A stretch of 64,000 nucleotides of DNA. Origin: Klebsormidium nitens. Its lineage: Eukaryota > Plantae > Klebsormidiophyceae. The notes under the pieces were generated by a model. That model saw only the letters and a program-made list of their open reading frames with translations, was not told the DNA's origin and searched no databases. Every line of letters begins with the position of its first letter. Positions within the stretch are counted from its first letter, which is position 1. The stretch is from contig DF237235.1 in the NCBI GenBank assembly GCA_000708835.1, positions 1 through 64,000 on the forward strand. Direction: 5' to 3'. The translations under genes and the position numbers were made by a program. Below, one piece after another: positions 1-64,000 of the stretch.

Positions 1-1
1 A

Positions 2-1592
2 GCGGACTGGTGTGAGGCCTACTACGGAGAGCCTCCAACGGACTACTCAGTGTACCGAGTCTTTGGGCAGAGTCCAGCTTTTCAAGTGGGGCCATTGGAA
101 CCGGTGAAAATTGAAGAGCTAGCTACGGGTGTGCCCGGGGGGGAGAGCAAGCATGAAGAGAGGCAGCATCCGGAAAGTGACCAGGAAATCGAGGGGAAGG
201 GGATTGGTACCGCTCCTAAAGCAGCCGATGTTGGAGGCGGGAAGGAGAGTGCCATCAGAGTGGAAGAGGCGCTTGAAGAGAAGGTGAAGGGGTCTGGCGT
301 CGGTGAAGGGGGTGAGAGTGAGCGGACAGGGGAGATGGGGCCGGCCGAAGAGCGCGACTGGAACGCCTGGGAGAGATTCCTGGAGAGCAAGAGGGTGGTG
401 CAGATCACCTTGAGTTTGCAGCGCATCTATGAGAGGGTGCAGGCGAAAGGGGCAGCTGATGTCAAAAAGTGGATCGACCAGATGAAAAAGATGGTCTACA
501 CAGACTCGTTTGTAGACTTCGGTCTCACCAGTTGGAACGACATCGACTTATGGCATGTCGCGGTAGAGGGGCGCAAAGTGCTGCCAGCATACCCGCTAGT
601 ACGAGAAGCGATCGCCCACTTCGTGGAGCAGGTTCAAGGGCGGGCTGTCTTTTACAGTGATCAAGCCGTCTGGGCCGCTTTATCCCAAGAGCTTGCAGGG
701 GAGCGGGTACCGGCGGTAGCTGGGCTGCTGACGGAGCGCTGCGCCATCGGCGCAATCATTGATGGTCAGGGCTACAAGGCTGTGCTAAAGATGGAGAAGC
801 CGGAGCTAGTCAAATTGGTGTTCTTCGACCGCGATGCAGAGGCCCCTGCTGTTTTGACCGAACAAGAGGACTTCCGGAAGAGCGGACTTGAAACACGGGT
901 TGCTTGCTTCGTGCCTCGGACGCCGTTCTACCCTGCCATGGATATGGCCATCCTGGTGTTCAAGAAGCCGAAGGACCAGCAAGGTGATTACCCCGATCCG
1001 CGAGCTGTTCGTGATCGCCTTAACTTGTTGTTGATGTGATACCATCAAACGCCCGACTGCAATCCGTAAGGGTTGCTAGTTTGTCATCGACTGTCTGTAG
1101 GAACCATGAACTTTCAAGCAGGTCCATGACTCCTTCACAAGGTCCTTGATGAGTTGCAAGAAGTTGCGACTTGCGGCTGCAGAGTTTGGAATCCCAAGTT
1201 TGTGGTGAAAAGATGGACTGAGTTTGATTCAATGTCCTCCATGCCATTTTGCAGGGTCTGTGGAGCGGCTCACGAAAGTTCAAATGACACTGGAGTCGGC
1301 GCACGACCATCGTCGCTTGACTCAGACCGCAATGCATATCCGCAATGTGAAGCCGTGGCTGGGCGGTGCAAAGCTTGAAGCCGTGGAGGTGGAATTCTGC
1401 TACATAGTGCCCGGTGATCTCGTCGCCGGCGGGGTTCTGCGCCATACTGATCAAAAGCCAGCACAGTTGGGGGTCACGCGGGGACAAGCGGGGTCTGTAC
1501 AGATTGTTGCGCATACTCACATAGAGTTAGCTTTTGGCCAGCTAGATGGAAGGCTAGATCAAGTGGATAACTGGCAGCGGGGGGGAAGTTAG
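2..1592 (+). CDS. 5'-truncated Crinkler/RHS-like protein with a C-terminal restriction-endonuclease-fold (PD-(D/E)XK-like) domain
   Basis: The frame is open from base 2. An intron at 984-1254 (gtgatt...tttgcag, phase 1 at both ends) joins ORF 50..1039 to ORF 1224..1592 and gives FVPRTPFYPAMDMAILVFKKPKDQQGSVERLTKVQMTLESAHDH. This resembles the P-x-x-x-FP-x-x-D...Q-x-T-x-x-x-x-H pattern of CRN/RHS C-terminal REase domains. The family call is by motif recognition only. Confidence 0.5.
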
Positions 1593-3481
1593 GCTGGTTC
1601 TAGCGAGAGCCGTCAAGCGCCGACAAATCCGCACATGCCATGCTTCCATGTCTCCCTCGACTTTGATTTCTAACGGGCCGGCCTTGGTTCTCCGCTTCAC
1701 TTTGTGAGCAATTTCGGAGGATCTTCAGTTGCAAATACTCCTTCCGTGAAGTGTATGGAGAATGTTGACTATTGAATGTGTCGACTTCGATGCAAGCCAA
1801 AGCACGTACATTGACCGTCATTGCATGTTTCGGCAACCGCAATATACGCTTGGTATCGATATGTGAGTGAGAGAGCATCCGGCAATCCGGATGCAGGGCA
1901 AAAACGCTGGGTGCATTATCTACCAAGAATGGCAAAAGGCCAGTCGGCGCAACCTTACCTCGATTTCGATGCCATATGGGCTCAGGCGCGGCCATTACCG
2001 CACATCGCAGGACATTACCATGCGAGAGCCCCTGATCAGTGCAGTGAGCAACAGTGCACTGTTGTCATATTTTGAGCAGTTGAGCACTGATCGAGCTGCC
2101 ATGAAAAGGGCCACCAGCTAAGCTCAGTAAGTTAGAGTCACGCAGGTCGCGCTTCAGCTTGATTGCTTCCAAGCCTGCCAGCTTGCGTTAGACAGGCTTC
2201 GGGTACCAGTGCCTCAGCTGCCCTGTGACATATGTTAGCTCCAAGCAAGCGGTCATCTTTTATAAAGATGGCTCTGGCTTTTGAAGTACGGTGTACTTGC
2301 AAGTAGTCACTCAAATCCTGAAAGGGGTGCCGGAACGCGATTTTGAAGGAAAGGATACTGCGCATGCAAGCCAACCAGCGGCAGCAGGACATTGGCGTAT
2401 AATGGGCAAATTGCTATTTTGCATGTCCTTAAGTATCTGCTACTATACACAGCTGTTTGGCATGCTATAATCGGCAGTGGCACTGAAATGCATGTGATGA
2501 TTGCACAGCGAGGTCAAGACTGAGGTGTCTGTTGAGGTGGAGAACAGCCGCATGCCACAATGAGTGCTGCGCTGGCGGCTTGTAGTTTATCATGAAGAAC
2601 CTCAGGTCTCATTGCTGCGCGGGTGACCTGCACAGTGCCATGTGCTGAATTCATTACTACTAAGGCCTGATTACGGACCCGCTTTCAAACCTGATGTTGG
2701 CCATCTGATGTACTGGAAGTATCTGCAGCGGGATACGTTAGCGACCGCGTTCTGAGAGCTCTAGCGCTAGCGGCTATCTTCTGATTTAAGAGTCTCATCA
2801 CCTCTTCCATTATATCAATTATGTCCATGTACTGGACTCAGGTGAAATATTGCCTTGATAAGCTACAAGCCGCAATTTGTTTCTCAGTATGTTCTGCGAA
2901 ATCCGTGGCTTTCTTCGCATATGGTTCCAAACAACATTCCGCAGCTCTCAACCTCTGTATCTTCTACGGCTATATATAACATGCTAGCACACAGATCGAG
3001 TGCATGCAATGCGTGCTTCTACTAGGCTGACTTCCTACTTGCATCGCATGTGTAGCGCTGATCAGTTTACGACCGGCCGGACCGAAATCGCGAGGCCGGT
3101 GGCTTGACAGTGCGATACCCCTCGACTCGATGAAGGTGAACCCGCGCATATGGAGACATCCTGTACCATGCTTTGTCTGACGGGACTAGATAGCTAGCTA
3201 CCGCCAGCTTGCTTGCTTTCTCGTGTCTATCGAAGGCGTCAACTTCGACTCGGTACGTGCAAATTATGCACCATGTGCAGGTCAAGATACGGACAACGTT
3301 TAGCTGCACGTTGGACTGCATCGAACGGCTGGCGAGCGGTTCTTGGCTTCGCACAACTTGCACCGTACAACGCTGATGATCACCGTTCAAGAAGTGACCC
3401 ACAACATCAATCTATGCCAGGGCGCCGGGCAACTGTCCGTCTCCCTTAATCTGACGTCATTCTATGGTATTTGACGTCACT

Positions 3482-6400
3482 CTACGGTAGCCTCTTGAAC
3501 TTGGAGAAGTCAGGCGCTCGCCCCTCCACGTACGCTTCCCGCCCCTCGCTGCCCTCCTCAGAGCCGTAAAACAGAAGCGTGGCGTTGCCGCCAAGTTCCT
3601 GCACCCAAGTTCTGGTCGTCAGAGCGGAAACGGAAGCGGGAACGGAAACTGTCTGCTCTCACTGAAGATAAGATCCTGAAGTTCGTTCGGGACTCAGATG
3701 GCGCGGCTGCCACTATCGAACCTCCTCATCCGTGAGAAGCGACTGATCTGCACGGCGTCCCTCAGGTCAATGCGATCGCAAGTAAGCCCAGAGGTGGGCT
3801 GGAAGAGGTGGGCTGGAAGCGCTCAATCAGCGGAGAACTACAAGTTGAATCAGAAGATCAACGAACCGGCCATACGATGCCCTGAGCGTGACCACCCTGA
3901 ATACAGATCCGAAACTCATGAGCAAAAAACAGCCAAGCCAATTCAGCTCTGTCCGTTTCCTTGTTTGGTTTCTCGACGACTGAGTCTCTGCTAGCAGTAC
4001 CTTTTCTGCCGCAACAGGCACGTAGCCATACCATCCACAGCTGGAAACGCGTGAAACCCCAAGTCAAAGTCAAGGAACAAAACATCAACAGAATCTAGAA
4101 TGAGAAAAGTGGCGCCAGGTCTTGCGCACCAGCTTCTCCAGAATGAGTCAATCAAGCGAACGCACAAGAGGGAGCACGCTCGCGCCGAGGGGGGTGCTTT
4201 TACCTGGAGGCCGGCCCCCCCGTCGTCGACCGCGTTCAGGGACGACTTTAGCACGCGTAGCGCCATGGGGCTGTTTCGGAGCATCTCGCGGCACCAGATC
4301 AGGGTTTCCTCCTCTAACCGCGCGACCTGCGTACAATGAGTGAGTCTTAGCCACGGCTAACCCTGAATCAGGCGTTTCCGCGCATTAAGCGGCGCCAGAC
4401 CAGGTTTTGCTCCTCTAACCACGCGACCTGATAACAATGGTGGGTCTTAACCAGGGTTCATCTAAACCCTCCGTTAGCCAGGCCGTTTGCATAAGCAGAT
4501 AATTCCGAACGGGGTTGCTACTTAAGAAACCCGGTTAAGCTCCTACACGTAAGAGATTTTCTGAAGCGAGACTTTCAGAGGGACGACGAGAGCCTTGGCC
4601 ACGCGAGATTCTGCCTTAGGTCGGCCATCCCCGTTTGGCTTTGTCTTCCGATCGAGACGTGGTAAGAAGTTTCGGTTAAGAAGGTACTATCAGCGTTGAC
4701 GTGGCCAACCATTGACAGTGCTTGGCCAGATTCTGAAGCCAGGAAACTTCATCCAAAGGGTTTGAAGCATTCAAAATCTCAGGACTCGAGGTAACATTGA
4801 GCATCGACTTCATCGCGATTTGAGGAAAAGGTGAAAGCTAGAAAGGCCCAAAACCCTCGAATCCCCCCGGAAAAGTGGATTCTCGTTACGAGAATTGAGA
4901 GCCTCACCGGGACCACGGTGTTAATAAGCCCCATGTCCAGCGCCTCTTTGGCGGTGTACATGCGCGCAAGGAACCACATCTCGCGCGCCTTTTTCTGCCC
5001 GATCTGCAGGCAGCGGAACAAGGGACAAGTCTCGGTCCTCCCGTGAAAGACATTGACAGGGTTTGCGTTTGCAACGCTTAGCTGACACCGTGAGACAACT
5101 CTTGGAGTCGTCGGAAGATACGAAAGAATATAAACAAATTCGCTGGACCATCCTCATAAGCAATGCCATGTCCCTTAGTGAAGCGCAGTCGCTAAGACCA
5201 TCAGATCAGCGTCGACTAGATAAACCGGGAACGGATCTGATTCTTGATCCGCAGCCTGCGGACGTTACCCACTCCGCATTTTGGACAAAAGATCGTGAAG
5301 AGCGCTGTAAACGCTTGTTCGAAAGGTAGCCCAGAGTTACGTGGGGCTTACCGTACGAGCCATGATGCTGCACCCATACCCGGCGTCGAAGCTTCCTACC
5401 TGCGAAGAAAGCGCCCACGATTTGGAACCACTTATGAACCAAGGCAGGCATTTCCCGCCCTACGTACCCGGGCGCATGGAACTATGCTCCCATCCGGAAA
5501 TTATCCAGCCACGCAAAAGGTGAGTGAACGGACGACACTGATTGAGCAATTCCTCCCATAACAACACGGAACAAACACAAAAAATGTCCAGGTCCACGGT
5601 CTATAAACGCCCGCCCTCCACGAGTCCATTGTGAAGGAGCTTGCCAAAGATGACGGCTTCAAGAGGTGCATCGTATCTTCCCGACTCTGAATTCAAAAAT
5701 AAGGGCACACTGTCTTTGCCAGAGATGCCCGACTTGCAGAATAATCGAGGAGCTGATTGCTTCGCCTCAGAGTATGATATTTTGGGAAATTGGGCACGAG
5801 GGTTTCGGACGTGTCAGTAAGAAGGACTCGAATCTTATTAATATGACCGCTTCAGACGTTCATTTATGAAAGTTATCGGACGTTTCAAGTACTGGCGTAC
5901 GAGCGTTCTGGAGGTTGCAGTTATAGAGGTCTTGGCAACTTGAGTAAAAGAAGTTCGGCCGTCTGAGTACTATATTTTGGGACGTGAGCTGACCTTTGGC
6001 CCCGTCTGTCCGAACACGGCGTTGTCCGCAGCGATGGTGAGGTCACAGACCATGTGAAGCACGTGGCCCCCGCCGACGGCATAGCCCGCTACCTGAGGCA
6101 TACGCGATCGAGCAATCAGATGAGCCCCGCATGCTGGGGGAGTGTGAAGTCGAGGTATGCATGCAGAATGACGACAGCGTATTCCAGCCGACAGAACGGC
6201 CCGACCCACGAGATGCTCGAGGCGAGGAACGACTATCCTTTTGAAGCCGGCACTATCAATGAGTCCAATGAACGCTTCACATGGAAGAACCAACGCCAGA
6301 AACGCGTACGCGCGACACCAATCAAGTACGAGCTTCAAGATAACACTGAGAGTCGGGCGACCCACCATGGCAACGACCGGCTTGGGCAGTCGCCGGATTT

Positions 6401-9285
6401 GCACCTGGGCACAGATGGAAAAGTTTGTAAGCCCTAGCCTTCGGAGGATACTAAGACTTGGTCGAGCGAGGGAGATGCTCACCAGAACACTATTCAACCG
6501 TCAACAGTGAACGTCTGTAGTAAGCCCGCAAACTCACCTTGATCAAACAGAAAAAGCTTGACCTTGCTTTTGAAGAACAGCAGTCATGAGGCGGTCACCC
6601 TGCTTGTACTACACGTGCTTGTGACACCAGGAGCGCGATCCAAACAACCTTTTCAATGCATAAGTTCATCTTAGGACTGCCCTTGAAGCACTGACCGCCA
6701 GATCGGTGTTCCTTGATTCTCCAGATTGAGCACAGGGGGAAAGCTTCAAGCCGAAGATACTGTCTTTACTGGTCGACATAGGCATATTCCTCCTCGAACA
6801 TACCTTACTCCACATGATTAGCTAAAGAGTGAGCGGTGGTTCTTTTCCCAGGTCCCAGTCAAAAAACGGAAAGTGTAACAGCATACCTGTAAGTCCAACA
6901 CGTTCAGCCGGGGTACTCTGTCATTCCCGACATAACCTCCCCTGCCCCGGAAGTGCTGATCCCCCCCGCTGCAGAACGCAAGAGACCCCTGCGCAAAGTT
7001 GGATGGCTTGATTCGGTAACCAGAATCGGCGATTTCTAAATAAAAATCTAACAAGGTTCATAGTTTCAAATTTGGGGAAACGTAGACTTGGACAAGGACT
7101 CCCAATGCATATAGAGTACTGAGATAAGAGCAGGTGATCTGTCACGGATGTAGGGCAGGGATTGGGTAAAATCAGAATCATGTTATCGCCGAAAAAGCGA
7201 TCCGACAATCAAACACCAGGAGCTTCCGTCCTTTGAAGGAGCCCGTCCAAATTTTCAGCCACTGTGACGCACTTTGTGTCTCTATGTCCAAATATAGTCG
7301 TTCAGAAGTTTGTACGACCGGTGAACGAAGCAATCAGGGCAGCACGTAATCTACAAACAATCTGACGTCTATCCAATTTCTCTTGTGAAGAAAACCGAGC
7401 TCACCTGTCCAGTGAAAATGATCACTCCCACGTCAGGGTCATCCCTCGCTTCGTTGAAGGCCCTGCTCAGCTCCTTGACAGTCTCTGGCCGGAACGCGTT
7501 TCGTCGCTCAGGCCGGTTGATCGTAATCTGCAGCAATTACCGGCAGCTTACAATCAGCATTAGTCGCCCGTCTGGGCATGTTCGTGAGTGCTCTTCGCTG
7601 GTCAATATTGTACTCTAGTCATCACCAAGGAGGCAAGAATTCTTGGCCCTTTAGGACTCAAAGCATGAGAAAGTCAGACTGACGGGGCTTTTCTAAACAG
7701 ACCCATGGACTGTGCAATGGGCCCTGCAGCAACCAACGTTCTTCAAAGGTGAAGCTTTTGGGATGTGCGTAACAAGTTGACGCAGGGTTCGACACTCGCA
7801 AGGGAAAGTGGGCTAGAAAAGTGACAAGGTGGGGAAGCATTCCATGAAGCTCAAAGGAACCAATCAGCTGCTACAGTTGCATGGTTTGAGGAGCAAGAAC
7901 AGCAAGCTGACGTGCGGAGCGCACACTGCTGGCACGGATCCACAGGAACTAGGTGCCGCAGCCCCAGTCAGAATTTGCTGTATAGAGGCCATACCATACC
8001 GGCAAAGGAAATCACCACCTTTTGGTTTGAAGAGTTCATTTCGTTTCTTCATGAGAACTCACCGTGCGCTCTAAGTATCAACATTCTGCATAAGAGGTTT
8101 TTTTGGTATCGAGGGACTTACAAGTCACCAGGATGGCCTTTTTCTTATCAATTGATGGTTTCACTTTTTCACAAAGGGCGCCCCTTTTACTTTAAAAAAT
8201 ATCAGACTGATTTTAAAACATTTGCTTCAAAGTGAACTCCCTTGCTAGTACGCTACTGAAATAAGCTTTGGGTTCTGAAGCGGGTGACTAGCCAGTGGGC
8301 CCTCTAGGAAGGACATGCAGGCCTGTTAAGCATTGCAAGCTCAGACACTAGCTCGCCAATAGGGGCACACCCAGGATTCTGCACGAGTATTGAAGGATTG
8401 TTTACTTCTGGATGATTGTTCTCTGTTTGCTCAAAGCAGTTGATAATGTCCCACAAACTACAAGTTTGTGACGCAATGCTGACACCTTTATGTGTGCCCC
8501 TGATGTCCACCCAGATTCAGGACCCTTTTCCAACGTCACCACAGCCTTTTGAACAAACCCCCGCATTGATCCCCTCTCAGGACCCCATTAATCCTGGCAC
8601 TCTTGTGTTGGCAAAGCCGCCGCCCCAGTCTCTACCAATTGTGCAGTGTCAATCAGAGAATGACTCTTATGATTCACTTTTTAGCCCCTCACATTGAGCC
8701 CACAGGTGCTCACCACCACCACAGCTTCATGAATACTCCGAGAACTCTAGAGAAGAGCATCTTGTAAACCCTTCTTCAATTCACACTCAGAACCAGGTAC
8801 TTTACAGAAGTGTTCGAGCGCCCATACCTTCATCCACTCTCAATCCAAAAGTCACGCACAAACCTCTCTAAAACCCTTGCTAAACAACCGCTAACCTTTG
8901 CAATGCCCTCTCCCTCTGCCTTCTCATACAGCACATCCTCCAGCTCTGGCCCCGGCACCTCCGCTTTCCTCCACACCGCAGGCGTGCGCTTTACTTCCCC
9001 GTGAATCCTCGCATACTTTGTCGGCTGGCCGGTGGCAGACGCATACGGTTGCGACTTTCCGAACTGCCCTCCATCAGCTTGCGAAGAAGTGGAAGCATTC
9101 ACGGGTTCAACAAAAGCGGCCGTGTCAAAAGCTGATGATGCTTCGGTCGGGTGCGGGTTGGGGAGAGGTAGCGGGTGGGGCGGAGAAGTGGGGTCGGTAG
9201 GGGAGAGGTGGTTTGCGAGAATGGCGGTCCGGCGAGTGGCTTGTTCGTAGCAGAATGTGATGGGATCCTTCTTGTCCGACGCCAT
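3482..9285 (-). CDS. menB: 1,4-dihydroxy-2-naphthoyl-CoA synthase (naphthoate synthase, crotonase fold), peroxisomal type
   Basis: Nine phase-0 exons: 9285-8896, 7527-7405, 6988-6887, 6404-6366, 6092-5994, 5399-5352, 5003-4908, 4326-4204, 3598-3482 (about 378 aa). Motifs: [98 protein letters not shown]-terminal PTS2-like RTAILANHL. Confidence 0.97.
4292..4470 (-). repeat. Tandem duplication of the menB exon-8 acceptor plus exon start
   Basis: About 75-bp diverged direct repeat at a 101-nt offset (4292-4364 vs 4393-4470). Confidence 0.9.
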
Positions 9286-9634
9286 TGCTGCAAAGCCTGA
9301 GCTGTGAAACTGTGCGTTCTCTTCGAAGAGGAAGGAGAGGCACAAGAAAGCTGCCTGAAATGCAGCATTAAGCAGCTCCAATGAATGTTGGTGTGGGATA
9401 CGTAACGTTGAGCGATGTGCAAACCCGAACTCGGAACCATGGTGACAATTCTGACCTGGCGGTCCAAAAGGGCGACCTCATAAGACTTGCAGTACGACTG
9501 ACAGTCGCTGCGTGGTGTAGGACCGCAACAGACGGGTTTACCGGTCTAACCCTGTTTTGAGCTTGTGTAACCGAAGCAGAGGACAAGCTGGAAGTCAAGG
9601 ATCAGGATCAGCATTTTTGATCATGCAGGGCACC

Positions 9635-12600
9635 ATGGCGACTTGCAGCAGCTCCCTCACGTGCCTCAAGCCCAGTGCCAGCCACATTCCCTTGCAATCC
9701 GAAAACAGACGGTACCGATGCCTCCTTTCTGAACCTGTCTTGTCTATAAAGCGAACCTATCGCCACCAAGCCCGCTGCAGCGCTCGTTTGACTTCCGGGC
9801 TCCAAAAGTGCGTTGGTCTGCAGAGGAGTTCCAGCCTCCTTGCCGGAGTACACAGATGTAGTATCAAAAGCATACCTCCAGCTCAACCCTTGGCAGATTG
9901 CCCGAGGCAGCAAGCTAGTGAGAGTAGGTTAGCGGAGCGGTTTGCATGCAGAGTTTCGGAGGAGGGCAAGGAAACTGAAAAGCAAGCGGACGAAGGGCCC
10001 CCCTATGGGGTTCTGTCAATGCTGGCGCTCTGGTTCTTTTGGGCGGGGCTCGCATACTACGCCTTTGCGATCGCACCCAATCAGACACCGGTGGGTTGTT
10101 CGGGCATTGAGCTTCATGTCATATAATACGGCCTTGCATACTTGATCACCAGCTACGAGGATGTTGAAAATCACGGTTTGTGCTTTTTCTGATGGTGGCA
10201 CCTAGAATGCTGATCAAGGGGGAGCTCAGTGGGCTAAAGTTTTGGAACTCTATTTGAAGAGAAGCTTTGATGTCGTGTGTTCCGATGCAACCACACTACT
10301 GGGCTTTAAGACGCTAGATTGGGTGGTTCAGTCCAAGATCGGTGACCGTGTTGATTAACGACGGTGGTTATGCACCTGGTCAACTCAACATTCTGATTGA
10401 GTTGCGGGACTCATCGCGTATCTTGACAATCTGTGGGATCTGCAAACGCTTGACGAACTGCATTCTGAGCTTGCTCACCCGTTTGGCATTACTTTATCAA
10501 AAAGGACCTTGCTTGTCATAGGCAGTGCTTGACTTCTTACTTGGTGGTTGTTTTCATCAGCGATTGTCGACGTCGATCTGCGTTTTGTCCTTACCGACAG
10601 GAGTAGGGCTATGGTCACAAACAGTGAAACTGCTCCGACAGACGGCGGTCCGCCCCTTATATCTTGTTTTCAATCAACCCACCCCTTCGTTCGGGGAGAC
10701 CCAACCTTCAGATCAAGAGTCCTGATATTGTGATGGCATTGTAAGACAGTTTCCGTCCCCTGATCAGGGAAACGACACTGGACAATGAGTTTCATGAGCA
10801 TTCCAAGCTAACTCTGCCCTCTGCCCGTCTGCCTGCCTTTGAGCACGAGTTGTTGTCGACAAACCCTTGCGAATGTTTAAGTTGTCTTGTCTTTGTCTGA
10901 CAATTGTTCTGAGGTCAATGTTTGGCCCCTGTACGATATCCTCAGTATACATTGGGTCTTTCCCGATCCGAACATATGCCAGCGTTGTCCTCATATCAAT
11001 CCTCCCCTTTCCCCACCAATGCGCTCCAAAGAACAGCTGAAGTCCTGCTGATATCTCATGCAAGCATATCGTCTTGCAGACCCGCGACGAATACTTCCTT
11101 GGCAAGTTGCTGCTGCTGATCTCTCGAACTCCCCTTTTTCCAAAAGCAAACGCCTCCAGGCAGAAACGAAGTCACGCAGAACCATCATGCGGATCCCGTC
11201 ATGTTTCCTCCAATTGCAGACCCGCGACGAGTACTTCCTCGGCAAGTTGACGCTGCTCATCCAGGACGACTACCCCATCAACCAGGTCCTGCTGAGCGAG
11301 TTCAACATCATGGGTATCTGGCCCTTCATCTATACCGCTCTGCTCATCCCCTCGGGGCGGAGGTGCGCCGCTCCCTTTCCCTCATCATTCTTTTCTCGGA
11401 GCCTATTGTTCCTCCTGTATAAAAACCATCGCTGCCCTTCCTCAATGTGCGGTCCTTTCGGTTCTTGTGACCTCACGGCGTTGATGACAAGGTCAATTGG
11501 AACGCCCAGATAATCAGTGCGGTGCTTTTGCACACGTGCATGACAAGGGAAGATAGTGATTTTATTGGGAAGGCTCTGAGAGAGTCATGAGTTTGGAGTT
11601 GCCAGGATTGCCTGGCCGGTTCTCTAGGAAGATAGTTGAAATCCTGTGAGAGATGCACAAGCAAACGGGGGCTATGGTGTGCCTGCTTCGTATCCAGCTC
11701 ACAACACCTGGGTTCTGAAGCCTCGCCCTTTTCGGAATGAGAACCCATCTACTTGCTTTCGTTAAGTCTCTGAAGATTCGAACTCTTGAAAGAAGGGTGC
11801 CCGCCTCTGTTCCGCGTGAGAATTGTCGAGACTCCCTCTGGTGGATTACACGCAATCTCCATACACCTTGTTCAGGAAAGGAACGGAAAAAGGCAGGATA
11901 GGAAGGGCAGAAAAGTCAAGAGTGCAGCGGAGAGTGCAGAGATCCAGGGCTGAAGCAGAAGCTTCACAACACAGCATAGCTACAAGAAAAGCGGCGTAAA
12001 GAAAGAGCAACATAGTGGTTCGCACATTGACGGGAGTCCCTTTTCCGTCGCAGTAAAAACCTGCGCCCTCCGGTATGGCCATTTGCTTCTCTTTCGATGG
12101 GCATCGGCATCGGGGGGCTCCTCCCGTACTTTGCCCTCTGGCAACAGCCCACGCCGCCCCCACCCTCACAGGAAGAGCGACAAAAGCTGCCGCTGAAAGT
12201 GTTGGAGTCGAAGATCTTTGCCGGGGTGAGTGCTCGCTTCGGTGGTCCCTCCGCTTTTTGGTTTGGGAGGCGGTCTAATGGCTCTGCTCATTCCAGGTCG
12301 CGAAATGATTTCTTTTTATTCTAAGCTTTTTGAGATGTCTATCAGCCCTCACGACCAGACATGTGCTGATGGAAGCGGCATCAGGCAAATGCAAGGGGAA
12401 GGACGCGGCGGAACCGAGGCGGTGGGCGGTTTCGGGATCTTTCAAGCGGTTAAGAAAGGTTTTCCTTAACAAGCGGAAACTCTAGGACCTCTTGGACCAA
12501 AGTCTTCTTTAGCAAGCGAATAAGTCTTCGAGCCTTCTTTGACAATGATTTGTTGTCTTTATCGTCTCTGATGGGCTTTGCCGGGGGAAGCGTCACCTAA

Positions 12601-14657
12601 AATGCTCTTGAGGACGACACACATCCTGTTCTGACGGGGTCCGTCAATCACTTCGCAGCCTGACTGACATGTCCCCGGTGTTCTCGTCTCTGCCCTCTTG
12701 CGAGTTGCACCCCTCTTAGTTATTCTCTATGCAGTGTGGAAAGAAATTTGTCCGAGAGAAACCCTGCGTTGAAAAGAAGTATCACGAATATAAATGAACG
12801 ATGAAGCGTATAGTTTCCCTGCTTCTACTTCATGGTACCCTGTTTCCCTTCAACTCACCGGCGTCCTCGACGGCGCAAACGGGTTCTGTCCGCGCAATTT
12901 CCGGCCAGAGAATGGTCTCGTTCTACTTGAACAGCCCTCAGAAAAGGCGAGGTCGTCAAAGTACGGTCGCGGAGTAGCAGCCCCTTTTGAGCGAAAAGTT
13001 ATGCTTTTCGTCCACATTGCAAACGGACGCTTTCAGAGATAGGTACATGCTGCCACCACACCCAGCTTCTCAAAAGGCCACCTGAGAATGTTCGTAAGCG
13101 CGAAATGTGACAACTGAAACAGTACTCTTCTCTGGTTTTTCTGGGGCGCATTTCTGGGCTACGATTATTGGGGTCTAACGAAGCTTGTAACCAAATTTGT
13201 TACCCATGCAGGCCCTTTTAGCCGGGGCTCTGGGGCTCATCGGTACGGCGGTGGCGTCCGGTCCCGACTCATGGGTCGGCTTCTCTCAGTACTTCAACGA
13301 GAGCAAGCTTGTGAGCACCGCCGTATGCTCGTAGTCTTCGAGTCGTGAGACACTCTCAGTGGAAAAACGCTTGCTGGATTGGTTTTCGTCATAGTAAGTT
13401 AAGGGTAGGTTTGCAAGTGCCACCATACCGCATAATCGTGAGAGATATCCGAAGAAAACGAAGCGAGGATGGATCCTTTCTTTCCAGATTCTTGCAAAGA
13501 TGCACATTCAGTGTGACCAACGGGAAAAGGATTGCTACGTCCAGTTCTCTCTCGCTAAATTGCCAAATTCCTTATCATTCACGAGCTGTTTCTCTACGTT
13601 TGTTGCCCACATCGTCAGAAACGACAGCAAAGGCTGGCGGTTTGGACGCTGTTACCAATCTAGAAGGTCCTTCTTTTTGGATGCTAATACCAATCTAGAA
13701 GCGCTCAAACTCACGAGTTTGGGCGGGTGGGTCGTCTGACTCCTTCCCTTGTATGACACGAGTCCGCTTCTGACTTGTTTCTGTCTGCGGCATCGCGCCT
13801 CCGTTGCAGATCCACGTGATGACGCTCGACTTCTTCTGCCTGCAACTTTTCTGCCCCTTCTGGTTGTACAACGATATGGAGTTCCGAAAATGGTGAGTAC
13901 CGAGACGCAGTCTCATTCTGAGGAGATATGTTGGCAACGGGCTTTGATCGGTGCGTCACAAAAGCCTAGCAACCGACTGTTGCACTGCGTCGTTTGTGTT
14001 CGGACTCGAGCTCGGCGTAAGGCGGGGAATGACGCGAAGAATCGGCAGCGGTCTGGTTTCTCTTTCGACCCTGACCTAGTTGTCCGAGCTTTGTCAGATC
14101 GATTTGACGACGCAAACCTTAAAATTTATTCGTTCGAAAGAACGTCAGACCGCTTCCATGGAGAAAAATCTCAGGAGCGGTCCACCGTAATACCGTCAGA
14201 CCGAATCAATGGAGATCAACCGTCGACCAATTTGATGGGGAGCAACATCAGACCGGTTTGACAGGAAATTTGAAATTTTGGCGACAAAACGCAGATCCCC
14301 CTCTCTGATGAAGCCCGGGGATCGACGGCTGAGCTTGCCACCATCTCCTTATCAAGCCCGTCGATCGGGGTCTACTTGAATGGGCTCTAGAACTTGCTGG
14401 GAAGGCACGTTGTTCGTTCACCGGCTCTGTCAAGCCAGGTGCACTCGTCCACTTAATTACTGCTTGCTTTGACCTGCGCGCGGTGGAATGCTGACACGTG
14501 GCTCATCTTTGACAGGTCTGGGCGCAACATGTGGATCGTCCCGCTGTCTCTCCTACCAGTCTTGGGGCCCGCCTTGTATCTGCTCATACGGCCCCCGCTA
14601 CCAGAACCCACATCCAACGGTCCAAAGGTTGCCGAAGCTCCGAAACCCATTGGTTAG
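9635..14657 (+). CDS. Plastid-targeted multi-pass membrane protein of a cyanobacterial-type family (DUF2834-like)
   Basis: Six phase-consistent exons: 9635-10090, 11220-11362, 12054-12225, 13212-13310, 13810-13892, 14516-14657. Kozak context caccATGG and a Ser/Arg-rich transit-like N-terminus. Motifs LWFFWAGLAYYAFAIAPNQ, FNIMGIWPFIY, VWPFASLSMGIGIGGLLPYFALW, IHVMTLDF and PVLGPALYLLIRP resemble this conserved cyanobacteria/plant family. The family name is from recall. Confidence 0.8.
11073..11262 (+). repeat. Duplicated acceptor plus first ~43 nt of exon 2 of the DUF2834-like gene
   Basis: ttgcag|ACCCGCGACGARTACTTCCTYGGCAAGTTG occurs at 11080 and 11220. Confidence 0.92.
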
Positions 14658-15661
14658 GAGGCACGGACAATACGAATTGTGAGTCACAGAAAATAATCGT
14701 ATTCAGTTGTCGTATTCAGTGTACGATTTGGATCATGAGCAGACACAAACGACCTTGGTTCTCAAAAAGCAGCCGTTGGCTATAGTGATTAGGAAGCAAT
14801 TGGTGACGTGTAGTCGTGCACGTGGTCCAGTGTTCGTGCATTATCTGTACATGCATATCTGGTGGTGCACGCTGATTGAAGGCAGCCGTACACATGTGCC
14901 AGTGCCCATGATCATGAACAACCGCTCGACAAAGCAACATACTATACAATATGATCGAGGATGTGACGCGTAATTCATCGAGCCGTGGCCATCAGTGGGC
15001 CTGGTATACATAAGTACTGACCAGATGCGTGCATGAGTCGCGTGCTGCTTCCATGGCCGGCCCACATCGTTCCGATATTACTAGCACCTTTTGGTGATTC
15101 TCAGTGCAGCTCTGCAATGTGTTGCGGACTCAATTAGTCCGTTGCGGCAATTTGAATTCTACGGTAGCACTTTGAATACCAGCAAGCCTCATCGCATATG
15201 ACAGCCGGCTCCTTACAGATCTACCATGGCTATACTAGTATCTTTTGGTGATCTGCAGTTTTAACGTTTGCTCTATGATATACATAATGACCAGGACATT
15301 TAAGTTCGGCAAAGATTGCCCGGCTCCAGCTGCAACAGGAGATGCATTTTAACAACCTGATTCCTCTTTTTGGGCAACATGAGATCAAACAACCAAAACC
15401 CACGCCTTGATTGAGACCGCTAGCAACAGCAAAGACGTGATGGTAGCAATGATCACAATGACATCCTTCGAACTCGAATATGCTGCACAATGCCAAAAAT
15501 TGACGGTCTGTTTGGTTCCTTCAATGTGGCACTTCATATGATCACTCTTCTCCATTATTGCGGTCCGGACGATTACTTCCTGCCAAAACTGCCAACACGT
15601 TTTTTCAGCTGTCAAACCTGCCGTCCAAACTCATGTCCCATGATACAAACACACAATTTTT

Positions 15662-18600
15662 TTACCACTTCTTCTCTTCGCTCTTTTCCTGTCCTGCCGA
15701 CGGGGGGGACGGGGGGCCGTCCTTCCATGTCGCCTGCCATTGCTTGTCGTAGAAAGTCCACTCGTCCGCCAACTCCTTGATGTTCGTCAAATCCTCGTTC
15801 TTCCGGACGACGAGCACACCGACGACCGTCAGCAGCAGCAGGAGCTTCCCGAAGAAGCTGCCCTGTTGATCTACGAGCCCGACGCCTGACGCGGCGTCGA
15901 CCAACCAGGCTGCGGCGTACCCAACCATGGCGGCGCGGCCTGCACAAACCGGGGGGAAAGCACCAGGTCATTGTGGGCAGGAAATATAGCAGCTGATTCA
16001 GGTTGAATCGAAAACGGGGTTATGGGAACGAAGAAGGGGAAGGAGAGCAGTCGGGCATGGATTGGAACCGAGACTTCAACCCTGCCAGCTGCACCGCACC
16101 TCAGTTTGAGAACGACATGCTTTTCCAACGCTGCTCATATGTCGAAAATAATGGTCCGAAGCGACTTCGCCACATTAAGGTTTGGCACACTGAGTTTCCT
16201 GGAATCAATAAAGTTCTGCTTGCCTGCAGTACACCCAATCACCTTCTGTAGCCGACTCAAAGAACAAGCACATTTTTTGAGTCCCTTTGCTTGAATAGCC
16301 TTATACAAACTGGACGTGATCATGCAAACCTAGACTTACCTGTAAAAAGTCCACCGGAGAGAATTGTTGCACATAGGTACGATTGCAGTGAGTGAACTTA
16401 TGTGGAGGCATGAAGCAGGAGAAAGCAGGAGAAATCCAGCGTGACTCTGAGCACAAATAAGACACGGCTTACCATGTAACGACCCAGGCGAGCGACGACA
16501 AACAAAAGTGCAACCAAGGGCTCAGTGCACAGGACTTCTCGCCTTTTTATGGGTGTAACTAGGTCAGTTTCTAATCAGAAAGCAGTGCCACACTTGGATC
16601 TCTTTGGCTTGTTTACCCTGGAACAGACGTTGAGAACAGCACACAAGATGACCAGAGAAGGGCCGATTGTAGTCAGGTGTAGTCAGGGATGAGAACAAAA
16701 GGAACTTACGTTAAGCAGGGTAAAGACACGCAGGCAACATCAGAAGGAAAGGAATCAAAACGAAAGAAAGGTCGACTCCTCAGAAATGTGATACGGGGGC
16801 CATGTCTAAAAGTGGGTAGAAAGTAGCAAGAGATGCAGATCGCCGTTAAGTTCTCAAGCCTCCAGCAGGTCGAAGCGCTTGACAGTCAACAATCAGTCCA
16901 TCCTCGTAACAAGATGCTGTGCCAAACGTGGTTGTTCCAGAGCCTTAAGATACTTTCAACAGCGCAGGACAACAATCGAGGACTAGAAGAAAGGCAGAGA
17001 TCGACCAATCTGTCATAGAATACAGCGATGATGGATAAGGCCAGAAGTGGGCAAAAGATGCAAATAGGACGCCGCACCGTTGAGCTTCTCGGCTTCGGGC
17101 AGGTGGAAGCGCTTGACCCAGGCCCACCAGGGGACGACGCCGGTGTCAAAGAAGACGGGGTCCTCGTTGGTGGACGCCTCGGGGTTGCGCTCCAACCACG
17201 ATCGGCGCACAACCTCTGCAGAAAGGGGCGGCAATGATCATGGCCCGCAGTCGGTGTCGCCTTGGTTGAAGAAATGAAAGTCAATCTTGTCGGTGCCTTA
17301 AGCGAATGCTCCGCGGTGGTAATCCAACCACGTCTAGCGCATGGCCTGTGCAGCGGAAGAGATGCACAAGCAACGTGCATTGCCGATGAGCGTTTCTCAG
17401 AACACACTTTAAAACAGCAGTTCTAGATTTGTGGATGTCTCAAGGTCCCTTGCAATATTATGGTGAGTCTGGCACGTAGTCACCAAACCCCAAAGAGATA
17501 ATCTGTCCAGAATAAAGACCTTCATCAACTGTTTTGTCTTTCCGAGCAAGTGACAGCCCCTCTGTTTGCAAGTGGCAACGCCCTGAACCTATCAATCTCA
17601 GCATTGACCACCTGAAAGCTGAGCACACTGGGCGCTAAGGATGATGGAGCTTCTTAAAATGACCCGACATTTTCGAGGCTCGCCAACAAGAGCGCAGGCC
17701 TACAGTGTGGTTTCAAATCAGTTCCTACTACTCCAACTCGACTTGTCCCCTGCCCAGAGATAGACCGAATCTTGTCCGATACCCAGCCCCTCTACTTCCT
17801 GCATGGTTCAAGCTAAACCTTGCTTTTTGCCCGACACAAATCCAGTCAACATCTGCTTTTTCTTATGCCTCTTTCGCAAGCGGTTCGTTCTCGTGTTGCA
17901 CAGACAACTTCTAGATAGTCAGCAGTAAGTCACAGCGAACCGTTTCATTTCAGTCTCAACGCTTGTCTCCCTGAGCTGCAGAATTGTTCACAGCAGTTGG
18001 TAATCTGGTCGACCATTTGACATCCGACAAGTGCCGTCTGGACATTCTGCGCACCAGCCATGTACAGCCGTCCCTCGCTCACCGGCATCAATCACCGCAT
18101 CCCAGTCCGTCTTGCCGTTACTTGTGAACTGCGCCAGATCCCAGTTGCCGTCCTTCCATCTTGAGTCCTGGAACTTTCCTGTCGCACTGAGGGCAGGCAC
18201 CTTGCCAAGAGTGGCGTCTGAGGGGGCCTTGCCTGCGGCCGCCGCACCCTTTAGGGTTCCTCCCTTGGACAGGGGGCCCACCCGCTTCTTGGGGGCGACA
18301 CCTGGACAAGAGACAGGGAGCAAAGGTGGTGAACATCTAGTATTCTATACAGAATGGTGGGAATTGAGGCTTATAGGACCAAGGACGAGAGGGCCTTCTG
18401 GAGATAAAAGGCTTGCTGTACGGGTCCGCGCTTCTGAACAGACTTCCAATTTCCTATTTCGTCTAGCTTCAGGTCAGGTCTGAGTACAGAGGGTGGATGT
18501 ACGTGACTTACACCTAACTTTAAGGCGCACTGTGTGAGAAACGGCGGGTGTACAGCCAAAAGCAAATAGTTCTTCAATAGTTGGTCGAACCTTGTGCTTC

Positions 18601-19662
18601 TTATTTTGCTAAGACCATGACTTGCAAGTAGGTGAATGCAAGAGCACTGGTTCGCTCAACAGAAAGAGCGCGACAAAACAAAGAAAACCTGCACGCGTCG
18701 ACAGGACGGATCCGTCTACACAGCACTGCAGTGTTTATAATGGTCACCAAGATGCAGTTGTCTTGATAAGGTATGGATGACAATCAGCGCAAAGTGTTGA
18801 ATGTCACGTCCTCTTGTTATTATGCACCATTACCAGGAATACAGGAAAGAAGTGCATTGCAATCTCAGTGACCTCAGCAGAGGTTGCTGCTGGGATAGCC
18901 GTTGATAAGATTGGGACATCTCATTTCCAATTGCAGGGGACCGCTGTAATGTGCAATTCTGAAGTATGTTCTCAAAACCTTGCACAACTTGTAAAACCAA
19001 AGCCTTACTAGTTGAACGAAGCGGAAGTCCTGCAGACCCTCCCGCAGGTAGATCTACTATGATAGCGTAAGCCAGCAACATTCACGAATATTTTAGCCCA
19101 GAGCTGGCGATTCCTAACAGGACTTACCAATGCCTTATGAAAGTCAAGCTGCATTTGGACATTGCATGCCACATTTCAGCGAATGCCACGATGTCTCTTA
19201 GATATCTAAGAGCAATCTCGCCAATCCAAGTAATATCACGATGCATCCCTTTCTGTTCAGCCTCTGCGCATGGCGGATGCTGACAAAACCTGGTCAGGTG
19301 GCGGCAATGCAGCAGTGTGACTAGGTGGGAAAGCTTGTCTTACCGGTGGTATCTGCCTCTTCCTGGAGGTTTGCAACCTCCGGGACAATGCTGTCCTCAG
19401 CGGCGCTTTCAGCAGGGACTGCGCTCTCAGCAGGGGCAGGGGCTGCGGTTTCTGCCTCAACTCCCGTTTTGGCCCTCAGAGAAAAACTCCTCCTGGACTC
19501 CACATTGTACACTGTCCTAACCCGCAGCGTCTTTCCCGCAAACGAGGGGCAACCCAGCACCTTTGGCGCGTTCAACGCCGCTTTAGGTAGAGCAGAGTCT
19601 GCCTGGCTGCAGAGGGCAGCCTGAGCCAGGACACCCTTGGTGAGCACTGCGACGGAAGCCAT
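15662..19662 (-). CDS. LIL3: Light-harvesting-like protein 3 (LHC-motif protein that stabilises geranylgeranyl reductase)
   Basis: Exons 19662-19344, 18301-18083, 17215-17078, 15939-15662, all joined by phase-1 introns. Diagnostic motifs: [84 protein letters not shown]. Transit-peptide-like N-terminus. Confidence 0.95.
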
Positions 19663-20387
19663 GGGGCCTCACCTGCAACGTCCTACAGCGCAAGCCAACG
19701 CTCTTCCCTGTTCAGAATCAAAGCTGTTGGCAGTGTACAGCCTCAGGACAGCATTTCCACGAGCTCCCTCCCGAAATTGTTGCAATTTCATTTTTGAGAA
19801 GTTTAGGGTTTTAAGTCACAGTTCTCATTCAACACGTTGTGAAACCCTCCCTGGACATTGTCATGTCGTGATCAGGACTTTGACACACGTGCGCTGGTGC
19901 CGACCGGGACAATCATCCGAAATCAGCGCCGGACTTTTAACCTTTGTTTCAAGGGGCAATGTTACTGCACGGTTTCCCGAGTCTCGACGTCCCAGGATCC
20001 GGAGAGAAAGTGGTGTCAGGAAAGCTGGGCCGTGTCAAAATTTCATTTCGACAATGACACGCTTCCTCAAGCGCTCCTTTCTTGCTGTCAATGTCATGTG
20101 CTCGAGGGTCGAGTGTCAGGGCGTACGTACCTAGGCTTAGCCGCTAGCTGAGGCTAGAACTTTGAAGAGCTCAGAGTCAGAGGGAAAGCGCATGGAGAAT
20201 GCAGGCCCCAGGGCTGATTGCAGGAATGCAGCCCTGACTCTGAGGAGGCCAAGGAGGATACCTTAGCCTAAGCGACGCGCATTGTGATGCAGTTCTGAGC
20301 CAGCAACGCCTTGGGCTTGTAAGTAAAGCTTCCCGGAGAGCCTACTGGCAGGCTGCATGATGCATCCAGCTAAGTGCATTTGAGAAG

Positions 20388-23300
20388 ATGGAGGGTGCGA
20401 GGGCGGCCAGTGGCACCCAAGCGGAAGCGGACGGCCGCCGCATTTCAGAGAGCGACTACTTTGCTGAGAAGCCTGGGGCAGCTTTCGGAGAAGAGAACGA
20501 GCTGCACACTGTGACAGATCTCCATTCACGGGGAGCGACAGCGTTCGGGAGACAGGTCACAAGCACGAACGACGTTCGCACCGCGATCAAGCAGGAGCTT
20601 GAGCAGAACAGCAGCGGGGCGAGCCCCAGGACTGCAAAGAAGTTTGCGTTTGCATATTTGCTCTGCCTGCTTGTAATCATTCTGCTCAGCCTGGCGTGCC
20701 AATTGGTGGTCGCGAGTTACATCGGCCGCTCCGAGAAGGACTCGTATATTGTGAACATCTCGGGGAAGCAGCGGTACCGATCGCAGAAGATCACCAAGGC
20801 CTCAGTTGTGATTCTGCTCAATCGGAGGGATGGGGAGAACGCCAACAACTACACCTTGGCTTTGAGTGCCGATCTAGCGGACTTAACCGCAGCTTACCAT
20901 GGGTTGCTGAACGGCAGCAAACCCCTGGACCTGCCAGGATCTGGCGATGGAGCAGTCCGCAGTTTGTATCAGCAGATTGATCCGTACTTCCAGGCTATCT
21001 CCAGCAACGCTCAGGCTATCCTGGCGCTGCCTCTAATAGCATCCCCCACTGACACTGCGCCGGGGTCACTTACGGCCAGTGTAAACGGCATCTTAGCTGC
21101 AGAATCGCAGTTCCTTCTGCTTCAGGATGAGATCACATCCAGGTTTACCAAGATATCAAGAGATCACCTGCAGTTTCTGTTGATCCTCACCTGGGTGCTC
21201 CACTCATCCGTCATATTGACGCTGATCCTTGAGGGGGCCCTGGTTTTCTATCCACTCATCAGGTGAGGTTGACATTACAGCGTAGCTACTTTGCACCCAG
21301 AAAGCGGTGGGCCAACCGTGTTATCATTGCAGAAAGTCATTGCAGGTTGGGGACACTTGCACTCTCACTGTTTGATCTGCACATGTGCTCATTCTGCATT
21401 TGCCTCACAGCCGCTGTGAAGTCTTGTTGGATGCAGATAGAATTCAACATGGAGAGAAGCAGACTGATCAGTTGCAGTGGACCTGCAAGATTTGGCCTTT
21501 CTTTTCGATTTTCGGAAGATCTTCGATCCTTTGGATGTGTCTCCTAATGAGCGTTATTGTGGCTGTGCAGACGAACTCAAATCCTGATCAATGAGAGGTT
21601 CAACTTCCTGCGGGCGAACTATGTGTAAGTCGATCTATTTCCTGTTAATAACCTTGTTTCAGTTTCCGTTATTTCACAAGCATCTCCTGAAGCGAGTAAA
21701 GCAGTTACAATCTCTTGTAGCGTGTTGTTTATTCTAGCGCGTTTCGCTCACAGATGCAATAAACCTTGCACTTGGATTTTGTTAACTCGTCATTCTCAGG
21801 CTCATGCAAGACGGCCGCAGAGTTTCTTGATTAGCAGGCCCCCTCAAAGATGTTCTAATAAGAAAAATGAGCTGCGTCCTCTTTCCGAAAACCCGCATTC
21901 AGACAATCAGGCTGACTTTTAAAAAGGCAGAGCACGCCCAGGGCTGCCTGCTTTGTGCCTTGTTCTGGCGCTTTGTCATGACTTTGAGCCATCCCATAAT
22001 TGTGGTAGCCTTGCATTGCAAGGCGAATCTTTGTGCATTGCCCTGCCTTCTTGACACTCAAACTTGGTCAGCCCTCTGATAACTTAAGCTTTTCGGGTAA
22101 GAGGACAAGCTTGGACACGTTTTCTGGCCACGTTGGGTCCTCTTTGCCTGGTTCTGGCCCGGTCTTGGGAAGGATTATAAGCCGGGGCATCGTCCCTTGT
22201 GCTCCAAAGTTTTCTGTGCGTTGGACTTTGTAGAGACTCTCTTGTAGTTGAAGCACGAACTTTTTCTTGAAACTCAAGTTTTCTTCGACTTCGTCGACCA
22301 GTTACCCTTTCTAAACTTAGTTTTCAATCCTTCATCCTGCAGGAGTGAGGCCCAGGGTCGGAGTATGGCGTCGTTTACGATTGGTTACGTCACTAACCAG
22401 ATCCGGAAACCCCTGGACGGGATCATTCACTATCTCGACAAGGCCCTGGCACAAGTCCCTCCCTCCAAGGCTGACAAAGCTGCAAACGGAGGCCCTGTCA
22501 AAGACATTGTGGCGCAGCAACGAGGCTTGGAAACGGTGGGGAGCGGGGACATTGGGGAGCACCTCAAGGGGTGCCGGCAGAACTGCGAGCTGCTGCAGAC
22601 GATCGTCGAGGTACGCAAAGGGTTCAGTTTTTAGACGGATTTAGTTGACCCGAATTTTTCTTGTTATCGAGGGGGCAAGCTTCAAAGGCACCATGTAGAC
22701 AAGCATGATTGAAGGCTTTGGATTTAGGGAACCGCAGAAACCTTTCCTTGTGCACTTTCAGGGAACAAGATGCAGTGCAACATTTTGGAGCTTGGTTCAT
22801 GGATGATCGGAAGCCCATTCTAAAGGAAAGGCAAGCAATGTTTGACAATTGTTTCTCGGAGACCAGCCTCATGAGCCGCACCCTTGCAATTGAGTTCGCC
22901 TAGCTCCCCTTAGGCAAACCTCGACAGCTCCTCCATTCTGCCTCGCGTTTCCAGACCGTGAAACAGAAGGATTGTCCCTCTCAAGACCTTCCTGACTTCC
23001 GGAAGCATCTTCGAACTCATCCCACTCGCCTGTATTATCAATAGAACACTGGAGAAGCTGACGAGACAAAACGATAGGGGAATCAGAAAAGGTTCTCGTG
23101 CCGGGAGATGGCTATTGTAGTTGACAACGGCCGCATCATGATCCACTTTCTCATGGGTGCCCACGGCACTCTACACGTTGCAGGTTTGACAAGCCATCAG
23201 CGCCACCCTTCCCAAAGACCTTACTTTTACGAAGTTGAAAGCAACATGAAGCGCCTCTAACTTACTTCTTGGATTCCCTTCAGGACGTGTCCGACATCCG

Positions 23301-25166
23301 ATTGCTGGAGAACGGGCGCATGAACCTGGCGCTCGAGCGGACCAACGTGGCCGAGCGGGTGGCCAACGTGCTGGGGACGCTCGCACCGCAACTAGACGCG
23401 CGGAAGGTCACCGTGCGGCAGGAGGTCGACCCGGCGCTGAAGACGCTTTTGTTTCTGACAGACGGACACCGGATCGAGCAGGTGAGGAGGAGATCAGTGA
23501 TGACGTATGTGCTGGTGCTTTTACGCTTTTTAGTGTCGGGTCTACTTGGTGCTGCGGCTATTGGTGTGCCTGGCGATTAACACCCGATTGAGCAGGGGAT
23601 TCTTGATGTTCCTGACGATTGACACCCAATTGAGCAGGGGATTGATACTGGTGGAGCAGGTGAGGGGGTTAGGTTTCAGGGGTTTGTGATGATGTTAACG
23701 TGTTGATGCAACTAAGCGGTCAGATTCAAACGGTCATTTATGCGGGCACAGCTTTGTCCGAAGAGCGGATCGAGCAGGAACCAGGGGAGGGGTCACCCGA
23801 TGTCGTTAAGCGTCGAAGGTGAAGGCCGCTTTATGGTTTGGTGCTTAGGCCGAGTGTTCAGCACTGTTGGTTTTGGGAAGGATCCCTTTGGTCTGGAGAA
23901 ACATGCAGTGATTGTGAGTAAAACTGAGCAAGGAAGGATTCTTGTCGTGTTGCAGAAGGCCAACGTCTTTCTCCTGCACGACTGTTCTTACTTGATCGCT
24001 CACGGAAGACCACACAGTCTTGTATTGGCGCTTCACACTCCTTGTGACAGCGAATGCGCCAAGTCGCTTCGGACCATTCGTTACCCCGCCAATGCTGCTA
24101 GCTTTGGTTGAGAAAGAGCTGGTGTTTCCTCCTTCGAGATCTCCGCAATGCTGCGAATAGCCCAGTATTTCTCTTTCCCGTTTCTTCCTCTTTCCCGCTT
24201 TTTCTCACCCTAGTGAACCACCCCTCTCAACCCAGACGCTCCTCAACCCAGTCGCTAAAGCACTTCCAATCACCCCCATTCCCTCTCCGTCAAGTAACTA
24301 AGCCACGCCCGTCTGCCCGCAGATCCTCCTCAATCTAGTTGCCAAGGCCATCCACCTGGCCCGCGGCGGCACGGTTATCGTCCGCGCCTGCACGCTTCCC
24401 AACGGGCTGCGCTTCGAAGTTGAGGACAACGGGAGCGACATGCTGGAGGGGACACGTCATCGCATGTTCGAGATGTTTGACGCCGAGTCGCGCCACCTGG
24501 CAGCGGGCAACGAGCTCGGGCTGTACATCTCCAAGCTTCTCGTCGAGTTGATGGTGGGCTTTGGAAACCATTGATCGAGGATCTTGAGCCTCGACGGGTT
24601 TTAGTTTTTGATAGTGTTCAAGATACTGTCTCCAGAAGCACTACCCAGCGCCGACGTCGAGCATGGGCTCTAAACCTACAAACATCTTGTCGGTCGCTGT
24701 TGTAACCATCACTTTGCGATGTTGGGAATTGCAGCCTCCGTTTTAAGCTATCACTTTTCAGGCGACTTTGAGGTTTTTGAGTTGGGTCTCGCGGCTGATT
24801 TCGGGAAAAGCGATGCTCTGGTTTATTCTTTCCGTACGTCAGACTCTTGACCTTTGCCTTTTCCGGCCTCTCCAGGGGGGCACGATTGGCCTGAGCAGCA
24901 CCCCCCAAGAAGGCAACGTGCTGTGGTTCGAGCTGCCGCTACAGCCGCTTGATGCGAATGAGGCGATAAATTACCCGCTGCTGGAGGAGAATAGCATCAT
25001 GCGGAGCTCCCGGCTATCGTCTGGCAGCCGCAGCAAGAGCGGCAGCCGGAATCGGGTACACATTGATATCGCCACTCTAGTTAGGGAGGTGGACGGGTCC
25101 ATGCGTTGGGAAGGGTACAGTCCGAGGCAAGCGGCCTCTGATAGAAAGGGAGAAGACATTTTGTAG
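20388..25166 (+). CDS. Membrane histidine-kinase-like receptor: TM - NarX/PilJ-type sensor - TM - degenerate HisKA - degenerate HATPase_c; no receiver domain seen
   Basis: Exons 20388-21262, 21571-21624, 22343-22610, 23284-23481, 24323-24553, 24876-25166 (phase-consistent). Two hydrophobic helices flank VNISGKQRYRSQKI. H-box-like TNQIRKPLDGII; then DVSDIRLLENGRMNL, DGHRIEQILLNLVAKAI, FEVEDNG, MFEMF, LGLYISKLLVELMGGTIGLSS...LWFELPL. Confidence 0.85.
23465..23666 (+). repeat. Tandem copies of the HK exon-4 3' end plus donor
   Basis: The real ACACCGGATCGAGCAG|GTGAGG recurs as ACACCCGATTGAGCAGGGGA, ACACCCAATTGAGCAGGGGA and GGAGCAGGTGAGGG. Confidence 0.8.
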
Positions 25167-26468
25167 TTATCGAGACTGGGAAGCATTGAACGTTGTTAAG
25201 CGTGTCTATATGGTGGCTAAGGTGTAAGGTGCCCGGTGCATGCTCTCAAGTCCCGGAGATGATTGTATATCGAAGGGGGCTGCATCAGAGCATCAGATTG
25301 GATAAGCCTACCTGGATCATGCAGTAATGTATTGGTAAATCTAGGGGTATTGAGTAGGTAATCGTGTTGAAAGCTGGAAGGCCCCAAGGTTGGAGAAGCC
25401 CAAGACTGGGCTCCCAAGTTCCACACTAACCTGGAACCTTAGCATGTACAGTGGGTCAGAGTCGTTCGGTGAGTCAGTGATGTTCGGCGGCTGCCGCCTA
25501 ATAGCTTATAGGCAACTAAACAATCAGATGCAACGGACATTGTGGCAACTCTGTTGACACCCTTTCGGACTAACATGCTGATTGTGTCGAAAAGAGGGTA
25601 GGAGGACACAAGACCTTTGGTATATGGAAGTTGATGTAGTCACGAACGTTGTCAGGAGACGCTCTCTCAGTTCAACCAACCAAACCACCAACAAATTCTG
25701 GCCATGGCCCAGGCAGTGAAGTGCCAATGCAAGAGTCCCACTGGCCGCCGCAGGCCACAAGCCTGCAAGTTCAAACGTCCCTTGTACTAGGCAGTCTCCT
25801 GCGAACCTGCCTGGCACCAATGATTGGCATCCACTGAGATGCCCATCCGGCCATCGATGCAGCAGAGTAAGGGAACTTGCATTAGAGAGAGTCTGCTTTG
25901 GAGCGGTTTATAGCAGTGCATGTGGGAGATTCCTAGCCGGTGTCCATTTAACCCTGTTCCGAATCTTCCATGGCTACTTAGTCCTTGTGGCGCCATCATT
26001 GCGATCTTCAGTATCCTTTTATACCGATTATACTTTTTGAGTTAGAGCTCATATTCAGGGCCTCTAGCTGGCCATCGATCATGCCTAATTTCACCAAACT
26101 TTCATGCACTGAAGCCTTGATTGCATGGTGCGCAAGCCTGGCTCCTAGGTTTAACACAGCGCGCGAGCCCGAGTCCCGGCCCCGGTCGTGGTTGCACTGA
26201 GCCACGACGAAATGATGTGCAAGTCCAAAAATGAGGAAGATTACTTGGGTGGGTTGCGCGGCCTGTGCAGCCCACAGTGTGGGCACAAAAATCTCTCTGA
26301 CGTTACCCCTGCTGACACAAGCTAGATCGAATGTAAGAGCTCTCCGACGAGCTCCACGAGCTCAGTGCATGTTCGTCAGCCTCAATGATTGGCTCCCACA
26401 TTGGCGCGGTGTTGATCGAGTGCTCAGCGACAGCGTACCCCTAAACCTCGTACCCCTGAACCTTCAGT

Positions 26469-29170
26469 ACAGAAGGACCCAATCCGATCCAATCAGGGGA
26501 TCGGCTGCTGAGGCCCGACGAATCTACTTGGCACGTGCCGCGCACACCTTTGGAGAAAGCGCTTTCGCAGCTCTGCTCGAGGTCTTCCAGCTTTTACAGT
26601 CGTGGATACATCAGAGCTCTGCTTACGAAGAAGCCGCGAGGAAAGGTGCTTCCGCTCACGCTGCTGAACAAAGGTCGATCAAACTGCCTGCTATCGACCT
26701 GAGCTGGAATTGTTTGCAATTTTGAAGAGTTTGACTTGCTGCTTTCAAGCCCTTTCAAGTATGCCACAAGAGCCGCTTCGAGAGGACGACTCATGGTACC
26801 CGGAGCAAAGCCAAAAGTCTTTCTGGTTCTTGTTGAGCTTATACTTGGAGTCACTCCATCGAGACTCTGATCTCAAAGCTGTGGGGGAAGAGGTTCTGCC
26901 TTGTTTAGACGAGTTTGATTTTCTTTCCACTTGCAAGGAGCACGGCACCTGCATTTCTATTTGCCAAAACCTTCAAAAATCCGGTGTTCTAAGCAGAGAA
27001 GTGAGCAGGCTGCTTGCAGAAAAGATGATCACGGCGAGCTTTTCTAGCAGTCGTGATCGGGAGCAATCAGCAGAGTGCATTTCCATTGCGAGCGAGCTTC
27101 TACAGTTGGATCTTGAAGCCATGAAGTCGGTCATTGGGGAATGTTCTGCAACCGTGGTAAAAGACATACAGACCGCTGAAGACGATTCAGGTTTCAACAT
27201 GAAGAAGAGTGTCATTCTCGAAGAGCTCTTCAGTCGACTGGAGGAGAAAAGGCTTCTGGATATCGTAAGTCAATGGCCTGAATCACCGCATTACAAGACA
27301 GTTCGTAAATTTTTTCTGGTCTTTGACGTAAGTAGAGCATCTTGAATGTCAAGCACACCATCAGCATATTGTGACCAATTCGAGCAAGTCCAATTGGTGC
27401 CATCCTTCTCGGTGCAATCATTGGCTCCGAGAGGCCTCTAGTCTGGATTACTCTGTGCGTGTGACGTGCATTCTATTCCTTAAGAAAGGCGGAACAAGGG
27501 ACCTTTGCACGAAACACCCCGCCTTCATGTGTGTACAGGCTCTGTGCGCAGACGGAGAGCACTGCGAGACTCTTGAAGACTGTGAACTCGGAGCTGCTCT
27601 CAGAGCTGGCTTGCAATCTTCTGATCTCAGCTCACGAATCCAAGCCATGAGGTTGATCGGCATCTCGAGCCTCAAGTCATACACGGCATTCACACGTCTG
27701 TCAGGCATTCTAGATTCGGCCTTGTACATGGAGGACTGGGAAGTGCGAGAGTATGTTCAGGCGACCATCCTAGACGCTATCAACATCCACCATCACAAGA
27801 TGAGCTTTGATGACGTGTCGCGCTACTTGCTGCCCTTCCTCTATGCTCCGACGACGAGGTTGCAGCTTAACGCCGTGGTAGGACTGGGACGGTTGTTGCT
27901 CGCGTCTGCTTTTCTCGAAGACACAGAGATCATGCTCGCGAGTCTGCTGGAACGCTACGTCAGCAACAATGATGGAGACAACTCGGAGTGAGCATATTCA
28001 CCTCGTAGAATATAGATAGAACAGATAAAATAGAGACTGAGAGTGCGACGAGTCTGGCAAGCGTCTGGAGGTTTGGCTACCAAGACAAGTGGGTTAGACC
28101 AGACAAGAACATGGAAGACTTCGATGCTTTGACAAGGAACAGTACATTTGACGGGCATCAAAAGCCATCATCTTGCGGACCACCGTACGAGCATGGACAG
28201 AAGAGCTTATGCTTCCACCAGAAGAGCGGTCAAAGGCCTCGAGCGAGATGAGCGAGACGCACTTATCCTGCCTTTAGAAACCCGTGACCATTCAGAACGG
28301 AGGAAGCTTCAAAAGCAGCAGGTCCAAAAAGCTATCAAAAGCTCTCTCTTCGGAACTGATTGAACCCGCTGTCTGCAGGGTCGACAATCGGAAGGTAGTC
28401 GAGGCGCTGCACATCTTCTTCAACACGTACGGCGGAGCTGAGAAGAAGCAGCACCAGGACGAGTTGGCCAACACGCTTGTAAGCCACCTTTCTTGCCTTG
28501 GCAGGATCCGATTTGCTTTTAAGTCGATGAGCATTGTGCGCCCGCTTGAATAACAACCTCCAGTCCCCCAATTTGGAACTCCTCACGGCTCTTCATGGTT
28601 TCCGTTCGTATCGTTGCTTCGAAACCGCCCCGTATCAAGCCAAAAGCAGAAGCGTTTTGAATTCGATCAATATGTGATAATATCAAAGGGGTCGCATGCA
28701 AGCAGGGAAGGAGACGTGAGTGCACACAATGACGACACCTCGAGCGGTTTTTTTCGTTATGTTCTGCAGGTATTTGATCTGCTCATTCATAACCACTGTG
28801 GAAGGCACGTTCTGCGGCTCTTCGCGTCAATGAAGAACGCTTCCTCGGAACACATTGGGACCATCACCTCAAATATTTGCTCGGAGAGTATGTCGTTTCC
28901 GCCACGCAGGTTTACATGCTGCTGGAGAAGATGGAGGCGGGCGTCGTCATACTCGCGGAAAATCATGCGGAACTGGCGGACAGTCCTTCCCGCTCAGCTG
29001 AGGCCCAGACGCTCAGGCTGGCAATGAAATTTGTCCGCCATCTGTGTGGCGAGGACGTCATGCATGCCGTCTTTGAGAGCATGTGCGTCAACATAGAGAA
29101 CCAGTGCGGACCGAGCCTTCTTACGAGGGAAGCGTGTGGAAGGTGGTTGAAAGGTTCTTCGACTCGTTGA
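26469..29170 (+). CDS. Divergent HEAT-repeat protein resembling the condensin CAP-G (Cnd3) C-terminal region; 5' end uncertain
   Basis: Supported exons: about 26750-27300, 27539-27987, 28379-28478, 28910-29170 (phase-consistent). Spliced LQLNAVVGLGRLLL...MLASLLERYVS...VVEALHIFFNTYGG..QHQDELANTL parallels the Cnd3 pattern. The family assignment is by eye and the start is not resolved. Confidence 0.5.
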
Positions 29171-29789
29171 GGCGGCTGGAGTTTCCACGAAAAGTGGATC
29201 TGGAAGGTTGTTCTGGAGCATGTGACGAACTATTGTAAGGGCTACTCGATGCTTCCGACAGATCCTTGCCAGATTCTCAAATTGTTGCTCACGGAACAGG
29301 AAAGCAGAGCTCCGAGACTTTTGATCATTTGGTTTGCATATGGTGGCCCTGACGGTGATCGCGATGCACAGTCGTAGAACATGCATACCTAATATTGCAT
29401 GCCAGGGTTGAAGGGTTCCTCACCCGCTTCCGCAAGATCATGGCGAGCATTGTCAGACCAGCTATACCGTATATCATGTTGCGCGATTGTTTCTGTCCTG
29501 AGCCTCCAATAATACCTGTCTGATTAGCATGCTTTATGGCTGGCCATGGCCTATACTTGGTCGCATCCATCTTATAGGGCATGCACACAATTACATCATT
29601 GGGAAATTAACCAGCGTGATCCATAGTCAGCGTTCTTTAACGTACAGAATTCATGTACGATTAAGTCCGCGATCCCCTCTACAGCGCTAGCTAATGTATG
29701 CACAATTCCACCCCGCACGCGCCCTGCCAATGCGATATGATGCACGCGAGCCATGCAGCTCATTAGTGAATGTCTGTCAGTTCGCAAAA

Positions 29790-29983
29790 TACCGTACTGC
29801 TTTTTAAATTCGGCGAAAAATAAATAATTATTTGGCCTGCTGAAAACTTTAAATAATTATCCAAGCGCGATAATGGTCGATAACGGTACTTTTTAGCAGG
29901 TAATGCTAGGTCTGCCGAAAGTTTCAAACGTTTCATATATAATTATTTGGCGTCGAAGGTGCCAAAACCAAAGCAGTACGGTA
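29790..29983. mobile_element. MITE, Tc1/mariner(pogo)-type, with TA target-site duplication
   Basis: Perfect 12-bp terminal inverted repeats CCGTACTGCTTT (29792-29803) and AAAGCAGTACGG (29970-29981), each flanked by TA. The interior is AT-rich, non-coding and about 170 bp, set in a GC-richer background. Confidence 0.8.
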
Positions 29984-30553
29984 TGCGCCGCTGCCTGTGC
30001 CTTCTGCCTCCAATTCAGTCAAGCTGGACGCAATCATTGGCTTGACTAACTTAGGTGCCACATGCGTCTGCTAAGTAGATGATGTATCATTCACGGTTGA
30101 GGGGCAAACTGGTCTTTTAGACCAGGCTCGTACTAGTCGGCCCCTCGTTAACAAAAGCACTTGGTCATGTATTGCCTCCAAGGCATGATCGGACACCCGA
30201 CTAGAGCTCTTCAGCCATCTCATCGCAGTCATTTGCGTCCCATGAGAAGCCTATGGCGTCTTTGAGATTTACGAAACCAACATTACATGGGACCTTGAAC
30301 ACTAAGAAAATGGCTGCACGCGAAAGTGGACAGTAAGAGGTGGGTAGTATATTTTTGGTGGAAAAATATTGTTCATGGCTTTTTTACGACAAAGAATGAT
30401 CGGGTGAGTCTCAAGCACCAGAAGAGGCAACTTCTCAATGTCTACAGCACCTCTTGGACCAATAACTCGTGGCAAAGGTATATGAACTTCAAAGCTATGG
30501 AAGTCGAGCTGACTTCTGGAGGGGTTTCTATATGTGCAGGACAAAACGGGCAT

Positions 30554-33249
30554 CTAGAAGTCTTCCTCGAGTGAGAACCGGTGAGTATCCGTGCTCTCCT
30601 TGTTGATGTTAGCCATCACCCCAGCCTTCTGGTACTCCCCGACCCTCTTCTCAAAGAAGTTAGTCTTGCCCCTGCACAGCACCACAGCTGGTCAGCAACG
30701 CGTTTCCTTGGGCAGATTGTCCACTTCGTATACTTCGACGAGGCGCAATTCTTTTTGCAGGCACAATCGAGGAGGGGTGCCAACCGAGTCCACATTACAC
30801 ACAGAACTGAGCTGCTCTTCTGAAGCCAAACGCATACAGCTGAAGCTTCTGACGAAAATATCGCAAATCGGCAAGAAGCCAAGAGGGACAAAGAAAGGAC
30901 AGCTTGGCGGCTTACTGCAAAGAAATGAGCTCCATCCAGTCGAAAGGGTTCTGCGTCTTGTAGACCCTGTCGCATCCTAAGGTCATCTGCAGAAGAAACA
31001 CGGCAGTCAACAACTCATTAGCAGAGGAAACTCACTTTGTTTGCCAGGAGAGTGAAGACAAAACTGAAGAGTCTGCTTGTGACTGCAATTCGCCCAGCAA
31101 AGGGTTTTTTACAAGCATCACCATTGTGGCAGACTGCGAACTCAGAAGAAGCTTCTTCGAGAACTGCTGAATCTTGGATTGGAATGAGCGGAGGCTTACC
31201 AGCAATCTATCAGAGACGAACTCAATGTACTGGCTCATGAGTTCAGCGTTCATGCCCACTAGTGAGCAGGAAAGAGCGTCGCAGACAAACTCCTTTTCAA
31301 TCTCCACAGCCTCGTGGATGATGGCCTGGACCCTTTCTTCCGAGAGGGGGTTTTGCAACAAACTGCAGAAAGGATATTCGAGGACTATTACTGACAGCTG
31401 GCGGACATGCCAACAACAGCTGGCAGATGCAATAATGAGCTCTTGTAGACCCTCTATCCTAAGGCAAATTTCTCCAAGTCTTTGCATTTCGACCCTGTCT
31501 CAGCAATCCGAGAACAACCTCTTACTCTTAAACATGTACCTTCCTCATGAACGACTCAACTTCGAAGAGCGATGCAAGGAGATCAACTGAGGTGATAAGC
31601 TCTGCGGGTCATTTATGACAACTTGCCTGTACAGCAGGCAAGCGAAGTCGGTGTGGAGGCCCTCGTCCCTGGAGATGAGCTCGTTGGAGAATGTGAGCCC
31701 AGGCATAAGGCCCCGCTTCTTCAGCCAGAAGATGGCGCAAAAACTGCATTGAAGAGAAGCACTTTGATCAGTTAGGGTGCTCAACAGTCTGAACAGAGGC
31801 AAGTCAGCAAGATGTGACAACAGAACAGGTGTTCTAGTTGATTTGCAGACATCTCATTGCTGACAGATGATGAGCGCTCACAAGCTTACCTTCCAGAGAA
31901 AAAGATCCCCTCAACGCAAGCAAACGCCACGATCCTCTCTGCAAACGACTCTGCCCCGTCAATCCACCTCATGGCCCACTCTGCCTTGCGTTGAACACAG
32001 GGGATAGTGTCGATTGCCTGGAACAGCCTGCTCTTCTCTTTGGGATCCTTGATGTAGGTTTCGAGCAGCAGGCTGTACATCTCAGAGTGGATGTTCTCAA
32101 TGGCAATCTGGAAGCCATAGAACGCCCGGGCCTGCATAGGAAGGGACACCTGTGTCAGGGGCCTGATCAATGAAAGCACTGGCGCAAAAGCACTTTTTTG
32201 GAGTCAAGGAGGTTTCGCCGAAGCTTGTGAAATGGCCGGGGTTAGTGCTATTGCATAGAGGGACCAGACAGCTGGGCTTCGAGCAATGTGCGCAGATAAA
32301 GAAAGGGCCAGAGAGTCAAGTGTCAAAGTCATGCCACAAGAGGTAAGGGGATTGCAGAGCGAGGTTTTAGTCAGCATGTCAACAAACAGAGTAGATGGCA
32401 GACTGACCTCCGGGACTTGAATCTCCTTCATGAACCGGACGGCCAGGTTCTCCAACACAATCCCATCCGAATTTGCAAAGAAGGCAAGAATGTGCTTGAT
32501 GAAGTGCCGCTCGTTGTCGTTGAGGGCGTCCCAGTGCATCAAGTCTGAGTGGAGATCGACCTCCTCAGCTGCAGGGGGTGGATATCAGATTGAGTCAGCT
32601 GGTATATTGGGACTTGCTGTCGGGAGAGATGTCATAAGCTGCTGGGGAACGGGACAGATTGTTCTCTCCAGTAAACTACAGGTCAGGGAGGAATCCAACG
32701 CCATCAGTGATGGGCAAGTATTTTGATAAAGTGAAGCGACCACCAAAAAATTGAATTTTTAATGCAAGTTCTGCTACACAGGATCCCGGAGTAACCCTCG
32801 CGCTTCCAATCTGCATGAACCTGCATGCCCACCAAAGACTGCTTCCACCATGATGAATGTGGCACCAATGAGTCAGAGAAGTACTTAGATTCAATCAAAT
32901 TGCATCAGAAAAGTTCCTGTATGGATAAGAAGTATCGAATCATCAAAAGACAGCAGAAAGCTGATTCTGTTGCCACAAGGAGATACTCAGCATCATGCAG
33001 AAAGCCCCAAAGATGACCAGCTGTCGACCCAATATTTTGTGAGCGACTTTGAAAACCCAAAAGCGTACCTGTCCAGAAGCTTGCCTCAGCCTTCTTGTAC
33101 ATCTCCCATATCTCGGGATACTTGATGGGGAACATGCAGAAACGGGAGGGGTTGTCCATGAGGAGGGGCTCGGTCAGGGAGTCCATCGTTGGCACTTTGG
33201 ACGGCGCAACTGTTCTCTGGGTGCCAGACGCGGAGCGTTTCATGCTCAT
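30554..33249 (-). CDS. RNR2: Ribonucleoside-diphosphate reductase small subunit (class Ia R2)
   Basis: Exons 33249-33069, 32568-32408, 32131-31890, 31743-31627, 31362-31200, 30986-30916, 30671-30554. Motifs: [98 protein letters not shown]-terminal FSLEEDF. Confidence 0.98.
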
Positions 33250-34992
33250 AGCTGCGACGCTTGCTAGGAGGGCAGCGTGACTTCGCAAACGTAAAGACAA
33301 CTAGCAGACAAGAGAGAAGGCTTTCGAGGGAGCCTTGCTGCCAGGATCTGCAGTAAACTTAAGGCAAGCTTGATAAAACGTGGCTGCTCTTGCGGGACAA
33401 GAAGAGGCGGGTGGTCAAGCTTTCTCCTTGCACAAAGCTGCGAAGCAGGGTGGTGTGCTTGGAAACGGTGCTGTCTCTAGGCTTTTGCTTCTTGCTTTAG
33501 CTGCAAATGTGCAACAATGTGAAGACAAACTCAAAGGCAATGCTCTTCCAAGGTTTGCCAAAAGGTGTTCAACAGACTGGACACGTTGTAGACTCACTAC
33601 AGACCGTGCCCAGCACAGGGCCGACCATTACCTACTCAAGAGCTGCGGTTGCCATCCCGCCCTGACTTTCTGCAAGAAAAACTTTTGAATTGCGAGCTTC
33701 TGTTCGAATTTCGTATTCCTCCCAGCATAGGCGCGTACCCTTCTTCTTTGGTCGACGTGGCCTCTTGCGATTGACTGAAGTGTGGAAATTGGGAATGCTT
33801 TGGCGCCAATAGATTTGAATATAGGTCGTCAGATGCGAAAACGGCATGAGGATCGACGGCAGGGCCGGTGCTCCACTCTCCAGTACGGGAAGCAGGTCCA
33901 GAATTTCGACTCGACTCCCCGAGGGAGCATGGGAGCGTCTACCGAATGTATCACGCTCTCCGTACGGCGTACTGTGTACAGGCTGTAGCACACCTGCACA
34001 TCCCCGGTCGGGGACCTCCAGCAGCGCCTCCGATCGGTAGAAAGTACCCGGGCCGCCATGCAGCAGCTTGGCCTGGAGCCGACGAGCAAGCACGGCTAGG
34101 CTGGGCCTTCGAGCATCTTCGTGCCGTCTCCCTCTGGCCTCGAGCGACTTCAAGTCGTGGTGGGCTTATCGATCATGCGTTAGGCCCTGGTGCTCAGCAA
34201 CCACATCTTCGTCTTGGTCCGACATGCATGCTATGTGCTGTGCCATGCAGAAGCCTGGCTATAGCCGCATGTTGGGTACGGCAAAGTTGAGAACAAAATT
34301 ACCTAATTTTGCCGATGCACCGTTGGTGGGTCTCGTAACAGTGCAAGACTGCCCGTTTGCACGGCTCTTGGTCGCTCCGCGACCTCGTACGTGCATGTGG
34401 CTCGGCGTGGCTTAGGGTTTATAAAGCAAGTGACCATGTAGCTTCTGAGTAACCTTTGAGTACCTCAAACTTGACTGGCCTGTAAGGGCGTATAGTACTT
34501 ATATTCAGGCTTGAAGAAGGCAGTTCGAGATCATAACAAACCATGGTACATGTTTCCAACAATCCTAATTGCATGCAGAACAATGCCAACACAAGTCTAT
34601 TGCACTGCAAAGGTTCGGGGTTAAGGGCATGAAACAGAGACACGTATGGTGCACAATCATGAACACTACGCATCGCAATTCAAAAGTACGTCCTGCTCGC
34701 TTTGTTTAGTGTACAATTGACAATGTAAATCTGTAGCAGCATCAGCCAACTTGAACACCCTCCGCTGAGGATGTCTATAAGAACGAGCCTATGCATCGTC
34801 TCCGCCATGGCTACGATGTGTCTTCAAAACGGGTCTTGCCCTATTGCAGTGAGCATTTGGCGGACGAAACGTCTTCGACAACTCTCTTATTTGACTCTTT
34901 TTGACCAAGCCCTCTAGCGACCCGTTGTCCCTATGGGCTACAAAGGACGCAACTGTTATTTTTCTCTTCACACCACATAGCTAAATTACCAC

Positions 34993-37900
34993 TTACTTTC
35001 CCCATGGGACCGCAATTCCTGGTCCACTCGGCATCGGCCCCGGCCCTCCATTACTACTCGACGTGGGCATAAACCCACCCCGTTTGTCTTGACCGTTTGG
35101 TGACACCTTCTGACCGGGCATCCCGGGTGGCCCGTTTGTTCCTCCGGGGGTGCCCTTTGCCCTGCCATTTTTGACCCCCCGAGGAGAGTCGGTCCGGGCC
35201 GTGGGCGGAGCTCTAGTGACGACGGGCCCAGCGTCGGTGACGAGAAACTCCCGGTTGACGAAGTGCGCGTTGGGGACGAGAAGCCGTTGCCGCCCGTTTC
35301 GGAGGACGGTGTATCTACAGAGGAACAGTCAAGCAAATTAAGGGATTGTAAAAGGAAACACGATTCACATGTCAACGCGCAACATATGGTTGCGACCGGC
35401 GTTTCGACAGATTGATGTAAATGACGACGATGAACCTGAGAGGAACGGATCTGCAAATGCTCTCCCACTACATTGAAAAGAAGCCATGAGACTGCTGAAA
35501 CAGGAGTAGACGAAATGAAGATACTGGTGACCAAACGCTTCACGTCTTACAACCCTGACCGCCCAATCTAAAATCCGACGTGTGACGACGAGCGCTTCAG
35601 CTACATCCATCTGGCGGCTCGAAGTCAATGATAGGCACAGTGTCTAGAGCAGGCTTGAAAAGTGCGGCAAGAAGAGTCCGGGAACGTGAAAGAGGGCGAG
35701 GGCCGACCTGACATCGACAAACTTGAAGAAGTCCCCCCTCACATGCGGAAAGAATGTTACCCAAGAAAGATAGCGAAGATCTCGGCAAAAGGCAGGCGGT
35801 TGTGACCAGCGTGTGAAAGGGGAGCAAAAACGGAGCTGAGCAGCCGTATCTGCAGATGCTGTTGAAGTGACTCTTCCACACATGGAAGGAACCAAAGCCC
35901 CCCAAAAGACAAATGCGGCACCACCGCACCATCTCTGACTCAGCACGCAATCCAGGCCCGATCAGAACCTTCCAAATTCAAAAACGATACAGATCGAACG
36001 GAAAAAGCGGAATCCTTATACAACGAGGTCGTTGCAGGATGGGCCTAAGGGGCAACCTGATATCAAGCGATCCGCAGACGCCCTCAAACCAGAAGCTGAC
36101 ACGTGGGAAGCGCACCCGGACCGGACAAAAGAGCGGAAGATACGGTGCTGAAAAATGAGCCTCAGATCGACAAATTTGCAGACGCCTTCAAAAAGAAGGT
36201 CGACGCATGGAAAAGGCGGACCGGCCCAAGAGGAGTAGCGGAAGAAAGGCGCCGACAAACCGGTTGAACCAGACATTGTCACGTTGCAAGAACGAGTCGA
36301 CTCTGCCAGTGTTCTCTCGAATCCTATGCGAATGTTTGGAAACGCTTCATAATGCAGACTGACACTGACCACCACTTTGTTCTCACTCAATTCCAGTGAC
36401 TCATTGCCAGACCAAGAAGAGTAGCAGCAGAAAGGCTCCGAAGTGCGGACCTGAGGTCGACGGATTCGCAGACGCCTTCGAACCAGCCGGGGGGCACGGC
36501 GGACGTGGGCGAGGGGGGGGCGACACCCGCCCCGCAGAGCAGCGCCACAGAGTCGCCGGGACGGAAGGGCTGCGCCGCGAAGAGGAAGAAGCCGGCAAAG
36601 TAATTGTGCCACACGTCCTGTGTGACGGGTAGGAGTTTTGAGCTGAGGTGAATGTTATCATTGGCACCCTTTTAAGATAGTCTTGCTTTGTGGTTTTGGA
36701 ATTACTTTGTATCAAAACAGGAATTACTTTGTAACAAAACAGGTGTTGGAACTCTGAGCTGAAGTGGACTTACTTCGTTGGATTGTCGTACTCCGGGCGT
36801 TTCTCTAGTAATTTTTAGATGTGTATCGTTGGATTGCCGTACTTCGGGCGTTTCTCTAATAAACTTTAGATGTGTATCTAAAATCACTTGCCAGATCGCG
36901 GGTATTGAAGGGCTAACGGCGAAGAGGAAGAATCCGAAGTGACTTGGGCCTACGTCCCGCAGAATGGATGCAATTCCTAAGCCACGGCAAGTTTCGGAAA
37001 AACCTCAAAAGATCCATCAGGCGTCCTTTCGAATGCCAGACACTCTCTTGCGCTTGGCCTATTCAGATGATCGAACTTCAAAATACATCGATACAATCGA
37101 TCCAGGGAGGCGCAACGTAACTCACCTTTCCAGCCAGAGCGACTGCCGCAAATCCGGGGAGAAGAAGGGACGAAATTCTCACGCCGACCCTGCAGCGCGG
37201 TGCAGCATCAATGAGCGGAGGCATCCGTTACCATCGGAACATCTTGTCTCGCCTTAGCCTCTTTGCCAGTTCAAGATTTGCGCCTCTTCCTCGACTTCTT
37301 AACCTCCAACCGTCTCACTCCACTCTCATTAATCGTTCGTCTTGATCCCCCTCCAGAACAGCGATGCGCGTCGCATCAGTAGGGACCAGCGAGAGATCAA
37401 AGTTTAGCAATACGAGACCTTCACTCTAAGCTGATATACGTAGAAGAGATTCTGACGTCCTAACACTACCAGCCTGGTAGGAACGAAGCCAGCTGTCAAT
37501 AAGAGGCAATGCGGTACTGGAATGAAGAAAGGCCAGGCGACAAGACGAGAGGTAAATCGCAACGCAAACGGGATGCGAGAAAAGCACGCGAATGCGGCTG
37601 CGAGAAAGCACTTACGATGATAGAATCGTGACAAGACCAATCGTACTGGCGACCAACCTGCAAAGACGGACAGTTGCCTTAAGCTAACGGCTGTGACTTT
37701 CAACGGCAAGTTTATGCGGGAGTTTCAAATTACCAGGTCGCCTGGTGATGGAGAATCGGGTACATGGAACTTGGAAATGGCTCTTGCTGCCCGTGTGCAT
37801 CAAACTCTTCGGCCACTGTCGTGCACACCTAGACGACTAGATGCGATTATAGTGAAAGGAGAGCGGAAAACAGGTGAGGATCTGAAGATAGGGAAATGAA

Positions 37901-40900
37901 AAGTGACAATAGCATGGCAGAAAGCGAGTCTGCCTACCTACGAACACGGGACGCCCAGAAATCTCGAAGCGGAAATATATTTTTCTTAGTAGAACCTAAC
38001 GAGCAGTAAGCAAAGCCGGCGACCTGGCCCGGCGGAAAAGAAGTATCGACTCGCTGTAGTTGTTCCCAATGAATCTCAGAAGAATCATTCCTTTCAGCGG
38101 TGTGACTCGCAAAGGCAAAGAAAAACAGTGAATAAAAGACAGAAACAGGGGCAAACATGCAGATCAAAAAGGGTGCACCATTGAAAGAGAACTGCGCTCA
38201 CTCGACAGTGAGCACCAGGACGTTGGAGATCCTCCGGTCGATAGCGCCGTTGTTGCGCAGGTGCGCTATCGCCTCCTGCATCGCGTAATTGGTTGCCCAC
38301 AGGATCCACAGCACGCCGCCGGCCATACTGGAAGCAGAAAAAACGGAAACGTGTTTTGAGAATCGGTCCAGATCTACATGTCTAGAAGGTGTCATTATCG
38401 TTATTTCCGTGTAGTTCTGGTGTTCGATAGCATTTCCAACGAGCCGCCCGTCGTCCTGAAATGCCAAGAGGGAGAAGTGTCTAAGTTAACTTTGTTTGAG
38501 GCGCCCGCTGGGACTCTTCCCTTTCGTTTCTGTCAGCTGACAGGGTCAACAGCACGCCGACCGCCATCCTGAGACGCAAATCCGTTTTCAGGATCATTCC
38601 AGTCGCTCCACATTCCGTGCTCAGTGCCCATTCGCATACTTGCTTGCAAAAGGGTTTCGTCGACGCCTCCCCTGACGTTGGCACCTCTAGTGTGCCCTAA
38701 AAGCAAGTGTGGCTTGCAATAGGCGCCCATGGAAAGGGTGGGGTTAGCCCGGTGCTCAGGGTGGCTTGGTATGTGCGCGCACAACTTCGAGTTACTATTT
38801 CTGCTTTGTTCGTTCGGGATGTATGTATATTAGGGCAGACAGCTTTTAGGGCACACAAAAACTACCGGTATCCATTGTTGTGCAAACCGCGATCCTTACT
38901 GACTTGACCGGGGCGTCGCTCGGACCATCGGGAAACACGATCAAGAACGAGGCCAGAGAACCGGTGTTAGGGAAGAGTCCCACGTCCAATATGCGGACGG
39001 AATTCCTGCGACATAGAGTTCCCACTAGGTAGCCATGCAAAGGGCCCGTCATATTCGGACAAATTGAAAGGATGACGACGAGATACGGTGATACTTGGCC
39101 CGCTTCGCTAGCCACGGAAACCAAGCAAAGGACCTTCACAGTCGTACTCTGAGAGCCGCAGAATGACCTACGATGAGATAAGCAGTTCTCGGCGCGCTTA
39201 CGCTAGCCGCGGAAGCACGAACCCCAGGTTGGACATAATGGCTTTAAAGGCGATGCCGCCGCCGAACAGGAGGGGCGCCATGATGGGCAGCGACAGCTGG
39301 CTCGTCAGCAGCTGCGAGTGGAGGCCCTGCACAGGAGAAGATAGAAGCTGACGTCATGCTGACATCATGACCATCTCTCGTAGCATCTGGCTCGACAGCC
39401 TGTGCGAGTGGAGGCCCTGAGAAAGGACAAGCAGGAAGCTGACGTCATGTTGACGCCATGAACACCTTCCGTGGCGGCTGGCTCGTCAGCAGCTGTGAGT
39501 GGAGGCCCTGAGAAAGACGACTAAATAGCTGACATGAGCACCACGTCGCTTTTCGTCAGCAGATGGATCACCCTGATTGACAGCAACTAGCAACTCAAGC
39601 ATGCCTCAGGGCACGCAGATCACATGGCCGAAAAGGAACCAAAGATCCATCTCGCCACCTGCCCTCGCCAACAGAAACTACAAGTGCGAATGCACCAACA
39701 GGTACTACAAGTGCGAATGCACCTCTATTCATCGGCCGAAAGTTCCCTCCAAAGCTGCTCATATGCCTCACCGCTACAAACGTCGGGTACATGGCTGAGA
39801 CCCGTGCAATGAAGGCGGGCAGCGCCATGGTGAGGTTGGCCATCGAGAGCGACACGCGGAAGCGGAAAAACGCCGGGTTGTTCCACCACCGCTTGATCGT
39901 CTCCCACGGCTCCTCCCACGTGTCCTCCGCCCCTGCCAAAAGCGCCAAGTCGAGCAATGGGTTCGAAAATGTCCAGATATAATGGAAAAACCTTCAACAT
40001 TTTGAGGTCTCAAAGAGTGTGAGTTGCACTTAAGAGCGTTGGGTGTTTTTCCGCCCTTCGATCGTCTTCCACAGCCCCTCACACGTGTCTTCCGCCCCTG
40101 CAACGAGCGTCAGCAAAAGGCTAAGCTTCAGGGGAAATGGGAAGCGTGGAAGTTGTATGGAGTATCTGAGGTCTTGGGGCTGCAATGAAAGCTTTGGGCT
40201 TCTATATATGCCGGCTTCAAACGTCTAAAACAAATCCCATGGTCTCTTCCCGTTTGTTCTCACCCCTGTCACGAGCCAGGCCCTGACGTTCTGATGGTTC
40301 TATGGTTGGACTTAGAGAGGAAAAATCAATGAGAGCTATGAGCTCATATGCATGCGCTTTCTTGGGTGAATACATGGAACTTTTATGTCTCGGTCTACGA
40401 GTACTCTGCCCCTGCCAAAACCAGCCAATGAGAACGTTTGATTTGGAAGATTGAGATCCGACTAGGATTTTCAAAAGTTGAAACCTTCTAGAAGCTTGTA
40501 CAAAGTCGGATGATACTCGCGCCTCCACTTGGCCGGATGCTTCGAGTTTGGAGTTCATAGAATCTTCAACAACCTTTCCTTCTCCATAAGAAAGCCGCGA
40601 CTGGTCATCTGGGATCATTGACTCAGTGAGGAAATTTTCATGTGAGCTCCGCACAGCAGACACAAAGCCCCACTTCCAAACGCCCGCAAGCCAACACTAC
40701 GCACACCTGCCACTAGCTGCAAACGAATCTCAACTTACGCAAAACGGAAGTATCTATCCCTCTCAAACATATCCAATTCCTGACCTGGCCGCCCGCTATC
40801 GCTAGTGCTCGCGTCCCCTTGCTGCCTGACAAATGCCTCTGATTCGACAGCGGCAGGCGTCTCAGTACTTGCCAACAGAACAGCCGGCTCTGATCCATCC

Positions 40901-42649
40901 CACTCGGAATCACTGTCGCTGTCTCCTAAGGAATCAGGGTCCTGTTCAGAAGCAGGCTCCGGCCGTCGGGGGTTCCGGGCTCGTCGCCAACGGTTCTGTT
41001 TGGGTCATTGTCGATAGGTTAGCATTAGTCCCAGAGACTGCAGATGATCTCAATATGAGAAAGTGTCCCGACACAAGCCGCAAAGGAGGAAGGTTACTGG
41101 GTTATCATCATAAGGAAAAACGAAGATTTCTGCTCATATCTGGAAAGACAAAAACGCTCATCTCTGTACGCTGTCTTGTTACTTGGACGAAACCCTTTAT
41201 TGAGTACCTTTGTTAAACAAAAGGCGCTGAAGACTAAGCACTATCCTCGGAAGAAGTACCGAGAATCCTCAGTTCTTTATGAAAAGATGGTGCATCAACC
41301 AAACTTCATGCTCGACATCCTGTTTGGATGCAGGGTAGAACTAATTGCAGTTATGTACTTATCTTCATCAAGAAGCGACTAAGGAGGAGATGAAAGCAAA
41401 CGCAAGAGATTCGCAGTAAGCAAAGTCCATCAGGGGCCGAACATGAAATGGATTTTACGAAAGGGGCTCCAACCCCCTTTGACGGGCACCTTTTTCAGTC
41501 TTCTAATGTCATATCCACGGCGCCAATTGGTGAAACCGGCTGTTTGATGTCCCGAGGTAAGAACAAGAAATCAGTGCTGTCTAGTAAGAGTTAGGATTGC
41601 TAAAGTCAGGTGCAGCATGCGACAAAGTGACGTCTTTTAGAAAGTCGCACTTGAAAGGTCGTCGCCGCAAGTGGCCTCTGTATCAGTCTCTTGACCTTCC
41701 AACGGCCTGAGTTGCATCGTGTTTCTGTTATGAACACCAGGGTGGTGTGAATTGTGTTTATTACCTCACCACTCATTTTATCAGACATTCTGCTGACATT
41801 GAAAACCAGAGGTAGTGGAAAGAACCATTTGTAAAAGTGCATGGACCTGATTCACGTAGTTCCCTAGCTACTGTGCACAGACAAAAAACGCAACAAGAAC
41901 ATGGACGCAGCGGGCTGTGCTTTCTGACAATTGTTCCAGGGAGTGTGCAGTAAGGGGCTTCGCACTGAGCAACGACGAGAGGCGTTTACCTGCACGCCCG
42001 ACTGGATTGCCGACAGCCCCCTTCCCGTGCTCGATACTCCCCACGTGACAGAATTGCCCATTGCTCGGAACACGCTCGCAATGCCTCTCGCCCCGCTTTC
42101 TACGTCCGCTCTGTACTGCCTCCTTCGATCGCTCTCATAGTCCCCAATTTCTTCTGATGTATACACCCTCTCCACGTCTTCCATACCTCCACTTTCAGCA
42201 GGCTCCAAACTTTCTGCCAAAGAATTGGACTCTGAACCGTAAGAAGTGCTTGGATTGCTGGGCCTTGATCTCTGCCTCCATCCGTCACTCGGCTCCGGCA
42301 ATTCTTGGGCGTCTTCCCTCCCATTTTCTCCAAGAGCTAGGACTTTCACAGATCTAGCTGACTGAAATTGCAATCGTCTTTTCTGCACAGCAAACTGCTT
42401 CAGGTTCTCGCGTTCTTTCGCCAGTGACAATCTCTCATTTGGCCACTTGTGCCGTGGACTTGCGCTTTCATTCTTGCTTACAATTCTTGAACCACACGGG
42501 CACCGACCTTCTAAGGACCGCCGCCAACTTGCACCCGCTGCAGCATGTGGTGTTGTCTGCAAATTTGAGGCTGGTAAACTAACGCTTTTTCTAAAGCCGT
42601 GCGCAGGAATAGATGATGCAGCAACCGCTGCCACCCTGTTGGTCGCCAT
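34993..42649 (-). CDS. MscS-like mechanosensitive channel protein with a predicted plastid transit peptide; lacks the C-terminal alpha/beta cage domain
   Basis: Exons: 42649-41990, 40995-40785, 39932-39772, 39326-39202, 39005-~38906 (tentative), 38327-38202, 37189-37126, 36617-36451, 35314-34993. Spliced core: GVRISSLLLPGFAAVALAGK-DVWHNYFAGFFLFAAQPFRPGDSV...WFEGVCESVDLR-YTVLRNGRQRLLVPNAHFVNREFLV, matching the MscS TM3 plus beta-domain. A small middle exon may be missing. Confidence 0.8.
35690..36485 (-). repeat. Dispersed copies of the MscS-like exon 3' end plus donor in the last intron
   Basis: Copies end at 36161, 36057 and 35708; the real exon ends at 36451. Confidence 0.85.
36775..36878. 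repeat. 51-bp tandem repeat x2 (intronic)
   Basis: TCGTTGGATTGYCGTACTYCGGGCGTTTCTCTA...TTTAGATGTGTA is repeated. Confidence 0.9.
39290..39535 (-). repeat. ~90-bp tandem repeat x3 spanning the MscS-like exon-4 acceptor
   Basis: GCTCGTCAGCAGCTGYGAGTGGAGGCCCTG...GCTGACGTCATG units; AG positions 39327, 39417, 39508. Confidence 0.93.
39677..39723. repeat. 27-bp-period tandem repeat x2 (intronic)
   Basis: ACTACAAGTGCGAATGCACC at 39677 and 39704. Confidence 0.9.
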
Positions 42650-43878
42650 TGCGAAGGACGTTGGCGGCTGGAAACTGGATTAACTTTTTAAGTTTGAAGA
42701 TATTGAGCCTTGAGTTGAAGTTGAATGAACTGTCAATTAAGAGAGCACGGCCAGAATGAAGAGAGCAGGCTGTCATGGTGTACTAAGGTAACTTACACTT
42801 TATACCATGATCAATTTGGCGGGGTGGCGAACAGCCGCAAGCACGCGCGAGCAGTCGCGAGCAATGGGGAGGCCGGGCGCGAGCAGGCGGGCTGCCGGGT
42901 GCGAAACGGCGCGAGCGGGCACGCGACCAAACAGCGGAAGTCAGCCCGGCCCGCAGCGCCTGCTCACATTCTTCTCGCTCATGCATGAGCTGTCAAGCTG
43001 TGCAACACAATGCATTACCAAGTTTTCCCATTGCTCTTGATAATGTATTAAATTAAGCATGTGAGACGGTTTTGGGGGTTCAAAGTGTCCGAATGTATGG
43101 CATATCCTACACCATATTTACTAGCAATAGAATGCGCGTCCAAGAATCAGTAATGCATTTCAGCCTGCCAATTCGAAGATCATGTTGACGCGGCCTTTCC
43201 TTTGTGAATTCGGTGTGGCATCGCGCGGTTCTAACCGGCCATGACGACTGCTGAAGAATCCTTGTTCGGTGTTGTTAAGGGGCCAACATGCCGCGCGGGC
43301 TTGCTGATGATACCTTGTTAGAAGAGCTGTCAGCATGATGGCTGGCGGCCTGGACGGCCACTTTCCCCGAGCACTGATGCTCGCTCTCTTTGGTGCGGGC
43401 CCGGCCCTCTCACGTAGGACCGGATCATGCTATGACGTGGAGGGGGCTTTGATCGAAAAGAGACCATCGAACTTGTTGGCCGCCCCGCTGCAATGCCTAG
43501 GCAATGGATCCTTCAAGCATGCGATATAGGGTACTCTGCTTGCCAGCCAACATCATCATCCTGGGCCCCACATTAACAAGATCCAACACTGTCAATATGG
43601 CAGGTGATGTTGCATAATAGAAGCTGCAAACGGAGGGAAATGCACCCGAGTCGTTCCTTGATTGCACGCTCGATCCATTGGGACCACATGCTCTTCATTG
43701 CCCGCGTGAAATCGGACAGGTAATCAAATCAAGGTGAGCACTACGGTATTCAACATCCAATAAACTTTCGTACAAGTCCCTCCTTTAGCCCCAATTGTGG
43801 TCTAGGCTCTTTTGCAGAAAGTCCTCGATGAGCTCAACGTTACTCTCAAAAACTGGTTAATCAAGTGCAAAACAGTCG

Positions 43879-46800
43879 TCAAGCTGAACCCTTCAGCAAC
43901 TTCTCTGCCTCTTGATTGATGACGTCCCAAGCAGCAAGGACGTGCTCCCGTTCGGTACGCGAGTTTCCAACACAGAAACGGAGCGTGTAGACCCCGTCCA
44001 AAACCTGAGCAGCCAACGAAATGGACATCAAAAAAGCGATCAGAATTATGATATCCTCTCTTTCGAAAGAGGGCACCAGGTTCTCACGCCGGCACTTCTC
44101 TGGAAGTTCGCCGTTGAATCAATCCACTTCCGACAGTGCCTTATAACGATGACAACATGTGCAGTGTTCCGATCGGAAATCCATGGAAACATCACTTCAC
44201 GGTCATTTTCAAGAAAGACTTTTTTAGATCTCACTTACGTTTGAGACCTTCCTCCCCAATAACTTTGCATACTAGGTTCCTTTTGGCTTTTCATCATAGC
44301 CTCCTGTCTACACCACCATGTCGCTACAGGTAGACGTCATCAAGTTCAACGCACTAAGCAATACGCTTAGTGAACCACAAGAAGTCAAAGCTAGACGGGT
44401 GGATTGTAGTTTAGGGCGGGTGTGGTTGCGGAGCCCATGTCCTTGGATTGGATTCCCGGTCAGGTCGAGGCCTTACTGTTCACTTCTGCTTATTGTTCAC
44501 TGAATCAAGAAGTTGCGGGATCCCTCACCGTGTGCGTGAAGAAGAGCTTGCCCGTCTTGTTGACGTTCTCGAGGAGCGTCGCGTTCAGCGTGCGGCCGTT
44601 GTCCGGGTCGCCTGCGGGCGGCTTCGCCCGGAAGCAGAGCAGAGCAAACGTCCGGGGGACCAGAACCTGAAGAAAAGAGCGAGAATTTGCCCAGGAAGCT
44701 TGAACCGGGCACCTTTTCCTCTCTGTCTAAGACAAAAGGTTTTACAGGCTGCTCGACAGTGTTGTCAGCCGCAAGCGTCAAAGGTGCATCCGAGAGACGG
44801 GAGTCACGCTAGTGGACCAAAAAGGAAGCGGGCTACCCACATATTTTCTCCTTTCGACGATGAGACTTTGTCCGATTGAGTCGCACCATATCAAATCGTA
44901 AGTCGAACATCAAGAAGCGCTTGCGCAAGTAGTCAGGGGGCTGACGAGTTCAAGACGTGTCACGGGCGTTACAAGTCTCCAGCCAATCGCTCCTGTCTTC
45001 GAAAGACTTGACCACGATACCTCTTCAAAAAGTGTCGCACAAACAATACCTCGCAAAGGTGTCGCACAGACGCAAGCATCCAAAAATTCTGGAGCCAAAC
45101 AACCGGCTCAATTTTTTCACTGGGGAGAGCCTTCTCTGCCCCCTATCGTCCGCATGATATCGCCAAGACTCACCTCGTAGCGCTCGTCGGCCCGTACTAG
45201 TTCCTCGAACTCGGCCGCCAGCTGGATGTGCTTCCGGAGGTATGCCCGGATACCGTTCGCTCCGTACAGGCGCATGACCAGCCACAGCTTGAGGGAGCGG
45301 AAGCGGCGCCCCAGCGGCAGCTGCCAGTCCTTGAAATCCACCACCAGGCTCGCTTCGGACGCCTGCGGACGGCAGGAAACAAATCTATGGACAGAGTGAG
45401 TCGAACCTCCGGACAGTATAACGCAAGATTCCGGTTCCCTCGCTGATACTCTGTTGAACGGTTCCCTTGAAGATCTCGATAGCGTTGGTTGCGGGGGAAG
45501 GTGGTTTGGGAAGGTGGTTTGACAATCGGTTGACAGAGTCCACCACCAGGCTCGCCTCGAACGCCTGCGGAAGGCAGATTGCTTTTTGTGGACAGTGTAA
45601 GACGGAGTTTCGAACACTGTGAAGAGTATTTTTGGACGCGGTGACGAGTCGCTGGTGGTCTCTTGAAATATTCGTTGACGACTAAAGAATCTCAGTCGCA
45701 AGGTGAGAGGTTTAAGCTGGCTGAACGGCTACAAGCTACCACCAGACTCGCCTAGGACGCCTGCGGACAAATTGGGACAACGATTCGGATGGTGTATGAC
45801 GAACAATGTATCGAGAATCCGGAGTCTTGCTGATTAGTTGTTGAACAGGACAGTGTGTAACGAAGAGCGAAACGAGAATACGGATTCTTTCTTATCAGTT
45901 GTTGAACGGGACAGTGTGTAACGAACCGAGAAACGAGAGCCCGAATTCTTGCTGAGAACTTGTTGAACGGTCCCTTAAAGACTCAACAACTTTGGTTGCT
46001 TGAGAGGGGGGTTTGAGCATCGGTTGGACAGATTTTCCGACCAGGGTCGCCTCGACGTGCTGCGGACAGAGGGAGACGGAATTTCGGACGCTTGCAGGCT
46101 GACGCTCTGTTAGATTACCCTTAACTAATCCAAAAGACCCTCAGTCGCAAGATAAGGTGGTCGAAGGGCCTGTTGGGCGCTATCCTACCACCGAGCGCGC
46201 GTCGGCCGCCTGCCGTCCGTGTGAAACAGAATTTCGGACGCTGTGACTTTTCGTCGATTTTCCGTTGACTGGTTTCTGACATTCAGACGCTGATTTCAAC
46301 TTGAGTAGCAATCACTTCCAGTAAGAAAGGAAACAGTCTTTCAAAAAGATTGGCTGGGAATTGTCGTCCACTTACCGCGTTGCGCAGGTACTCTGGTTGC
46401 AGGGACAACGCATCTAGCAGCGGCTTCGAATCCTGCACAAGCGAGGGGAAATTTCAAACGTCACTATTCGGAGGCAAATTGCAGTCCAACGCTGTCGGGT
46501 CTTAGCGTGGCACGGATGTCAAAACGGGAGGAAGGAGAACATGGACCCCCGACAAGCTTTTCCCGTAAGCCATAACCCCCTAGGCCATAACCGCTTGGGA
46601 TCGACGGTCCAGATTGTCTGATGCGAAGTCGATCGTCGATCCGGCGAGGCCGGATTGGCCGCCAGTCCATGTTTTCCTTCCTTCCGTTCTGTCCGACGTA
46701 AGCGACAGATCTGGTCCCAAGATGTTACAGGATTCTCTGGAAGGCTGCCGAACGCGGCAAATAGACCAATTGACATTCGTCGCTTTGCCGGCCTCTTAAG

Positions 46801-49800
46801 TACTGCATGGTTGACCCTGGTCGATGCTGAACCCTTTCTACTTTTGTAAAAACCCATGGCAAGGAATTTTTATACTGGCGAATTTCTGTCTCTGCATCAC
46901 TTCTCATCTCCAAGCGAACTGTCTGGTAGATTTCTGTCTCTGCATCACTTTCTCCATTCCAAGCGGAAAGTCTTCGAGACAATGCCTGCCCAAACCGGAA
47001 CCGACCGGGTATGTCATCGTAAAGCCCCGCTAATCCTCACCTTAACCCAAAGCAAGGAGCAGTCGAAGTTGGTCAGCATCCACTTGTGCGCGTTCATGCA
47101 GAACGAGTCCACCAGTTCGACGCCGTCCAAGTGGTGCCGCAGCTCCGGGCATATGCACGCGGGGCCGGCATATGCCGCGTCCACGTGCATCCACATGCCG
47201 TGCTCCTGCGCAAACGAAGGGGCGCTTTTAGAAGAGTTATGCAAGGCACCACGAACCTGCATACGGCGTGTTCCGCTTCCAGTCGCTGGTTTTTTTAACT
47301 ACTTACAAGCAGACTTTCCGATTTCCATCTACTTGGAAACAGACGCTACAGAAGGATATAAGGCCACTTCGGACGCTGTTTCCCTGCCTGGATAGAAGGC
47401 CACGTCGGCCGCCACTTCGGTAAATGTTGCGAGACAAGCGCTTTCTCTTTTGTAAGTCAAAGGAGTGCAAGTGCCTGAACCGGTAGCACATTCGAGAGTC
47501 GGTGAGACGTGGCCTGCTTCTGTCTGCTTACCTGGGTAATTGTACCGAGCGCCTTCAGGGGGTCAATTGCGGTCGAAGACGTTGTGCCGACCTGCGAAAG
47601 AGGCGGTGCGGAACGATGAGGCTCAACAACAGCTGGGAGAAAGATCGTGATTTTGGATTCCGTCTTATAGTAACCGATTGGTCTAGGAGAAACTTCACCA
47701 ATAGAGTGTGCTTACCCGCTGATTTTCAATGCCAGTACAACGGCGACTGAACGACGTAGGTTTCAAGGATTGGATTGATTAAAGACGATACAGTAACAGC
47801 TATTCCAGGTACCCTTGCAAAGGTCCAAAAGCGAGACTACCATTAAACTGGCAGGAGCCTCAAGTTGCAGCTTGTTCGTGGAGGCTGTTACCAAAGTCGC
47901 GTGTTGTGTGGAAGTTATTGCCATCAGCCAGCCGTTCAGCGTGTAGTGCGCAAATTTGTCCCCAAAAGATCTGAACCGTGCAACGAGGATATGCATGCAT
48001 CGAACGGCCTGGTTCTCAAGCATGGCACAAACCAGACGGCCAGCTTTCTTATTCCTATTGGATAACACCGGGGTCTTACTGTAGCGCAGAGGAAGGCCGG
48101 GACGAGCCCCGCTTCGAGGTCTTTCTTGACGGCCTCCTCGAAGACCGCGGGGTCGATCGCGAAGTTGGTGTCAAAGCTGGTCTTCAGGAAGCGCCAGTTC
48201 TTCTTCTCGATGCCGGCGACCTGCATTGACACCAAGGTTCGGGTGCGAACTGATAGTCTGTGGGGCGGCAAGTAGCCAATCTCTCTTACACGGCCGAACG
48301 TCACGGTTTCGTCAGCAATGATCGGCAGGCCTCCATGTACTAAAAGAAGCAAAAGCTGTGACACCATAGTGCCAGTGAACGAGGCGGGAAGACAATCTAC
48401 AAAAGTGGACCCGTATGGCAGACAAAGCTGCCGCTCGTCAATCTTAAAATGTGACTCCGACAACGCATGATCGGGTTTCCAGGAAGTAATACCGCGTGGA
48501 CAGACTTTTCGGTCAGCTCGATGCCGTTGCCTTCACGGAGGGCCTTCAATACGTGGCATTTTGAACAAGGTTCCACTGAGCGAGGTTGAACAGTCTAAAC
48601 CAAATACTTCGGTTTGAGTCAGCCGTGATACAAGTTACAAAACATCCGCTGATGTTGCTTCGAGATACAAGATTCCCAAGAGACTCCTCTTCAAAGAGCC
48701 GCTTGCCGAGGAGTTTGTCTATTGTGCATCCTCACCATGCACGCCTTTTGCACGCAAGAGTGCGCCTGGTCCGACGTATACACCACCAGCTTCGACAGGG
48801 CCTCCGACTGACTGATGTCCCCGCCTTGTGTCAACTTCGCCACCCACTTCTGGCGAGCCGCGAGAAGGGCGACCAAGACTGCCTCGCTGGCAGTCCCCTG
48901 GATCACTCCGCCCCCGGTTCCACCTGCCACCATAATCCTATGATTTAACTTTCTAGATACGATTATAAGAGTCTACGGGGCAAAACAGAACTAAAAACCC
49001 AAACCGACAAATGTACCCGCTCCGCACCTGTACCCACCCTTACCCCCAAAGTAATGCTGCCCGTCCCCTGGACCATGACCATATCCTACCTAGAATATCC
49101 TACCCCATCTACAGGTCTATCCTGCCACCAGGAGCAGACAGATTCGTTTGCATTAATTGCGGCTGGAATCGAATTGTGTTTGGGCAGCAGTGAACGAGTG
49201 ACTTGCTTTCAAAAAAGATTCGAAAGTGCTTCACCGAACCAGTGGCAGGTCTGTAAAGACAACTGCTCTCTTAGAGCTGCGGTCCCTTAAGTGCGCCGTC
49301 ATAAGAGGTCAAAGAGCACTTGGTGAGGGTCACGCACAGACGCAGTGAAGCTGACGGTAGACATAATTGACTCAAAGTGAGAGCTGCGGAGTCCCGATCG
49401 GATTCCCGGGCCTGACCACAGTCGTCTGGTTCTCATACATTTGCCACGCCCACTTTTATTTCTTTCGGAGACTTACCAACCGGCATCATTTCGATTCTTA
49501 TCCACTTACGTGTACACATCCTCTTGACTTCAACCTTTGTGTCTACGATATTTCTTCCTGAGTCCTTCATCACCTGCTCTTCAACAACCATCCAAATGCA
49601 GCACCGAAGGTCCCGAATCAGTCACTGGAGGATTGCCAGGCTCAATAAGCAACGATATGCTCCTCGCTTGCGGCCGTGAAAACTATCTGTCACTTACCTG
49701 TATGCAGGAACGCCTCCGGGAGGTTCAGCAGCCGGCCCACCCAGTCCAGCATCAGCATCTCCAGCTCAGTCGCTGCCGGAGAAGCCAGCCAATGGAAACC

Positions 49801-51541
49801 GACGATGTTGATTGCGCCACTGAGCATCTCGCCTAGATAGCCCGCGGTGCTGCTGTTGGAGGGGAAGTAGGCGTAGAAGTTGGGGCTCTGCCAGTGGGTC
49901 ACACCGGGGAGAATGTGGGAGCGCACGTCTGCAGAGGACGGGCCAGACAAATGATGGAATTCTTTCCATTCCTGGTGCTTTGCCATCTTGTTTAAGAGCT
50001 GGCTATATCAGTGACCGAATACGCATCTTCCAGATTTGTCGACAGAGAGAAAGTTCCTCTGATGAGCTGGCTTAATCTCTTCAAAGGGATTCGTGGCTGT
50101 GAATCGGTCTCGTTTGCGATTGCCTCACAAGCAGCTTGCTTTCGTAGTGAAGATCCCTGTTCCTGTCTTTGTTATTACTGCTTGAGAGCCGAATTCAAAT
50201 CAAACTGGCCCAAAAAGGCACTCATTGAGAAATCGCTATTCAGGATGGGACGAGCCAATAGCTATCGAGATGATGATGGCAGGAAGTCTTATGGGAATTA
50301 TATCTGCCAATGTGATTGTTTAGATGACTTGACAACCTCAATCTGATCTGCAGCCGGGTCAAAATTGAAAGATCAATCAAAAGGCTTGTGCCGCAGCATC
50401 CCAGGGCAATTGCTCATCGACAACAGGTACCAGAGATCCCCAAACAGGACTCTGTAGATTGGCTTCCAGACATTATCTCAGCAAAAACTGGAGTGATCCC
50501 CCAAGCACCTGGCCGCTGATGCCACACCACCATGTGAAAATCCATCTATCCTGGTTACTTTGGTCTCATTCACAGTTCCTGAGGGTTCAAACTCACACCC
50601 CAGGCTTGAGTATCTTACATTCGTCAGATTCTGTGCACATTGATACAGGTAAGACTGAGAACCTTAACATTGCCATAGCGCTGCTTGCTGCACCACTTTC
50701 TCGTCGAGCAAAAGTGAGACTTTTCTGATCAGAACACCTTAACAATCTGGGATCATGCCTCAAAACGCAACTGCCAATGACTGTCCAGGGAGCTTGCAGT
50801 AAGCCAAAGAAGACAGAAACGTGCTTGCCTTCCAGAATGCTGTCCAGTGATTCTGCTTGCTCAGGGGCGACATCTGGCAAAAGTGGGCGCAGGTAGCCAG
50901 GCTGTACAGAATGAGAGGGCCTTGATCAGCGCACACTAAAAGTCTGGAGATCTCACTCATTAATATACCCAATTCTGCAGGACTGGGAGGCGACTTCTGG
51001 GTGACGGTCTCAAGGGTGGTTACAATGATTGACACATAGGACACTGAATCAAGCCACTTGGACTTAGAATCTTTCAACCATATTGCAGATATGATAGTCA
51101 ATATGAAAATGTCTGATTTGCTACCAACTGAGCAACCTCCCATAGATCCTTGAGAAGCAGTCGCTCAATGGAATGCGGCACGCCAGAGGGAATCAAACCC
51201 AGAACTAATCCCTAAGCATGAAGCGGTCATCTCAAGGACAAGCTTGAGCTCACAGACAACCTAGCAAATCCGATTCAGACAGGGCCCCACGATCAGCATT
51301 CTGACTCTACTCAACCTGACCGGCTGCTTAGCATTCTATCGCAAACTCAGAGCTTTCAACGTACCTTCACTTCGCTCCTGACAGGAAAAGATTCGATGCC
51401 TTTATAGTAGTCAGCTACAAAGTCCACCATCTGATGCGCATGCCGCCGGAACTCCTCGGGGTCTAGCGGTTGCAACCCCGCCATGGCATTTGCAGCTGGA
51501 GCAGCCGAGGAGGTGCCGTTGGTCGTCCCTTCGGGCGCCAT
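43879..51541 (-). CDS. Aromatic L-amino-acid decarboxylase (PLP-dependent group II; TyDC/TDC family)
   Basis: Eleven exons: 51541-51365, 50901-50829, 49928-49698, 48923-48736, 48220-48080, 47591-47532, 47205-47041, 46432-46376, 45362-45174, 44666-44529, 44004-43879. Motifs: [57 protein letters not shown] (PLP lysine), [16 protein letters not shown]. Confidence 0.97.
45340..46230 (-). repeat. Degenerate 150-300-bp tandem array spanning the AADC exon-9 acceptor (5 copies including the real one)
   Basis: CCACCAGGCTCGCYTCGGACGCCTGCGGAC-like cores, with AG at 45363, 45565, 45761, 46060 and 46210. Further internal repeats (GTTGAACRGGACAGTGTGTAACGAA x2). Confidence 0.9.
46882..46966. repeat. 48-bp-period tandem repeat x2 (intronic)
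   Basis: ATTTCTGTCTCTGCATCACTT...CCAAGCG at 46882 and 46930. Confidence 0.9.
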
Positions 51542-52112
51542 TGCGTGATATTTCTATCAAGTAGCTCGAACAGCCATTGCAATTTTCAGCACCAGAACGC
51601 GCAGCTTGAATGGCATTAAGGAATTTGGCAGCCTCCGTTGGCGGCAGCAATTGCTACCTACCGTATGTCCAGTGCATTGTAAACGTATAGAAGGTCTTCC
51701 CGGTCCCTTCTATCCGGTTATCGGCTCCATGGTCCTTCTGGCACAAGATGTCGGGTAATAGCTGAGTGCTCCGCCTCTCGGATGTCACCGGGGCGCTTTC
51801 TTGGTCGAGCCCTCTTCCAAAGGAACCTTACCCAGTTCTTCGGAATCACCAGTAATTGCGGGTTGAGATGACCAGTCTCATGACAAGCATAGCTTATGAG
51901 AAGTCGCCACAATTCTGCCTTTTGCCCCGAGTACCTTCTCCCGACCACAACCCAGGTCCTTTACTTAGAACAGTTGCCAAGATTCTAATGCTCCAAATTT
52001 TCTTGCTCTCTGTCCATACGGTTGGCGGATGATTCTAATCAGAATCGGTCTTTTCGTTTCGAAATGCGGTCTTTGGTTACCAGTTCTAAATATGTATCTT
52101 CAATCTTCGTCA

Positions 52113-52181
52113 AAGAATCTGGGGTTAACGACAGGAGAGTCTTGGAAGAATCTGGGGTTAACAACAGGAGAGTCTTGGAAG
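52113..52181. repeat. 33-bp tandem repeat x2 upstream of the AADC gene
   Basis: AAGAATCTGGGGTTAACRACAGGAGAGTCTTGG is repeated. Confidence 0.92.
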
Positions 52182-52274
52182 ACAATAACGGCTGACTGGC
52201 TATGTTTCTCAACCGGGCTTACTGACCTAGAGTTTCTAGCGGAGATAGTATCAATTAATTTATTGCTAACATGA

Positions 52275-52395
52275 CTCGGGAAATCACAACCCGAGCCTCT
52301 ACAAGGGGGGTCGCAGGGTCATACCCTGGTGGTTTTTGCGGGCCTGAGAGGCCCCGACCCCCTCGACCGAGGTACGGGAAAAAAAAAAAAAAAAA
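52275..52395. other. GC-rich three-way-junction (Y-shaped) inverted-repeat element followed by an A18 tract
   Basis: The outer stem GGGGGTCG/CGACCCCC encloses the hairpins CAGGGT-CAT-ACCCTG and GGGCCT-GAG-AGGCCC. An extra hairpin CTCGGG/CCCGAG lies upstream, and A18 spans 52378-52395. Confidence 0.6.
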
Positions 52396-53464
52396 TGAGA
52401 AGTCGCCACGGCCGGAATTCCGCTATACCGGTAAACTGATTTACGGAATGGGGAGCAAGCGGACTCTAGGCGGAACACTAGGTAGCTAGAGCTGGCAACT
52501 ATCAGACGCCGCCTCCGCGTGCAGCTATGATCAAGAAGTTCAGGTGCTGGTATTCCCCAAGTACATTGCTGAGCAGCTTTTGTGTTAGGAGAATGTAGTG
52601 TCGGTATGGTGTACGTACGAATGTTGGTAGGTGGAGTACACATGCTTTAGCACTACAAGAAGAAGCAAAAGAAACACACAACCACATATGTATGCATGCA
52701 GATGAGAAGCCTATGGCCTATTTGGCTACAGCGAGAACGAAAAGAGACCATCGAGTCCCCAACTCGAGGGTTGCACCTTCAGAACCACGCACTCACCAAG
52801 AACCACGTGCTCACGTTCCGGCCAGATCATCTGTATCAAAACCATCAGAGCAACTTCAAGCAACATGCTTTGATTCTCATGGGGGCCGGCCATGCCCACA
52901 CTGGTGTCTTTATGCAAGGACATATCGTAGTCCTATACATCATTGAGGAGAGATGGCATTACCCATGACTGCCTTCAAATCATGGAAATGCACACCTACC
53001 TAAGTGGCACGTTCTTCACAGCACTTCTGAAGGAATTTTTCCTTGCCCTATTGCCCGTTGCTTCACTCATTGACTCGGAATGGGCACCGAGTCAATTGGG
53101 CAATGGACAACCCATTTCAAACACATGACCAGTAATCGCGATGTCATGAGCGGCACTACAAACTTCATTAAGGTTGATATCCTTGCAAGAGTCCGTCGCT
53201 GCTAGTACTTAGACCTGACCAAGCGCAGTGCTGACAGTGTATGTCTTATAGAGAAATGTGAAAACATTGGAGGCGCGCAGGAAATACTTGAAATCGGTGA
53301 TGCTAAGCAGGCACCGGAGGTCGGGCTTTATGAACAGCAACGGGAATTCTTGCGGCACAATGGGCATAATTGGGCCCCACTAACTTGTTTTTAACTGATT
53401 TGCTTCTATCTGAACTCGTGGCAATTACCAATGCGGGGAAAATTGAAAAACCGGTTGACAGCAA

Positions 53465-55927
53465 TTAATGAAAGCGCTTCTTAAATTCATCGTATAAAAC
53501 AAGGACCCATGCGGCACCTGTACTTCGCATAACACCTGACAACGCCCCTTTGTAAAAGCCACGAACCCCCTCGACGCGAAATATAGTCCGCCAACAGTCC
53601 AGCGTGCTTTTGTACATTGCATCTAGGTCTCCCGACTGCATCATCATCCTATGCCTAACTGTGTTGAACGGGTAGGCTACCAGACCTGAAGTGGTGCTCA
53701 CCGCTTGTGCTATACCCCACTTCTTGTACAACGCCCCCGGTTCGTTGTCATCGATGTACAGATCCTTGAAAGAATCATACATGCCGAAGTACAAGGCCCG
53801 GTGTACGATGATCCCCTGGATCGAAGCCCCAAAGCCTTTGTATAAGCCCCGCAACCCGTCTGACCTATAAATCGTGCTAATCACATTTTTGACCCCCGAA
53901 AATTGGCGGCCCGCAGTGCCGTACCCAACATCCGCTGCAAGCCTGGTGTGAGCAAAGTCGAGCGGGTACGTGATGGAGAGCGCAGTCGCCCCCGCACCAG
54001 CCCCCGCCAAGAGGTTCGCCCCGAAGAATTTGTAGAAGTCGTTCTGCTTGTCATACTTCCCGAGAAGGTCCCGGTACAGGTCCCTGAAGGCGAAGTTGAG
54101 CTGCGAGGTCGGCACGTGCCGCATCATGTCGGCCCCGTTGCCCCGCCAGAGAGACAGAAACCCCTGCTCCCGGATGACCCGCCGCACGCAGTCAATGATG
54201 CCCGTGTACCGCTTGCCGGAGAGAAGCACCTGCCTGTTGCCGTCTTGCGTTTGGAGCAGGACTTTTACTCTGCAGAGAACGTCAGCTCGGTTGAGGCATA
54301 ACGACACTGTTGCCGTCTTGTGTTTGGTGCTATCAGCATGAATTGAGAATTGCCAAGAGCCTTGCTTCGCTTCAAGTGAACAACTGATTCTCTTATCCAC
54401 AATTTCTTCTGATCGGTCTCTCTTACAACTGAAACAACTGGAACAGTGGCCGTTCTGTGACGACAAGGTCAAGAAGGGCTGAAATACTCTGCGGTACTAA
54501 AGCTGCGAAAGCTTGAAAACCTATATGAGTCGCCTAGTTAGTGTACTAAAAAGATCCTTCTTCTCAATTAGGTCCGAAGGCGCATCCTTGCCGCAGAAAG
54601 TTCCGGAGACACGTTCAAATATCTGCCCATCGAGCAAAAATATTGCTCTGCAGACAGCGGAAAGTGCCAACAGTTTGTGGCAAGCGTCACTGCATATGTT
54701 GCCAACTTCCGATAGAGATTGTGGCAACCAATATGGATCTCTTCCAGACTCCTCGGTTAGGTCTCATATTCGGCTCAAAAGCTCATAACGACTACTGACG
54801 GCGAGGACGCCAAAAGCGCCGGATGTTAATCGTGATCAAACAACGGCTGATGCTTGTAGTGGCAAAACGGATGTGACAGAACAGTCAATCTGCGGCGAAC
54901 TACAACGGCCCTTCTACCTCGTTTCTTTTTCCAGCTCAAAGCAACTGGTGTCTCTCGATATGAGGGGCTATGACCGGGGGATTTTCACACCAACGGCTCA
55001 AGGAGTCCAATCACAACACCGCAGAAGCTCCAGGACTCAGAGAACAGAACTGCTTCCCAAACCGTGGGAGCTACAACCGAAAGTAGCAGCAAAGTAGAGC
55101 AAAGGACGAAGCGCATAATGAGAGAAGGTGGTCTTCAAAGGTTGCAAGAAGTAAAGGGGTCTTGCTTGCCAGCTTGAGGTACTGACGGTAGTCCTTGATT
55201 TGCAACTATGACGCAGGTCGAAGCTAGCAATAAGAAGGAAGGACTGCTCTCAACATCTACAAGCAACCAAAATACTATTCATGACAATTGCTGAATCGCA
55301 GCCGACTCATGCAAATGGGCAAGCGCTCCGTCAATGCTGGCGTACTCGCAGTGACTACCAGTAAAAGCAGTCCATCTAGACAAATGCTGTCCAGGGGCTC
55401 AGCAGCCAGAGACCTGCTTCTTTAAGGACACGGCGCCATCACCACACCGATGCCTGCTACATTGTATGCTACCTTCCTGAATGCGCATGTCTTCCTTGCT
55501 GCACAGTGTATTGACAAAAGCTTGCTGGTGCTTGCTTGTTACAAGGATCGTCATCGAAATACATTCTGAACCCCTTGGGAAATTCTTTGCCGCCACTATG
55601 TCCGAAGCAGCTCAATTGAGCATGCCCAACGCCCGGCACTTGGAAAAGGAGGGTGTCCAAAATTTTCTCTTCGTACGGTCTGAATTAGAATTGATCTGGC
55701 AAAAGCTGCGCTTACCTTTCAATTGGAGCGACCGCAGTCTGCGTGATCCCCCCTGCCACTGCAGCCGCCAGCATGTCCAACGTGAAATGGGTCGCCGCCG
55801 CTTCTTGGATGGCCCACTTCTGCGCATTCCACCGTCCCGCGTCATCTTCCGGCGCTAGCGCCTCGCTGGAGTCCAATTGTCCTTCTCTTTGCCCACTTTC
55901 TGAAGGTGGGGACACATCGGGCGGCAT
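53465..55927 (-). CDS. ADP/ATP carrier-like mitochondrial-carrier-family protein, PM-ANT1 (At5g56450)-like subgroup
   Basis: Exons 55927-55716 and 54269-53465 (phase 2). Three MCF repeats: APIERVK, YPLDFAHTRLAADVG, YPFNTVRHRMMMQSG. LWRGNG, WGIAQAV and MYKSTLDCW...RSTGAA..LVLYDE match my recollection of the PM-ANT1 subgroup. Confidence 0.88.
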
Positions 55928-57056
55928 CTTCAAACGTGTTTGACAGCTGCTGAGGTTTGGAGGTGAAGGGCGTCCTCAGGCATTTTACGAATGCAGGAAA
56001 CCCAATCCTTGACGCAACCGTCCCAAGATGAGTGGCCCGCTTTCAAAGTACAAACTTACCCATCTCGAAACACATGCCACGTCCCAAAGAATGCATCCAA
56101 CGTCGCATATCCGCATCAGTACTGCGAGCTGCTAGCGTCGTTTCTAGCAATGGCATACAGAAGACATCTTCTTTCTGCTGAACATTGAAGTTCCCAGGGC
56201 CAATGGCAAGGGCCAATGGGTGCGTGCATGCATGATGTTTGATGCGGGCACGAGTCACGACCAGCTCCTCAAACCCTAATTTGAAGCACTTACTTGCATC
56301 AACGTCGAAGACTCTCTGAATTTGCGAATGTAACGCGCTGCTTGGCGCCAAACTTGTCAAAGGTGCAAGATGACAGCATGATCCTGCTGTTGATGTCAGG
56401 CGTCAAAATACAAGGCCCAAGCGTTTAACTGCCAACCGACCGCGATGAGGTCTTCGAGGTTCAATTTTGGCGAAGCTCAATCTGCTGGCCCAGCTTGAAT
56501 CAAACCGTACACATTGAGTGTGCACCATCCACAAGAAAGCAATCAGGTAGGAAGGAAAGGACTCCCTTCCACCCTGCTGAGGTTTCAGAATCAGGCAGCA
56601 AGGAGGAGGAGGAGGAGGCAGGAACTCGAAGGAGGCAGGAAGGAGAGGCAGAAAGTTCATTTCAGACATCTTTTCGTTAGCTAGGTATGCTGTCCAGAAG
56701 ATTGAAAGGAATGGTGGTCTCACCTCCACACCTCTTATGAGTCAGCTCCTTTTTCAAGTCTGACCTGACCTTCTGAGTAAAGCTGGTATTCTTGCGGTGT
56801 ATTGACTGCCTTAAACTTGCCCAAAATAGATTGTGGTGCAAGTTTTACGTTTCATTATGTACTGGAGAAATTGCTAGTCAGCATTCTATCTTCATTTCGT
56901 GAGAATTGGGCCAGGGCCAATTGGTGATTAGCACACTTTGAGGGCGTGAGTGGGCCAAGAGGAGCAAGGCGCCTCAAACTAATTCTCTAAATTTTCAGTA
57001 AGTTGCACCGAATAATAGTGCACCACCCTTACTGATCGGTGGTGCTTGCTAGGGAC

Positions 57057-58408
57057 ATGTCGGAAGCGGAGGATCTCCCAAAGGCAAACGTGAAGAGAAT
57101 AGTGGGTGCGAAGCTGACGGAGTTTCAAGAGCAGTTCGCGGCAGACGACAAGAAGGGGCGGGCAGTGCAAATCAACAAGGATGCACTGGAGGCCTTTGTC
57201 CAAAGCGCCAAGATCTTCATACACTACCTTTCAGCAACGTGAGCAGACACACTGAGATTCTCTGGTTGTAATGCGACTTAAAACAAGAATCAGAACACGC
57301 AGCCTCTTGGGTTGCTCATGCCGCCACTTGTTTTGGCTACTTTCACGAATGTAAGGGCTGAGAAACGATCTGCTTGCCGCCACCAGTGAGCGCCGACACG
57401 CCCCAGATTCACTTGTCAGATTTGAGTCCCATCCGATTCCTCTCAGGCAAGGGCGAAAGCTTTTTGCCGAAGCTTCATCACACTGCCCCACCGGAAAGGA
57501 GGCAAGCTTAGAGGCGATACTTCGTGTCCCAATTCGCCGCGGGCAGTGACTGTATATGTCATATGTACTGAGCTTTGGGGTTGCTTCACATCCTCGCACC
57601 TTGGTGTAAAAGTGGTATGGATGTATGATTGAAGAGTTGCCAGGAATAAATCTTGAATGCAGATTCTGAGGGCCCAGTCAACAGTGATGGTTGACTGAAA
57701 AATGTCCAAGCATTATTACTGAAGTTTCCCTGCGCCATTATGCATTTGCGACAGTCTGTTATAAAAGCAGCTCCATCTTTTTCTCCTTACAGCGCGAACG
57801 AAATTTGTCAAGAAAGTCGACGGTCAACTGTCAATGCGGAAGATGTGATAAAGGCCTTGGAGGAGATGGAGTTTGACGACTTGATAGAACCTCTGAAAGA
57901 AGCATTAGGCGGTAAGTTGCCCGCTTTCCATTGCTTCATAACTTGACGGACTCTTCGCAGGCCCCGGGAATCACTGCTTATACATCTGTCAGAGATGTTG
58001 TGCTCGTTTCATTCCCTCTGTAGGCTTCACTTATTGCGGCAATAAGTGGCCATGTTCGAGAGGGGATGTTTAGTTGAAAGTCTTTCGAAATCTTGGGCAA
58101 GTCGGTATATGATCACGAAGTCGATTTCAGGCCCGATCTTTAAGCTGCATCAGGAGGTCAACGTTCTCAGTGCATTCCTCAATCCTGGTATTCGCCCCAG
58201 GCAAGGTGTTTACCAAAGGAACTTTTCTACAGTGCTTCGCATTGAAGCTCAAGCGCAAAAGGGCAAAAGAAAGGCTGCCCCAAAGAAACGGAAGCCTGCT
58301 GAGGAGCCAGCGGAAGGAGTACCAGTGGGTGATCAAGAAGGGGAAGCAGAAGGTGCCCATGGGGAAGAGGGTGGTGATGAAGAAATGCAGGAAGATCAGG
58401 CAGGTTGA
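57057..58408 (+). CDS. DPB4: Histone-fold protein DPB4/POLE3/CHRAC17 (NF-YB11-like), DNA polymerase epsilon subunit
   Basis: Exons 57057-57238, 57793-57911, 58233-58408. LPKANVKRIV...INKDALEAFVQSAKIFIHYLSATANEICQESRRSTVNAEDVIKALEEMEF, followed by a basic then acidic tail. Confidence 0.92.
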
Positions 58409-59598
58409 TACTGTCACTTCTGGGCTTCAAAGTCAATCCTTGCCAGTCTTGTTGAGATGTTGCAAGGCAAGGGTTTAAATCTTTAAAAAGGCCGTACATA
58501 TGGTCGCAATGTTTATGGTCATACGTGCTTTCAGTGGCTCTAGAGCCACGGTTAAAGGGAATGTGCTGACGTTCCTTATTGATGGAAGGCACATGCAATC
58601 CAATCTTTATGGTGATTGTCACCATGCATATGATTATATGGGTCTTGCACAGTATAGCTACGAGTATATAGCTATAATCATTAATGGGTTATGAAGCCTT
58701 ATCACATGCATGCATATCAGTAAGGTGCCTCCTACTCAGATGCAGCTAGCTTCGCTGATGGTCGTGCCAGACATCATTGAGATTTCGAGTGAAACACGCT
58801 TGTGCGTGAGATCAATGAAGTATAGGCATACACGAATTGAAACTCAAGTCGCAGGGTGAAAGAACCGGGATCTACTTCCCACGTGTACACGGCTGCTGGA
58901 TGTCTTATCTGTGCGCCTTTTCCGTTTGATCATAAACCGATTTCTAGTAACAAGGGACAAACGACTGAAGACCAAGCATCGCGAACTTATATTTTCTAAT
59001 GTCAAATCTATGTACAGAGTCTCTAAATATATCCAACAAATACTTCTAATCAGCAATTTCTACGATAGCAACCGCGGTTGCGACGAGCCAGGGGAATCAA
59101 TCCCACGCTCAACTTTTCCGAAAGATGGCCCTCGACCTTCCAAAAACAAGTTCCGGAAAAGTCTACTAGCTATGCTCCACTAGCAAGCAATATGCTTTGC
59201 TGAATGCTTACAATCCAATCAAAATGTGCAAACAATTTTGAATTGTTGGATGATCAGCTTCATCAAAACTTCACTTCCTTGGAACCAATTCGGGGACCCT
59301 GTATGCTGCCTTGCAATGGCACTGCACATGAAGAATCAGCCACCATTCAGAACCCAAAGAAGCTTGAAGGACAGTATCCAATGATGACCCAAAACAACTT
59401 CCCGAATTGTCACACAAAATTCAGACAATAGGTAAGGGTGTACTAGAAGCGTTCAATTGCGGTGGTGTAATCTGCATACTCGACCACAGCCAGCAAAATC
59501 CAAGCTCACTCTATCCAATCTCCAGATCATTGCCAAGCGACCACCAGATGAAGTGGCAGCCGGGGATGACACTGAAAATATGTAGATTGACGTATACT

Positions 59599-60454
59599 TC
59601 AGGTCTGGTCATCAACCATCACACACCGTACAAAGCAGGACCTGCAGTGTATCCAACCTTGGTAGTCGCTCACCTTGGCTTCGCCCTTCCCTTCGCAACT
59701 GGGACACTCGTCCTTGTGCCTCAGCTTCCCTTCCCATCTAATCTGCCCCGTTCCCTGGCACAGGTCACACGCAATGCGCCCCGCGCCCTTGCAGTCCCGG
59801 CACACCTTAGCCGGCGCAGTTGTGGCCCCCTTCTGCAGCAAGTTTGCACCCTGGCTAACGGCCCCAACAACACCGGCCACCGTGAGTGTAGCTGCCATCA
59901 TGCCAGCCCCACCTGCAGGGTCAGAAAGTTGGGTAAGGAGTGATGTTGAGCACCTCTGCACGCAGTATGGATCAAGCACTTATTGTGGCTGTTGTGCGCA
60001 TGTCAGACCTTTGTACTAGCTGCAGTCTCAAAACATATGGGTAATCACAATCACACAGGCTATCGGAAACACGCTGTTTATGAGGAAGGACTCTTCGGGG
60101 GGGAAGTCGGCTAATAGAGAAGAAGCCTGTCAATCGAAGCATGTCAATTAAAAGGTGGCGTTAGAGTTTGGCAGCAGCATGCCCCTGGCAAAAGGCCCCC
60201 TGAAGGCAACAAGCACTTGTCAGGCTGTTGCCTTACTGCCGCAGTTTGTATTTTACTCTCCCCTCCCTTCATGAATCACCTAACCTGCATCATTGTGCAG
60301 AAACTTTCTTGCACCAATCATATCAATGTGAGGTCAGTACGACAAAGAAAAGCAAGCACAAGTGAGCGCACTCACCCTTCAGTCCTCCGGGATTGAGCAC
60401 CGGGGCTGCAACGCCAACGACCGACTTGAACCCCCTTCCGGACACGGCTTGCAT
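59599..60454 (-). CDS. DnaJ-type cysteine-rich zinc-finger protein (no J domain); both ends uncertain
   Basis: Exons 60454-60376 and 59912-59674 (phase 1). Three CxxCxGxG motifs (CRDCKGAG, CDLCQGTG, CPSCEGKG) follow a hydrophobic segment. The last exon is not resolved. Confidence 0.75.
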
Positions 60455-61255
60455 GGACTGGGAGAGAGACGCGGGGGCGAGCCTCCCTGAGGTTTTGCGG
60501 CTGTGCACAATTGCTGGAACTGGTCCTGCAATTCAACCTGACGCTTCAGTAAGAAGCCAAATAGTCAGAAAATGTGAGAACGGGCTGTTGAGAGGTTGGC
60601 AGCGAGCGAAGTGCCTTGGAGCAGAAGAAATACAGCAAAGAAGACGGTAGGGAAGGGACCACTGAGATTCGACGACCCAGCTCGTGCAGGGCCCGCGACA
60701 TGTTGAAAAAGGAATCTGAAACTTGACCGCAAACAAGGTTCCAAGCCTGTATCAGAGCTGCGAAGCCTCCCAATCAACATGCAAACAAGTAGCCCGGTGA
60801 CTAGACAAACCTTTCTGACCTTGTTTAATGAGTTGGAATTGTATCAAAATCTGCGCAAAAGAGTTGAGAGACTTCTACAGATATAGCCCTCTACAAATGT
60901 ACTGAAACAAACATAGCAAGTAAACCAACGTCATACAGACAGAATACTTGACGAATTTTCTGGAAAATATGTGGCAAGTATCCCAACGTCGTATCCAGCA
61001 GGGCGTAGTAAAGCACAATGAAGACATGACTCGAATCCTCATCTTGCATGCATGCCCAGAATGTACCCAGAAACATCCCCCGCTTCTTTCAAACCTAGTT
61101 GCAGCGATTGGGCCCGGGGCGGGATACTTTATCTGCCCTGCTGAGCATAGATGTGAAGCTAAAATGACTCATGAAATCCACGATGTCAAAAACAACCGCC
61201 TGTTACCCGACAATCTTGATTGTATACAGAGGGTCTGACCGGCCAGCTTGCTTAC

Positions 61256-61605
61256 CCGCATTTGTGCACTTTTGCCCATCGTCATGAATCCCACCCCCAC
61301 TCCCTGCAAGGTCTTCGTCCAACACCCTAAACCCTTCCGCTGTCTTCCCCTGCGTGTGCTCTCGCACGTCCGGAGAGCACGCTGCCGCGCTAGTCACTAA
61401 TCTTTGACCATTTTCCGGACTGTCTGAACCGCGTACTACCCCAGAGTGGTCGGCCGCAGCCGAAGATGACTCGTCCGCATACACAACCCCAATCTCCTGA
61501 TCAGTGACGAGCTCCTTAGAAATGCCGTCGGAGAGGCCCCAGTGGCCAGGGACGGTGAGGCCGTCAGAGTTCGCGGTTGAGGTGGCGGAACAGGAAGGAC
61601 GGAGC
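61256..61605 (-). CDS. Probable exon of unknown function (Ser/Asp/Gly-rich), possibly a 5' exon of the DnaJ-ZF gene
   Basis: Open frame bounded by a ctttgtgctcAG acceptor (61606-61607) and a G|GTAAGC donor (61255). I could not find a phase-consistent link to the downstream exons. Confidence 0.35.
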
Positions 61606-63582
61606 CTGAGCACAAAGAAACAACAAGAACTAAGAATAGACATACGAGCTGGCAGTCTTACCGAAGGTCGGAACCCATTGGAACCGCACTTCGTGAGTAC
61701 ACAGATTGAGACATTCTACCTACTAACAAGATACAGCAAACGCCCACATTCTGTACTAAAAGATGTGAGCAACCAACTCCCTCTAGCTCAAATGCTTCCC
61801 AAAGAAACTCCAGACATGATTGCAAGATCGATCCGAAAACTTTATGATGACCATCAAAATGTGGCCAGCCCACGGATGTATTAACGACTGACGCAGGAGT
61901 CAAAAGACCCAGCTTAAATCTGCTCCAATGCTGTTTGACAAAAACACCAAGCAACGGGCAGCTAGGATAACTGGCAAGAATACCTACAACAACCGATGTG
62001 ATTCAAAGAAAAGAATACAAACATTGACATGAGCCCCCGGACCTCAGCGCTCTTGAACCAGCCCGTATTGAACAGATTCGCTTTCTCCACATCCTTTTGA
62101 ACCTATCCGTTTTCAATCAACTCGCTTCTATTGGCAGTTTATTCAACGCAGAAGCTCTTCAAAAGCTGCTCTCAGGAGGGGGATAACCAGGTCATTTGTG
62201 CATCTGTAGGGCTTTCACACCAACAATGTCTTGAATTCTAACGGCATGATGTCCAAAAATAGGCCAAGTCCACAACTTTTGGGACCAGTCTCAGAAGATT
62301 CATGCAACCCTGATGGCATGGAAAGAGTTCTTGCGAGTAACTCTTTCCGTGCCATCTGCAAACCGAAACTTGGCAGTACAGCTTACCTGTCATTCCTATC
62401 CAGAGCGTTTCCAAACCCACAGACCAACTCTTCACCCGCGTACCATGCACTATCTGCCCTTGCACCGGTTCTGAACTCTGGTCTTGCAACCCGTGGCCCT
62501 TTCTCGAAACCATGTTTCCGAACCAGATTAGTCCACTGGCCTTCTACACCTGTTGCAAACCTTCCTGAGGAAGACACAGACTCATACCCCCTTCGCACAT
62601 TCAGAACAGGGCCACATCGAAGGGCCGCGCAGTCCAGCGCGAGAGCGGACATAGCTGAGCCACGGGATGGGCACTGATGAGCGGCTCAGAACGCTTAAAC
62701 TCACACAAAACGCTTCGCGCAAAACAAAACTTGTCAGTCGAATTCGTTATCACTTCCTACTCTCCTTCCTGTGCTTTCACATCCAGATTCCAATCATACG
62801 AGAGGGCGCCCCTGAAACCAGGTGTTCTTGCTAGCTCAGAGTTCTTGATATCATTAAGCTGCTTTCTAGCTGCTGCACGAGGTCGATTGGTCACGGAACC
62901 CTGCGCAAGAGAGCGAAGGTTGAAACAGAAGACGCGGAATCTCCTATCCACCCACTTGGATCGCCCTTTGATGGTCAACGGCGTGCCACGTCAGGTCGCC
63001 GCGATCTGCTGACATCATAAAGGTCGTCAAAGTTGCTTCTGCGGGATCGCGATTGGCTGGCGCTTTGCGGAACTGGATTTTTTTCCCGCGGAAGAAACAT
63101 GCCTTTTCAAAAGTACCCAGGATTTATTCAACATCAGCCGTACGATTGCATCTGCATTGTTAAACGGGCTTTGCATATTTCAGGTGATGTGAACCGCCAG
63201 ATGCTGGAGAACTGCATGGACGGTTGGATCGTGGAGCTTCACCAAACCCTAATTTTCTCTTCGCAGCTAGCTGCCGTTCAGAATTTTGCGTTCAAGAAGG
63301 GCGCTTGGAAAGTGCAGCTGCCCCATGTTGGCGCACTGCACCGCTATTGCTCATGCTGCTGAGTTCCTTCAATTGACCAGCTACAACATAGGATACCTTC
63401 TCAGCTTGTGGGGCATTCTCCCTTTCAAATCTGCGCCTGACTTGCAGACCGGAAGAACTGATGAGTGCCACCAAATGCATCAGGCGAACAGGTTGAGCTC
63501 AAAAGCAAACGCCACTCCGATCTTATTCACCATCCCTTTGAATTGAAGAAGCAAGTTGCCAGTCAAGGACTGGAAACTAGCA

Positions 63583-63963
63583 ATGGGTGAATTCTGGACG
63601 CTCACGCAGCAGCTGCTGCAGGGCGATGAGCCACTCATCAAGCGCCCGAAGCTCACCGACGCGCTGTTGAACAAGCCACCCTTCCGTTTCTTGCATGACA
63701 TCATCTCTGAGGTAGGAATCAAAGTCAAGTTCCTATGCTGGGACCAGAAGGCTCACAAGGTGGTGCAATTGCTGCTTAGAGAGGCTCCATTAAGGAGAGT
63801 GGAAGCTGCATTTGCAGATTATGACCAGGCTGATACAGTACTAAGCCCTATCTAGTCTAGTAGTTGCTTTCATCGATGCATTTCTCCATTTCAGGTGACC
63901 CGAACCACAGGCTTTGCTGATGGTCTTTTCACAGAGGAGGAGCTAGTGTCCACAAACATCAAG
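63583..63963 (+). CDS. IFT54: Intraflagellar transport protein IFT54 / TRAF3IP1 (MIP-T3), 5' part; runs off the window
   Basis: Exons 63583-63711 and 63895-63963: [58 protein letters not shown], the CH-like N-terminus of IFT54. Confidence 0.93.
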
Positions 63964-64000
63964 GTAAGTTGGCCATTCAGCAAGCTGAATTTGTGCAACC

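Follow-up and report, generated by a model that had tools for sequence, protein, structure and literature searches.

A PilJ-type four-helix sensor between two membrane helices of a receiver-less, histidine-kinase-like protein in the alga Klebsormidium nitens

An expressed six-exon gene at the locus

The window analysed here is a stretch of 64,000 nucleotides of scaffold DF237235.1 (assembly GCA_000708835.1) from Klebsormidium nitens, and the gene under study occupies positions 20388-25166 of its plus strand, with eukaryotic genes around it. This gene, GAQ86381.1 (UniProt A0A1Y1IB80), has six exons and encodes a protein of 638 amino acids. In a cluster look-up the spliced model was identical to the record, whose names are generic ('ATPase domain of HSP90 chaperone' and 'histidine kinase'). 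All five GT..AG introns are joined with zero mismatches in RNA contigs from four separate studies, the RNA evidence consisting of assembled contigs, and G+C across the locus is even and the same as in the flanks. The region 20640-21262, which a sequence-only reading had singled out as a receptor ectodomain, lies inside a 292-codon open frame (20388-21266). Its first position corresponds to codon 85, immediately ahead of the first membrane helix (TM1), while its last is the final base of exon 1, as fixed by the RNA joints. The features of the gene are collected in Table 1.

Table 1. Features of the GAQ86381.1 gene, with positions in the window and the evidence or remarks for each
Feature	Position	Strand	Evidence or remarks
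5′ UTR with six upstream ATGs	20104-20387 (start approximate)	+	RNA contigs 58-96 nt upstream of 20200; ATGs at 20192-20360
Exon 1	20388-21262	+	Cytosolic N-terminus, TM1, ectodomain, TM2; splice donor at 21263
Cytosolic N-terminus, aa 1-85	20388-20642	+	Motif RGAxxFGRxxxxxxDVRxxVK at aa 48-68
TM1, about aa 86-110	20643-20717	+	Hydropathy; runs on into sensor helix 1 as a continuous helix
Predicted extracytoplasmic PilJ-type four-helix-bundle sensor, about aa 111-261	20718-21170	+	PF13675, AF2, VIA-align, dN/dS
N-box-like putative ligand motif VNISGKQRYRSQ, aa 122-133	20751-20786	+	Consensus from PMC6381276
TM2, about aa 262-290, plus exon 1 end	21171-21262	+	Hydropathy; donor at 21263
Exon 2: juxtamembrane helical linker RRTQILINERFNFLRANYV, without HAMP	21571-21624	+	RNA joints, Pfam, AF2
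Exon 3: first helix of the dimerisation domain (DHp); H-box TNQIRKPL, with Asn328 (22395-22397) where relatives carry His	22343-22610	+	
Exon 4: DHp second helix and start of the catalytic domain	23284-23481	+	RNA joints, AF2
Exon 5: HATPase_c core; degenerate N box (Lys473), G1 (Asp504) and G2	24323-24553	+	PF02518, E 1e-10 on the exon
Exon 6: HATPase_c end, disordered Ser-rich tail, stop at 25164-25166, no receiver	24876-25166	+	
Intron shared with Closterium	Codon 310		Phase 2
Intron shared with Closterium	After aa 465		Phase 0
Intron shared with Closterium	After aa 542		Phase 0

Exon 1 encodes a PilJ-type sensor between two membrane helices

The translation of 20388-21262 contains both peptide strings quoted in the sequence-only reading, as well as the layout that it described, in which a helical ectodomain is held between TM1 and a second membrane helix (TM2). 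Kyte-Doolittle hydropathy of the protein shows only two hydrophobic segments, at about aa 85-115 and 261-292, with roughly 150 amino acids between them, and the placement of Lys85 before TM1 and of Arg292-Arg293 after TM2 fits an N-in topology under the positive-inside rule. The putative ligand motif VNISGKQRYRSQ starts about 12 residues past TM1. When exon 1 was scanned against Pfam, the PilJ family (PF13675) matched aa 114-222 over 105 of 114 model positions with 42.2 bits (E 9.6e-11), well above the curated gathering cut-off of 26.6 bits, which excludes a chance resemblance; the full protein gave a corresponding match at aa 114-221 (E 3.2e-10). An Atlas search with the sensor returned PilJ again and nothing beyond it, an NCBIfam scan of exon 1 gave no match, and no second PilJ-like sequence was seen within the 64-kb window.

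We modelled aa 80-291 with AF2 on the basis of 91 relatives, and the model (pLDDT 94.3, pTM 0.86) has the four-helix bundle whose absence had been named as grounds for abandoning the sequence-only reading. Its helices span residues 2-68, 74-96, 109-134 and 146-208 in the numbering of the aa 80-291 model, with the membrane helices as continuations of the first and the fourth. Foldseek ranked the nitrate receptor McpN (6GCV) top and NarQ next for this model, with weak E-values (best 7e-3) as is usual for helical bundles, such that the rank, the VIA-align Z and the sequence profile were relied on. VIA-align superposed the sensor on PilJ (7ZJR) with a Z of 17.8 and an rmsd of 2.0 over 133 residues, on McpN with a Z of 15.2 over 124 of 124 residues, and on NarQ, membrane helices included, with a Z of 13.6. 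The fold alone is unspecific, because generic four-helix chemoreceptor domains obtain similar VIA-align scores. The sequence profile of the 91 relatives, unlike the fold, is specific at the level of sequence similarity for PilJ, McpN, NarQ and NarX, which it matched in the PDB at 1e-12, 8e-10, 2e-4 and 5e-3, respectively. We conclude that 20640-21262 encodes the sensor of GAQ86381.1, a PilJ-family four-helix bundle between two membrane helices.

The gene is shared with Zygnematophyceae and is under purifying selection

An exhaustive HMMER search, for which the query ran from TM1 through the sensor to TM2, recovered 1433 relatives at E<=0.001, 402 of them at E<=1e-10. Most of the top matches come from metagenomes or named bacteria and carry the sensor at the extreme N-terminus of kinases, cyclases, phosphatases and PAS/GAF arrays. 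The closest full-length matches, with the same layout and an N-terminal extension, belong to Mesotaenium endlicherianum (two genes), Spirogloea muscicola and several Closterium species, together with further transcripts, and a receiver domain occurs in none of these same-layout algal relatives. Neither moss or Selaginella NarX-like kinases nor K. nitens paralogues were present among the best 150 of the 1433 sensor matches or among the 120 best full-length matches.

Phylogeny had been suggested as a check on the bacterial origin of the ectodomain. In a maximum-likelihood tree of 105 sensors, made by a quick method on a set that lacks land-plant sequences and with bacterial labels taken mostly from layout and source rather than from names, all 14 eukaryotic sensors group together (SH-aLRT 99) amid presumed bacterial ones, and within the tree the three Klebsormidium-type sequences sit on a long branch (1.13). 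The algal sensors are thereby a single clade nested among presumed bacterial PilJ sensors. Taken with the PF13675 match and the four-helix fold, this upholds the central claim of the sequence-only reading, namely a bacterial PilJ/NarX-type ectodomain on a eukaryotic membrane protein, and we regard a PilJ-type sensor of bacterial ancestry as almost certain.

Three of the five K. nitens introns match a Closterium gene in both aligned position and phase, and therefore the intron-bearing gene predates the split between Klebsormidiophyceae and Zygnematophyceae and was vertically inherited. The gene had been described beforehand as intron-containing and fully integrated, in accordance with the five introns spliced in RNA and with the three that are shared, which make the acquisition an ancient one. 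A contig from a related Klebsormidium-like genome (L001) has the same six exons with 89% protein identity in exon 1, and a more distant relative is 67% identical. Compared with L001, dN/dS is 0.09 in the ectodomain, 0.08 across TM1, sensor and TM2, and 0.16 in exons 3-6, with dS of 0.4-0.6. GAQ86381.1 is functional and evolves under purifying selection, which is strongest in the sensor.

The kinase body has diverged at its catalytic motifs

In a full-length AF2 model (pLDDT 71), aa 224-347 form a single unbroken helix that comprises sensor helix 4, TM2, the linker and DHp helix 1, and beyond aa 347 the second DHp helix is followed by an alpha/beta ATPase lobe. Both termini are disordered, and at the N-terminal end the disorder gives way to a helix at aa 60-75. 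A Pfam scan of the full protein found only PilJ and HATPase_c (PF02518, aa 459-565, E 6.4e-18) and no HisKA, HisKA_3, HAMP or receiver (PF00072) domain.

The HATPase_c fold is retained despite the loss of motifs within the kinase body. The H-box, S-H-E-L in relatives, reads T-N-Q-I in K. nitens, which replaces the His with Asn328; the ATP-site/ATP-lid Asn of relatives is Lys473; the G1 motif D-x-G-x-G of relatives is D-N-G-S-D, which places Asp504 at a Gly position; and G-N-E-L-G stands in place of the G2 motif G-x-G-L-G. The same changes are found in L001, and the phospho-acceptor His is absent in two further relatives as well. GAQ86381.1 thus lacks what a sensor histidine kinase needs for catalysis (the H-box His, the N-box Asn and intact G1 and G2 motifs), and with no C-terminal receiver it also departs from the eukaryotic hybrid histidine kinases. 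Judged by these motifs, and with neither a phospho-acceptor His nor a receiver, it is not a working histidine kinase. At the other end of the protein, the N-terminal motif listed in Table 1 recurs in conserved form in the Klebsormidium relatives as well as in Mesotaenium and Closterium, is weaker in Spirogloea, and is absent from the presumed bacterial relatives.

The ligand site keeps its Gly and Arg and departs from the N-box at three positions

The reference point for this sensor is McpN, which holds one nitrate on its dimer axis through a hydrogen bond from Arg61 and contacts from Gly58, Ala59 and Met62, and in which the R61A substitution abolishes nitrate binding (PMC6381276). The same study defined the N-box pattern as [IVL]-[ND]-x-A-G-x-Q-R-M-L-[ST]-Q, and reported that nitrate is not bound by the Pseudomonas aeruginosa PilJ domain, nor by PilJ domains without a complete N-box (PMC6381276). 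The G-x-x-R within this pattern recurs in the P-box of NarX/NarQ-type kinases, where conservation reaches 100% for both Arg and Gly and 91% for Met (PMC8199190), and NarX binds nitrate despite departing from the McpN N-box at other positions (PMC8199190, PMC6381276).

In GAQ86381.1, VNISGKQRYRSQ reads V-N-I-S-G-K-Q-R-Y-R-S-Q (aa 122-133) and keeps N123, G126, Q128, R129, S132 and Q133, with three misfits to the strict pattern: Ala to Ser, Met to Tyr130 and Leu to Arg131. Among the 155 motifs found in 159 stored sequences, Ser in place of Ala is common (43/155). The other two replacements fall at near-invariant positions, as Met occupies the first in 146/155 motifs and Tyr in 5/155, and Leu occupies the second in 144/155 and Arg in 2/155, although Tyr130 and Arg131 are fixed in 3/3 Klebsormidium-type orthologues. 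G126 and R129 of the G-x-x-R show no variation at all in a 32-row full-length alignment; a 91-row alignment of sensors shows none at R129 and very little at G126.

The sequence-only reading had pointed to the retained nitrate-binding Arg and had proposed a receptor for anions or nitrate. R129 is indeed kept, and Gly126 with it, but this is weaker evidence than was assumed: the P. aeruginosa PilJ also carries a G-x-x-R (G-E-L-R) and does not bind nitrate, hence G-x-x-R alone is no predictor of binding. The retained Arg is necessary, not sufficient. Nitrate sensing stays plausible with the G-x-x-R in place, yet a Tyr takes the place of the nitrate-contacting Met of McpN and an Arg that of the next Leu, and for this reason nitrate binding by GAQ86381.1 is plausible and unproven. 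We hold it reasonably probable that the candidate sensor is a ligand-responsive receptor. That nitrate or nitrite is its ligand has, in our estimate, somewhat less than an even chance.

Alternative explanations

The substitutions at Tyr130 and Arg131 could also mean that a true PilJ bundle was retuned in the Klebsormidium lineage, giving a pocket for another anion, a small molecule or a partner protein instead of nitrate, in a change coupled with the loss of kinase chemistry. Both residues are present in all three Klebsormidium-type orthologues and rare elsewhere, these orthologues share the long branch in the sensor phylogeny, their lineage is the one on which the kinase motifs degenerated, and PilJ domains without a full N-box leave nitrate unbound (PMC6381276). 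However, the site still has its hydrogen-bonding Arg and its Gly, together with the Asn, Gln, Ser and Gln that flank them, NarX shows that nitrate can be bound by a site that departs from the McpN N-box elsewhere, and a Tyr hydroxyl and an additional Arg are compatible with anion binding. We therefore consider a retuned pocket for something other than nitrate unlikely, though still an account of some weight.

Given that every catalytic motif is lost and there is no receiver, the ectodomain might even sense nothing and serve as a structural dimerisation module of a pseudokinase with a purely cytoplasmic job. It is in the ectodomain, however, that the strongest constraint in the gene is seen, and the residues of the ligand site do not differ between orthologues that have reached saturation at synonymous sites, and we judge a non-sensing module to be improbable. 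Nearest non-algal relatives that look bacterial and an exon 1 that is one long intron-free ORF might suggest that the sequence is a bacterial contaminant, a recently transferred gene or a pseudogene in decay. We reject this explanation and give it a negligible chance, since the five introns are spliced in RNA from four studies, G+C is that of the flanks, the neighbours in the K. nitens assembly are eukaryotic, and related algae have intact orthologues with three shared introns and dN/dS of about 0.1.

A proposed mode of action

The explanation that we favour as a whole, with a fair degree of confidence, combines a PilJ sensor, a dimer gated by an oxyanion and a conformational pseudokinase output. 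GAQ86381.1 would act as a dimer, and its putative ligand, a small oxyanion for which nitrate is the leading candidate, would sit where the paired helices 1 face each other across the dimer axis, held by Gly126 and Arg129 in the manner of McpN, NarX and NarQ. Binding would shift helix 4, and this movement would be passed through TM2 into DHp helix 1 along one continuous helix without an intervening HAMP domain. The helix movement would then alter the shape or the partners of the pseudokinase dimer, with no phosphorelay, and the output would run through the pseudokinase as a scaffold or through a partner role of the DHp, the dead ATPase lobe or the N-terminal motif. As the His, the Asn of the ATP site and a Gly of G1 are lost and no receiver is present, the output is probably conformational and not a phosphorelay, a step that we purely infer. 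Counting against the favoured explanation is an N-x-S glycosylation sequon that falls on the invariant Asn123.

Relation to earlier reports and significance

This kind of receptor had been thought possibly undescribed, which does not hold, as NarX-like K. nitens kinases have been in print since 2018. Kabbara et al. (Genome Biol Evol, 2018; PMC6324907) reported NarX-like sensing regions in KniteHK29 and KniteHK44 of K. nitens, listed further ones in SmoelHK12/15 (Selaginella), PpateHK38 (moss) and PpolyHK39 (amoeba), and proposed horizontal transfer and a role in nitrate sensing during terrestrialisation. Their filter required two of HisKA, HATPase_c and REC, and yielded 67 K. nitens kinases (PMC6324907). 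Since HATPase_c is the only one of these domains that Pfam finds in GAQ86381.1, the protein may lie outside the 67 and may be an uncounted member of the published NarX-like kind. Our literature search found no later papers on NarX-like eukaryotic kinases, and a literature text search with the GAQ86381.1 accessions found nothing further. The protein itself is already in public databases, and its PilJ domain is visible to routine scans. What is new here is the receiver-less family of Klebsormidium and Zygnematophyceae, with its shared introns and its N-terminal motif, as well as the finding that in Klebsormidium the ligand pocket and the kinase chemistry have diverged together.

The question at stake is how the algal forebears of land plants perceived nitrate in their surroundings, and the nitrate sensors known from plants, NRT1.1 and NLP7, belong to other classes. 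Streptophyte algae are the closest relatives of land plants, and a vertically inherited PilJ/N-box family in Klebsormidium and Zygnematophyceae provides a concrete candidate for their nitrate receptor. Taken to its full extent, a joint reading would make this receiver-less N-box PilJ kinase family of streptophyte algae a direct extracellular nitrate receptor, older than and distinct from NRT1.1 and NLP7. In Klebsormidium, on this reading, the receptor would have turned into a pseudokinase gated by its ligand, with its anion pocket retuned by the Tyr and the Arg and its signal passed on through the streptophyte-specific N-terminal motif. We regard this joint reading, in all its parts together, as unlikely.

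Comparison with known systems

By description, KniteHK29 and KniteHK44, if neither of them is GAQ86381.1 itself, resemble it in that all come from the same alga and have a bacterial nitrate-sensor-like N-terminal region on a protein of the histidine kinase family. McpN (PA2788 of P. aeruginosa, 6GCV) is likewise a Pfam PilJ family member with a four-helix bundle between two membrane helices, and its N-box lies in the same place, with the Asn, Gly, Gln, Arg, Ser and Gln common to both proteins. Where McpN reads Ala-Gly-x-Gln-Arg-Met-Leu, however, GAQ86381.1 reads Ser-Gly-Lys-Gln-Arg-Tyr-Arg, and the output of McpN is a bacterial methyl-accepting chemoreceptor, in contrast to the dead kinase body of an intron-bearing eukaryotic gene.

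NarX and NarQ of Escherichia coli (3EZH, 5IJI) share with GAQ86381.1 the succession of TM1, four-helix sensor, TM2 and kinase, and the G-x-x-R on helix 1. Unlike them, GAQ86381.1 has no HAMP domain, no HisKA_3-type DHp, no phospho-acceptor His and no known partner of the NarL/NarP type, and its motif is nearer to the McpN N-box than to the NarX/NarQ P-box. Because HAMP, HisKA_3 and the His are missing, it is not a member of the NarX/NarQ family. By analogy with these systems, we propose that the sensor end of GAQ86381.1 may work like that of McpN, NarX or NarQ.

The closest comparison is with the Zygnematophyceae PilJ kinases (Mesotaenium ME001323S00375, Spirogloea SM000013S26429 and Closterium CAI5525273.1), which have the layout and the N-terminal motif of GAQ86381.1, are receiver-less and fall with it in one sensor clade, at a sensor identity of only 33-40%. 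The Spirogloea protein keeps its kinase motifs, while its N-box fails the strict pattern through a Cys in place of Ser/Thr. The Closterium protein and Mesotaenium ME001323S00375, in contrast to GAQ86381.1, have an N-box that fits exactly (VNVAGRQRMLSQ) and are intact at the His, at the Asn of the ATP site and at the glycines of G1, and from these residues they look like working kinases. The canonical Closterium and Mesotaenium copies thus stand in natural contrast to the Klebsormidium copy, with its changed pocket and dead kinase, and we place the odds of nitrate or nitrite as ligand higher for the Zygnematophyceae relatives with an exact N-box than for GAQ86381.1.

Naming and N-terminus of GAQ86381.1

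GenBank lists GAQ86381.1 under the product label 'ATPase domain of HSP90 chaperone', which is misleading, as the protein is a two-TM, PilJ-sensor, histidine-kinase-like protein. Its cytosolic N-terminus bears a motif, RGAxxFGRxxxxxxDVRxxVK, that is kept in Klebsormidium, Mesotaenium and Closterium and is weaker in Spirogloea; the presumed bacterial relatives lack it.

Gene structure and transcript

Three of the five introns occupy the same aligned position, in the same phase, in the Closterium homologue CAI5525273.1, while the remaining two in each gene are lineage-specific. Parts of the GAQ86381.1 introns lie under low-depth RNA contigs (depth 2–10, versus 60–240 over exons), apparently representing transcripts that were unspliced or had kept an intron. 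Within the 5′ UTR lie six upstream ATGs, one of them that of an 8-codon uORF ending five bases 5′ of the start codon.

Elsewhere in the window, the long carrier-like exon is 53–58% identical to plant At5g56450-type carriers and animal carriers, and a raw assembly holds a copy 98% identical to it.

Features of the window and of the Closterium gene (L004)
Feature	Position	Strand	Protein position or match
Upstream ATGs and 8-codon uORF	20192-20382	+	
RGAxxFGRxxxxxxDVRxxVK	20529-20591	+	aa 48-68
N-x-S sequon (N-I-S)	20754-20762	+	aa 123-125
Low-depth RNA contigs over intron parts	21270-21536, 23452-23873, 24525-24904		
Shared intron	21625-22342	+	phase 2, codon 310
Shared intron	23482-24322	+	phase 0, after aa 465
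Shared intron	24554-24875	+	phase 0, after aa 542
Matching Closterium introns	L004 3512-3747, 6312-6887, 7128-7349		
Pyridoxal-dependent decarboxylase exon	45117-45701	-	PF00282, E 8e-16
ADP/ATP-carrier-like mitochondrial carrier, long exon	53465-54472	-	

Ligand motif

Of the three glycosylation sequons in the ectodomain, two are at N154 and N175, and the other, N-I-S, coincides with the ligand motif's invariant Asn, ∼13 residues past TM1. A Lys, Tyr and basic-residue variant of the N-box may mark a distinct ligand subclass. The same unusual variant as in the Klebsormidium proteins is found in P0038, a bacterial HisKA_3 kinase from metagenomes, which has VNIAGKQRYKSQ.
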